Of a stretch of 61,710 nucleotides of DNA, positions 1 through 61,710 are shown piece by piece. This DNA is from a candidate division TM6 bacterium UASB340 (GTDB lineage Bacteria; Babelota; Babeliae; Babelales; UASB340). A program made the translations under genes and the position numbers. Position 1 is the stretch's first letter, and each line of letters opens with the position of its first letter. Location: assembly GCA_001468925.1 (NCBI GenBank), contig LDIX01000006.1, positions 1-61,710 on the forward strand, written 5' to 3'. The notes below the pieces were generated by a model. The model was given only the letters and a program-made list of their open reading frames with translations. It searched no databases and was not told the DNA's origin.

Positions 1-621
1 TATTTCTATTTTTGATCTGCTAGTTTTAAATGTTGTAGCTAAATATTCTTTTAATGCTGGACTTACGGCTTCTATTTTTTTAATAAAATTATTTTTAATT
101 TGTTGTTTATAGGCCTGTTGTTCTATTTTTAATAATTTTTTATATATATTTTTTCTATATTTTTTAATAATAAAATTTTCTTTTAAATATTGATACGTAT
201 ATCTATATTCTTCCGCACAAAGACCGCGAGCTTGAATTGTAAGAATGGTATTGTGATCTCTATTTTTGTAAATTTTATTTAGGGTTTTTTGTGCAACAAG
301 TCCGGCAAGTGGTCCTCTTGCAATTATATTGCCATGCTGAATTATTTTAAAAAATTTATTTAATTGAAAAACTGCGAAATTTAATGTGAAATTACCGACA
401 AATGGTAAACGCCTACACAAAATAAAGTGTAAGCGATCATGTGCAGGTATAAGTTTTAGTAAAAATTTATTTGTGGGTCTTGTTTTTTCAAAAGATATTA
501 AGTTTATTTCGATATTATTGTCTTCTTGTAGTAAATTAAGTAATGGTTTTAAAACTTGACTTGTAAAAACAGAATTTGAAATTCCATCGTAAAGAATAAA
601 AGTGAGTTTTTTAAAAGCCAT
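1..621 (-). CDS. 5' part of a CDS that runs off the window edge; hypothetical, with a Rossmann-like N-terminus (possibly a GT-B glycosyltransferase)
   Basis: Not in the ORF track because there is no stop inside the window. I checked all 207 reverse-frame codons from the ATG (complement of 619-621) to position 1 and found no stop. Product starts MAFKKLTFILYDGISNSVF... An AAGGA RBS lies about 6 nt upstream. Confidence 0.55.
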   Translation of the reverse strand, partial: MAFKKLTFILYDGISNSVFTSQVLKPLLNLLQEDNNIEINLISFEKTRPTNKFLLKLIPAHDRLHFILCRRLPFVGNFTLNFAVFQLNKFFKIIQHGNIIARGPLAGLVAQKTLNKIYKNRDHNTILTIQARGLCAEEYRYTYQYLKENFIIKKYRKNIYKKLLKIEQQAYKQQIKNNFIKKIEAVSPALKEYLATTFKTSRSKIEI

Positions 622-686
622 TTTAAGTCCTTTTATTTTAGATTATCATTTTATAGAGATATAGTAAAAAAAGAGGTTTAATTTCC

Positions 687-3080
687 ATGAAATTTATAAA
701 ACGATTTGAAGAGTTGTGTATAAACGATATTTCGTTAGTGGGTGGTAAAAATGCTTCATTAGGTGAAATGATTCAACAGCTTACAAAAAAGGGTGTTTTA
801 ATTCCATCAGGATTTGTTATTACTGCAGATGCATATAAATATTATTTAAAGTTTAATAATTTAGATAAAAAAATAAGTTTATTATTAAAAAATATTAATA
901 AAAATAAATTAAAAGAATTTGCCTTTATAGGCAAAAAAATAAGGGATTTAATTTATAATGCCACTTTACCGCAAGATTTGGAAAAAGAAATTTTGCAAAG
1001 TTATAAAGATATGCAAAAAAAATATGGCAAAACATGTTCGGTTGCAGTGCGATCATCTGCTACTGCAGAAGATTTACCAGAAGCTTCTTTTGCAGGGCAG
1101 CAGGATACTTATTTAAATATTTCCGGTGAAAAAGAATTGCTAAATTCTTGTAAAAAATCTTTTGCATCTCTTTTTAATAATAGAGCTATTTCATATAGAA
1201 TTGATCATGGTTTTGATCATATGAGTGTTTATTTATCTATTGGTATACAAAAAATGGTTAGATCCGATATGGCTAGTGCGGGTGTTGCATTTACACTTGA
1301 TACGGAGTCTGGATTTAAAGATGTTATTTTTATAAATTCTTCATATGGTCTTGGTGAAAATGTTGTTCAAGGATCTATTAGTCCTGATGAATTTTATATT
1401 CATAAACCTACTCTTGAAAAAGGTTTTGCACCAATTTTAAAAAAGAGATTAGGTTCTAAAAATAAAAAATTGATTTATTCAGGAAATTTAAATAAACCGG
1501 TAAAAAATATTTTAGTTAAAGAACAAGATAGATTAAAATTTTCACTAAGTGATAGTGAAATTTTAGATATAGCTAAACAGTGTTTAATTATAGAAAAACA
1601 CTACTCTGATTTAAAAAATAAATGGGTTCCCATGGATATTGAGTGGGCAAAAGATGGATTTGATAATAAAATTTATATAGTTCAAGCAAGACCTGAAACT
1701 GTGCATTCTTTAAAACAAGATCAAAATTTTACGCAAGAATATATTCTTGATACAAAAAATAAAAATAAAATTTTAGTGACCGGTAAAAGTGTTGGAAGAA
1801 AAATAGCCACAGGTAAAGTTCGTGTAATTTCAAACGCAAAAAATATGCATCAAGTTTTACCAAATGAAATTTTAGTTACTGACATGACAGATCCTGATTG
1901 GGAGCCAATAATGAAGAAAGCTGCCGGAATTATTACAAATCGAGGCGGTCGAACTTGTCATGCTGCAATTGTAAGTAGAGAAATAGGTATTCCTGCTATT
2001 GTAGGTGCTATTGGATCTACAAATAAATTAAAAACGGGAGATATTGTTACTATGGATTGCAGTAGTGGGGATATTGGATATGTTTATTCAGGAAAAATTA
2101 ATTTTAAAATAGAAAAAATAGAACTCAAAAAAATACCAAAATTAAAAACAGAAATATTTACAAATATTGGTGATCCGGATGAGGCATTTAATTTTTCTAA
2201 ATTACCGGTACAAGGTGTAGGTCTTGCTAGACTTGAGTTTATAATTAATAATACTATAAAAATTCATCCATGCGCACTTGTTGAACCGAAAAAAGTTTTG
2301 TTAAAAAATGATAAAAATTTAATAAATAAATTAACTTTTGGGTATAAAGATAAAAAGCAATATTTTATAGATAAATTGGCTCAAGAAGCCGGAACTATTG
2401 TTGCTGCATTTTATCCAAAATCTGTGATAGTAAGACTTTCAGATTTTAAGAGCAATGAGTATAAACAACTTATTGCAGGTAAATATTTTGAGCCGGTTGA
2501 AGAAAATCCAATGTTTGGATTTAGAGGTGCTTCAAGATATTATAGCGAAAAATATAGATATGCATTTAGGCTTGAATGTTTAGCTATGAAAAAAATTAGA
2601 GAAGATATGGGGCTTGATAATCTAATTATTATGATTCCATTTGTTCGAACTATAAAAGAGGCTGAATTGGTTTTAGCTGAAATGAAAAAGCACGGACTTG
2701 AACGTGGTAAAAATGGCTTACAAATTTATATGATGTGTGAAATCCCATCAAATGTAATATTAATTGAAAAATTCAGTAAATATTTTGATGGTTTTTCTAT
2801 TGGTTCCAACGATTTAACACAAACAACTTTGGCAGTAGATAGAGATTCTGAACTGGTAGCAGATATTTTTGATGAACGTAATGAAGCTGTAAAAAAAATT
2901 ATATCTATGGCTATTTCAGGAGCTAAAAAGAGTGGTGTAAAAATTGGAATATGCGGGCAAGCTCCGTCCGATTATCCTGAAATAACGGAATTTTTGATTA
3001 AAGAAGGCATAGATTCAATTTCTTTAAATCCGGATACGGTGATGAAGGAAATTATTTTGCTCTCTAAAAGTAAGATGTAA
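687..3080 (+). CDS. ppsA: phosphoenolpyruvate synthase (pyruvate, water dikinase)
   Basis: 797 aa. Phosphohistidine swivel motif TNRGGRTCHAAIVSREIGIPAIVG. N-terminal ATP-grasp region (VGGKNASLGEM) and a C-terminal PEP-utilising TIM-barrel region. Confidence 0.93.
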   Translation: MKFIKRFEELCINDISLVGGKNASLGEMIQQLTKKGVLIPSGFVITADAYKYYLKFNNLDKKISLLLKNINKNKLKEFAFIGKKIRDLIYNATLPQDLEKEILQSYKDMQKKYGKTCSVAVRSSATAEDLPEASFAGQQDTYLNISGEKELLNSCKKSFASLFNNRAISYRIDHGFDHMSVYLSIGIQKMVRSDMASAGVAFTLDTESGFKDVIFINSSYGLGENVVQGSISPDEFYIHKPTLEKGFAPILKKRLGSKNKKLIYSGNLNKPVKNILVKEQDRLKFSLSDSEILDIAKQCLIIEKHYSDLKNKWVPMDIEWAKDGFDNKIYIVQARPETVHSLKQDQNFTQEYILDTKNKNKILVTGKSVGRKIATGKVRVISNAKNMHQVLPNEILVTDMTDPDWEPIMKKAAGIITNRGGRTCHAAIVSREIGIPAIVGAIGSTNKLKTGDIVTMDCSSGDIGYVYSGKINFKIEKIELKKIPKLKTEIFTNIGDPDEAFNFSKLPVQGVGLARLEFIINNTIKIHPCALVEPKKVLLKNDKNLINKLTFGYKDKKQYFIDKLAQEAGTIVAAFYPKSVIVRLSDFKSNEYKQLIAGKYFEPVEENPMFGFRGASRYYSEKYRYAFRLECLAMKKIREDMGLDNLIIMIPFVRTIKEAELVLAEMKKHGLERGKNGLQIYMMCEIPSNVILIEKFSKYFDGFSIGSNDLTQTTLAVDRDSELVADIFDERNEAVKKIISMAISGAKKSGVKIGICGQAPSDYPEITEFLIKEGIDSISLNPDTVMKEIILLSKSKM

Positions 3081-3086
3081 TTTTTT

Positions 3087-3524
3087 TTACATCCTTAACA
3101 TTTCAGGATATTGTTTAAGATAATAGCATATGTTGTTTTTGCCCTGCTCATAATCAGCTCTTTCGGATGGACAATTTTGAGAAGAACAGTCGTAAGTTTT
3201 TATATAAATTGTTACCGTTTTTCCGTCCGGAATATTAATATCTTTGCTTAATGCAATATTATCACTTCTTCGGCTTAAGCTTCCTTTTCCTCTGGTTAAG
3301 TTTGAATCTTGAGCGGTAGCTTTTATTGTAAAGTTACTTGGCATATTATTAAATGTGTGGGCATCACCGTTGTTATTTAAAATACATTCGCCTTTTCCCG
3401 TATTTTGCTCAAATATGTCTATATCCCAAGCGGTATTTGTTTCATTTATAACTTTAATTGTTATTTCTGCATTACAATAACTATGAAAGATAGAAAATAA
3501 TATAATTAAATAGATATTCTTCAT
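3087..3524 (-). CDS. small secreted Cys-containing protein, unknown function
   Basis: Likely start is the ATG at 3524 (MKNIYLIILFSIFHSYCNA/E) with a GGGGA RBS upstream. The TTG at 3536 in the track is less likely. Signal-peptide-like N-terminus with several Cys in the C-terminal third. Confidence 0.6.
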   Translation of the reverse strand: MKNIYLIILFSIFHSYCNAEITIKVINETNTAWDIDIFEQNTGKGECILNNNGDAHTFNNMPSNFTIKATAQDSNLTRGKGSLSRRSDNIALSKDINIPDGKTVTIYIKTYDCSSQNCPSERADYEQGKNNICYYLKQYPEMLRM

Positions 3525-3611
3525 AACATCCCCCAAAAATCCCTAAAAACACTAAAATTACACTTAACTAAACATAATTTTAGATTAATTTATGTTTAAA
3601 ATTCAAGCTTT

Positions 3612-3932
3612 TTATTTAATCTCTAACTTATCGCCTATTTTGGATATGGTAAAAATTCTTGCTCCGGTTATTTTACTTTCAAATTTTACTTCTAGGGCAT
3701 CACTTTTTGCTGTAATTGTTAATGTTGCCGGGTTCATAAGTGTAGTTTCAAATCCGTTTAATCCTAAATTTTGAAAATTAAAATCACCAATTGTTCTTGG
3801 AATTCCATCAACTTCAACTTTTATAACAATCGGTGATTGTAAATTTGGATCTTTTTGTACTGTGATTGTGAATGAATAAATTTGGGCTAAACTTAAAAAA
3901 GTAAAAAAAATAGCTAAAAATAGCTTTTTCAT
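3612..3932 (-). CDS. small secreted beta-rich protein, unknown function
   Basis: MKKLFLAIFFTFLSLAQIYS/F signal-like N-terminus. Strong AAGGAGA RBS upstream of the ATG. Shares sequence landmarks with the neighbouring ORF at 3087-3524. Confidence 0.65.
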   Translation of the reverse strand: MKKLFLAIFFTFLSLAQIYSFTITVQKDPNLQSPIVIKVEVDGIPRTIGDFNFQNLGLNGFETTLMNPATLTITAKSDALEVKFESKITGARIFTISKIGDKLEIK

Positions 3933-4025
3933 TAATATTCTCCTTAAATTTTAAATTTTTATTTTTATTTTATATAAATCTAATTTGATATAAGTTAAAT
4001 TATAATAATCAATAGAATCAATATT

Positions 4026-4337
4026 TTGTTTATATATATAGTTTACTTTGGAATTTATATGTTTTTTTTAATAGCTAAATCAGTTTTTGTTGGGATTTTA
4101 TTTGGTGTCTTATACGCTTTTTTATTTTTTAATAAGCTTTATAAATTTATTTTTGGTTCAGTAGGTAAAAATATTATTAAATATAGTATAAATACAGCAT
4201 TAAATTTTATAGTTTTAATCTCTATTTTTGTTTTGCTTTACTTTGTATTTAAAATTAATTTAATAATTACAGTGCTTTCTTTTAATATTTCGTTTTGGGT
4301 TATAATTTTATATGAACTTAAAACTTATAAAAAATAG
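4026..4337 (+). CDS. small polytopic membrane protein, AtpI-like by position
   Basis: About 100 aa and almost entirely hydrophobic (3-4 TM). Sits immediately upstream of atpB, where atpI normally sits. Start is ambiguous (TTG at 4026 or ATG at 4059). Confidence 0.45.
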   Translation: MFIYIVYFGIYMFFLIAKSVFVGILFGVLYAFLFFNKLYKFIFGSVGKNIIKYSINTALNFIVLISIFVLLYFVFKINLIITVLSFNISFWVIILYELKTYKK

Positions 4338-4346
4338 GTTAAATAA

Positions 4347-5183
4347 ATGAATATATCTATTTTTGACGAAAATGTTATAAAACCGTTCGAGTCTTTAGGA
4401 CTTAGTAGTAAATTTTTTCATATTAATATAAGAACATTAATATACACCTGGGTAGCTATGGCAATAATTTTTTTATTAGTTTTTATAGCTAGAATTTTTA
4501 TGAAAAAAAATTTAAACCCGGTATCTTTGATTGTGCAAGAGTTTGTTGGATTTTTTGATAATCTTTGTAAAGAATCATTTGGTTCTGTTTTTAAATATGA
4601 ATATTTTGCATTTACTTCATCAATATTCTTTTTTACTTTATTTGGATGTTTGGTTGGATTATTACCGTTTTTTGATGAAACAACAAAAGATATAAATACT
4701 GCTTTTGCTATTGGCACAATGGGTTTTTTGTATGTTCAGTATCAAAAAATAAAAGTTTTGGGATTAAAACATTTTTTAAAAGAATTTATTGAACCTATTT
4801 TTATCATGTTACCCCTAAATATTATTGGAGAATTGGCTAAAGTTGCCTCCATGTCATTTCGATTATTTGGAAATATTTTGGGTGGATCTATAATTTTTTT
4901 GATAGCCATAAATTCTTTATCAAAATATAAAGCATTTTTTATAATATTTTCTTTGGTAAGTTTGATTTTATATTTTATTTTAAATTATTTTATTGATTTA
5001 AAAAAATATAAAATTGTTAATTTGATATTAAAATCATGTTTAGTCGCAGTATTTTTTTTAGCAGGAGCACAAATATTTTTCGGAATATTTGAAGCCTTTG
5101 TGCAGTCATTTGTTATTACAATGCTTACTATTACCTATCTTGCTGTTGCTATAAACGAAAATGAAAGTGAGGTAAAGGCATGA
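4347..5183 (+). CDS. atpB: F-type ATP synthase subunit a
   Basis: 278 aa polytopic protein. Conserved stator arginine motif SFRLFGNILGG. ATGA overlap with the following c-subunit gene. Confidence 0.88.
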   Translation: MNISIFDENVIKPFESLGLSSKFFHINIRTLIYTWVAMAIIFLLVFIARIFMKKNLNPVSLIVQEFVGFFDNLCKESFGSVFKYEYFAFTSSIFFFTLFGCLVGLLPFFDETTKDINTAFAIGTMGFLYVQYQKIKVLGLKHFLKEFIEPIFIMLPLNIIGELAKVASMSFRLFGNILGGSIIFLIAINSLSKYKAFFIIFSLVSLILYFILNYFIDLKKYKIVNLILKSCLVAVFFLAGAQIFFGIFEAFVQSFVITMLTITYLAVAINENESEVKA

Positions 5184-6142
5184 TCTCTCCTCAAAGTTTA
5201 CATTATATGGCTGTTGGGCTTGCTGTTTTATTAGGTGCAATTGGTGCCGGAATAGGACAAGGGTTTGCTGCATTTGGTTCATTAAGTGCTTTAGAGGTTC
5301 AATCTGAGGGAAGAGACCAAATTTTTAGATCTATGATAGTAGGACTTGCTTTTATAGAAAGCGGTATAATCTTAGCTTTGGTTATTACTCTAATGCTTCT
5401 TTTTGGAAACACAATTAACATTAATTACGGAATAGCTTTTGCCGAACTTGGTGTAGGTTTGATGATGGGTATTTCAGCTTGTGCGATAAGTATATCTTCA
5501 AGTTTTGCTGTAAAATCCAGCGTTAATTCAATTTCAAGACAACCTATTTTTGCCAATAAAATATTGACGTTTATGCTTGTGTCACAATCTTTGATTGAAG
5601 CATCCGTAATATTTTCTTTTGTGATTGGTTTAATTATTGTTGGAAATTTTAGTTTAATTAGTGATTTTTTTGTTGGACTTAAATATTTTAGTACATCAAT
5701 AGTAATGGCTTTAGGTTCAATTGGTACAAGTATAGGACAGGGTGTTTTTTCAAATGCATCTTGTTCTACCGTTGGAATGAATAGAGACGCTTATCCTAAA
5801 CTTTTTCCATTTTCTATTATAAATGGAGCCGTTATTGAAACATCTTTAATATTTTCTTTATTAACTGCATTATTGATTATATATATACCTACTACTCCTG
5901 AAAATTATTTTATAAATTCTGTAGTTTTTTTGACTGCAGCTTTTACCGTAGGCATTGGAAGTATCGGTACTTCAACAAGTACCGGATTGGTTGGATCAAA
6001 AAGTGTTATGCAAATAGTTTATAATCCTGAAAATTATGCAGCTTTATTTAGATCAAATATTTTAGCTCAAGCTTTTATAGAGTCAGCATCAATTTATTGT
6101 TTAATAGTTGCATTGGCTCTTTTAACTTTGTTTGCACGATGA
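5180..6142 (+). CDS. atpE: F-type ATP synthase c subunit, four tandemly fused hairpins
   Basis: 320 aa made of 4 units of about 80 aa. Each unit has a Gly/small-residue helix 1, a polar loop (EGRDQ / SRQP / NRDAYP / YNPEN) and a helix 2 carrying Glu. The Glu residues are E60, E140, E220 and E301 (codons at 5357, 5597, 5837 and 6080). Confidence 0.85.
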   Translation: MISPQSLHYMAVGLAVLLGAIGAGIGQGFAAFGSLSALEVQSEGRDQIFRSMIVGLAFIESGIILALVITLMLLFGNTININYGIAFAELGVGLMMGISACAISISSSFAVKSSVNSISRQPIFANKILTFMLVSQSLIEASVIFSFVIGLIIVGNFSLISDFFVGLKYFSTSIVMALGSIGTSIGQGVFSNASCSTVGMNRDAYPKLFPFSIINGAVIETSLIFSLLTALLIIYIPTTPENYFINSVVFLTAAFTVGIGSIGTSTSTGLVGSKSVMQIVYNPENYAALFRSNILAQAFIESASIYCLIVALALLTLFAR

Positions 6143-6146
6143 ATAT

Positions 6147-7217
6147 TTAAACGCTTTGATCTGAAAAAAGCCCTGTTTCATGAAATGCAAATGATTTTGC
6201 TTTTGCATTTAATAAAGTTTTTAGTAAAGATTCTTTTTTACTTACTATTCCTTGGTCTTGTTCTTCAAGCTCTAAAAAAAATGCAGAACCGTTTGCAATA
6301 TCGTTTTCTATTTCTTCATAAAAGTCTGTAGGAAGAGTTGAACCTACTAATGTTAAAAAGTAGTTAAATCTTATTGTTAATGACCATAACATATCGTCAA
6401 GATCATCCATATGATCAAGAATTTTATGTTCTGCCAGTCTTACAAGGTTATTTGCAATAGAAAGAACCGATCCCCATATATTTTGATAATGTTTACTATC
6501 CCAAATAAGTTTTGAGATTGTAATTTCTATAAAACGAATTAGTAAATTTCTAAAGCGTTCTTTCATATAATATTGTTCTTTATTTGTATCAATTTGGTTT
6601 ATTTCATTTTTGGTAATTTGGCTTATTTCTTTTGCTAATTCCGATATAAATTCATTTGAATTTGCTTGAAAATCATTTAGATGTTCTGAAAATTTAAATA
6701 AAATTGTTTTTTCGATACTTTTTTTAAGATATTTCAAACTTATTTTCTCATTATTTTTTTCTTCAAAATATCTTTCTATAAGTCTTGGCAATGGATTTAG
6801 TATTTGCAATAAAACAGTATCGTCTACAAGTTCGCAAGCTTTTATTTTATTATAAAAAAGTCTTATACAGGTATATAATGGGTTTAACGATAATTTAAGC
6901 TCTTCGCTTAATTCTAAAAATTCATTAAAGTGTATGGCATTTTGTGATAAAAAATTTGGATAAACGTTACTGTTGTAAATTTCTTTTACATATTTACTAA
7001 GAACTTGGTTAAATATTGAAGTTTTAGATTGAATATTATTTTTTGTTTCATCTTGATATGGAGAATAATTTAAATAATATTTTATACTAATTGTGCTATA
7101 TTGAGATGGTATCATTGAGCCCAGATAATTATTTATATCAAAATTATCTGCACAAATATTAGTAAAAAATATGGTTATATAGCTCATAAACAAAACTATC
7201 AAATTTTTTATTTTCAT
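6147..7217 (-). CDS. secreted helical protein, unknown function
   Basis: 356 aa with N-terminal MKIKNLIVLFMSYITIFFTNICA/D signal-like segment. No motif recognised. Confidence 0.65.
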   Translation of the reverse strand: MKIKNLIVLFMSYITIFFTNICADNFDINNYLGSMIPSQYSTISIKYYLNYSPYQDETKNNIQSKTSIFNQVLSKYVKEIYNSNVYPNFLSQNAIHFNEFLELSEELKLSLNPLYTCIRLFYNKIKACELVDDTVLLQILNPLPRLIERYFEEKNNEKISLKYLKKSIEKTILFKFSEHLNDFQANSNEFISELAKEISQITKNEINQIDTNKEQYYMKERFRNLLIRFIEITISKLIWDSKHYQNIWGSVLSIANNLVRLAEHKILDHMDDLDDMLWSLTIRFNYFLTLVGSTLPTDFYEEIENDIANGSAFFLELEEQDQGIVSKKESLLKTLLNAKAKSFAFHETGLFSDQSV

Positions 7218-7265
7218 TTCGAACTCCTTTTTGGTACTCTCTAAGAGTTATTTAATTTTTAGGTT

Positions 7266-7294
7266 TTGAACTTGGGTAAGATTAACATCATAAT
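7266..7294 (+). promoter_or_regulatory. candidate sigma70-type promoter for the gsp operon
   Basis: TTGAAC (7266-7271), a 17-nt spacer, then CATAAT (7289-7294), about 43 nt upstream of the gspF ATG. AT-rich DNA produces many false -10 boxes, so this is tentative. Confidence 0.3.
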
Positions 7295-7336
7295 ATTTTT
7301 TTTTACAAGTAAAAAAATATAAAGTTGGAGTTTTAT

Positions 7337-8554
7337 ATGCCACTGTACAAATATGAGTCCTATAATCGTAGTGGTAAAATTGTTTCCGGAACAATAGATG
7401 TGTCATCTTTGGACATGGCTAAAAAAACCTTACAAGGCCAAGGATTAATGCCTTTTCGGATAGAAGAATTTGGTTCGGATAAAATTGAAGCTTTTGCAAT
7501 TTCTTTTTTTGAGCCACAAATTGATATAAAAACAAAAATAATTTTCACCAAACAACTTGCCGTTTTATTAAAGGCCGGTGTTCCATTGTTACAAGCATTG
7601 GAACTTTTAATAGAGCAATTTGAAAAAAAATTTAAGCGCATTTTAATTAATGTAAAAGATGGTGTAAAATCTGGAAATTCATTTGCAAGTGAACTTGGAA
7701 AATATCCAAAAGTATTTTCAAATATTTATGTGCAACTTGTAAGAGCCGGCGAAGCCAGTGGTAAATTACATCTTATTTTAGAAAAACTGATTGATTATAT
7801 GGCTCGTGAAGAAGATACTAAACAAAGAGTTAAAAAGGCTACGAATTATCCGATGTTTGTTTTAGGATTTTCTGCTTTAGTTGTTATTGTTCTAATAAAA
7901 GTTTTAGTTCCAAGAATAACCGATATTTTTGTAAAAATGAGTAAAACCGAATTGCCCGGGCCTACTTTGTTTTTGAAAAATGTTTCAGATTTTTTAAATA
8001 ATAATTTTTTCTCTATATCTATAATATTTACTGTTATATTTTTATTATTTTTATATTGGAAATCAACCCAAAATGGAAAAAAATCTCTTGATGAATTGTT
8101 TTTAAAAATTCCTATGATTTCTTATTTTTCAAAAACCAAAGCTGTTGTTCAGTTTTGTCAGACATTGGGAATACTTTTAAGTGCCGGAGTTAATTTGGCG
8201 GAAAGTTTGGATATAGTTTCCAATATTGTCGAAAATTCCGTTTTGCACGATAAGTTGGAAATAGCTAAGGGCAATATTATAAAAGAAGGTAAAATAGCCA
8301 AATATCTAAAACAAACTGAAATTTTTCCCAATATAGCTACTTATATGATTGAAACCGGTGAGCAGTCCGGAAATTTGGATAACATGCTTTTGACAGTTGG
8401 AGTTGATTATGATGAAGAATTAAAAAATATCATAGATGGGTTGGTTGCAAAAATTGGGCCTATTACTACAATAATTACCGGATTGATAATAGGTTTTATA
8501 GTTATATCGGTATTTTTACCTATAGCAAGTATGGGTGATTTATCAGGAGTATAG
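7337..8554 (+). CDS. gspF: type II secretion / type IV pilus inner-membrane platform protein GspF
   Basis: About 405 aa with duplicated T2SS-F domains and three hydrophobic segments. Start reassigned to the ATG at 7337, with a GGAG RBS at 7327-7330. First gene of an F-G-H-I-J-K order. Confidence 0.88.
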   Translation: MPLYKYESYNRSGKIVSGTIDVSSLDMAKKTLQGQGLMPFRIEEFGSDKIEAFAISFFEPQIDIKTKIIFTKQLAVLLKAGVPLLQALELLIEQFEKKFKRILINVKDGVKSGNSFASELGKYPKVFSNIYVQLVRAGEASGKLHLILEKLIDYMAREEDTKQRVKKATNYPMFVLGFSALVVIVLIKVLVPRITDIFVKMSKTELPGPTLFLKNVSDFLNNNFFSISIIFTVIFLLFLYWKSTQNGKKSLDELFLKIPMISYFSKTKAVVQFCQTLGILLSAGVNLAESLDIVSNIVENSVLHDKLEIAKGNIIKEGKIAKYLKQTEIFPNIATYMIETGEQSGNLDNMLLTVGVDYDEELKNIIDGLVAKIGPITTIITGLIIGFIVISVFLPIASMGDLSGV

Positions 8555-8578
8555 TTTTTTAAATATATAGGAGTTTTT

Positions 8579-9007
8579 ATGAAAAACAGTAAAGCATTTA
8601 CGCTTATAGAAATTATGGTTGTCTTGGTGATTATTGGTTTTATTGTATCTTTAATTGGACCAAGAATATATAAAAAATTTGCACAAAGTGAAAGATATAA
8701 AACTGAGATTATATTAGGTAAACTTAAGGGCGCTATTTTAGAATATAAAATGGATATGGGGCATTATCCTAAAAAACAGGAGGGTGGTCTTAGAGCTTTA
8801 GTTGATAGGCCAAATGTTCCAAATAATGAAAAATGGAATGGACCATATGTTGACAGTGATTCTGATTTACAAGATGCATGGGCACAAGATTTTGAATACA
8901 ATAGTCCTGCGGAAAAATATAAAAATAAATTTAAAATATTTGAAATAATTTCTATTGGTGGTGAAATGGAAACAGATCCGGCAAAAGAGATTGTTGTTGG
9001 AGCTTAA
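8579..9007 (+). CDS. gspG: T2SS major pseudopilin GspG
   Basis: MKNSKA/FTLIEIMVVLVIIG class III signal. GspG-type globular domain (YPKKQEGGLRALV...WNGPY...FEYNSP...). Confidence 0.88.
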   Translation: MKNSKAFTLIEIMVVLVIIGFIVSLIGPRIYKKFAQSERYKTEIILGKLKGAILEYKMDMGHYPKKQEGGLRALVDRPNVPNNEKWNGPYVDSDSDLQDAWAQDFEYNSPAEKYKNKFKIFEIISIGGEMETDPAKEIVVGA

Positions 9008-9017
9008 TAAAAAATCA

Positions 9018-17341: not shown

Positions 17342-18901
17342 TTGAAGAGTTTTTTAAAAAAAGAAGAACAAGCTTTTCAAGAAATAAAAAAGCAATTTGA
17401 AAATGATGGTAAGCTTGTTTATGCAGGTGAGTTATTAAAACTTGCATATCAAAAGTATGCAGATAATATTGCACTTATAGATCCGGAAAAGCAGATTACT
17501 TACAGAGAATTTTACTACAGGACAGTTCTTTTTAGTAAAAAATTAGAATCTTGTGGGATTAAAAAATTTGATAAAGTGATTATATATTCCGGTAATAGTA
17601 TTGAGTATTATATTGCCTATTTTGCTATTTGGCAGATAGGAGCTATTGTTGTTCCTGTTAATATTTTTTTACATGAAAAAGAATTTTTGTATGTGGTGAA
17701 CAATTGTTCTGCTAAAGCCATTTTTATTTCGGATGAACTTAAATCCAAATTTGATTTATTACCAAAAAATGAAATCCCAAGCATAAATATAGTTTTAACT
17801 GATTTGGATATTGATTGGGATTCTAATGTTGAAAAAAACATTGATTTTGAAGTAATAACTCAAGAGTCGGATCAATTAGCTTTGATTTTATATACATCAG
17901 GTACAACAGGAAAGCCAAAGGGTGTAATGCTTTCTTCTAAAAACATAATGACCAATAGTTTGCAAGATTACGTAAGATTAATGTCAACTAACAAGCGAAA
18001 AAATGAACGTTTCTTTTCAGTTTTACCATTATTTCATGTTTTTGCTCAAAATACTTGTATGTGGCTTCCTGTAATGACCGGTTCTACAATGATTATTGTA
18101 AAAAAAATAGATAGAAAGCTTATACTAAATGGACTTAAACAAAAACCAACAATATTTTTAGGGTTTCCGGCATTATTTGGATTGCTTTGTTTACTAAAAA
18201 CAGCTCCTTTGGATTCTATAAGAATGTTTATATCCGGAGCAGATGCTATGTCGGATAAAATTAGATCTGCATTTGGATTGATTTATGGTAGAAAAATTTG
18301 TGCAGGTTACGGTTTAACTGAAGCGGCTCCAGTTATTGCTGTAAATCATGAAAACGAAACTTTGGCCACTCAATATGTTGGTTACCCGCTTACTGGTTTA
18401 GAGTGTGATATAAGAGATGATGTTGGTAACAGTTTACCTAAAGGTCAGATTGGAACTCTTTGGGTTAAAGGCGATAATGTAATGATGGGTTATTATCAAT
18501 CACCGGAAGAAACTGAAAAAGTTTTAAAAGATGGTTGGTTGAATACCGGTGATCTTGGGTCAATTAATAAAGATGGTTATTTGGCTATTAAAGGTAGAAT
18601 AAAAGATTTAATTATTCATAAAGGGTTTAATATTTACCCTCAAGAAATAGAAAATGTACTTTTATCACATCCTAAGGTTATGCAGGCAGCAGTTATAGGA
18701 AAAGAAGATCCTGATACTGGTCAAATTCCTGTTGCTTTTGTTGCGTCAAAAGAAAATGTTGATAATTTGGAGAGTATATTAAGAGATCTATGTGCATCTA
18801 ATTTGGCAAGCTATAAAATACCCAAAAAAATTATTTGCTTGAATGAATTGCCAATGAATGCTACAGGTAAAATAGATAAAAAAATATTACAGAATTATTA
18901 A
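17342..18901 (+). CDS. AMP-dependent acyl-CoA synthetase / long-chain fatty acid-CoA ligase
   Basis: LYTSGTTGKPKGV AMP-binding motif, GYGLTEA, and a C-terminal ...ATGKIDKK. TTG start with an AGGAGA RBS. Confidence 0.88.
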   Translation: MKSFLKKEEQAFQEIKKQFENDGKLVYAGELLKLAYQKYADNIALIDPEKQITYREFYYRTVLFSKKLESCGIKKFDKVIIYSGNSIEYYIAYFAIWQIGAIVVPVNIFLHEKEFLYVVNNCSAKAIFISDELKSKFDLLPKNEIPSINIVLTDLDIDWDSNVEKNIDFEVITQESDQLALILYTSGTTGKPKGVMLSSKNIMTNSLQDYVRLMSTNKRKNERFFSVLPLFHVFAQNTCMWLPVMTGSTMIIVKKIDRKLILNGLKQKPTIFLGFPALFGLLCLLKTAPLDSIRMFISGADAMSDKIRSAFGLIYGRKICAGYGLTEAAPVIAVNHENETLATQYVGYPLTGLECDIRDDVGNSLPKGQIGTLWVKGDNVMMGYYQSPEETEKVLKDGWLNTGDLGSINKDGYLAIKGRIKDLIIHKGFNIYPQEIENVLLSHPKVMQAAVIGKEDPDTGQIPVAFVASKENVDNLESILRDLCASNLASYKIPKKIICLNELPMNATGKIDKKILQNY

Positions 18902-18922
18902 AAAAAAAGGTAGAAGAAATAT

Positions 18923-20191
18923 ATGTCGATATTATATATAGAAATCATAGTATTTTTTTTTGCATTAACTTTTGCTGCGTTATTTGCTTTTTTGGAGACG
19001 GCATTTACAGCTCTAAGACTTTTTAAAGTAAAAGAGTTGAGTGTTAAAAAAGATAAATATAAGAGTTTGTTTGATACTTGGGAAGCAAATCCTCAAAGAA
19101 TATTAATTACTATATTAATTGCAAATAATTTTGCACATGTACTGTCTTCCGTTTTAGTTGCCGAAATTATGGAACGCTTATTTGGTGGTATTGGATTGAT
19201 GGTTGGTGTATTATTGGCAACCCTCATAATTTTAATATTTGGTGAAATAATTCCAAAAACCGTTGCTAAGGCAAATAACGAAACAATATTCAATTATTCT
19301 TTAGGTTTAATTTTTTTACTTTATAAAATATTGTATCCGGTTGTATCAATGCTTCTTGGAATTGCTAATTTTATATTTGCAAAAATCGGTAAAGAAAATA
19401 TTTTCAAAAAAGCTCAGGATGAGATATCTGAAAAAGAGCTTAGATTTCTTATTGATTACAGTGATGAAAAAGGTTTAATAGAAGCTGAAAAGAGTGAAAT
19501 GCTTCAAAATATATTTGGGCTTGGCCAAACTTTGGTTGATGAAATAATGGTGCCAAGAGTCGATATGATACTAATTGATGCAAATACAAGTTTACAACAG
19601 GCAATGGATCTTTATACAAAAAGTAGATTTTCAAGAATTCCTGTTTATGAAGGTAATGAAGAAAATATTATAGGAATAATACATCAAAAAGATGTCTTTG
19701 ATATTATTTCAACAAATAAAGAATCAAAAAAAATAGTCAAAGATATTTTAAGACCGGTTTTATTTGTTCCTGAAACTCAAAAAATAAATCAATTATTGAG
19801 TGAGTTTTTACATAAACGCATGCACATGGCAATAATTATTGATGAATATGGAACTATTTCTGGACTTGTAACACTTGAAGACGTACTGGAAGAGATTGTA
19901 GGCGAAATTCGCGATGAACATGAAAGTGTCAGATCTGAATTTATTCCTATGGAAACCGGTGGTTGGGTTGTTGATGCCAAAATTAGTTTGGAAAAATTGA
20001 GTGAATTTTTAGGTATAGCTTTTGATACACAAGAATCAAATACTCTTGCAGGTTTTTTGTCAGAAAAAATGCAGCATTTACCTAAAAAGGGTGAGCGATT
20101 TGTTTATGCCGGATATTGCTTCCAGGTGCAGCAAGCTACACCCAGAAGAATTTTACAAGTTTTAGTTTTTGAAGAAAAACAAGAGAATTAA
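18923..20191 (+). CDS. CNNM/CorC/TlyC-family transporter (DUF21 + CBS pair + CorC_HlyC)
   Basis: 422 aa. N-terminal 4-TM DUF21 region, a CBS pair (MVPRVDM..., RIPVYEG...) and a C-terminal transporter-associated domain. Confidence 0.85.
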   Translation: MSILYIEIIVFFFALTFAALFAFLETAFTALRLFKVKELSVKKDKYKSLFDTWEANPQRILITILIANNFAHVLSSVLVAEIMERLFGGIGLMVGVLLATLIILIFGEIIPKTVAKANNETIFNYSLGLIFLLYKILYPVVSMLLGIANFIFAKIGKENIFKKAQDEISEKELRFLIDYSDEKGLIEAEKSEMLQNIFGLGQTLVDEIMVPRVDMILIDANTSLQQAMDLYTKSRFSRIPVYEGNEENIIGIIHQKDVFDIISTNKESKKIVKDILRPVLFVPETQKINQLLSEFLHKRMHMAIIIDEYGTISGLVTLEDVLEEIVGEIRDEHESVRSEFIPMETGGWVVDAKISLEKLSEFLGIAFDTQESNTLAGFLSEKMQHLPKKGERFVYAGYCFQVQQATPRRILQVLVFEEKQEN

Positions 20192-21489
20192 CAATTTTTT
20201 TTGCGTTCATTAATTTTAAATAAAGCAAATCCTGCTAATTGAAGCATTATTAAAGGAGATAAGAACAATAATCTTTCAGTTGTTGTGGCTCCAATTTTTA
20301 TCCAGCTGTAATAAGTAGCGATCATTAAAGATCCAAAACCCAAAATAGTTGGAATAAGTTCCCATTTAAAATTTCGTTTTCTTTGTATTAACAGCAATGA
20401 TATGAGCATTAATGTGAATGTTGTAATTAAACTCATATTGCATAAAGAGTTTAATATTATTGTATTGTTTGTTAACGTAATCATAGTAAAAACTGTAAGT
20501 CCTGTAAGTATTATTGCATATTTAGGTCTATCATATTTATTTAATTTTTTTAATTTATCTGATCTGGGAAATAAGTTATTTTCTATCATAGATTGTAAAT
20601 TTGAGGAATTTGTAAGCATCACACCAAAGATAGAATTGAGCAAGCTTATTAATATTGCAGATGATATAAAGCTTGAAGAAATTCTACGTAAAAATTCATT
20701 TTTTATATTTAAAAAATTTGTAAAACCATAAGTTTTATATTGAATCAAATTTTCAGGCGACATAATTAATAATAAACTTAAATGAAAGAGTGTATAAATC
20801 AATGCCGTTGCTAAGAAACTTATTAAAATTACTTTTGCCGGCGTATTTTTATCACCTTTTATTAAGTGACTTATTCCACAAGCTGATTCAAAACCCCAAA
20901 ATCCAAAAAGAGCCAATGGAATTGTAAATTTTAATGTACTTGCGTTTTGAAAATTTAAATGAAAGTTATTTGAATTAAAATAGAAAAATATTAAAAAAAT
21001 CACGAATAATAAAGGCATTAATTTTACTATAGTCATTATGCTTTGTATCTTGCTTATGTATTTAAGACTTAACAGATTTAATAAACAAAATAAGGAGATA
21101 AAAACTATATTAAAAATTATTGGACGATTGTAAAAAAGTGTAATGTGGAATTGTTGCGGTAAAAAATCATACAAAAATAAAAACAACATTCCGGATGTTG
21201 CTGAAAAACCTAAAAAGTATGACCAGCCACTTATAAAACCTGCTCCTCGCCCTAAGCTTTGATTTGTGTAACTAAAAAAACTGCCAATACCATCAAATAG
21301 CTTTGTTAATTGTGCTATGCTGTATACAACAGGTAAAAAAATTAAGGCCACCAACGTCCAACCTAAAAAACTAAAACTTCCACTTTGTTGAGCCATATAT
21401 GAAGGCATAAGATATATTCCTATACCGATCATGATGTTTATACTCACAAGAATGGCTGTTAACATTGACATTTTATTCGTATCTTGCAT
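20188..21489 (-). CDS. APC-superfamily amino acid permease
   Basis: 433 aa with about 12 hydrophobic segments and an amino-acid permease-like N-terminus (LTAILVSINIMIGIGIY). Substrate unknown. Confidence 0.75.
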   Translation of the reverse strand: MQDTNKMSMLTAILVSINIMIGIGIYLMPSYMAQQSGSFSFLGWTLVALIFLPVVYSIAQLTKLFDGIGSFFSYTNQSLGRGAGFISGWSYFLGFSATSGMLFLFLYDFLPQQFHITLFYNRPIIFNIVFISLFCLLNLLSLKYISKIQSIMTIVKLMPLLFVIFLIFFYFNSNNFHLNFQNASTLKFTIPLALFGFWGFESACGISHLIKGDKNTPAKVILISFLATALIYTLFHLSLLLIMSPENLIQYKTYGFTNFLNIKNEFLRRISSSFISSAILISLLNSIFGVMLTNSSNLQSMIENNLFPRSDKLKKLNKYDRPKYAIILTGLTVFTMITLTNNTIILNSLCNMSLITTFTLMLISLLLIQRKRNFKWELIPTILGFGSLMIATYYSWIKIGATTTERLLFLSPLIMLQLAGFALFKINERKKNC

Positions 21490-21653
21490 GAGAGTTCTCC
21501 CCGTATTTATTAAATTTTACAAAACTACATGATAGCAAAATGAGTAAAAAAGTATATTGGTGCTTTATCGTTACTTGAAAAAATGAAAAGCTGTGTTACG
21601 CTTGATCATGTTGTTAACGTAAAAGAACTATATTTACTAAAGAAAGGGTTTAT

Positions 21654-22691
21654 ATGTATAGTTTTGTGAAAAAATACTTGGGTGTTTTTGTTGCAGTATT
21701 AACAGTGATTTTATTTGTTGGTTGTGGCGAAAAAAGTAAAAAAGAATCGGTATCTGCTTTAGATCCAGTAAAAGAACAAGCTGGAAATAGTATTGTTTTA
21801 TTAAATGTAGATGGTAAACAAGCAATATCTGAAGATGATTTTAATAAACACTTAGCTCAAATGCTTCAAGCAAATCCGTATTTCAGAGGTGCTTCTGCTG
21901 AAAGTCTACCAAAAGAATTAAAACGTAAATTTTTTGATGAACTTGTAAAACAAGAATTAATAATTGCTTGGGCAAACAAAAATAATGTCGACGCTGATAC
22001 AGAATTTCAGAAAAATTATGAAGAACTTAAAAAATTGGTAAGAAGATCGTTATTGGTACAAGCATACGAAAAGAAACTTTTTGAAGGTGTTGATGTTACC
22101 GATGCAGAAATTAAAAACCATTTTGACAAAAACAAAGACAAATTTGTAAAAGATCAGGGTGGTATTTTGGTCGAAGGTGTTGAATTTGCAAATGATGCAG
22201 ATGCATTATTGTTTTTAAACAAAGTATCTGTAAAAGAATCTGATTTTAAGAAAATGGCTAAATTAAGCTTTGAAAAATCATATAAGAGTTTTAACCGTGT
22301 TGCTGAAAAACAGTCTGCAGAATATAGTGTAAGTATTCCTAAAGAGATTAAAGAAAAAGTTTTAGCTTTAACAAAATATCCTTCAATAATTAAAGTTGCA
22401 GTCAATGGTAAAGTTTGGGTAATTCATGCTTTTGATAAAAAAGATACTGTTTATTTTGATCTAAATGAAATCAAAGACCAACTTAAAGAAATGCTTAAGA
22501 TGAATAAATTTAGAGATATTTTAAATGAAAATGTCGATAAATTAAGAAAAGAATTTACATTAGATATTAATGAAGATTATTTTAAAGAAGCCGTATCTCA
22601 GATGCCGGGTGCAGGTGCAACATCTGAAGAACAAGAAATTGGTCAAGTTGTAGAAGAAGAAATTCCAGCAGAAAAGCCTGCAGCAGCTTAA
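21654..22691 (+). CDS. SurA/PrsA-like periplasmic chaperone lipoprotein with degenerate parvulin-like domain
   Basis: Lipobox-like ILFVG/C. SurA-N-like helical region. Central region resembles a parvulin fold (…DFKKMAKLS…NGKVWVIHAF) but lacks the first catalytic His motif. Confidence 0.6.
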   Translation: MYSFVKKYLGVFVAVLTVILFVGCGEKSKKESVSALDPVKEQAGNSIVLLNVDGKQAISEDDFNKHLAQMLQANPYFRGASAESLPKELKRKFFDELVKQELIIAWANKNNVDADTEFQKNYEELKKLVRRSLLVQAYEKKLFEGVDVTDAEIKNHFDKNKDKFVKDQGGILVEGVEFANDADALLFLNKVSVKESDFKKMAKLSFEKSYKSFNRVAEKQSAEYSVSIPKEIKEKVLALTKYPSIIKVAVNGKVWVIHAFDKKDTVYFDLNEIKDQLKEMLKMNKFRDILNENVDKLRKEFTLDINEDYFKEAVSQMPGAGATSEEQEIGQVVEEEIPAEKPAAA

Positions 22692-22719
22692 TTAATTTAA
22701 TTTAAATTCGAATTTTTAC

Positions 22720-22752
22720 GGGAGAGATGAAAAAATCTCTCCCATTTTTTTT
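22720..22752 (+). terminator. rho-independent terminator
   Basis: GGGAGAGAT - GAAAAA - ATCTCTCCC (9-bp perfect stem) followed by A and T8, 29 nt after the stop of the preceding gene. Confidence 0.85.
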
Positions 22753-22764
22753 GGTGGGGAATTA

Positions 22765-24291
22765 ATGCATTCAAAAGTTTTTTCAGCAACTCCTGTTGGT
22801 ATAGATTCGCAAATTGTTGAAGTAGAAGCTGATTTATCAATGGGGTTGATTAAGTTTAATATTGTAGGTCTTCCGGATAAAGCAATTACGGAAAGTTCAA
22901 AACGTATACTTGCTGCGCTAAAAAACAGTGGTTTAAAAATTCCTGAAAGATTAATAACTATAAATTTAGCTCCTGCAAATCTTAAAAAACAAAATATTTT
23001 ATTTGATGTTCCCATTGCAGTTTCTATTTTGCAATCGGCAAAATTTTTAAATTTGACGTCTGAATTTATAGAAAAAAGTTTGTTTTTAGGCGAATTGGCT
23101 CTTGATGGTAAAATTCGTCCAATAAGAGGAGTTTTATCAGTTGCTCACGGAATGTTAAGAGATAATAAAAAGAGATTGATTATTCCAAAACAAAATTGTG
23201 CAGAAGCCAGTTTGATAAAAGGCATAGAAATTATAGGTGTGGAGAGTTTGGTAGAACTTGTTGAATACTTGAGAGGTCAAAAAAATATTGAGCCTACGGA
23301 GTCAACGTTTGATAAGTTTTCAGAAATAATTAAAAAACATCCGTTGGATTTTGACGAAGTTAAAGGTCAAAATATGGCTAAAAGAGCATTGCAAATTGCT
23401 GCTGCCGGAATGCATAATATTTTATTTATTGGACCTCCCGGTGCAGGTAAGACCATGCTTGCAAAAAGATTTGCTACAATTTTACCTGAAATGTCTTTTG
23501 ATGAAATAATAGAAACTACAAAAATTTATTCGATTGCAGGGCTTTTAGATAATAAATCTTTGGTTTTACACAGACCTTTTCGTTCTCCTCATCATACAAT
23601 ATCTCAAGCAGGGCTTGTTGGCGGTGGAAGTCATCCCAAACCCGGTGAAATTAGTTTGGCAAACAAAGGTGTTTTATTTTTAGATGAACTTGCTGAGTTT
23701 AAAAGAAGCACGCTTGAGGTTTTGCGTCAGCCTATGGAAAGTAAAAAAGTTTTGATATCACGAGCAAATTCATCACTTGAATATCCATCGGAATTTTTAC
23801 TTGTTGCTGCGCTTAATCCTTGCCCATGCGGTTATTATGGCGATAAAAGTGGTAAATGTGTTTGTACTAAAAATCAGATAAAAAATTATTTTGCAAAATT
23901 ATCTGGACCGCTGCTTGATAGAATTGATATTCATGTTAACGTATCTGCTGTTGATTATGATGAAATTAATAACAAAAATTTAACAAGTAAAAATTCTCTT
24001 TTAATGAAAACAGAAGTGGATAATGCGGTAAGCGTTCAGCAAAAAAGAAATGTAAAAAATGCATTTATGAGTTCTTCTGAAATAGAAAAATATTGCAAAT
24101 TAACTATTGAAGCTGAAGCGACTTTAAAGCTGGCATTTGAAAAATTAAATTTAAGTATGCGCGGATATCATAAAATATTAAAAATAGCTCGTACTATTGC
24201 AGATCTTGAAAGTTGCGATATCATAGACAAAAAGCATATAAGAGAAGCTATTATGTATAGAACTTTGGATAAAAATTCTAGTGTTTCTTAG
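22765..24291 (+). CDS. comM: YifB/ComM family Mg-chelatase-like AAA+ ATPase
   Basis: 508 aa. N-terminal Lon-protease-like domain, Walker A IGPPGAGKTML, Walker B VLFLDEL, and a Cys cluster NPCPCGYYGD...C.C. Confidence 0.88.
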   Translation: MHSKVFSATPVGIDSQIVEVEADLSMGLIKFNIVGLPDKAITESSKRILAALKNSGLKIPERLITINLAPANLKKQNILFDVPIAVSILQSAKFLNLTSEFIEKSLFLGELALDGKIRPIRGVLSVAHGMLRDNKKRLIIPKQNCAEASLIKGIEIIGVESLVELVEYLRGQKNIEPTESTFDKFSEIIKKHPLDFDEVKGQNMAKRALQIAAAGMHNILFIGPPGAGKTMLAKRFATILPEMSFDEIIETTKIYSIAGLLDNKSLVLHRPFRSPHHTISQAGLVGGGSHPKPGEISLANKGVLFLDELAEFKRSTLEVLRQPMESKKVLISRANSSLEYPSEFLLVAALNPCPCGYYGDKSGKCVCTKNQIKNYFAKLSGPLLDRIDIHVNVSAVDYDEINNKNLTSKNSLLMKTEVDNAVSVQQKRNVKNAFMSSSEIEKYCKLTIEAEATLKLAFEKLNLSMRGYHKILKIARTIADLESCDIIDKKHIREAIMYRTLDKNSSVS

Positions 24292-24320
24292 TTTAATTTT
24301 TTATTATTAAGGGAGTTTGT

Positions 24321-24680
24321 ATGAAATTTAAAATTAAGTATTTAATTTTGATAAGTGTTTTTTGTTTGCCAAATGCATATTCTATGCTGACATCAAAAAA
24401 ATTTACGCCCAAAAAAGAAGATTTAGAATTTATAGCACACTTGGCAGAAATTATTAAATTATCTAAAAATAATACAAACAAGAATATGGGATTAATAATA
24501 TTAAATGAATTACTTAAAACGACTCATAATGGTTCAAATGAAGTCGTTGGAGAATTGGAAAATTCTGAAATTAGATATCCTATTTATATAAACAATGATG
24601 AAAGTGTTTTGCCTATAAACAAAGATAATTTTGAAGAAGTTGTAGAATTATTGCGTAATCATGATTATCTTTGGGATTAA
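24321..24680 (+). CDS. small secreted protein, unknown function
   Basis: MKFKIKYLILISVFCLPNAYS/M signal-like N-terminus. GGGAG RBS. Confidence 0.6.
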   Translation: MKFKIKYLILISVFCLPNAYSMLTSKKFTPKKEDLEFIAHLAEIIKLSKNNTNKNMGLIILNELLKTTHNGSNEVVGELENSEIRYPIYINNDESVLPINKDNFEEVVELLRNHDYLWD

Positions 24681-24689
24681 AAGTAATTT

Positions 24690-25106
24690 ATGATTTTAGG
24701 TATTGGTACAGATATAGTAAAAATTTCTAGATTTAATTCTTGGAAAAATTTTTCAAAAGAACAATTATCAAATATTTTTTCAAAACAAGAATTAAACGAT
24801 ATTTTTATAGATAAAAATATTAATTTACAAATTTTGGCATCACGTTTTGCAGTAAAAGAAGCATTTTACAAAGCATTTAGTGCTGCTATTGTAAAACTGG
24901 ATTTAAATAAAAAAGAATTTTTATTTTTGTTTACTTGTAAAAATATTGAAGTAATAAAACCTGAATGGGGTGTGCCAATACTTAAAATTAATTATTCTGC
25001 TTTTGAAAATAAACTTGGTATTAAATTACCAAAATTAAATGTTGATATTTCCATATCTCATGAAAAAGATTTTGCAGTTTCATTTGTTATAATTTCTAAT
25101 AATTAA
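24690..25106 (+). CDS. acpS: holo-[acyl-carrier-protein] synthase
   Basis: MILGIGTDIVKISRF... followed by RFAVKEAFYKA, typical of AcpS. Confidence 0.85.
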   Translation: MILGIGTDIVKISRFNSWKNFSKEQLSNIFSKQELNDIFIDKNINLQILASRFAVKEAFYKAFSAAIVKLDLNKKEFLFLFTCKNIEVIKPEWGVPILKINYSAFENKLGIKLPKLNVDISISHEKDFAVSFVIISNN

Positions 25107-25182
25107 ATTTCTTGAATTAATTAAATTTATTTATTTAATATTTTTTATTTGGCTAATAAAAAACTATTGAATTGGGTTTTAC

Positions 25183-26781
25183 ATGACAAATAAAAGATTG
25201 GGAAATATAATTTCAGGATCGTTAAGCGAGGGTTTTGTAATGCGTCTTGATCCGGATTCCAATCTGGAAGATGTAAAAACAGGTAAATTTGTTTCCATAA
25301 AAGGTAAAAATTATACATTTTTTTCTTTAATTACAGATCTAGAATTACAAGTTACAAATCAGGAGATTTTACTTTTCCCGCCTGAAGAAGGCGAAGAGCT
25401 TTTGTTGGATATTTTAAAACAAAGAGATATTTATACAAAAGTATCTTTGCGACCCATGTTAATGCTTGATAAAGAAAATAATAGATTGCCGGTAAAAACT
25501 ATACCGGCACATTTTGCAAATGTATTTGATGCAAGTGCAAGAGATGTGGCATTAATTTTTGGTGAAGAAAAAGAAGATAAAAAATATTTTAATATCGGTT
25601 CTCCATTGGATATGAATACTCCTGTTTGTATAAATTTGGATCTATTTACAGAAAGAAGTAATGGGATATTTGGAAAAACCGGAACCGGAAAAACTTTTAT
25701 TACACGTTTAATTCTTGCAGGACTTGTAAAATCTGAACGTGCTGTAAATTTAATTTTTGATATGCACTCCGAATATGGTTTTCAGGCAAGAAAGGAAGGC
25801 GTTGGTCAATCTTTTGTAAAAGGTTTAAAAACATTATTTCCGGAGCGTGTAGCAATATTTTCTCTTGATCCTGATTCGACTAGAAAACGTGGTTGCTCTG
25901 CAGATGTAGAAGTTTTTTTAAGTTATCAAGATATAAGTGTTGAAGATATTGCAAGTTTACAATCGGAACTTAATTTACATCCAACTGCACTGGAAGCTGC
26001 ATATCTTATTTATGGTAAATATAAAAGAGATTGGTTGTCCGTTCTTTTAGACCAAGGTGAAACATTAAAAGAATTTGCAGTATCTGTTGGAGCACATGCT
26101 GAATCCATAGGCGCTTTATATAGAAAATTAAAAAGACTTGAACGCTTTAATTTTCTAAAAAAAGAAATAATTAAAGATTCCATTATTGAAAAACTTATTA
26201 CATATTTGGATAGAAATATAAATATAGTTTTGGAATTTGGAAATCATACATCGTTACTTTGTTATCTTTTAGTTGCAAATATTATTACAAGAAAAATTCA
26301 TAAAATTTATATAGAAAAAACTGAAAAATTTCTTTCTTCTCAAAAAAAAGAAGATGAACCAAAAAGATTGATGATTACTATTGAAGAAGCGCACAAATTT
26401 TTAAATCCAATTGCAGCAAAGCAAACAATATTTGGTAATATTGCACGTGAGATGCGTAAATACTATGTTTCACTTCTTGTTGTTGATCAGCGTCCTTCAG
26501 GAATAGATGATGAAGTTATTTCTCAAATTGGTACAAAAATTGTAGCTCTTTTAAATGATGAAAAAGATATTCAAGCCATACTTACGGGGGTTGCAAATTC
26601 ATCCGGATTAAGATCAATTTTGGCAACGCTTGATACAAAAAAACAGGTTCTTATTATGGGACATTCTGTCCCTATGCCTGTTGTTGTTCGTACTCGAGAA
26701 TATGATAATTCTTTTTATGCGGCAGTTGGCACATTTGTTACTGCACAGGATATTAAAAAAACTATAGATCAAATTTTTTAA
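25183..26781 (+). CDS. HerA-like (DUF87/FtsK-HerA superfamily) ATPase
   Basis: N-terminal HAS-barrel-like region (GNIISGSLSEGFVMRL...GKFVSIKG). Walker A GIFGKTGTGKTF. Walker B LLVVDQRPS. Confidence 0.75.
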   Translation: MTNKRLGNIISGSLSEGFVMRLDPDSNLEDVKTGKFVSIKGKNYTFFSLITDLELQVTNQEILLFPPEEGEELLLDILKQRDIYTKVSLRPMLMLDKENNRLPVKTIPAHFANVFDASARDVALIFGEEKEDKKYFNIGSPLDMNTPVCINLDLFTERSNGIFGKTGTGKTFITRLILAGLVKSERAVNLIFDMHSEYGFQARKEGVGQSFVKGLKTLFPERVAIFSLDPDSTRKRGCSADVEVFLSYQDISVEDIASLQSELNLHPTALEAAYLIYGKYKRDWLSVLLDQGETLKEFAVSVGAHAESIGALYRKLKRLERFNFLKKEIIKDSIIEKLITYLDRNINIVLEFGNHTSLLCYLLVANIITRKIHKIYIEKTEKFLSSQKKEDEPKRLMITIEEAHKFLNPIAAKQTIFGNIAREMRKYYVSLLVVDQRPSGIDDEVISQIGTKIVALLNDEKDIQAILTGVANSSGLRSILATLDTKKQVLIMGHSVPMPVVVRTREYDNSFYAAVGTFVTAQDIKKTIDQIF

Positions 26782-26799
26782 ATTTTATATTTATGTAAG

Positions 26800-26828
26800 T
26801 TGACGATTTTATATAAAAAAGTTAACTT
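26800..26828 (+). promoter_or_regulatory. candidate promoter for skp-lpxD
   Basis: TTGACG (26800-26805), a 17-nt spacer, then TAACTT (26823-26828), about 50 nt upstream of the skp ATG. Tentative. Confidence 0.25.
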
Positions 26829-26877
26829 TTGTACTTGTGGTAGATGTGTATTTTAACATGATTAAGGGAGTTTTATT

Positions 26878-27438
26878 ATGAAAAAATTTTTGAATCTTAG
26901 TTTAGCTTTTGGTTTATTATTTGGATCGATTTTTGCCGATACTGCAAATAATTCTACATTAATATCAATCGATAGTTTGACAGTTTTACAAAAATCAAAA
27001 GAAGGAAAAGTTTTAGCCGAAAAGTTACAAAAGGATATTGAAGTTTTCCAAAAAGAAGTTCAATCGGCTCAAAAAAAAGTAGCAGAGTTGCAAGAAAATA
27101 TTCAAAAACAGGCTAAAGTTTTAAGCAAAGAAGCATTGATGGAAAAGGGTGAAGAACTTGCAAATGCAAAAAAAAGAGCGGAAAGAGAATTGGGCGATAA
27201 AGATGAAGCTTTAAAAATAAAAGTACAAAGAGAACAAACAACTTTACGTGATAAACAATTAAAAGTTGCCAAAGGTTGTTTTGATAAGAATGGTTGGGGT
27301 ATGGCTATAGATGTTAATACACCCGGTGTTCTTTTTGTTAATAAAGCAATAGATAAAACAGAAGAAGTTTTAAAAGAAGTAGATGCTGCATACGAAAAAG
27401 AATTGGCAAATAAAACGAAGACAATTAAGGCTGCTTAA
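26878..27438 (+). CDS. skp: periplasmic chaperone Skp (OmpH)
   Basis: 186 aa with a signal peptide and a Lys/Glu/Gln-rich coiled-coil body. Located immediately upstream of lpxD, the classic skp-lpxD order. Confidence 0.8.
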
Positions 27439-28460
27439 TGCAAATTAATTTAAGTTTAGAACAAGTAAGAAATATCATCGGAGCTGAATCAGGCTCCGAT
27501 GATTCTTTTTTAGTCGAAAATATTACATCTTTGGAAAATGCTACAGAAAGAGATATTGCAGTAATTTTAGATCTTGGGTCAGAGTCTGTATTTTCAGGTG
27601 TTGACGTTGATAAAATAAAAAACAGCAAAGCCGGCATTATATTGGCATCTAAAGAAATTGTTCCTGGGAAAAAATATTTATTAACTAAAGATAGTTTGGA
27701 TTCTTTTACTAAAATAATAAATTTTTCAAACAAAAATATAAAATCTGAAAAACCTGAAATAGCTGAAAATGTAATAATTGGCCAACATAGTACAGTTGGT
27801 GATAATTCAAAAATTGCGCAAGACTCAATAATTGATTCAAATGTTTTTATTGGTAAAAATGTTTTTATTGGTAAAAATGTAAAAATATATTCCGGTGCAA
27901 GAATTTTAGATAATTGTATTATTGGTGATAATTGTATTATTCACGCCAATGCGGTTATAGGATCCGATGGATTTGGTTACAGTATTACAAAAACCGGTCT
28001 TTCAAAAATACCGCAAATCGGAATAGTTAAAATTGGAAATAACGTAGAAATTGGTGCTTGTACCACAATAGATAGAGCGTCTTTTGAATCCACAATTATT
28101 TCTGATGGTTGCAAAATTGATAATCAGGTACATATTGCCCATAATGTAATTATTGGACCACATACTGTAATTTTGGCTCAAACCGGAATAGCCGGAAGTG
28201 TAAAAATTGGAGCCGGTTGTCAAATTGGCGGACAAGTTGCAATTCGAGATCATATAAAAATTGGTAATAGTGTAAAAATAGTTTCCAAATCGGGGGTAAT
28301 GAATGATATTTTGGATGGACAAACTGTTGCGGGAATTCCTGCTATAAAATTTTCTGAATGGAAACGTTTGATTGTCATTTCTTCAAAATTACCGGAATAT
28401 TTAAAATTATTTAAAGGAAGAGAGAAAAAAAATAGTTTTTGGTCAAAAATTTTTAAATAA
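27438..28460 (+). CDS. lpxD: UDP-3-O-acylglucosamine N-acyltransferase
   Basis: 340 aa with a long left-handed beta-helix made of hexapeptide repeats. The N-terminal uridine-binding domain fits by size. TAATG overlap with skp. Confidence 0.88.
27840..27875 (+). repeat. perfect 18-bp in-frame tandem duplication inside lpxD
   Basis: AATGTTTTTATTGGTAAA occurs twice (27840-27857 and 27858-27875), encoding [13 protein letters not shown] third partial copy (AATGT) follows. Confidence 0.95.
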
Positions 28461-28466
28461 TATTAA

Positions 28467-29429
28467 TTGATAAAAATGGGAGTTGTTATTTTGAATTTTG
28501 AAATTATAACGTTAAATAATTCTAATTTTGTCATAAATTTAGAAAAGATTATAAATAAAAAAGTTATAAAATTTGATTCAGATATTTTTGCAGATTCTGA
28601 AATTTGCATAAAATGGCAAAATTTATCATTTATTAAAAAACAAATTTTTATTATTCATCAATTTTCTTTTGAAACAAAATCAATAAACGATCAGATTATA
28701 GAACTTTTATTATTGTCCGATCTGGCAAAAAAAATGGGTGCAGAAAAGGTTTTTGTCATATTGCCTTACTACCCATATTCCAGGCATGATAAATCATTTG
28801 ATAAAAAATTAAATGGGCCGGTGTTTTTATTTGATAAATTATTTAAAGCTTGCGGGATAGATGAAATAATAACTTTTGAATTGCATAATTCTTTGGTAAA
28901 AAATAATTTTTCAGTAAAAACACAAGAAGTAAATCTAATTAATTTTGGCGTTGATTTTTTTAATAAAAATAAAAATATAGTATTGGATGATTTTAAAACT
29001 TGTTTTTTATCTCCCGATCAAGGTCGAGCTGAATCAATAAAGCAAATAGCTCAATTTGCCGGTGTTGATTTTGCATATGTAAAAAAAGAGAGAATAAGAA
29101 AAGATTTTGCTGTATCGCGTGAGTTAATTGGAGATGTTAAAAATAAAAATGTGATAATTATTGATGATATTATTGATACAGGAAATACAGCTATTGGGGC
29201 TTGTGAAATTGCTATGAATAATGGAGCAAAGCAAGTTTTAGGTTTTTTTGCACATGCTGTACTTTCAAAAGATTGTATTAAAAAATTAAATGATTCAAAA
29301 TTTAAACATATTTTTATAACGGATACAGTTTTGACTAAAGATAAACTTAGTTTGACGGATAAAGTAACACAAACAACTTTAGCTAATGAGCTTGGTGATT
29401 TTTTTAAAAAAAATTATTTTAATTATTAG
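28467..29429 (+). CDS. prs: ribose-phosphate pyrophosphokinase (divergent)
   Basis: ILPYYPYSRHDK and the PRPP-binding loop VIIIDDIIDTGNTA. Start is uncertain (TTG at 28467 or ATG at 28476). Confidence 0.8.
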   Translation: MIKMGVVILNFEIITLNNSNFVINLEKIINKKVIKFDSDIFADSEICIKWQNLSFIKKQIFIIHQFSFETKSINDQIIELLLLSDLAKKMGAEKVFVILPYYPYSRHDKSFDKKLNGPVFLFDKLFKACGIDEIITFELHNSLVKNNFSVKTQEVNLINFGVDFFNKNKNIVLDDFKTCFLSPDQGRAESIKQIAQFAGVDFAYVKKERIRKDFAVSRELIGDVKNKNVIIIDDIIDTGNTAIGACEIAMNNGAKQVLGFFAHAVLSKDCIKKLNDSKFKHIFITDTVLTKDKLSLTDKVTQTTLANELGDFFKKNYFNY

Positions 29430-29436
29430 GTTTTTC

Positions 29437-29976
29437 ATGGATTTTAATATTAAAAATATAAAAGTAATTATAGGTCTTGGTAATCCGGGCATAAAATATT
29501 ACAGAAATAGGCATAGCATAGGATTTAGGGTACTTGATAAAATTGCTCAAAATTATTCTGTAAATTGGCATATTTTAGATATTACAGAAGAAACAAAAAT
29601 TTCAATTACAGTTGATGAAAATATTTATTCTATAATTTTAATCAAACCTCAAACTTTTATGAATGCTTCCGGTAATGTTATTCCAAATTTACAAAAAAAA
29701 GGTATTAAGCCTGAAAATATTTTAGTGGTTCATGATGAACTTGAAAAAAGTTTTGGTAATATCAGTTTAAAATTTGATGGAAGTGCTCGCGGTCACAATG
29801 GACTTAAATCTATAATAAATGTTATAGGAACGGCATTTTGGCGTTTGCGCTTTGGGGTCGGTAGGCCGGAAAATGACGATGTATCGACTTATGTACTTTC
29901 TAACTTTTCTAATGATGAAGAAATTAAAATTCAGACTTTAATTGATGAAGCTATAATTAAAATTTTTGGGGTTTAA
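29437..29976 (+). CDS. pth: peptidyl-tRNA hydrolase
   Basis: Start reassigned to the ATG at 29437 (MDFNIKNIKVIIGLGNPG..YRNRHSIGF). Also HDELE and GHNGLKS motifs. Confidence 0.88.
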   Translation: MDFNIKNIKVIIGLGNPGIKYYRNRHSIGFRVLDKIAQNYSVNWHILDITEETKISITVDENIYSIILIKPQTFMNASGNVIPNLQKKGIKPENILVVHDELEKSFGNISLKFDGSARGHNGLKSIINVIGTAFWRLRFGVGRPENDDVSTYVLSNFSNDEEIKIQTLIDEAIIKIFGV

Positions 29977-30120
29977 GATAATCTGATTTTTATTTCTAGA
30001 AGAATATTTTTTTTTTAGTTTTCTTATTTTATTTTTTTTATTTAAAATAACACTCCATAAGTTGTGAATTTAAACTTCTTTCAATTTTTTGCTTTTAATT
30101 TTTTTTATTAAGGGGGAAAT

Positions 30121-30573
30121 ATGCATGGGTATGTCGTATCTACAGTCACATCTTTTATAGATGTACCCGGAAAAATATCTTTTTCGATATTTTTTTCCGG
30201 ATGCAGTATTAGATGTCGTGATTGCCATAATAAAAAATTATGGAATTTGGATAGTGGAAAACTTACAAGTGCTGATAGTTTAATTGAAAAAATTAAACTA
30301 AATACGTTGATTGATTATGTAGCTTTTATGGGTGGTGAACCTACAGATCAAATGGAATTTTTAATACATATATGTAAACGAATTAAAGATGAAATAAAAT
30401 TACCAATAGCTCTTTATACCGGTAGAGAATTTGAAGTTTTACCTAAACAATTAACGGATTTAATTGATTTAATAATTTGTGGGCCATATAAAAAAGAAAT
30501 GCATGTTGGCGGTTGGCCGGCATCATCTAATCAACGAATATTTACAAAAAGGGGTGAACAATGGAATTGTTAA
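30121..30573 (+). CDS. nrdG: anaerobic ribonucleoside-triphosphate reductase activating protein (radical SAM)
   Basis: CSIRCRDC (C-x3-C-x2-C) cluster motif. 150 aa. Overlaps nrdD by 13 nt. AAGGGGGA RBS. Confidence 0.85.
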   Translation: MHGYVVSTVTSFIDVPGKISFSIFFSGCSIRCRDCHNKKLWNLDSGKLTSADSLIEKIKLNTLIDYVAFMGGEPTDQMEFLIHICKRIKDEIKLPIALYTGREFEVLPKQLTDLIDLIICGPYKKEMHVGGWPASSNQRIFTKRGEQWNC

Positions 30574-32492
30574 ATAATTTTTCTAAGTTTTGTTCTGAAT
30601 TTAAAGAACTTTATTCAAAAATAGATCCAAATATTTTGGATTTTGAGGGAATATCTCAGGAAAAATTGGATGTTTCCGTAATGGCCGATAAATATTTTAA
30701 AGAAAGAGTTTCTGATTTTTCTGTTGATGATAATGCAAATCATTTGCAAGATGGAAGATCCAGAGGTAATTATATTTCCGAAGTTGCAAAAAGTAGTCTT
30801 AAAATCATAGGATATCATGATCTTTATGTATTGCTTTTAGATGAATATGGAAAAGATAGGGCTGATAAAATAATGAAAGCTGTATGGGATGGTGATCTGT
30901 ATTTTCATGACAGTACAGCCATTCAAGTTCCATACTGTTGGGCTTATTCAACAGAATTTTTATTACACAAAGGTAATTTTTGGGGACAACTAAAATCATT
31001 TGTTCCTAAAAGAGCTCGTTCTTTTATTGATCAAGTTAAAGAAGTAACAATTGAGCTTGCACAAGAGGTAGCCGGTGCTGTAGCTATTGGTGATTTATTT
31101 ATTAATTATTCTTATTTTATTAAAAAAGAAAATTTAGATATCAATAATATTGATGTTAGAAAAGAGATAGAAAACGATTTTCAATCACTTGTTCATACAT
31201 TAAATAAAAAATTAAGGCCATCACATCAATCTCCATTTTCTAATATTTCCATATTTGATAAACCAAATTTAAAAATATTATTTGGTTCTATTATATTTCC
31301 GGATGGAAGTAAACCTGATTTTGATTTAATTTGGGAAATACAAAAAATATTTGTTGATTGGTTTTACAAAGGCGATCCTTTTACCGGATTACCATACAGA
31401 TTTCCAGTAGTTACCTTAAATTTACGCACGGATGATAATGGTGAAGTTTTAGATAAAGTAGCTCTTGAATATTTTTCAAAAGTAAATTTGGAAAAAGCAG
31501 CTTTTAATATTTATATTTCATCAGGAAATAAAATTGCAAGTTGCTGTAGGCTGACAAACGATCTTGATCTTGCAGGAATTGATAGTTTTGGTAATGGTGG
31601 AATATCTCTTGGTTCTCATAGAGTTGTTACAATTAATTTAGCGCGTTTAGGATTTAGGGCAAATTCTTATGAAGAATTAATTGAACTTCTAAAAGAGCAA
31701 TTGGATATGGCTAAAGATTCATTAAATGTTCATAGGGAGTTACTAAAAAAACGTTATGAACAAGGATTTTTACCGTTTGTTAAATTTGGAATTATACATC
31801 TTGAAAGATTGTTTAGTACTTTTGGTATAAGTGGCGTTTATGAATGTGTTGAACAACTAGGTTATTCAATTTCTACTCAAGATGGTAAAAATATAGCATT
31901 TGATTTACTTTCTTACATTAAAAATTATGCTACTGAATGTTCTAAATCTACCGGTAATTCTTTTAATATAGAACAAGTTCCGGCAGAAAGTTTGGCTGTA
32001 AAATTTGCACAAAAAGATCAATATTTATACAACATGGATTACGAAATTTATTCAAATCAATTTATACCGTTGTGGGTTGATTATGATATTGTAGATAGAA
32101 TTAAGCTTGACGGTGCCTTTTCAAAAGTTTTGACAGGTGGTGGAATTTCGCATCTTAATGTTGGTGAAAAATTAACTTCTCCTGAACAAATGACCAGACT
32201 TATAACTTATGCAATAAAATCCGGATGCGAACATTTTGCAGTAAATTATAACTATTGTCAGTGTATAAATGATCATATTACCATTTCAGGCCCGGTACAA
32301 AAATGTCCTATTTGTTCTGCAGATATTAAGGAACAGTATACAAGAATTATTGGTTATTTTACGCCTGTTTCGGCCTGGAATAAGGGACGTAGAAATGAGC
32401 ACGGTAAACGTGTGTTTAAGAGTAATCATGTAAAAGTTGAAGCTGAAATGTTAAATAAATCGATTACGGATTCTGATTCCATTCAAGTTTAG
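30561..32492 (+). CDS. nrdD: anaerobic (class III) ribonucleoside-triphosphate reductase
   Basis: 643 aa. Active-site SCCRL. C-terminal Zn ribbon (CQC...CPIC). Glycyl-radical motif TRIIGYFTP. Confidence 0.9.
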   Translation: MELLNNFSKFCSEFKELYSKIDPNILDFEGISQEKLDVSVMADKYFKERVSDFSVDDNANHLQDGRSRGNYISEVAKSSLKIIGYHDLYVLLLDEYGKDRADKIMKAVWDGDLYFHDSTAIQVPYCWAYSTEFLLHKGNFWGQLKSFVPKRARSFIDQVKEVTIELAQEVAGAVAIGDLFINYSYFIKKENLDINNIDVRKEIENDFQSLVHTLNKKLRPSHQSPFSNISIFDKPNLKILFGSIIFPDGSKPDFDLIWEIQKIFVDWFYKGDPFTGLPYRFPVVTLNLRTDDNGEVLDKVALEYFSKVNLEKAAFNIYISSGNKIASCCRLTNDLDLAGIDSFGNGGISLGSHRVVTINLARLGFRANSYEELIELLKEQLDMAKDSLNVHRELLKKRYEQGFLPFVKFGIIHLERLFSTFGISGVYECVEQLGYSISTQDGKNIAFDLLSYIKNYATECSKSTGNSFNIEQVPAESLAVKFAQKDQYLYNMDYEIYSNQFIPLWVDYDIVDRIKLDGAFSKVLTGGGISHLNVGEKLTSPEQMTRLITYAIKSGCEHFAVNYNYCQCINDHITISGPVQKCPICSADIKEQYTRIIGYFTPVSAWNKGRRNEHGKRVFKSNHVKVEAEMLNKSITDSDSIQV

Positions 32493-32518
32493 TTTTCTAA
32501 AAATATAACTTAATAAAT

Positions 32519-32550
32519 AAAAGAGGCTCCGTTTTATTGGAGCCTCTTTT
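32519..32550 (+). terminator. rho-independent terminator, copy 1 of a duplicated hairpin
   Basis: AAAAGAGGCTCC - GTTTTATT - GGAGCCTCTTTT, a 12-bp perfect stem followed by ATTT. Identical to 34507-34538. Confidence 0.85.
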
Positions 32551-32651
32551 ATTTAAAAAATATTGCAATAATATTTTTTTTATTTAGGATGATATTCTTA
32601 TTCGAATTTGGTCGTTTTTTGTGATCTTATATTATTAGGGGTAAAATTTTT

Positions 32652-33167
32652 ATGATTAAGAATAAAATTTTTGTGATATTTTTTGCAATATGTTTATTTA
32701 CCAAAACATCGTTTGGAATGGATGGAAAATTTGACTACATAATTTCAGTCGCCCTGAGTCGTGATTGTGAAGATGTAATTAAAGATATTTTAGAAACAAT
32801 AGATAAATTGAACGACCCAAAACAGAGGGAGTTGTTTACAAATCTTTATAATATCGTTTATCAACATATTGAAGAAAATAAGAAATATAAAAAGGATGTT
32901 TTGCAAATCCAAGAATTGTTACAGAATAAGCCTGAAAGATATAAATTTCCAAATTTTGATCTAAATTTTTCTCCTTATGATATTAAAGAGGAGAATCCTG
33001 AGAGTGCAATACGGTCCTGCGTTAGATATATCAAAGGAGAAAAATCGGTGAAAAATCCAGATGAAAATGTTTTGAAAAATATAGAAAGCGCATATGAACT
33101 TTTAAAAATTACATGCAATGATCTTGGGCGCGATTACTATGTGGTCTTACAAGAAAACGGTTTGTAA
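32652..33167 (+). CDS. secreted protein, unknown function
   Basis: 171 aa with MIKNKIFVIFFAICLFTKTSFG/M signal-like N-terminus. GGGG RBS. Confidence 0.65.
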   Translation: MIKNKIFVIFFAICLFTKTSFGMDGKFDYIISVALSRDCEDVIKDILETIDKLNDPKQRELFTNLYNIVYQHIEENKKYKKDVLQIQELLQNKPERYKFPNFDLNFSPYDIKEENPESAIRSCVRYIKGEKSVKNPDENVLKNIESAYELLKITCNDLGRDYYVVLQENGL

Positions 33168-33218
33168 ATTTTTTAATTTAATTTTTGGAAAAGCTTACTT
33201 TTATTAGGAGTTGTCTAT

Positions 33219-34466
33219 ATGAAAAAAATTTTACAGTTAGTTGTTATGTCATTGGTTGCTAATTCAGTTGTTTTTTCTATGCAAATAGAAAAGAGCAATC
33301 CTGTTTATAAAGAAGAACATTATAATTATTTAAGGTGGGCTGAAAATGATAAGGGTGAAATTGCTCCAAAAATAGATGCTAATGAATATCCGAATGCATG
33401 GACTTTTTGCAATTGGAATATTTATAAATCCAATTTAAATAAAACTAGACCACACGCTGAAAGTAAGAAATGGGAAAATAGAAAAGAAGCTGTTTTCGCA
33501 GCCATGGAAAGAATTATTTGTTCCGGTGCAAATGGTGAAGCTATTCCTACAATATTCAATTTACAAGAAACAAAAGTTGATCAGTATTTGGATTTAGTGA
33601 AATTTTTCGCTGAAAAAGAAAAATTAAAGAACTATAAAATTATTTCATTAAATAATAAATATTTTAAATATCTAAATGAACTGGATAATAATGAACTGGT
33701 TGAGTTAGCGAAAAAAACAGAAGATGCTAATATTTTTAATAATACTATTATTTACGATGGAGATCGTTGGGAATTAGATGAAAATTATGAATTTATTGCA
33801 CTTCCAAAAGAAAAACCTGAAAAAGGGGAAGATTTAACTCTTTTAGCTGTTCCTTTGATTGATAAGGTTACAAATAAAAAAATAGTAATTTTCTGTACAC
33901 ATTTTGATATTTTAGAATCCATACAAATGAAAAGCTGTGAGGTTGCCGCAGAATTTATAAATAAACAAACCGAAAAGGGCAAAATAGATTATATTTTTTC
34001 TGGAGATTTGAATACATTTAAAATATCTTGGGGTAAAATGGTGGAAGAACGTAAATCAGGTTTTCCAATAAAAGAAATAGATAACGATGCTACCGGTCCT
34101 AAGATGTATGAATACCTAATTAATAATCTTCCAAATGCATTTGATTGGAGATGGAAGCAGATAATTGGGGCTTACGCTCCAAAAGAGCTAAAAGAAACCA
34201 CATTTATGGGATTTGCGGATGATTCAGGTGTAAATCCTTGGGTAAATCAAGAAAAGAGATTTGATAGTAATATTCTAGATCAAATTTTTTACAATGGAAC
34301 AAAGTATAGTGATGTTTTAATGATTTGGAAAGATCCAAATATTATTAATACAGATTTTAGTTTAATTGATAGAGCTAATGAAAATCCAGATATAATACGG
34401 GAAGCTTTACAAAAAAGACAAATCGCTTCAGATCACGTGGCTTGTGTAATGGTGATGGCAAATTGA
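33219..34466 (+). CDS. secreted endonuclease/exonuclease/phosphatase (EEP) family enzyme
   Basis: Signal-like MKKILQLVVMSLVANSVVFS/M. EEP catalytic landmarks appear in order: FNLQET, IFCTHFD, FSGDLNT, LDQIFY and ASDHVA. Confidence 0.75.
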   Translation: MKKILQLVVMSLVANSVVFSMQIEKSNPVYKEEHYNYLRWAENDKGEIAPKIDANEYPNAWTFCNWNIYKSNLNKTRPHAESKKWENRKEAVFAAMERIICSGANGEAIPTIFNLQETKVDQYLDLVKFFAEKEKLKNYKIISLNNKYFKYLNELDNNELVELAKKTEDANIFNNTIIYDGDRWELDENYEFIALPKEKPEKGEDLTLLAVPLIDKVTNKKIVIFCTHFDILESIQMKSCEVAAEFINKQTEKGKIDYIFSGDLNTFKISWGKMVEERKSGFPIKEIDNDATGPKMYEYLINNLPNAFDWRWKQIIGAYAPKELKETTFMGFADDSGVNPWVNQEKRFDSNILDQIFYNGTKYSDVLMIWKDPNIINTDFSLIDRANENPDIIREALQKRQIASDHVACVMVMAN

Positions 34467-34506
34467 TAGAAATATATTTTTTGAAATTATATTAACTTAA
34501 TAATTA

Positions 34507-34538
34507 AAAAGAGGCTCCGTTTTATTGGAGCCTCTTTT
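34507..34538. terminator. bidirectional rho-independent terminator, copy 2 of the duplicated hairpin
   Basis: Same 12-bp stem and 8-nt loop as 32519-32550, flanked by A-runs and T-runs on both sides. Lies between the convergent genes at 33219-34466 (+) and 34546-35604 (-). Confidence 0.85.
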
Positions 34539-34545
34539 AATTATT

Positions 34546-35604
34546 TTAATTTTCTAATTCTTTAAAAACTTCATCCAAATAATCGCAAACCCATTCAATA
34601 TCAGGTCTATCATCGGGATTAGTTTGCCAGCAGAGATTTATTAAGTCGTTTAATAAATCATTTTTATCTTCATATAGAGTTGGTCGCCATTCATAATTTA
34701 TTAAATACGAAACAAATTGTTTTAGCTGAGTTTTTTCATTTAAGCAGTCACCATTTTTCTTTAGATAATCACTAAATTCATCATCTAAGATATTTCTTTT
34801 ATGCATTACTAAATAGATTAAATAAGCGAATGCATAAATATCATCTTTTAAAGTTGTTATAGGTTCTTGAATTTTTTTTATGACTTGTACGTATATATTT
34901 GGAGCGATATATAAAAAAGTACCCGGTATTTTATTTAAATTTAAAGTATAAGATTTTGTTTCTGGGTCAACATATTTTGAAAGTGAAAAATCGCACACTT
35001 TTGCAGTAATATTTTTATTTTCATCTTCAAATATTAAAATATTTTCAATTTTTAAATCTCTGTGTAAAATATTATTTTCATGTAAATCTTTTATTCCATA
35101 TGCAATATCTTTAATAATTTTTATTTTATTTATTAGATTTATATCATTTGATCTTATATATTCATATAAATCTTCTTTTGCTTTTTCTAAAACCAAAATA
35201 TGGGATTTCTTTTTATGTCCCAATAATTGAACTATATTATTTTTGCCTTTTAAACGCTCGAGAACACTTAATTCTTGAAGATATTTTTCTTCGATATTTT
35301 CATTATCATATTTATTGTTTTTAAATTTTAAAAGTACTTTTTGTTGTTCTATTAAAATTTCAAAATTTGCTTTATAACCGGATTTTTCGTTATCATCCGG
35401 AAAAAGTTTGATTATTGTTTTTGAAGTGGGTTCATAATTATTTTGTAAATATATATTCTTTTCAGAACCTTCTACAATTAGTTCATAAGGTTCATTTTTG
35501 TAAGATATTTTCTTAGGCGTAATATTTAGTGGATATAGATAATTTTGTGATGTATTTATTAAAAAAAATAGAGTCAAAAGCAGTCTTAGAAGAAGTTTAT
35601 TCAT
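34546..35604 (-). CDS. signal-peptide-bearing eukaryote-like Ser/Thr protein kinase (K3), paralog of K2
   Basis: MNKLLLRLLLTLFFLINTSQN... Motifs: ILHRDLKIENILIFEDENKNITAKVCDFSLSK, GTFLYIAPN, DDIYAFAYLIY, CWQTNPDDRPDIEWV. AAGGGGGA RBS. Confidence 0.82.
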   Translation of the reverse strand: MNKLLLRLLLTLFFLINTSQNYLYPLNITPKKISYKNEPYELIVEGSEKNIYLQNNYEPTSKTIIKLFPDDNEKSGYKANFEILIEQQKVLLKFKNNKYDNENIEEKYLQELSVLERLKGKNNIVQLLGHKKKSHILVLEKAKEDLYEYIRSNDINLINKIKIIKDIAYGIKDLHENNILHRDLKIENILIFEDENKNITAKVCDFSLSKYVDPETKSYTLNLNKIPGTFLYIAPNIYVQVIKKIQEPITTLKDDIYAFAYLIYLVMHKRNILDDEFSDYLKKNGDCLNEKTQLKQFVSYLINYEWRPTLYEDKNDLLNDLINLCWQTNPDDRPDIEWVCDYLDEVFKELEN

Positions 35605-35735
35605 ATTTCCCCCTTATTTTTAGCCTCAAGAACCATGGTATTTTATAAAATTGCGATTTCATAAGTAAAGATTTTTAAATATCTTTTAATTATATGGCTT
35701 TTTTCAAACCATTTTTTTTGGGTTAATATAAAGCC

Positions 35736-37712
35736 ATGAAGAATTTAAAAAATATTGTTTTTAAGCTTAAATCTCCGTTTTTGCCAACAGGCTCTCAGCC
35801 TGAGGCAATAGAAAAATTAAAAACCCATAGACCCGGAAAATCAACACTTTTGGGTGTAACAGGGTCCGGTAAAACTTTTACTTTGGCCAATGTTATAGCC
35901 AATCAAAGTAAGCAAGTTATAATTTTATCGCCAAATAAAACTTTAGCTGCACAATTATATGAAGAATTTTCTCTGTTTTTTCCTGAAAATAAAGTCTGTT
36001 ATTTTGTAAGTTATTATGATTATTACCAGCCGGAATCTTATTTACCCGCACAGGATATTTATATTCCCAAAGAGACCAAAATTAATGATGAAATAGAAAG
36101 ATTAAGAGTTGAAGCGACTGCTTCTATAATTAATAGACAAGATACCATTATTATTGCTTCTGTTTCTGCCATTTATTCTTTAGGTAACCCTACAGATTAT
36201 AAAGAACTTACATTCAAAATTAATATTGGTGATAAAATTACAAGAAAAAATTTAATAGATAAATTAATTTTTATACAGTACAAGCGTAACGATTATGATA
36301 AAAAATCCGGCACTTTTTCAGTTTCCGGTAACACCGTTTTAATTGATTTACCTTATGATAGACACAATCTACGAATAGAACTTTTTGGTGATAAAATAGA
36401 TGTTTTGGAACTTATAGACAAAAAAAATAATACAGTTGTAAAATCTCTTGATAATTTTTTAATTTTTCCGGCAAAACATTTTGTGACAACTAAAGAAAAA
36501 TTAGATAATGCAATATCACGAATAAAAATAGATTTAGATATTGAAAGTGCAAAAATTGAAAACCCTGTTTATCGTGAGCGCTTAATAACAAGGGTTAATC
36601 ATGATATTGAAATGCTTATGGAAACTGGTTATTGTTCCGGCATAGAAAATTATTCCAGATATTTTGACGGCAGATTGCCGGGTGAAAGACCTAGTTGTTT
36701 ATTCGATTTCTTTGATAAAGATTTTTTATTAATTATAGATGAATCTCATATAGCAATTCCACAACTTACAGGTATGTATAAAGGTGATAAGGCTAGAAAA
36801 AAAGCTTTAGTGGATTTTGGTTTTAGATTACAGTCAAGTTATGATAATAGACCGTTAAAATTTGAAGAAATAGAAAGTTATTTTAAAGATGTGATCTATG
36901 TTTCTGCAACTCCATCAAATTATGAACTTAAAAATTCAGATGTTATTGCAGAGCAAATAGTTCGCCCAACCGGTATTTTGGATCCCAAAGTAGAGGTGAT
37001 AGGCCGTACGGGGCAACTTGATAACTTGGTTTCTCAAATTAGGCAAACAACTCAAAATGGGTTTAGAACCCTTGTTACCGTGCTGACCAAAAAAATGGCA
37101 GAAGAACTTGCAAAATATTTGGAAAAAGAAAAAATTAAAGTTTGTTATATGCATGCCGATATCAAAACGCCACAAAGAACTGAGCTTTTACATAAATTAA
37201 GATCAGGAGTTTTTGATTGTCTTGTTGGCATAAATTTATTGAGAGAGGGCTTAGATTTACCTGAAGTTGCGCTTGTTGCAATTATGGATGCCGATATGCA
37301 GGGATTTTTAAGAAATACCAGATCTTTAATTCAAACCATAGGTCGTGCTGCAAGAAATATAGAAAGCAAAGTAATTTTTTATGCAGATAAAATTACAGAT
37401 TCTATGCGCGAGGCGATTATAGAAACTGAACGACGTAGAATTTTGCAGGATAAATATAATAAAGAGCATGGGATAATTCCTGAAACTGTAGAACGCGAAG
37501 TTACAAAATCTATTTCTAATTTACAGCAAAGAATTGCCGATGCTTCAAATTTAAACAAATCTAAAAAAGATAAAATTTCTAAAGATGAAAAAGCTATTAT
37601 TGTTTTGATAAAACAACTTGAACAAGATATGAAACTTGCTGCAGAAAATCTTGATTTTGAGAAAGCAATTGAACTTAGGGATAAGATTTTGAAGTTGAAA
37701 GAAAATAAATAA
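35736..37712 (+). CDS. uvrB: excinuclease ABC subunit B
   Basis: 658 aa. Walker A GVTGSGKTFT, DESH box (IIDESHI), helicase motifs and a C-terminal UVR domain (FEKAIELRDKI). Confidence 0.93.
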   Translation: MKNLKNIVFKLKSPFLPTGSQPEAIEKLKTHRPGKSTLLGVTGSGKTFTLANVIANQSKQVIILSPNKTLAAQLYEEFSLFFPENKVCYFVSYYDYYQPESYLPAQDIYIPKETKINDEIERLRVEATASIINRQDTIIIASVSAIYSLGNPTDYKELTFKINIGDKITRKNLIDKLIFIQYKRNDYDKKSGTFSVSGNTVLIDLPYDRHNLRIELFGDKIDVLELIDKKNNTVVKSLDNFLIFPAKHFVTTKEKLDNAISRIKIDLDIESAKIENPVYRERLITRVNHDIEMLMETGYCSGIENYSRYFDGRLPGERPSCLFDFFDKDFLLIIDESHIAIPQLTGMYKGDKARKKALVDFGFRLQSSYDNRPLKFEEIESYFKDVIYVSATPSNYELKNSDVIAEQIVRPTGILDPKVEVIGRTGQLDNLVSQIRQTTQNGFRTLVTVLTKKMAEELAKYLEKEKIKVCYMHADIKTPQRTELLHKLRSGVFDCLVGINLLREGLDLPEVALVAIMDADMQGFLRNTRSLIQTIGRAARNIESKVIFYADKITDSMREAIIETERRRILQDKYNKEHGIIPETVEREVTKSISNLQQRIADASNLNKSKKDKISKDEKAIIVLIKQLEQDMKLAAENLDFEKAIELRDKILKLKENK

Positions 37713-37760
37713 AATATTTTTTAATAAAATTCTTGAATTTTTAAATATATTCGTTTAATG

Positions 37761-37775
37761 TGGAATTGTATTCCA
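37761..37775. promoter_or_regulatory. perfect palindrome TGGAAT-N3-ATTCCA just upstream of the AAA+ ATPase gene
   Basis: Read directly from the sequence. Lies 6 nt upstream of the ACGAGG RBS and 17 nt upstream of the ATG at 37793. Could be an operator or a small hairpin. Confidence 0.3.
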
Positions 37776-37792
37776 TAATAAACGAGGTTTTT

Positions 37793-39019
37793 ATGTTTAA
37801 AAGATCTTTAATTAGTGCAATAAAAGAAATTAATAACAGTTTTCCGGTTCTTTTGCTTACCGGACCCAGACAAGTTGGAAAAACAACTTTGCTCGAAATG
37901 TGTGCAGAAAAGGGCAGAAATTACGTAACACTTGATGATTTGGATATAAGAAAAATGGCTCAAAATGATCCCGGATTATTTATTCAAACATATAAAGCTC
38001 CAATTATTATTGATGAAGTACAATATGCACCAAAACTTTTTAGTTACATAAAAATGGAAGTTGATAAAAAAAAGCAAAATGGTCTTTTTTGGCTTACCGG
38101 ATCTCAAAAATTTCATTTAATGAAGGGTATTACGGAAAGTTTGGCCGGTAGGGTTGCCATTGTTAATTTATTAGGTCTTTCGCAGGCAGAAATTGATGGT
38201 AATATTAAAAATTATATCCCATTTATTTCGACTCAAAAATGGATAAATAATGCTAGTAAGAAAAAGATAAAATTAACAAATCTTCATGATGTTTATCATC
38301 AAATATGGCTTGGGTCTTTTCCTAAAGTAAATGTTGAGCAAAAAACATCTATAAGAAATATTTTTTATAGTTCTTATATTCAAACATATTTGCAAAGAGA
38401 TGTTAGAGATGTTTTAAGTGTTACTGACGATACTGCATTTTTTAATTTTTTAAGTGCTGTTGCAGCGCGAACTTCACAGTTGCTTAATTATGCCGATTTA
38501 GCAAGAGACGTTGCAATAGATACCAAAACAGCAAAAGCTTGGTTATCGGTTCTTGAAGCCTCTGGACTCGTTTATATTTTACGTCCATATCACAATAATC
38601 TTAGTAAAAGAATTGTTAAAGCTCCAAAAATGTATTTTTTAGATACGGGGCTTTGTGCATATCTTACAAAATGGTCAGATTCGGAATCGCTTGAACGAGG
38701 AGCCATGTCTGGTGCAATTTTTGAAACATATGTATTTACTGAAATTTTAAAAAGTTATTGGCACAATGGCTTAGAGTCTAATTTTTATTATTACAGAGAT
38801 ACTGATCAAAAGGAAATTGATTTAATTATAGAAACCGGTGATACACTTTATCCAATTGAATTTAAAAAGACGGCTACGCCATCTTTAACAGCAACAAAAA
38901 ATTTTGATGTTTTAAATAAATTGGGCAAAAAGGTGGGGCATGGTGCGGTAATTTGTTTTGTTGAGCGTGATGTTCCGTTATCAAAAGAAGTTACAGCAAT
39001 TCCTGTTGGATATTTATAA
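37793..39019 (+). CDS. AAA+ ATPase of the AAA_14/DUF4143 type (COG1373-like)
   Basis: Start is the ATG at 37793 (MFKRSLISAIKE...). Walker A LLTGPRQVGKTT. Walker B IIIDEVQY. The C-terminal region resembles the DUF4143 / restriction-endonuclease-like fold (...YYRDTDQKEIDLIIE). Confidence 0.7.
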   Translation: MFKRSLISAIKEINNSFPVLLLTGPRQVGKTTLLEMCAEKGRNYVTLDDLDIRKMAQNDPGLFIQTYKAPIIIDEVQYAPKLFSYIKMEVDKKKQNGLFWLTGSQKFHLMKGITESLAGRVAIVNLLGLSQAEIDGNIKNYIPFISTQKWINNASKKKIKLTNLHDVYHQIWLGSFPKVNVEQKTSIRNIFYSSYIQTYLQRDVRDVLSVTDDTAFFNFLSAVAARTSQLLNYADLARDVAIDTKTAKAWLSVLEASGLVYILRPYHNNLSKRIVKAPKMYFLDTGLCAYLTKWSDSESLERGAMSGAIFETYVFTEILKSYWHNGLESNFYYYRDTDQKEIDLIIETGDTLYPIEFKKTATPSLTATKNFDVLNKLGKKVGHGAVICFVERDVPLSKEVTAIPVGYL

Positions 39020-39058
39020 ATTATATTAAATGCAGTTTAATTTTGTCTTATAATTTTA

Positions 39059-39859
39059 TCACATCTTAACATTCATTAAACTACCGGATTCGTATCTTTT
39101 AAGCCCTTTTTTGAATACAAAAATAGCTAAAAAGTACGTTACTACAGTAAAAGCTAAAAGCAATAGAAAGTAGTAAATATTAAAAGTCTTAATTAATTTT
39201 ACAGGAAGTTCCGCTACAAAAAAACCGGGAATAATTGTAAACATAATAATTTTAAAAAACCCGGTAAAGCTTCCTTGTGGTGTATAAGTACAGAATGCAA
39301 GTGCAACATAAAGTTGTTCTGCTGCATCTTCAAAATTTCCAAAATAAAATGCCATAGACTGTGTTGTAACTTGAAAATTAAACAAAATTACGCTTGTAAT
39401 TAAGCATAATGATATAAATGTAATTACCGGTAAAAATGATAACTGACCGAACATAATATAAATAATTATACCAAATAATACTTCACCGAGTCCGGGCAGT
39501 AAACTTTTACTTGTTGCAACACTCCAAAGTAAATTTTGTGGAGCTGTTATATGTTGGTCCAATTCGCCATTAGCTATTTTTTTTGCCAGTTCCCATGTTC
39601 CTCCGGCAAAAAATGAACACAACCCAAAATTAATAGATGATAAAGCTATTAAAATCATCATGTCGTTTGATTGCCAACCGTTAATAATTGGAAATCGTTT
39701 GAAAAATATTGTCCACATTATGGCAAATGATGTGTCGCCAATCATCATTCCAATTATTTGCATTATAAAACTTGTTTTATAAGCTGCTGCAGATTTAATA
39801 TTAGTTTTAACCATTAATATTGAAAATTTTAAATATTTAACCGGCGTTGATAGAAACAT
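39059..39859 (-). CDS. ABC-2 type transporter permease (second permease)
   Basis: 266 aa with about 6 TM segments. Overlaps the upstream permease gene by 23 nt. Last gene of a minus-strand operon. Confidence 0.7.
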   Translation of the reverse strand: MFLSTPVKYLKFSILMVKTNIKSAAAYKTSFIMQIIGMMIGDTSFAIMWTIFFKRFPIINGWQSNDMMILIALSSINFGLCSFFAGGTWELAKKIANGELDQHITAPQNLLWSVATSKSLLPGLGEVLFGIIIYIMFGQLSFLPVITFISLCLITSVILFNFQVTTQSMAFYFGNFEDAAEQLYVALAFCTYTPQGSFTGFFKIIMFTIIPGFFVAELPVKLIKTFNIYYFLLLLAFTVVTYFLAIFVFKKGLKRYESGSLMNVKM

Positions 39860-40646
39860 TTTTCATGCCCCTTTTAAATGTTAGTATCGATAAAAAAACA
39901 AAAAATAATATCCAACAGCATTGAATAATTAAATATTTAAAAAATAAATTAATTTCAAAATTTACAATTGTTCTTGCCGAACCATAATAAAGATGCGTAA
40001 ATGGTAAAAATTCAGCAATATGAGCAATTCTTTCCGGAAATAATGAGAGCGGGACTACCAGTCCGCCAAATATGTATTGAATTCGTTGATAAATCCATGC
40101 GAAAGGCTCTTGATCTTCCACCCAAAAAGATATTATTCCTATGATAAAATTTATAAAAAAATCCAATGTATAACCTAAAAATAAAAGTAATATTCCTAAA
40201 ATAAAACTTGTAATACTTGGTAATTGTAATGGGCCGACTAAAATTATTGCAGACAATATTCCAATAAATAACGTACTAATCAAACCGGTAACAACTCTTC
40301 CTAAATAATTAAAATAATGAAAAAGTATAAAAGAATAAGGTTTATTTAAAGAAAGGGTTATGGCGCCGCTTCTGACATCTTCACCTATAAGTTGATCGGT
40401 TCTTGGTCTTGTTGATGATCTAAAACATTGGACTAAAACCATACTCCAAATTGTTGTTACAACAGTAAGTCCACCAACAGATTCTTGTCCTATTGCTTTA
40501 TAACTTGCAATGTAAAGTTGTGAAAACATCCAAATTCTAAACATTACAGCAAAGCTTCTTGCAATAAGATTTGATTTATAAGTTGTGCGTGATTGTATAC
40601 TTGTTTTTATTACGTAAAAATATTTTAAAATCTTTTTAGATACCAT
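39837..40646 (-). CDS. ABC-2 type transporter permease (first permease)
   Basis: 269 aa with about 6 TM segments. Overlaps the ATPase gene by 11 nt. Confidence 0.7.
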   Translation of the reverse strand: MVSKKILKYFYVIKTSIQSRTTYKSNLIARSFAVMFRIWMFSQLYIASYKAIGQESVGGLTVVTTIWSMVLVQCFRSSTRPRTDQLIGEDVRSGAITLSLNKPYSFILFHYFNYLGRVVTGLISTLFIGILSAIILVGPLQLPSITSFILGILLLFLGYTLDFFINFIIGIISFWVEDQEPFAWIYQRIQYIFGGLVVPLSLFPERIAHIAEFLPFTHLYYGSARTIVNFEINLFFKYLIIQCCWILFFVFLSILTFKRGMKNVSINAG

Positions 40647-41634
40647 TATTTCTGCTCATTTGGTAAATATTTGATATTATCTCTTCCATCGGAGGTTCGT
40701 AGATATTTATATCTTTTATATCAAAATTATTTGTAGCAAAACTTAAAAGTTTATCCATGGAGCTTTTTTCCTGTTCAATTTCAATTTTTATGGAATACTT
40801 TGTTTGTTCAACTATTTTACCACCATCAAAATTAAAATTTAAAATCGGTTCTTCAGTGATAAATTCTATAATTTTTTTAGAGATAAAATTATTTTTTAGT
40901 TGTTCCGTAACTCCGTCAAATATTATTTTACCGTAATTTATTATAATTGTTCTATTTGCAAGCGTTTCTATATCACCGGCATCATGAGATGTTAAAAAGA
41001 TTGTTACACCTTCTTGTTTATTTAGAAATAGTATTACTTCTCGAATTTGTTGTTTGGCTATTACATCAAGTCCAATTGTTGGCTCATCTAAAAAGATTAT
41101 TTTGGGTTGATGTATTAACGATGCAACTATTTCGCATCGCATACGCTGGCCCAAAGACAATTTTCTTACCGGGGTATGTATTAAATTTTTAAGTTCAAAT
41201 GATTCGACTAGAAAATCCAATCTTGATTTATATTTAGCCTGATCGAGTTCGTATAAACGTGAAAGTAAATTATATGTATCTAATGGGCTTAAATGATACC
41301 AAAGTTGTGATCTTTGGCCAAAAACGGAACCTATGCTGTAAGCTAATTTTTGTCTATTTTCAGCCGGATCGAGATCTAAAACTTTTATGTTGCCTGAGCT
41401 TGGATATAAAATTCCGGTCAACATTTTTATTGTAGTCGATTTTCCGGCTCCATTTGGCCCAATAAATGCCAAAAGTTCACCCGGTTCGACTGAAAATGAT
41501 ATGTGATCAACTACGGTAGTTTTTTTTGTTTGTTGGCTAAAAATGGAAGTTATACTTCCAAGTAACCCCGGTCTTTTTTGTTTTAGTTCAAAGATTTTTG
41601 TAAGATCTTTTACTTCTATAATTGGTTTATTCAT
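40636..41634 (-). CDS. ABC transporter ATP-binding protein (uncharacterised ABC-2 exporter family)
   Basis: Walker A GPNGAGKST, signature LSLGQRMR, Walker B IIFLDEPTIGLD. Carries a roughly 100-aa C-terminal extension. Confidence 0.88.
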   Translation of the reverse strand: MNKPIIEVKDLTKIFELKQKRPGLLGSITSIFSQQTKKTTVVDHISFSVEPGELLAFIGPNGAGKSTTIKMLTGILYPSSGNIKVLDLDPAENRQKLAYSIGSVFGQRSQLWYHLSPLDTYNLLSRLYELDQAKYKSRLDFLVESFELKNLIHTPVRKLSLGQRMRCEIVASLIHQPKIIFLDEPTIGLDVIAKQQIREVILFLNKQEGVTIFLTSHDAGDIETLANRTIIINYGKIIFDGVTEQLKNNFISKKIIEFITEEPILNFNFDGGKIVEQTKYSIKIEIEQEKSSMDKLLSFATNNFDIKDINIYEPPMEEIISNIYQMSRNNGI

Positions 41635-41650
41635 TTTTTACACTTATTTT

Positions 41651-43003
41651 TTATTCAATTATTTTATTTTCTTCTTGCAACTCGTTAAATTTATTACCTA
41701 CAAATGTAGCAACAAATATCCAAATTCCAACAATACCCAAAGAAACAACTGTTCCATAAAGAAATAATGGGGAAATTTTATTTATAGCACCGCCAAGTGA
41801 TTTTGTAGTGCGTAGACCAACAGAATCAATCCAACCTTTTGATTTAAATCTAACATCTTTACTTGTTGGAACGTATAAAACTTCACTTGTAGGCTTGTTG
41901 AGTGCATAATTTAGCCCCTTAATTGCAACCGAAGCCCATAAAAAGATCCACATCATGTAGTTATTACCAAGACCTGATAAAAAAGAAACATAACTGGATA
42001 AAACAATAAGACCTATTGTCGTTGGGAATGCTATTAAGCAAAATTTTAAACCAAATTTTCTCATAAAGATACTTGTTCCGCCAAAAACCACGAAAATAAA
42101 TGATAGAACATTAATTCCAAGACCTTGATATCCTTTAAAAACTGCAAATTCTTGATGTGATAATGTGCTTAAGGCTGAAACGCCCATTTGATACTCAATT
42201 ATTGTTGATATTATCTCATAGAAGGAGGCAACAATAAAAATTCCAATGACATATGGACGTGTTAGTAAAAGTTTTATTCCTTCCAGAAAACCGGTTGCTT
42301 TTTTTTCCGAAAGCTCTGATTTTTTAGTTTCTTCGAGTTCCTTTTTAAATACCGATAAATATAATTTTATAAAGATGGGAGCAATTAAAACTAGAACACC
42401 ACCTATAAAATAGACAATTGAAAAACCTTGTGTTTTTACAAGGTACATTTCTACCAAAACTCCAACCATAGTGGCTATTTGGATAAAAACGAATAAAAAG
42501 CCGTAACCTTTTTTTGCAAGATCCGTTGTCATAACACTTGCAATAAAAGAGTAGAATAGAGCAATTAGTATGGACCCATATGTTTCTAAAAATATATATA
42601 AAAACCAACCAAGGCCTTTTCCTGGAATCCAAGATACTAGTGGATAAAATTTTGATGTATCATTAATAGAAACAATATTTGGGTGTGTAATTAAAAAGCT
42701 TAAGATAATAAATGTAAAACCGTAAAAAGCACACATTATATAAATTAATGTATTTTTTTTAAAAAGATCTACCAATTTACTATAACCAAGAGCAACTGCA
42801 AACATAAGTAATGGTGTAATTATTTTTATCACAGGTTGGTATTTTTCAAATCCTACAAAAAGGTTGAACAACGCATCTTTTGTTACTCTTAACATCCAGT
42901 AGTTTCCAACTATTAGCATCATGGCGCCAGCTAGAATGCCGAATTTTTTATATTCTTCTTTAGTAAGATCGCCCCAAAGAGCTTTAATTATTTTAGATAT
43001 CAT
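41651..43003 (-). CDS. tlc: ATP/ADP translocase (nucleotide transporter, TLC/NTT family)
   Basis: 450 aa with about 11-12 TM segments. The N-terminal landmark EEYKKFGILAGAMMLIVGNYWMLRVTKDALF matches the NTT pattern (..KF.P.A.MMF....NY..LR..KD..). Confidence 0.8.
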   Translation of the reverse strand: MISKIIKALWGDLTKEEYKKFGILAGAMMLIVGNYWMLRVTKDALFNLFVGFEKYQPVIKIITPLLMFAVALGYSKLVDLFKKNTLIYIMCAFYGFTFIILSFLITHPNIVSINDTSKFYPLVSWIPGKGLGWFLYIFLETYGSILIALFYSFIASVMTTDLAKKGYGFLFVFIQIATMVGVLVEMYLVKTQGFSIVYFIGGVLVLIAPIFIKLYLSVFKKELEETKKSELSEKKATGFLEGIKLLLTRPYVIGIFIVASFYEIISTIIEYQMGVSALSTLSHQEFAVFKGYQGLGINVLSFIFVVFGGTSIFMRKFGLKFCLIAFPTTIGLIVLSSYVSFLSGLGNNYMMWIFLWASVAIKGLNYALNKPTSEVLYVPTSKDVRFKSKGWIDSVGLRTTKSLGGAINKISPLFLYGTVVSLGIVGIWIFVATFVGNKFNELQEENKIIE

Positions 43004-43160
43004 AAGTATCCCCTCACAAAAGGTTAGAAATGTTAATAAAATATCTCAAAAAATAAAATATATACGCAAGTATTTACGTATATTGGGGAAAATGCCATAC
43101 AAAGCTTTTATATTTACTGTAAAATAAGTTGGAAGCCAAATCTTTACTGGATTTTCCTCG

Positions 43161-43195
43161 TAAAGATGTTTGTTGAAAAAGATTGAACATCTTTA
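43161..43195. repeat. perfect 10-bp inverted repeat (hairpin) in a 430-bp intergenic region
   Basis: TAAAGATGTT (43161-43170), a 15-nt loop, then AACATCTTTA (43186-43195). The core ATCTTTAC also occurs at 43140-43147. Confidence 0.6.
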
Positions 43196-43433
43196 CATCT
43201 CAGTATTTCATTAAATTATTTTAAAATCAAGTAAAAGTAACTTGAAAATCAAGCTTATTTTAGGACTTTTTCCATAGATTTATGACTGATATTTTAGATA
43301 TAAAGTTGGCCAAATTGTAACTTTAAGTTTGGATTTGGCTAATAAATTATTATTTTCTATATCATTTGAATTATATTTATAATTTCTATAAACTATAAAT
43401 ATGCATAGTATTTAATTAATTTTTGGGGGGATT

Positions 43434-45254
43434 ATGTTAAAACGAAATTATATAAAAATACTTTTATTGCTAATTAGTATTTTTCAGACTTTAAAACCTA
43501 GTTATATTGTTTTTGAAAAAACAAAAAAATCAAAAAAAATCGTTGATTTAGCTACTTATGACTATGTATATAAAAATATTTTAAATAAATATACTTATCC
43601 AATGAGCTCTATTAATAAAGAACTTTTAGATGATAATGATTTAAAAAATTCTTTATTTGATCAAGCTAAGTCTGAAGCCGAAGCTGAAGAAGAAATTATA
43701 AGAGAAAAGGTAAAAACTTATAATTCCAATTTGGATGTTTTGTATGTGCCAAATATATTTTTAGAAATGGCTTTTACTTTGGCATATTTCACAGATTATA
43801 ATAAAGATAAAAATTTATTTGATATTCCTGATAATGTTAAAAATTTAAAAAATGCTTTTTTAAATGGTCAAAATGTAGATAGTTATTCAGAAAATCTTGG
43901 TTCAAATCTTTTTTGTAAATTTAAAGAAATAAAAGATGAAATAGAAAAAATTTGCGGTCCTATAACCAAATCAAATTTTTACTTAGACATTTCATTTTTA
44001 GATGATTTAGATACTGAAAAAATCATTGAAAATATCGACGGTTTCAATAACCATTCATTTATCGTATATAGTAATTATTATGTAAATAATTTAATTATTC
44101 AGATATTAAATTCCAATAAAGATAAAGAATTAAAAGAAATCTTTAGTTTTTTAATAGAATCTTTCAAAAATGTTATAAAAGAAAATGTTTTAACATCTGT
44201 CGAAGATTTTTATTATTATTTGCTAGCCGGATACAGTATTGAAAAAAACAATATTTTTAATATGGAAGGCAATATTTTTGGTTTTGATCGTTCGCCAAGA
44301 ACTAAACTAAAAGATTTTATTCCAGGTATTAAAAATTTTATTTTTGGTGTTGAGACTGGATCTTATTATTTATCTATGTTTAATTTTTGTAGGTATGAAT
44401 CATTTTTTAATTTTGTAGGCAATAATTATGATGTTGATAAATATGATCAATCCAAATCTATGATGGATGCTTTATTTAAAGATATATATGATATGGTTAA
44501 AGAAGAATATTTTGAATATCAATCAAAAATATTTAATAAAATATTTGATACCGAAATTGAAAATCACTCAAAATCAAATGATTTTTATTTGTATAGATAT
44601 TCTAATGTCTTTGAAAATGATAAGGGTAAACTGGACACAAATTTTAGGGAAAAATTCTTTTTAGATGAGACCGGACAGTTTAGATCAATTTCTTTTGCAA
44701 ATAATTTATTTGGCGGAATGATTGGTGATCCAAATGCTTCTACTTTATATTTTTTTCTAGGAAGCGGTTTAACTGAAAAAGCTCATATATTATATAGTCT
44801 TCCAGTTAAAAAAACTCTTATTTGGGATAAAGATAATATCTTTTATATTTCACCATTTAGTACAATATTGTCATTTTTTTCAGCCGGAGAATGGTTTCAT
44901 ACCAGAACTAAAATTGCTAATTCAGGATTGCCAACCGTAGAGTTTATTGCATCATATCAAATTGTTATAAGAGGGCTTTATAATTTTATTTTAGTTGAGT
45001 CTAAAGATTTGGATGAATTTTTTAAAGATTTTAAACCATATAAAGAGTATAAAAATAAAGAAGATATCCCGGATGAAATAAATGATAAAATGGATGAAAT
45101 TCTTATAAATTTTACAGAAAAATCTATAACTTTAAATCCGGATAGACTTAAAGAAAAATCAAATATTTTGTTTGGTGATTTTAGCTTTCAAGATCAAGAT
45201 AAAAAATTTAACGAAGTTTTAAACAGAAAAGCTATTTTATACAAAAATTTTTAG
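43434..45254 (+). CDS. large secreted protein, unknown function
   Basis: 606 aa with MLKRNYIKILLLLISIFQTLKPS signal-like N-terminus and a GGGGGA RBS. No confident motif. Confidence 0.7.
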   Translation: MLKRNYIKILLLLISIFQTLKPSYIVFEKTKKSKKIVDLATYDYVYKNILNKYTYPMSSINKELLDDNDLKNSLFDQAKSEAEAEEEIIREKVKTYNSNLDVLYVPNIFLEMAFTLAYFTDYNKDKNLFDIPDNVKNLKNAFLNGQNVDSYSENLGSNLFCKFKEIKDEIEKICGPITKSNFYLDISFLDDLDTEKIIENIDGFNNHSFIVYSNYYVNNLIIQILNSNKDKELKEIFSFLIESFKNVIKENVLTSVEDFYYYLLAGYSIEKNNIFNMEGNIFGFDRSPRTKLKDFIPGIKNFIFGVETGSYYLSMFNFCRYESFFNFVGNNYDVDKYDQSKSMMDALFKDIYDMVKEEYFEYQSKIFNKIFDTEIENHSKSNDFYLYRYSNVFENDKGKLDTNFREKFFLDETGQFRSISFANNLFGGMIGDPNASTLYFFLGSGLTEKAHILYSLPVKKTLIWDKDNIFYISPFSTILSFFSAGEWFHTRTKIANSGLPTVEFIASYQIVIRGLYNFILVESKDLDEFFKDFKPYKEYKNKEDIPDEINDKMDEILINFTEKSITLNPDRLKEKSNILFGDFSFQDQDKKFNEVLNRKAILYKNF

Positions 45255-45385
45255 ATTAAATTTTTATATAAATCGAAATAGCCAAAATATCCTTTTTTTG
45301 TTATTGAGCTTTTAAATATTATATATAAATTTATATATAATAACGTAAAAGTTTAAATAATTGTTTTTAAATCAGGATTTATTTT

Positions 45386-47758
45386 ATGAAACTTTCTCTT
45401 TCTTGGATATTTGATCATATCAATGCCGATTGGCGCAAGCAAGATATTGATTATCTTATTTCTAAATTTAATGCCGTTTCCGGCGAAATGGAAGATTTTT
45501 ATAAAGTAAAATTTAATTTAAAAAACTTTGCAATAGGCAGAGTGATAGAAATTAACCACAAAAGCGTTAAATTGAATATTCCCGAATGGGATAAAGATGA
45601 AAGCTTTCCGGTAAGATCCGATGCAATTATTAACCACTATTTTATGGTAACAAGTGATGAATTGGGAATTCGTTATGCAAAGTTAAATGACTTTAATTTG
45701 GCAAAAGAAGGTCTTATACCGGATTTATACTTACAAGAAAAAGAATTGGACGGTTCTTGGAAAGAAAAATTTGAAACAGAAGATATAATACTTGAAGTTG
45801 ATAACAAATCCATAACAAACAGACCCGACATGTGGTGTCATAGAGGCTTTGCAAGAGAAATTGCAGCTTTTATGGATCTTGAATTTTTGCCGGAATCTAA
45901 ATTTTTGGATGAAAAACCTGTATTTGATTTTGATAAAAAGACAAAAATAACCAAAACCAATCCAATATCGATAGTTATTGATGATGAGTCAGCTTGTGCA
46001 AGATTTTCAGGAATTTATTTTGAAAGTATTAAAAATAGACCTACCGATATTTTGATTTTAAGTAGGTTTTTAAAAATCGATGTAAGACCTATAAATATGC
46101 TTGTTGACCTTACAAATTATTTAATGCTTGATTGGTCTCAGCCTGTGCATGTTTATGATGCAAAAACGATTGAAGGCGAAAAAATCATTGCAAGGTCCGC
46201 AAAAAAGCATGAAAAACTTAAACTGTTGGATGAAGTTGAAATTGAATTGGTTGAACAAGATTTGGTAATAGCAGATAATAAAAAAGTTTTGGGACTTGCT
46301 GGAATTATGGGGGGATATTATTCCGGAATATCAAAAGATACCACATCGGTGTTCTTTGAATCGGCAAATTTTGATCCTGCTGTAATTCGTAGAACGTCAT
46401 TAAGACATAAAGTAAGAACTGAAAGTTCAATGCGATTAGAAAAAACTTTGGATAAAAATTTAACAACGCAAGCAATTTTACGTTTTTTAAATTTACTAAG
46501 AAGTTATAAATTGGAGTTTATCGCTGCAGATGAAATAATTTCAGTTGGAACTCCGGCTAAAGAAGTAAAAATTGAATTATCACATGAATTTTTGGAAAAA
46601 AAATCAGGAATAGAGTTACAAGAATATGATGTTACATTGCCTCTGACAAGACTCGGGTTTAAAGTTGAAATAAATACTCAAGAAAAAAATGGGTTTCCTG
46701 AAAAAATATATTCAATTCTTGTTCCAAGCTTTAGAAGTTCAAAAGATATAAGCATAAAAGAAGATATTTTGGAAGAAATTATACGTTTCTATGGTTATGA
46801 TAAAATTAGTTTGGAATTACCTCAAATTTCAAAAATACCAAATGATTTATCACATATCTTTAGATTAAGAGATATAAAAAATTACTTAATTAATACTGCA
46901 AAAATGACAGAACAACAGAATTATATCTTTTTAAATGAGATATTTTTGCAATCCATAGGTCTAAAAATTGAAAATATTGTAGCCGAGGTGGTAAATCCGG
47001 TTTCTACAGATATGTATAGATTAACAAATTCTTTATTGATAAATTTATTTAAGAATATAAAAGATAATTTTGCATATCGCGATAGTCTTCGTTTTTTTGA
47101 ATTTGGCAGGGTTTGGAAGCAGGGCGTTAAGGATGATATTGTAGAAAAAAGATCTTTGGCAGGTATCTTTTTTGAGAAAAAGTCGGCTGTAAATTTTTAT
47201 TCTTGCAAATCGTATATTACAGATATTTTAAATTTAGTTGGAATAAATTTTAAAGAAACAGTTTGGGAACAGGTAATAAAACCTGATTATGTATGGGCAA
47301 TGCCATATCAAACAGCTAAAATATTTTTGGATGGTAAAAAAATAGGTATAGTAGGAAAAGTTGATCCTTCATTTTTATCAAAATTAGATGTTTTGCCGGA
47401 AAGTGATGCTTTCTTTTTTGACTTGGATGGTGATTTTTTAATTAATCATATGGCAAAAACAAAGAAATTTGTTCCGCTGTTAAAATATCAAGAAACATAT
47501 TTTGATTTAAGTTTATTTGTTCCACTAAATGTCAAAACAGTTGATATTGAATCAAAACTTAAAAAAGTAAGCGATTTAATAATAAATGTTGATTTGATAG
47601 ACTCTTTTGAACGTGAAGAATGGTCAGATAAAAGATCTTTAACATTTAGAATTTTATTGGCAGATCCGGAAAAAACAATAGAAAAAGTCCAAATAGACGA
47701 GGTTTGGCAGAATGCTGTGAAAACACTTGAAAAATTAGATATAAAACTGAGGGATTAA
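45386..47758 (+). CDS. pheT: phenylalanine--tRNA ligase beta subunit
   Basis: 790 aa with the MKLSLSWI... N-terminus typical of PheT. B3/4 region (ITNRPDMW.HRG.ARE). Size and C-terminal FDX-ACB-like region fit. Confidence 0.88.
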   Translation: MKLSLSWIFDHINADWRKQDIDYLISKFNAVSGEMEDFYKVKFNLKNFAIGRVIEINHKSVKLNIPEWDKDESFPVRSDAIINHYFMVTSDELGIRYAKLNDFNLAKEGLIPDLYLQEKELDGSWKEKFETEDIILEVDNKSITNRPDMWCHRGFAREIAAFMDLEFLPESKFLDEKPVFDFDKKTKITKTNPISIVIDDESACARFSGIYFESIKNRPTDILILSRFLKIDVRPINMLVDLTNYLMLDWSQPVHVYDAKTIEGEKIIARSAKKHEKLKLLDEVEIELVEQDLVIADNKKVLGLAGIMGGYYSGISKDTTSVFFESANFDPAVIRRTSLRHKVRTESSMRLEKTLDKNLTTQAILRFLNLLRSYKLEFIAADEIISVGTPAKEVKIELSHEFLEKKSGIELQEYDVTLPLTRLGFKVEINTQEKNGFPEKIYSILVPSFRSSKDISIKEDILEEIIRFYGYDKISLELPQISKIPNDLSHIFRLRDIKNYLINTAKMTEQQNYIFLNEIFLQSIGLKIENIVAEVVNPVSTDMYRLTNSLLINLFKNIKDNFAYRDSLRFFEFGRVWKQGVKDDIVEKRSLAGIFFEKKSAVNFYSCKSYITDILNLVGINFKETVWEQVIKPDYVWAMPYQTAKIFLDGKKIGIVGKVDPSFLSKLDVLPESDAFFFDLDGDFLINHMAKTKKFVPLLKYQETYFDLSLFVPLNVKTVDIESKLKKVSDLIINVDLIDSFEREEWSDKRSLTFRILLADPEKTIEKVQIDEVWQNAVKTLEKLDIKLRD

Positions 47759-47760
47759 TT

Positions 47761-48270
47761 TTGAGCAATATTAAGTTTTTTAGAACAAAAAAAGAAAAAA
47801 TTTATTGGACACTATCTTGGGTTTTGACTGCTTTTTTGATGACACTGGATCGCTTATCAAAAAACTTTGTTTTAGATAATTTTAAAAATGGATCAGTCAA
47901 AATTTTTGACGGTTTTGATATTACATTGTCTTTTAATAGAGGTGTGAGTTTTGGATTTTTAAATTTTAGCCAAGATCGTTTGTTTTATATTTTATCTATA
48001 TTTATTGCTATTTTTACTTTAATTTTTCTTATGTATACATCGATTATGTTTAAAAAGGGTGAATCAACTTGGTTTAACTTTTTTATTTTGGCCGGTGCTT
48101 TTTCTAATTTGCATGATAGATTTTTATATGGTGCAGTTATAGATTTTGTTGATTTATATATAAAATCTTGGCATTGGCCCATATTTAATTTAGCTGATGT
48201 TTTTATAGTTTTTGGTGTTTTTGGTTTGCTTGGAAGAATGTTTTATCATGATTATTTTGGAAAAAATTAG
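47761..48270 (+). CDS. lspA: lipoprotein signal peptidase (signal peptidase II)
   Basis: 169 aa with 4 TM segments. Motifs NRGVSFG and FNLADVFIVFG. TTG start. Confidence 0.85.
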   Translation: MSNIKFFRTKKEKIYWTLSWVLTAFLMTLDRLSKNFVLDNFKNGSVKIFDGFDITLSFNRGVSFGFLNFSQDRLFYILSIFIAIFTLIFLMYTSIMFKKGESTWFNFFILAGAFSNLHDRFLYGAVIDFVDLYIKSWHWPIFNLADVFIVFGVFGLLGRMFYHDYFGKN

Positions 48271-48739
48271 GGAATTTTGTTTTGATGTTTCCACATTGTT
48301 TGGGATAGGACAAGGTTTTTTGGGTTCTTTTGTGGCATCTTTAATATCTTTACCTCTGGTGTTTTTATCCAGATTTTTTTATGATGTTTTACCAATAGAT
48401 TATTTTTTATGGTTTTTTGGAACCCTTTTTATTTTATCTCTTTTAATAATTTTTCTTGCATTAGGTTTTGTAACCGATGAAGACAAGACTTCAATAGTTT
48501 TAAATAAAACCATAGGAATGATGTTTGTTTTTATAGGAATAAATTTAAAATTTAAATTAGTTGTTACCGGCTTTGTAATGTTTCATATATTTCGTTTTTT
48601 TGGGCCATTTATATTTTATAGAATTTTTAATCGTAGAGTGGAAACTTTGCCATCTTATGTAGCACCTCTTTTTGGAGATGTTATCTATGGAATTGCTTGT
48701 AATATAATTTTAAGTGTTATGCTTTGGGTTGCTTCTTGA
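48248..48739 (+). CDS. pgpA: phosphatidylglycerophosphatase A-like membrane protein
   Basis: The ATG at 48248 is preferred over the track start at 48212. The STLFGIGQGFLGSFVASL N-terminal pattern and 4 hydrophobic segments resemble PgpA. Confidence 0.55.
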   Translation: MIILEKIREFCFDVSTLFGIGQGFLGSFVASLISLPLVFLSRFFYDVLPIDYFLWFFGTLFILSLLIIFLALGFVTDEDKTSIVLNKTIGMMFVFIGINLKFKLVVTGFVMFHIFRFFGPFIFYRIFNRRVETLPSYVAPLFGDVIYGIACNIILSVMLWVAS

Positions 48740-49410
48740 TTATTAATATTTTTTCGAAATATTTTAATAAGATATTAAATTTTGTTTATCCAAAATTTTG
48801 TAAATCATGCGATGTTTTACTTGATAATAACTTTGTTTTTTGTCATAACTGTTGGGATAGTATAAAACCTATTGCTTCATTGGATATTAATATATCTCTT
48901 TCAAAAAAAATTACGGTTTATGCTGCAAGTTCTTATTCCGATCCATTAAAAAAACTTATGTTTGAAAAATTTTATTCTAAAAATGTTGTTTTTTGTAAAA
49001 ATTTAGCTTTTGTTATGTATAAAAAAACTATTATAAAAGATCTGCAACTTGATTATTTGGTTCCAATTCCATTGCACTGGTCTCGTTATGCAAAACGTGG
49101 TTATAATCAATCTGAAGTTATAGCAAAAGAACTTTCAAAATTATTAAATATTCCGGTTTTAGATATTTTAAAAAGAAATAAAAAGACTTATTATCAATCA
49201 ACACTTTCCGTTAAAGATAAATATCTAAATCTTAAAAATGCATTTGATATTAAAGATAAATATAAAAATAAATATTTATTAAAAGATAAAAAAATATTAA
49301 TTATTGATGATCTTTTTACAACAGGAGCAACAGCAAGTAATGCTGCAACTGTTTTATTTAAAGAATTTCCGGAATCAGTAGATTTGGTTGTTGCTTGTCG
49401 AATTGTTTAA
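48724..49410 (+). CDS. comF: ComF family protein (phosphoribosyltransferase-like)
   Basis: N-terminal Cys pairs (CKSCD...CHNCW). C-terminal PRTase loop ILIIDDLFTTGATA. Confidence 0.8.
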   Translation: MGCFLIINIFSKYFNKILNFVYPKFCKSCDVLLDNNFVFCHNCWDSIKPIASLDINISLSKKITVYAASSYSDPLKKLMFEKFYSKNVVFCKNLAFVMYKKTIIKDLQLDYLVPIPLHWSRYAKRGYNQSEVIAKELSKLLNIPVLDILKRNKKTYYQSTLSVKDKYLNLKNAFDIKDKYKNKYLLKDKKILIIDDLFTTGATASNAATVLFKEFPESVDLVVACRIV

Positions 49411-49776
49411 AATTTTACTTTTTACTTTTCCTGAAAGTTTAACGGTATTATTTTTTATATCAAAAAAAGCTTGATTTGATTTTAACGTGGCTATTTTTTT
49501 ATTTTTATTTATAAATTTTGTTTTTACATTTTTACAAGATGCTGTTTGCGATTCTCTGCAAATCTCACCGTAATCCGCAATTATAAAAAGTGTAGTGTTT
49601 TTTTTAGAAAAAAATTTTTGTAATTTAAATTTTTCTATTTTTATATCGGTTAAAGTTTGAGCTTGCTTAATTATATTTTTATTATTTTTAACTTTATTAT
49701 TTTTAACAATAAAGAATAATAATAAAATAGCTGTAAAAGCCAAAAATGTTATAAAAATTATTTTGTTTTTTTTCAT
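49375..49776 (-). CDS. membrane-anchored periplasmic protein, possibly a short LptC-like protein
   Basis: 133 aa with an N-terminal TM anchor (IIFITFLAFTAILLLFFIV) followed by a beta-rich body ending ...NNTVKLSGKVKS. The LptC assignment is weak. Confidence 0.4.
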   Translation of the reverse strand: MKKNKIIFITFLAFTAILLLFFIVKNNKVKNNKNIIKQAQTLTDIKIEKFKLQKFFSKKNTTLFIIADYGEICRESQTASCKNVKTKFINKNKKIATLKSNQAFFDIKNNTVKLSGKVKSKILNNSTSNNQIY

Positions 49777-49863
49777 AATATTTTAATTTAACATATCTTT
49801 ATGGTGTTGTAATTTTTTGATATTTATAAATTTTAATTAGTAGTTAGTTAGTAGGGGTTTAAA

Positions 49864-52422
49864 ATGAACGAGAATAATTTTACAAATTCGTTTGCCCATG
49901 TTTTAAATGATGCTATTTTAATTGCAACTCAGCATAATCATTCAACAATTCAAGTGTTACATTTTTTAAGTGCAGCATTGAATAATGATTTTTGCCTGTC
50001 GGCTTGTAACGATTTAAATATAGATACACAAGAATTACAAAATTTAATTAAAATTGAGTTTGAACGCATTCCAAAAATATCCGGCGGTCAACCTTCGGTT
50101 GACTATTCTTTACAAAAATTTTTATCTGAATGTCAAAATTTGGCAAAAGAATTTGGTGATGAATTTATAAGTTTGGATGTTGCATTATTGGTATTTTCAA
50201 AAACAGATCTTTTACCGGTTGCAATTATAAACTTTTTGAAAAATAATAATTTTAATTATAAAAATATAAAAAAATGGGTTGATGATTTAAGGCAGGGGGA
50301 ATCCGTGAAAAATCAAAATGTGGAAAATCAATATAAAGCTTTGGAAAAATATTGTTCAGATATGACAAAATTGGCTAAAGATGGAAAGTTGGATCCGGTA
50401 ATTGGCCGTAATGATGAAATTCGTAGAGTTGTTCAAATACTTTCCAGGCGTACAAAAAATAATCCGGTACTTGTTGGTGATCCCGGTGTTGGTAAAACTG
50501 CGATAGTTGAAGGAATTGCGCAGCGAATTGTAAATAACGACGTTCCGGAAAGTTTACGTAATAATAAAATATTATCTCTTGATATGGGAGCTTTAATTGC
50601 TGGAACCAAATTTAGGGGAGAATTTGAAGAAAGATTAAAGGCAATACTTACAGATATTGAAAAATCAAAAGATTCAATAATTTTATTTATTGATGAACTT
50701 CATATGCTTGTAGGTGCCGGAGCTGCCGGCGGTGGAATGGATGCTTCAAATTTATTAAAACCGGCATTAGCACGAGGAATGTTACATTGCGTTGGAGCAA
50801 CAACTACTCAGGAATATAAAAAATATATAGAAAAAGACGCCGCTCTTGAGCGAAGATTTCAGCCGGTTTTAGTTGAAGAACCATCAATTGAAGATACAAT
50901 TTCAATTTTGCGTGGAATAAAAGAAAAATATGAATTACATCATGGAATTCGCATTAAAGACTCTGCTCTTGTCAAGGCAGCGCAACTTTCAGCCTCAATG
51001 ATTTCAGATAGATTTTTGCCGGATAAAGCCATAGACCTTGTTGATGAAGCCGCTTCTTTAGTAAAAATGTCCATTGATTCAAGACCTGAAGATATCGATA
51101 AGCTAGAAAGAGAAATAAGAACTTTGGAGATAGAGAAAGTAGCACTTGATAAAGAAAAAGATGAAAAGTCTCAAGAAAGATTAAAAGAAACAAAAAAAGA
51201 ATTGGCTAATCTTAAAGAGAAAAATAAAGAGCTATTAAAAACATGGAAATCCGAAAAAGAACCGCTGGAACGTATTCAAAAAATAAAAGCTGATATAGAA
51301 AAAACTAAAGTAGAATATGCAAACGCAGAACGTGATGGTGATTTTGATAAAGCATCAAGATTGAAATATGGAAAACTTGTTGAATTGGAAAAAGAATTGG
51401 AACAAGAACAAAGTAAATTAAAAAATTTAAAATCGCATTTAATAAAAGAAGAAGTTGATGAAGATGATATAGCAACAGTACTTTCTCGTTGGGTTAAAAT
51501 TCCTGTTGAAAGATTAAAAAAAGATGAAAGCCAAAAATTAATAGACATGGAAGATGAACTTAAAAAACGAGTTGTTGCTCAAGATCAGGCTATTAAACTT
51601 GTTGCAAATAGAATTCGTGTACACAGAGCCGGTATTGCTGAACAAAATAAGCCAATTGGTTCATTTTTATTTTTAGGGCCGACCGGTGTTGGAAAAACTG
51701 AAGTTGCAAAAACTTTGGCATCATTTTTATTTAATGATGAAAATAAGTTAATTAGAATTGATATGTCAGAATATATGGAAAAGCATTCTGTAGCTCGTTT
51801 AATAGGTGCTCCTCCGGGTTATGTTGGATATGAAGAAGGTGGACAGTTGACGGAAAGTGTTAGAAAACATCCATATTCTGTTTTATTAATTGATGAAATA
51901 GAGAAAGCACATCCTGATGTATTTAATTTATTTTTACAAATATTGGACGATGGACGGCTTACCGATTCTCAGGGTAGAACAGTGTCTTTTAAAAATTGCA
52001 TAATAATTATGACTTCAAATATTGGTTCGGATATAATTTTAAAAGCCGGATATGTTGATGATAAAGTAAAAAAAGAAATAGACTCTTTGTTATTTAAATA
52101 TTTTAGACCTGAATTTATAAATAGAATTGATGATATTGTTTATTTCAATTCTTTAACAAAAGAAAATATAAAAGATATTGTTTTGGTGCAATTAAATAGA
52201 TTAAAAGAGCGATTAAAAGAAAAAAGTATAAATTTAAATATACATGAAAGTGTAATTAAAAAATTGGCAGAGCTTGGCTTTACTCAAGAATTTGGAGCCA
52301 GACCTTTAAAAAGAGCTATAGAAAGTTATATTGTAAACCCATTAGCTGTAAAGATTCTTGAAAACGAAAACAAAAAAGAATTTAATATTAATGTTCAAGG
52401 TGAGAGAATAGATATCAAATAA
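49864..52422 (+). CDS. clpB: ATP-dependent chaperone/disaggregase ClpB
   Basis: 852 aa. Two Walker A sites (GDPGVGKTA and GPTGVGKTE). Long coiled-coil middle domain between the NBDs. Clp N-domain. Confidence 0.93.
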
Positions 52423-52434
52423 ATCTATTGAAAT

Positions 52435-52467
52435 AAAAAAGGGCCGTATGAAAACAGCCCTTTTTTT
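52435..52467. terminator. bidirectional rho-independent terminator between clpB and kdsC
   Basis: AAAAAAGGGC, a 12-nt loop, then GCCCTTTTTT. The A-run and T-run allow it to function in both directions. Confidence 0.7.
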
Positions 52468-53083
52468 ATTTCAAACTTTTATCTATAAATTCTTGTGCAA
52501 AATGTTTATTTTGAACATATAAAACTAAATCAAGTAAAAGTCTAAATGCTCCATTTCCGCCAACTCTTGGAATTATTAAATCAGCTTGATTTTGAAAATA
52601 AAAAAGTGTATTCGCTGGGCATGTCTTTATGCCGGTAGCATCAACTGTTTCAAAATCTAAAAGATCATCGCCAAAATATAATATTTCTTCTTTTGAAATA
52701 TTATATTTATTTTGAATTAATTTAATTTTTTCAATTTTGTTATTATCAATACCTGTAAAACACAAATCATCAGCAATGCCAAGCATTTTTGCTCTGATTT
52801 TTGTAGCTTCATCAGTTCTACCGGAAATAAAAGCAATTTTTATTAAATTATTTTTTATTGCTGTGCTAATTCCAAAACCATCTTGAACGCAAAAACTTTT
52901 GCCTTTAAATTTTGAATAATCCGTATCTTCAGGATATTGGCTTTCGGCTAACATAAGACTTGCATCTGTAAGACAACCGTCTATATCTGTAATAATAATT
53001 TTTATTTGCTTTAATTGATCAATGAGTTTTTTATTATTTAAATTTTCTAAAAACCATTTTTTATCTGATTGTGCATTATTCAT
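52466..53083 (-). CDS. kdsC: KDO 8-phosphate phosphatase (HAD family, KdsC-like)
   Basis: HAD motif I IIITDIDGCLTD, motif IV FGDDLLDF, and KdsC-type small-cap architecture by size. Confidence 0.7.
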   Translation of the reverse strand: MNNAQSDKKWFLENLNNKKLIDQLKQIKIIITDIDGCLTDASLMLAESQYPEDTDYSKFKGKSFCVQDGFGISTAIKNNLIKIAFISGRTDEATKIRAKMLGIADDLCFTGIDNNKIEKIKLIQNKYNISKEEILYFGDDLLDFETVDATGIKTCPANTLFYFQNQADLIIPRVGGNGAFRLLLDLVLYVQNKHFAQEFIDKSLK

Positions 53084-53148
53084 AAATATACTCCCAAGTT
53101 ATAAATTTATAATTTATATAGTATAGATGAAAATGGTTTTGGAAAATA

Positions 53149-53862
53149 TTATTTTTTGGATACTTTTTTAAGAATTTCGTCAGCTTGAGTATAATCATCT
53201 ATTGCAAAATCTGCATGATATAAAATATCTTTATTTTGATTGTTTTTGATAGCAACAAGAGTCATGCCGGCTTTTTTAGCAGCACTAAATCCTGAAATGG
53301 AATCTTCAAAAACCAAACATTCTTCAGGTTTTACATTTAATTTTTCTGCTGCATGTAAAAAAACGGCAGGATCCGGTTTTGCTTTTCTTCCAACATGTTC
53401 CATAGAGTATATATTTGATCCAAAAAATTTTTTAAAATCTAATTTTTGGGAAAGTAATTCTAATGTTGGAATACTTGCATTTGTTCCAACACTTGTTGGA
53501 ATACGACTTTTTTTCAAAATATTATGAAAATTTTCAAATCCGTTGATAAAATTAATAGGATATTTTTGCATATATTCTACAGACATTTTTACTTTTTCTT
53601 CTATTAATTCTTCCAATGGTTCTTGAAAATTAAAAGATTGTTTAAAAAAAGATGCAGCTTGCGGTAATCCGCCTCCGGCAGTATTTTTTAAAATAACTTT
53701 TTGATCTTCGGTTAATTCTGTAATACCTCTTTTTGCCAAGAAGTCATAAATAACTTTTTGCCAAACATGTTCCGTATCAATAATTGTACCGTCCATATCA
53801 AAAATAACGGCTTTAATTTTTGATTCCAATAAAGAGATTTTGTTCATTTTTTCTTTTTTCAT
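53149..53862 (-). CDS. HAD-superfamily hydrolase (beta-phosphoglucomutase/phosphatase-like)
   Basis: VIFDMDGTIIDTE motif I, ...TNA... motif II, KPDP, and FEDSISG motif IV. Confidence 0.8.
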   Translation of the reverse strand: MKKEKMNKISLLESKIKAVIFDMDGTIIDTEHVWQKVIYDFLAKRGITELTEDQKVILKNTAGGGLPQAASFFKQSFNFQEPLEELIEEKVKMSVEYMQKYPINFINGFENFHNILKKSRIPTSVGTNASIPTLELLSQKLDFKKFFGSNIYSMEHVGRKAKPDPAVFLHAAEKLNVKPEECLVFEDSISGFSAAKKAGMTLVAIKNNQNKDILYHADFAIDDYTQADEILKKVSKK

Positions 53863-54105
53863 AATATTTTTCCCCCAACAACTAAAATTTACTCCTTTTT
53901 TATGTTTTTTAATATAAAAAGCTAAAAAAACCTGTTTTTTTGCTGATATAAAGGGATAATTTTAGTGACTGTTTATAGTAAATGTTTATTAATCGAATGT
54001 CAAATAGTAAATATATGAATGGACCAAAAAGCTATTTTTGATAAAAATTTCAATATATGACATATTATTTCTGTTAAATAATGTGCTATTTATTGGAGAG
54101 CTATT

Positions 54106-54795
54106 ATGTTACAACATTTGGCCATAATTCCTGATGGAAATCGTCGTTGGGCTAAACAAAATAAATTAAAATCCATAATGGGCCATAAATTTGGCATGGA
54201 TGCATTTAAACGAACTATAAAATTTTGTATGAAACGTGGTATAAAATATCTTTCTTTTTATACGTTTTCTTTGGAAAATTTTAATAGGCCGGAAGATGAA
54301 AAGAATTATTTATTTCAGTTGTTATTGGAACAAACAAAAAATCAGCTTAAAGAATTTATTGATAATCAAATTAGAGTTAGATTTATCGGTGATAAATCCG
54401 TCTTTCCAAAAGATCTTGTTGATTCAATAGAATCACTTGAAGAACAAACAAAATCTTTTAATAAACTAAATCTTAATTTACTTTTTTGTTATGGTGGCAA
54501 GCGTGAAATTATTCATGCTGTAAAAGATATTGTAGAAAAAGTAAAATCAGGTCTTTTAGATATTGATAGCTTAAATGAAAAAAATTTTTCAGACTATCTT
54601 TGGACAAAGGATATTCCTGAACCGGAATTAATAATAAGAACAAGCAAAAGAGCAAGACTTAGTAATTTTTTACTTTATCAGAGTGCTTATTCGGAATTAA
54701 TGTTTTTAGATATTTTTTGGCCGGATATTACTGATGAGATTTTGCAAAAATGCTTAGATGATTTTCAGGATATAGAAAGAAATTTCGGAAAGTAA
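54106..54795 (+). CDS. uppS: undecaprenyl-diphosphate synthase (cis-prenyltransferase)
   Basis: HLAIIPDGNRRWA, YLSFYTFSLENFNRP and IRTS...RLSNFLLYQSAYSEL. Confidence 0.9.
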   Translation: MLQHLAIIPDGNRRWAKQNKLKSIMGHKFGMDAFKRTIKFCMKRGIKYLSFYTFSLENFNRPEDEKNYLFQLLLEQTKNQLKEFIDNQIRVRFIGDKSVFPKDLVDSIESLEEQTKSFNKLNLNLLFCYGGKREIIHAVKDIVEKVKSGLLDIDSLNEKNFSDYLWTKDIPEPELIIRTSKRARLSNFLLYQSAYSELMFLDIFWPDITDEILQKCLDDFQDIERNFGK

Positions 54796-54819
54796 ATTTT
54801 TAAAAATTGGAGAAGGGTA

Positions 54820-55791
54820 ATGAGAGAAAAAGTTTCCGTATTGGGTGCCGGGGCTTTTGGCACAGCTATAGCTAATCTTTTGGCAGATAACGGATTTAAT
54901 GTTTATCTATGGTCATATGAAAACGATTTAGTTTTTCAAATTAATGTTGAACATGAAAATAAACTTTATTTACCCGGATTTAAATTAAATGAAAATATAT
55001 TGGTAACAAATGATCTAAAACAAGTTATTCAAGATACAAATTTTATATTTCAAGCAATACCTGTAAAATTTTTAAGATCAGTTTTGGTCCAAGTAAAAGA
55101 TTATATTACAAAAGATCAGGTTTTTATTTCTTTAAGTAAGGGAATTGAAGAATCAACCTTATTGTTTCCCACACAAATAATAGAATCTGTTTTGGAAAAT
55201 AAAAATAAAGTTTTTGCTTTATCCGGTCCAAATTTTGCTCATGAAATTATTGAAAAACAATTTACCAGATCGGTTCTTGCCGGAAGTCATGATTTTTATT
55301 CTTTAAAAATAAGTAATATATTAAAAAATAATTATTTTAAAATCGATGAATCAACAGATTTAATAGGTGTCCAAGTTGGTGGTGCGCTAAAAAATGTAAT
55401 ATCTCTTTTAGCCGGAATATCTTCAGGTTATCAACTGGGTAAAAATACAATTGCATTTATTGTCACAAAAGCATTCGAAAATGCATCTAATTTAATAGTT
55501 TCTCTTGGCGGACAAAAAGAAACAATATATGGTCTTTCAGGTTTTGGTGATCTTTATCTAAGCTCTACAAGTCCATTTGGTAAAAATTTTATGTTTGGTT
55601 TTGAGATTGGTAAACTAATTAAAAGTGGTGATTTTGATAAAGATATATTTTTTAAGAGTAAAATTTTACCTGAAGGTGTAAATGCAATAACGCCATTACA
55701 TGAGCTTATTATTAAAAGTAATTTAGATTTGTATCACTTAGATTTGGCTTATAAAATTATTTTTGAAAGTTTTAAATTTATAATTGAATAA
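54820..55791 (+). CDS. gpsA: NAD(P)H-dependent glycerol-3-phosphate dehydrogenase
   Basis: VLGAGAFGTAIA dinucleotide fold, GALKNVI.. and GLSGFGDL motifs. Confidence 0.9.
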   Translation: MREKVSVLGAGAFGTAIANLLADNGFNVYLWSYENDLVFQINVEHENKLYLPGFKLNENILVTNDLKQVIQDTNFIFQAIPVKFLRSVLVQVKDYITKDQVFISLSKGIEESTLLFPTQIIESVLENKNKVFALSGPNFAHEIIEKQFTRSVLAGSHDFYSLKISNILKNNYFKIDESTDLIGVQVGGALKNVISLLAGISSGYQLGKNTIAFIVTKAFENASNLIVSLGGQKETIYGLSGFGDLYLSSTSPFGKNFMFGFEIGKLIKSGDFDKDIFFKSKILPEGVNAITPLHELIIKSNLDLYHLDLAYKIIFESFKFIIE

Positions 55792-55803
55792 CAAAGAAAT
55801 TTT

Positions 55804-61710: not shown

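Follow-up and report, generated by a model that had tools for sequence, protein, structure and literature searches.

A four-hairpin F-type ATP synthase c subunit in candidate division TM6 (Dependentiae) bacteria

In rotary ATPases, the ion/ATP ratio is determined by how many ion sites the c ring contains, and each of these sites is formed by two adjacent hairpins. In textbooks, V-type pumps are derived from ATP synthases by gene duplication combined with a loss of sites, and double-hairpin V-type proteolipids are exemplified by NtpK of Enterococcus hirae and by the eukaryotic subunits c, c′, and c″. For F-type enzymes, the only natural multi-hairpin examples we know of so far are the double-hairpin subunit c1 of Acetobacterium woodii and those of a few acetogens. 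Fusions of the c subunits of Escherichia coli and Bacillus PS3 (c2, c3, and c10) have also been engineered, and short periplasmic linkers turned out to be compatible with function. In archaea, c subunits with 2, 3, or 13 hairpins occur, and the ring of A. woodii is composed of nine single-hairpin subunits and one fused subunit (PMC9171764). The corresponding genes of A. woodii and Clostridium aceticum are arranged in the order a, fused c, single c, b, and a Na+-binding site is defined by the motif Q...E[ST] (PMC7911925). In every TM6 genome studied, genes for an ATP synthase and for ATP/ADP translocases are present and an electron-transport chain is missing, and the ATP synthase is thought to work in reverse (PMC4776705, PMC6561590).

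Here, we describe a fused c subunit from the TM6 bacterium UASB340. The window analysed, a stretch of 61,710 nucleotides of its genome, contains on the forward strand at positions 5180..6142 an open reading frame of 320 codons plus stop, which starts with ATG and has no internal stops. A Shine-Dalgarno-like GAGG motif can be read from the sequence at positions 5169..5172 (+), 7 nt 5′ of the start codon and within the end of the preceding gene atpB. The product, designated c4 in the following, is a four-hairpin F-type proteolipid with eight transmembrane helices according to its Pfam domains, an AlphaFold2 (AF2) model, and its homologues. In a Pfam search, ATP-synt_C (PF00137) matched four separate stretches of c4 (E 4.2e-35), which is the number expected from the initial annotation, and NCBIfam models for subunit C of F0F1 enzymes also matched four stretches, two of the models exceeding their curated cut-offs (NF005363, 90.4 bits versus 71; TIGR01260, 59.6 bits versus 43.95). 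Models for the V-type subunit K remained far below theirs (NF011483, 49.1 versus 188 bits; NF005124, 27.3 versus 127 bits). F-type c subunits are expected to be single hairpins of about 70-90 amino acids, and c4 with its 320 residues and four hairpins falls outside this range; it is thus an F-type c subunit by sequence but a non-canonical one by architecture. We count c4 as F-type because of the scores of the F-type models and the neighbouring gene for an F-type a subunit, and it is almost certainly a genuine F-type rotor subunit. A V-type identity was ruled out by the model scores, a sequence search of the PDB, and the F-type neighbour genes.

The four units of c4, all encoded on the forward strand, have diverged considerably, units 2-4 sharing 23-29% identity with unit 1, and only five alignment columns are invariant, among them the glutamate of helix 2. 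Hairpin 1 (aa 1-78; 5180..5413) contains the motifs GIGQG and IESG with Q27, E60, and S61, which are invariant in the clade and form a Na+-type Q...ES signature. Hairpin 2 (aa 79-158; 5414..5653) lacks the helix-1 glutamine (S107 being present instead), has a canonical SRQP loop, and carries E140-A141, i.e. an alanine at the Ser/Thr position. Hairpin 3 (aa 159-239; 5654..5896) again has a GQG motif (Q187) and the sequence IETS with E220-T221. Hairpin 4 (aa 240-320; 5897..6139) is devoid of the helix-1 glutamine and has an invariant E301-S302-x-x-x-Y306; it is the hairpin closest to the single-hairpin c subunit of related genomes described below. The four carboxylates noted in the initial annotation at positions 60, 140, 220, and 301, with a spacing of 80/80/81 residues, are encoded by GAA at 5357-5359, 5597-5599, and 5837-5839 and by GAG at 6080-6082, and the helix-1 and loop motifs quoted there are all present in c4. 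In line with its proposal of non-equivalent ion sites, the Na+ motif Q...E[ST] is found in hairpin 1 (Q27...E60-S61) and hairpin 3 (Q187...E220-T221) and the helix-1 glutamine is missing in hairpins 2 and 4. Judged from these residues, the four sites are chemically non-equivalent, and some of them do not look Na+-competent.

The AF2 model, which was built with 26 homologues, has a mean pLDDT of 89.9 and a pTM of 0.88 and shows the expected eight long helices; in hairpins 2 and 3, helix 2 is interrupted at a single residue next to the glutamate. The hairpins are packed in an arc-like manner, and pairs of them can be superimposed on double-hairpin V-type subunits with a target-normalised TM score of about 0.8. 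Both by sequence and by fold, the best match in the PDB is c1 of A. woodii (4bem_J; E 9e-20, covering hairpins 3-4), and no V-type chain was found in the sequence search of the PDB at E ≤ 0.001.

The gene for c4 is preceded by atpB (4347..5183, +), which encodes an F-type ATP synthase a subunit of 278 amino acids matched by PF00119 (ATP-synt_A; E 3e-30, profile positions 2-216 of 217) and by the NCBIfam models for subunit A of F0F1 enzymes. Its translation contains an SFRLFGN motif with the stator arginine and a C-terminal FVQSFVITMLTITYL, both of which we take to have equivalents in E. coli. The TGA stop codon of atpB overlaps the start codon of c4 as ATGA, so that the coupling to a canonical a subunit suggested at the outset holds for this genome. 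The overlap is not conserved and is replaced by a short gap in relatives (e.g. 15 nt at locus L001), but the adjacency as such is: the a gene lies directly 5′ of the fused c gene at every locus inspected in Dependentiae and Desulfobacterales (L001-L025).

A survey of related genomes for fused c genes, as recommended in the initial annotation, yielded 25 full-length homologues of 317-320 amino acids with 53-78% identity, which can be aligned with c4 from end to end and originate from genomes that bear the name Dependentiae, TM6, or Babeliales. With a c4 profile, at least 188 clusters (50% identity) were recovered at E ≤ 1e-30 among 1.84 billion representatives; most of the matches have 307-329 amino acids and align end to end, and more than 130 cluster representatives are additional to the 25 homologues. 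When profiles of the individual hairpins were used, the hairpin of the same number gave the top score for each hairpin in every Dependentiae-like subgroup. This hairpin-by-hairpin orthology speaks for a single origin of the fusion. The family is old and extends across the Dependentiae-like (TM6) genomes.

The retention of all four carboxylates, which had been regarded as the distinguishing trait of c4, applies to this protein but is a property of its clade rather than of the family. In 10 of 26 close relatives, E220 of hairpin 3 is replaced by glutamine, resulting in Q...QT; most of the distant members have glutamine at the carboxylate position of hairpin 2, and a few members have methionine in place of glutamate at one site. 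Among 166 proteins of c4 length, a set including both the Dependentiae family and the Desulfobacterales type described below, the commonest patterns are E-Q-E-D (58 proteins) and E-E-E-E (38 proteins). The c4 family thus sheds carboxylates in much the same way as V-type subunits and c1 of A. woodii.

Besides c4, a single-hairpin c subunit (termed c1 here, as distinct from the double-hairpin c1 of A. woodii) is encoded in 14 of 15 related genomes carrying c4. In these relatives, the two genes belong to different transcription units located tens to hundreds of kb apart; both are present on one contig in three genomes, CSMAG_1558 (L012/L032), TM6 GW2011_GWF2_28_16 (L019/L035), and SRP292972_co3_70 (L023/L201). 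The c1 gene heads the order c1-b′-b-delta (OSCP)-alpha, the alpha subunit being of F-type, and no a gene was found near c1 at loci L026-L037. Of the genes for the F1 part, delta and alpha were seen at the c1 loci, and beta, gamma, and epsilon were not seen; the gene behind alpha at L035, for example, is an unrelated ORF of 148 codons and not gamma. In 35 c1 sequences of relatives, Q45 and E78 are invariant and S79 and Y83 nearly so. Over the same 28 genome pairs, c1 shows an identity of 86.8% and c4 of 63.4%, and both are under purifying selection. Within the 61.7-kb window, neither c1 nor alpha or other F1 genes were detected by a Walker-A regular expression applied to six-frame translations and by tblastn with Dependentiae alpha and c1. 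Based on the relatives, c1 is very probably encoded elsewhere in the genome of this organism.

The closest counterpart of this arrangement is the F/V-hybrid rotor of A. woodii (4bem) and C. aceticum, in which the fused c gene is likewise located directly behind atpB in an F-type context. Like the relatives carrying c4, A. woodii encodes an additional single-hairpin c subunit and has Na+ motifs of the type Q...E[ST], and the silent hairpin of its c1 has the same Q...QT as one hairpin in many members of the c4 family (PMC7911925). On the other hand, c4 has four hairpins rather than two, none of which has lost its carboxylate in the protein studied here (E-E-E-E), and in Dependentiae the fused and the single c genes are found at separate loci. 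The Dependentiae enzyme probably serves as a pump and not as a synthase. Moreover, the c4 fusion arose independently of that in A. woodii, and it occurs phylum-wide in obligate parasites. With V/A-type proteolipids, c4 shares the presence of covalently linked hairpins, in its case as part of a presumed rotor ring, and, with regard to the wider family, the loss of some carboxylates. It differs from them in its partner, an F-type a subunit (PF00119) and not a V-type a/I subunit, and relatives carry OSCP and F-type alpha genes next to c1. The engineered fusions of E. coli and Bacillus PS3 consist of artificial identical repeats, whereas c4 consists of natural ones that have diverged as described above.

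Fused c subunits of the length of c4 or larger were also encountered in Desulfobacterales (P0030-P0043; Desulfosarcina variabilis, D. alkanivorans, and Desulfatitalea); they have 323 residues when built of four hairpins and 403 when built of five. As in Dependentiae, the fused gene directly follows atpB in an F-type context, here an F-type operon, and a single-hairpin c subunit is also encoded; unlike in Dependentiae, the latter gene is located immediately downstream in the same operon, giving the order a, fused c, single c, b that is also found in A. woodii and C. aceticum. The carboxylate pattern of the four-hairpin form is E-Q-Q-E, i.e. with glutamine in the inner hairpins, and the five-hairpin form has a glutamate only in hairpin 1. 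A further glutamate is located in helix 1 (GEG) of these proteins, which in this respect resemble Fusobacterium nucleatum with its two-carboxylate motif. Sequence comparison indicates that this fusion is independent of the Dependentiae c4; a common origin was ruled out, the hairpins showing no positional orthology.

How c4 is to be explained, and how it is built into a rotor, can be weighed on the basis of these data. The unusual length of the ORF would be accounted for if c4 were a pseudogene or the result of a faulty assembly of four c genes arranged in tandem, and this is the sole point in favour of such an explanation, which we consider practically negligible. Internal stops are absent, more than 150 independent full-length orthologues have the same four-unit architecture with positional orthology, and the structure is predicted with high confidence. 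In addition, a repeat collapse or expansion during assembly is implausible because the units are only 23-29% identical, and stops, frameshifts, or a chimeric assembly at the unit junctions can in practice be taken as excluded, since homologues of the same length align from end to end; an assembly artefact or pseudogene was thus ruled out by conservation. Regarding the rotor, the gene content of the relatives leads us to propose, with a slight preference, a mixed ring of c4 and c1, which is favoured because a conserved c1 is encoded together with c4 in 14 of 15 relatives and because A. woodii provides a precedent. The earlier suggestion that the ring is limited to multiples of four hairpins therefore no longer follows, as a heteromeric ring of c4 and c1 could contain any number of hairpins, and such a ring is judged the more likely of the two. 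A homo-oligomeric rotor (c4)n with 8, 12, or 16 hairpins and c1 outside the ring would agree with the finding that c4, and not c1, adjoins (and here overlaps) the only a gene seen, with the retention of all four carboxylates in the clade, and with the arc-like arrangement of the hairpins in the AF2 model. It is nevertheless unlikely: the highly conserved c1 of 14 of 15 c4 genomes heads the b′-b-delta-alpha operon and must have a role, as it would otherwise not remain 80-99% identical, and c1 of A. woodii, the nearest relative with a solved structure, is part of a mixed ring. Quite improbable in our view is the use of alternative rings, i.e. of one set of a, b, delta, and F1 parts joined to either a c1-only or a c4-containing ring, depending on whether the life stage is extracellular or intracellular or on the ion conditions, which would provide two ion/ATP ratios. 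Belonging to separate transcription units, c4 and c1 could be regulated independently, and the two genes evolve at different rates; yet their separation may be no more than a consequence of the way in which atp genes are scattered in these reduced genomes in general, as at L035, and we know of no precedent for the swapping of rings on a single a subunit.

In the preferred mixed rotor, c4 and c1 would co-assemble into one heteromeric c ring turning against a single a subunit, following the logic of the F/V-hybrid of A. woodii with a four-hairpin unit in place of the double-hairpin one. Because each ion site spans two neighbouring hairpins, c4 would supply three fixed, chemically different intramolecular sites, and a fourth one would be formed jointly with the adjacent subunit. 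All four sites would keep their carboxylate in the clade of UASB340, and silencing of one of them in other clades (by exchange of glutamate for glutamine or, in a few cases, methionine) would decrease the ion/ATP ratio, as is the case for V-type enzymes. The enzyme most likely functions as a Na+-translocating F1Fo ATPase, as suggested by the sequence features. Since Dependentiae have no respiratory chain and obtain ATP from their hosts, the main task of the enzyme would be to pump ions at the expense of ATP and in this way to uphold the membrane potential. Na+ is probably the coupling ion because c1 contains the motif Q...E-S-[ST]-x-x-Y and hairpins 1 and 3 of c4 contain Q...ES and Q...ET, respectively. 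A pump of the same architecture moving protons is a realistic though less probable alternative. It is assumed in the reconstructions of Dependentiae metabolism (PMC4776705, PMC6561590) and is in accord with the missing helix-1 glutamine in hairpins 2 and 4 and the E-A sequence in hairpin 2. Against it stand the complete and (nearly) invariant motif in the 35 c1 sequences, the signatures of hairpins 1 and 3 of c4, and the fact that Q...E[ST] defines Na+ sites in characterised enzymes (PMC7911925).

A wider reading covers both ring types: the Dependentiae F-type rotor would contain a natural fixed four-hairpin unit, either as (c4)n with 8, 12, or 16 hairpins or as c4 among c1 subunits, with four chemically different and all active ion sites per polypeptide, possibly of Na+ type and H+ type mixed, and individual clades would tune their ion/ATP ratio by silencing hairpin 2 or 3. 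Taken in all its parts this reading is doubtful; if true, these proteins would be living intermediates on the path from F-type to V-type proteolipids, independent of A. woodii and again of Desulfobacterales. What the family contributes is a phylum-wide four-hairpin F-type subunit with clade-specific carboxylate patterns (EEEE, EEQE, EQED, and others). Its variants, together with the conserved partner c1, constitute a natural series on rotor composition, ring size, and ion/ATP ratio, and they allow it to be asked whether non-equivalent sites can pass the interface with the a subunit. Dependentiae take up ATP from their hosts, and the F1Fo enzyme probably energises their membrane; coupling to Na+, if true, would alter the published metabolic reconstructions, which assume proton pumping. 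The initial annotation had made the novelty of the fusion dependent on such genes not being widely annotated already. Entries of the c4 family are indeed plentiful in public databases, where they are now labelled as an ordinary subunit C ('ATP synthase F0 subunit C') or 'hypothetical protein', but no paper remarking on the fusion was found: in the papers covered by a full-text literature search, a set that does not include the article by Brandt and Muller (2015) on where hybrid rotors occur, four-hairpin F-type c subunits are not described, and this holds for the Dependentiae family as well as for the fused c genes of Desulfobacterales.

Directly 5′ of the a subunit gene, a small hydrophobic ORF of 103 codons is located at positions 4026..4337 (+), which is AtpI-like by its position. 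Its product shows a weak match to the Pfam family ATP-synt_I (E 0.48) and has two long hydrophobic stretches, and counterparts with 35-51% identity are found in nine related genomes (10 loci), where they also precede a-c4. In Dependentiae-like genomes, the c4 gene is always part of a module ordered small AtpI-like ORF-a-c4, and the small protein is possibly a factor for ring assembly. In other relatives, the neighbouring genes differ and encode, for example, a glycosyltransferase or BamA.

The c4 gene, which encodes a four-hairpin F-type c subunit, is an uninterrupted ORF of 320 codons at positions 5180-6142 on the plus strand of the window, which has a G+C content of 27%. Its ATG start codon shares an ATGA overlap with the TGA stop codon of the ORF at 4347-5183 (+), which encodes a canonical F-type a subunit: its PF00119 match (E 3e-30) spans positions 2-216 of the 217 in the profile, and it contains the arginine motif SFRLFGN. 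A GAGG motif can be read from the sequence 7 nt upstream of the c4 start (+). Four matches to PF00137 (ATP-synt_C, whole-protein E 4.2e-35) were found in c4; the NCBIfam models for F0F1 subunit C also matched four stretches, with two models above their curated cut-offs, and the V-type K models scored far under theirs. When c4 is split into units of about 80 residues, identity to unit 1 is just 23-29%, and the helix-2 glutamate is one of five columns invariant across the four units (E60, E140, E220, and E301, with codons at 5357, 5597, 5837, and 6080 (+)). An AlphaFold2 model based on a 26-sequence alignment (pLDDT 89.9, pTM 0.88) predicts eight long helices; in a crude Kyte-Doolittle scan the hydrophobic segments numbered nine and overlapped in part, so that individual helices were not separated. 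The initial annotation had described the ORF, the domains, the glutamate positions, and the ATGA overlap correctly in every element, and its expectations of four PF00137 domains and, as far as the model goes, of eight helices were borne out.

The related genomes, which it had proposed to survey, carry fused c genes widely. Twenty-five homologues of 317-320 aa with 53-78% identity are present in genomes labelled Candidatus Dependentiae, candidate division TM6, or Babeliales. When 1.84 billion cluster representatives were searched exhaustively with an HMMER profile, 188 clusters were retrieved at E ≤ 1e-30, most of which are 307-329 aa long and align in one end-to-end stretch. Profiles were built separately for hairpins 1 to 4 of the close clade, and each hairpin of the distant c4 subgroups was scored best, by a wide margin, by the profile of the same number; this hairpin-by-hairpin orthology points to a single, old fusion event. 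Stops or frameshifts at the unit junctions, or an assembly chimera, were dismissed because the units are too diverged and the orthologues too numerous. The same profile search also yielded longer proteolipid-repeat proteins (P0116, 968 aa with 13 matched stretches and an unusual richness in tryptophan; P0162, 524 aa; P0141, 434 aa; P0057, 411 aa; P0118, 406 aa), whose hairpin numbers run from roughly 5 up to at least 12. The c4 genes are already in public databases under generic names; the searchable literature yielded no account of F-type c subunits with four hairpins or of the c subunits of Dependentiae, and the finding is one that matters to specialists in rotary ATPases.

In the close clade of 26 sequences, E60, E140, and E301 are invariant and E220 in hairpin 3 is replaced by glutamine in 10, giving Q...QT, the motif of the silent hairpin in the fused double-hairpin c1 of Acetobacterium woodii and C. 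aceticum (PMC7911925). Among 166 c4-length proteins, including the Desulfobacterales type, the carboxylate pattern of hairpins 1-4 is most often E-Q-E-D (58), followed by E-E-E-E (38), E-Q-E-E (20), E-Q-Q-E (11, of which 10 are of the Desulfobacterales type), and E-E-Q-E (10). Retention of all four carboxylates, as originally claimed, therefore holds for the c4 of the window, which is E-E-E-E, but not as a trait of the family.

In the characterised Na+ site, Gln/Glu32 and Glu65 are provided by one subunit, Ser66 Oγ and Val63 O by the adjacent subunit, with help from Tyr70 and Thr67 (PMC3692424); the working motif is Q...E[ST] (PMC7911925). The single-hairpin c subunit of the relatives, designated c1 as well, has the complete Na+ signature, with Q45 and E78 invariant, S79 and Y83 nearly invariant, and S/T at +2. 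In c4, hairpin 1 has Q...ES (Q27, E60-S61-G62, Leu at +5) and hairpin 3 has Q...ET (Q187, E220-T221, Phe at +5); hairpin 2 is devoid of both Gln and Ser/Thr (S107, E140-A141, Phe at +5), and hairpin 4 is without Gln (T268, mostly Ala in the relatives; E301-S302, with Y306 at +5). The suggested non-equivalence of the ion sites within c4 is well supported. Since the ion site straddles two hairpins, c4 would fix three different intramolecular sites and share the fourth with a neighbour.

In one MAG that carries c4, a scan of GTDB species genomes gave a 246-nt match on another contig, where c1 is followed by two b-like genes, delta, and alpha (locus L026). Two further scans with c1 located it in 14 of the 15 c4-bearing genomes, and 173 close relatives are present in the protein database. 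In three genomes c1 and c4 share one contig, at distances of ~78 kb (CSMAG_1558), ~77 kb (TM6 GW2011_GWF2_28_16), and ~360 kb (SRP292972_co3_70), which excludes a binning error. The c1 locus of TM6 GW2011_GWF2_28_16 (L035) comprises c1, with a single PF00137 match, then a pair of small b-like ORFs and the genes for OSCP (E 8e-20) and an F-type alpha subunit (E 2e-79). At both loci the c1-b'-b-delta-alpha genes (L035 9962-13632; L026 2700-6420) are followed by an unrelated ORF of 148-156 aa, not gamma, which has an N-terminal hydrophobic stretch with a Cys and is lipoprotein-like by eye, and by a convergent P-type ATPase gene. No a gene was found near c1 at any c1 locus fetched; a precedes c4 directly in every c4 locus fetched (L001-L025, Dependentiae-like and Desulfobacterales). 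In the Dependentiae-like loci fetched, c4 is not followed by any b, delta, or F1 gene, and no F1 alpha, beta, or further c gene lies within the 61.7-kb window. In these genomes the atp genes are scattered, the sole a gene being seen with c4 and the stator and F1 genes with c1; gamma, beta, and epsilon must be encoded away from the c1 locus. Very probably, to judge from the relatives, c1 is also encoded by the genome of the window. Several MAGs with 31-41% G+C and with Dependentiae-type a-c4 and c1 loci (L018, L020, L023, L024, and L025) were deposited as 'uncultured Pseudomonadota' or 'Epsilonproteobacteria', and the taxonomic labels on these records look unreliable.

When the c4 family profile was searched against PDB sequences, the top hit was the fused c1 of the A. 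woodii F1Fo enzyme (4bem_J, 182 aa; E 9e-20 over hairpins 3-4); the remaining matches are all single-hairpin F-type c subunits, with no V-type chain among them. Foldseek with the c4 model also ranked 4bem_J first, followed by double-hairpin V-type proteolipids with a target-normalised TM of ~0.8 and a query-normalised TM of at most 0.45 for this predicted structure, and no solved chain in these comparisons spans four hairpins. The A. woodii ring consists of nine single-hairpin c2/3 subunits and one fused c1 (PMC9171764), and its genes run in the order a, fused c, single c, b. This order recurs in Desulfobacterales (atpZ-atpI-a-[fused c]-c1-b-b', c1 of 81 aa; L003-L006, L106-L185; P0030-P0043), whose c4 loci have c1 and two b genes downstream, and a union of the a-c4 module with the c1-b'-b-delta-alpha module would restore it in Dependentiae. 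The Desulfobacterales proteins, 4-hairpin (323 aa) or 5-hairpin (403 aa) forms encoded between atpB and the single-hairpin c gene, occur also in cultured species such as Desulfosarcina variabilis (L133, NZ_CP159846) and D. alkanivorans (L161, NZ_AP021874). Most of their inner carboxylates are replaced by Gln (E-Q-Q-E), the 5-hairpin form keeps Glu in hairpin 1 only, and in the active hairpins a GEG motif, resembling the two-carboxylate motif, is present in helix 1. Hairpin-profile scoring revealed no hairpin-by-hairpin orthology with the Dependentiae c4, so that the fusion is independent; these proteins appear to be candidates for hybrid rotors in cultured bacteria.

For Dependentiae, the A. 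woodii ring and gene order, the joint conservation of c4 and c1, and the fact that only one a gene is seen incline us towards a heteromeric ring as the most economical reading, in which c4 and c1 would be assembled together against the sole a subunit. A ring of c4 alone, as initially proposed, would be limited to multiples of four hairpins; with c1 co-encoded in nearly all c4 genomes this limit probably does not apply, which makes c4 less radical than first thought, and we regard such a ring as unlikely. Less likely still are alternative rings used under different conditions. Conservation of c1 is striking: mean identity over the same 28 genome pairs is 86.8% for c1 versus 63.4% for c4, and both genes are clearly kept by selection. 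We regard c4 as part of a multi-hairpin, probably hybrid, F-type rotor.

Dependentiae have no electron-transport chain and import host ATP, and their ATP synthase is believed to operate in the reverse direction (PMC4776705; PMC6561590), so that the most likely role of the F1Fo enzyme is that of a pump driven by ATP. Both studies assume H+ pumping; the Q...E[ST] motifs make Na+ the rather more plausible ion. The one silenced site in many c4 clades would lower the ion/ATP ratio, a step absent from the clade of the window. Such lowering by site silencing is a classical adaptation of pumps.

The window and TM6 GW2011_GWF2_28_16 share the order PPDK, small ORF, a, c4, a convergent 356-aa ORF, and type II secretion genes. 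Upstream, the 797-aa ORF at 687-3080 (+) probably encodes pyruvate phosphate dikinase or an enzyme resembling PEP synthase, since it matches in length and synteny a gene of L001, a related c4 locus, with PPDK_N/PEP-utilizers domains; small secreted-looking ORFs (3087-3932, -) lie between it and the atp module. The hydrophobic 103-aa ORF at 4026-4337 (+) recurs at the same place, with 35-51% identity, in 10 loci from nine related genomes and is AtpI-like by position only, its Pfam match being weak (E 0.48). Immediately after c4, the 356-aa ORF (6147-7217, -; best Pfam E 0.06, not significant) is conserved in position in three related genomes (L001/L002/L019, L011, L012) with 54-58% identity. 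A type II secretion/type IV pilus-like cluster (7325-11861, +) begins ~1.2 kb downstream of c4; its GspF-like and pseudopilin labels were transferred from Pfam matches on syntenic L001 genes (T2SSF, T2SSG, N_methyl), and more distant relatives (L007, L009) do not share its adjacency to a-c4. Further downstream, tandem ORFs of 371 and 377 aa (13883-16139, +), each with an N-terminal hydrophobic stretch resembling a signal sequence, correspond by synteny to a pair of L001 genes with Pkinase/PK_Tyr_Ser-Thr matches and hence probably encode eukaryote-like Ser/Thr kinases, possibly host-interaction effectors.
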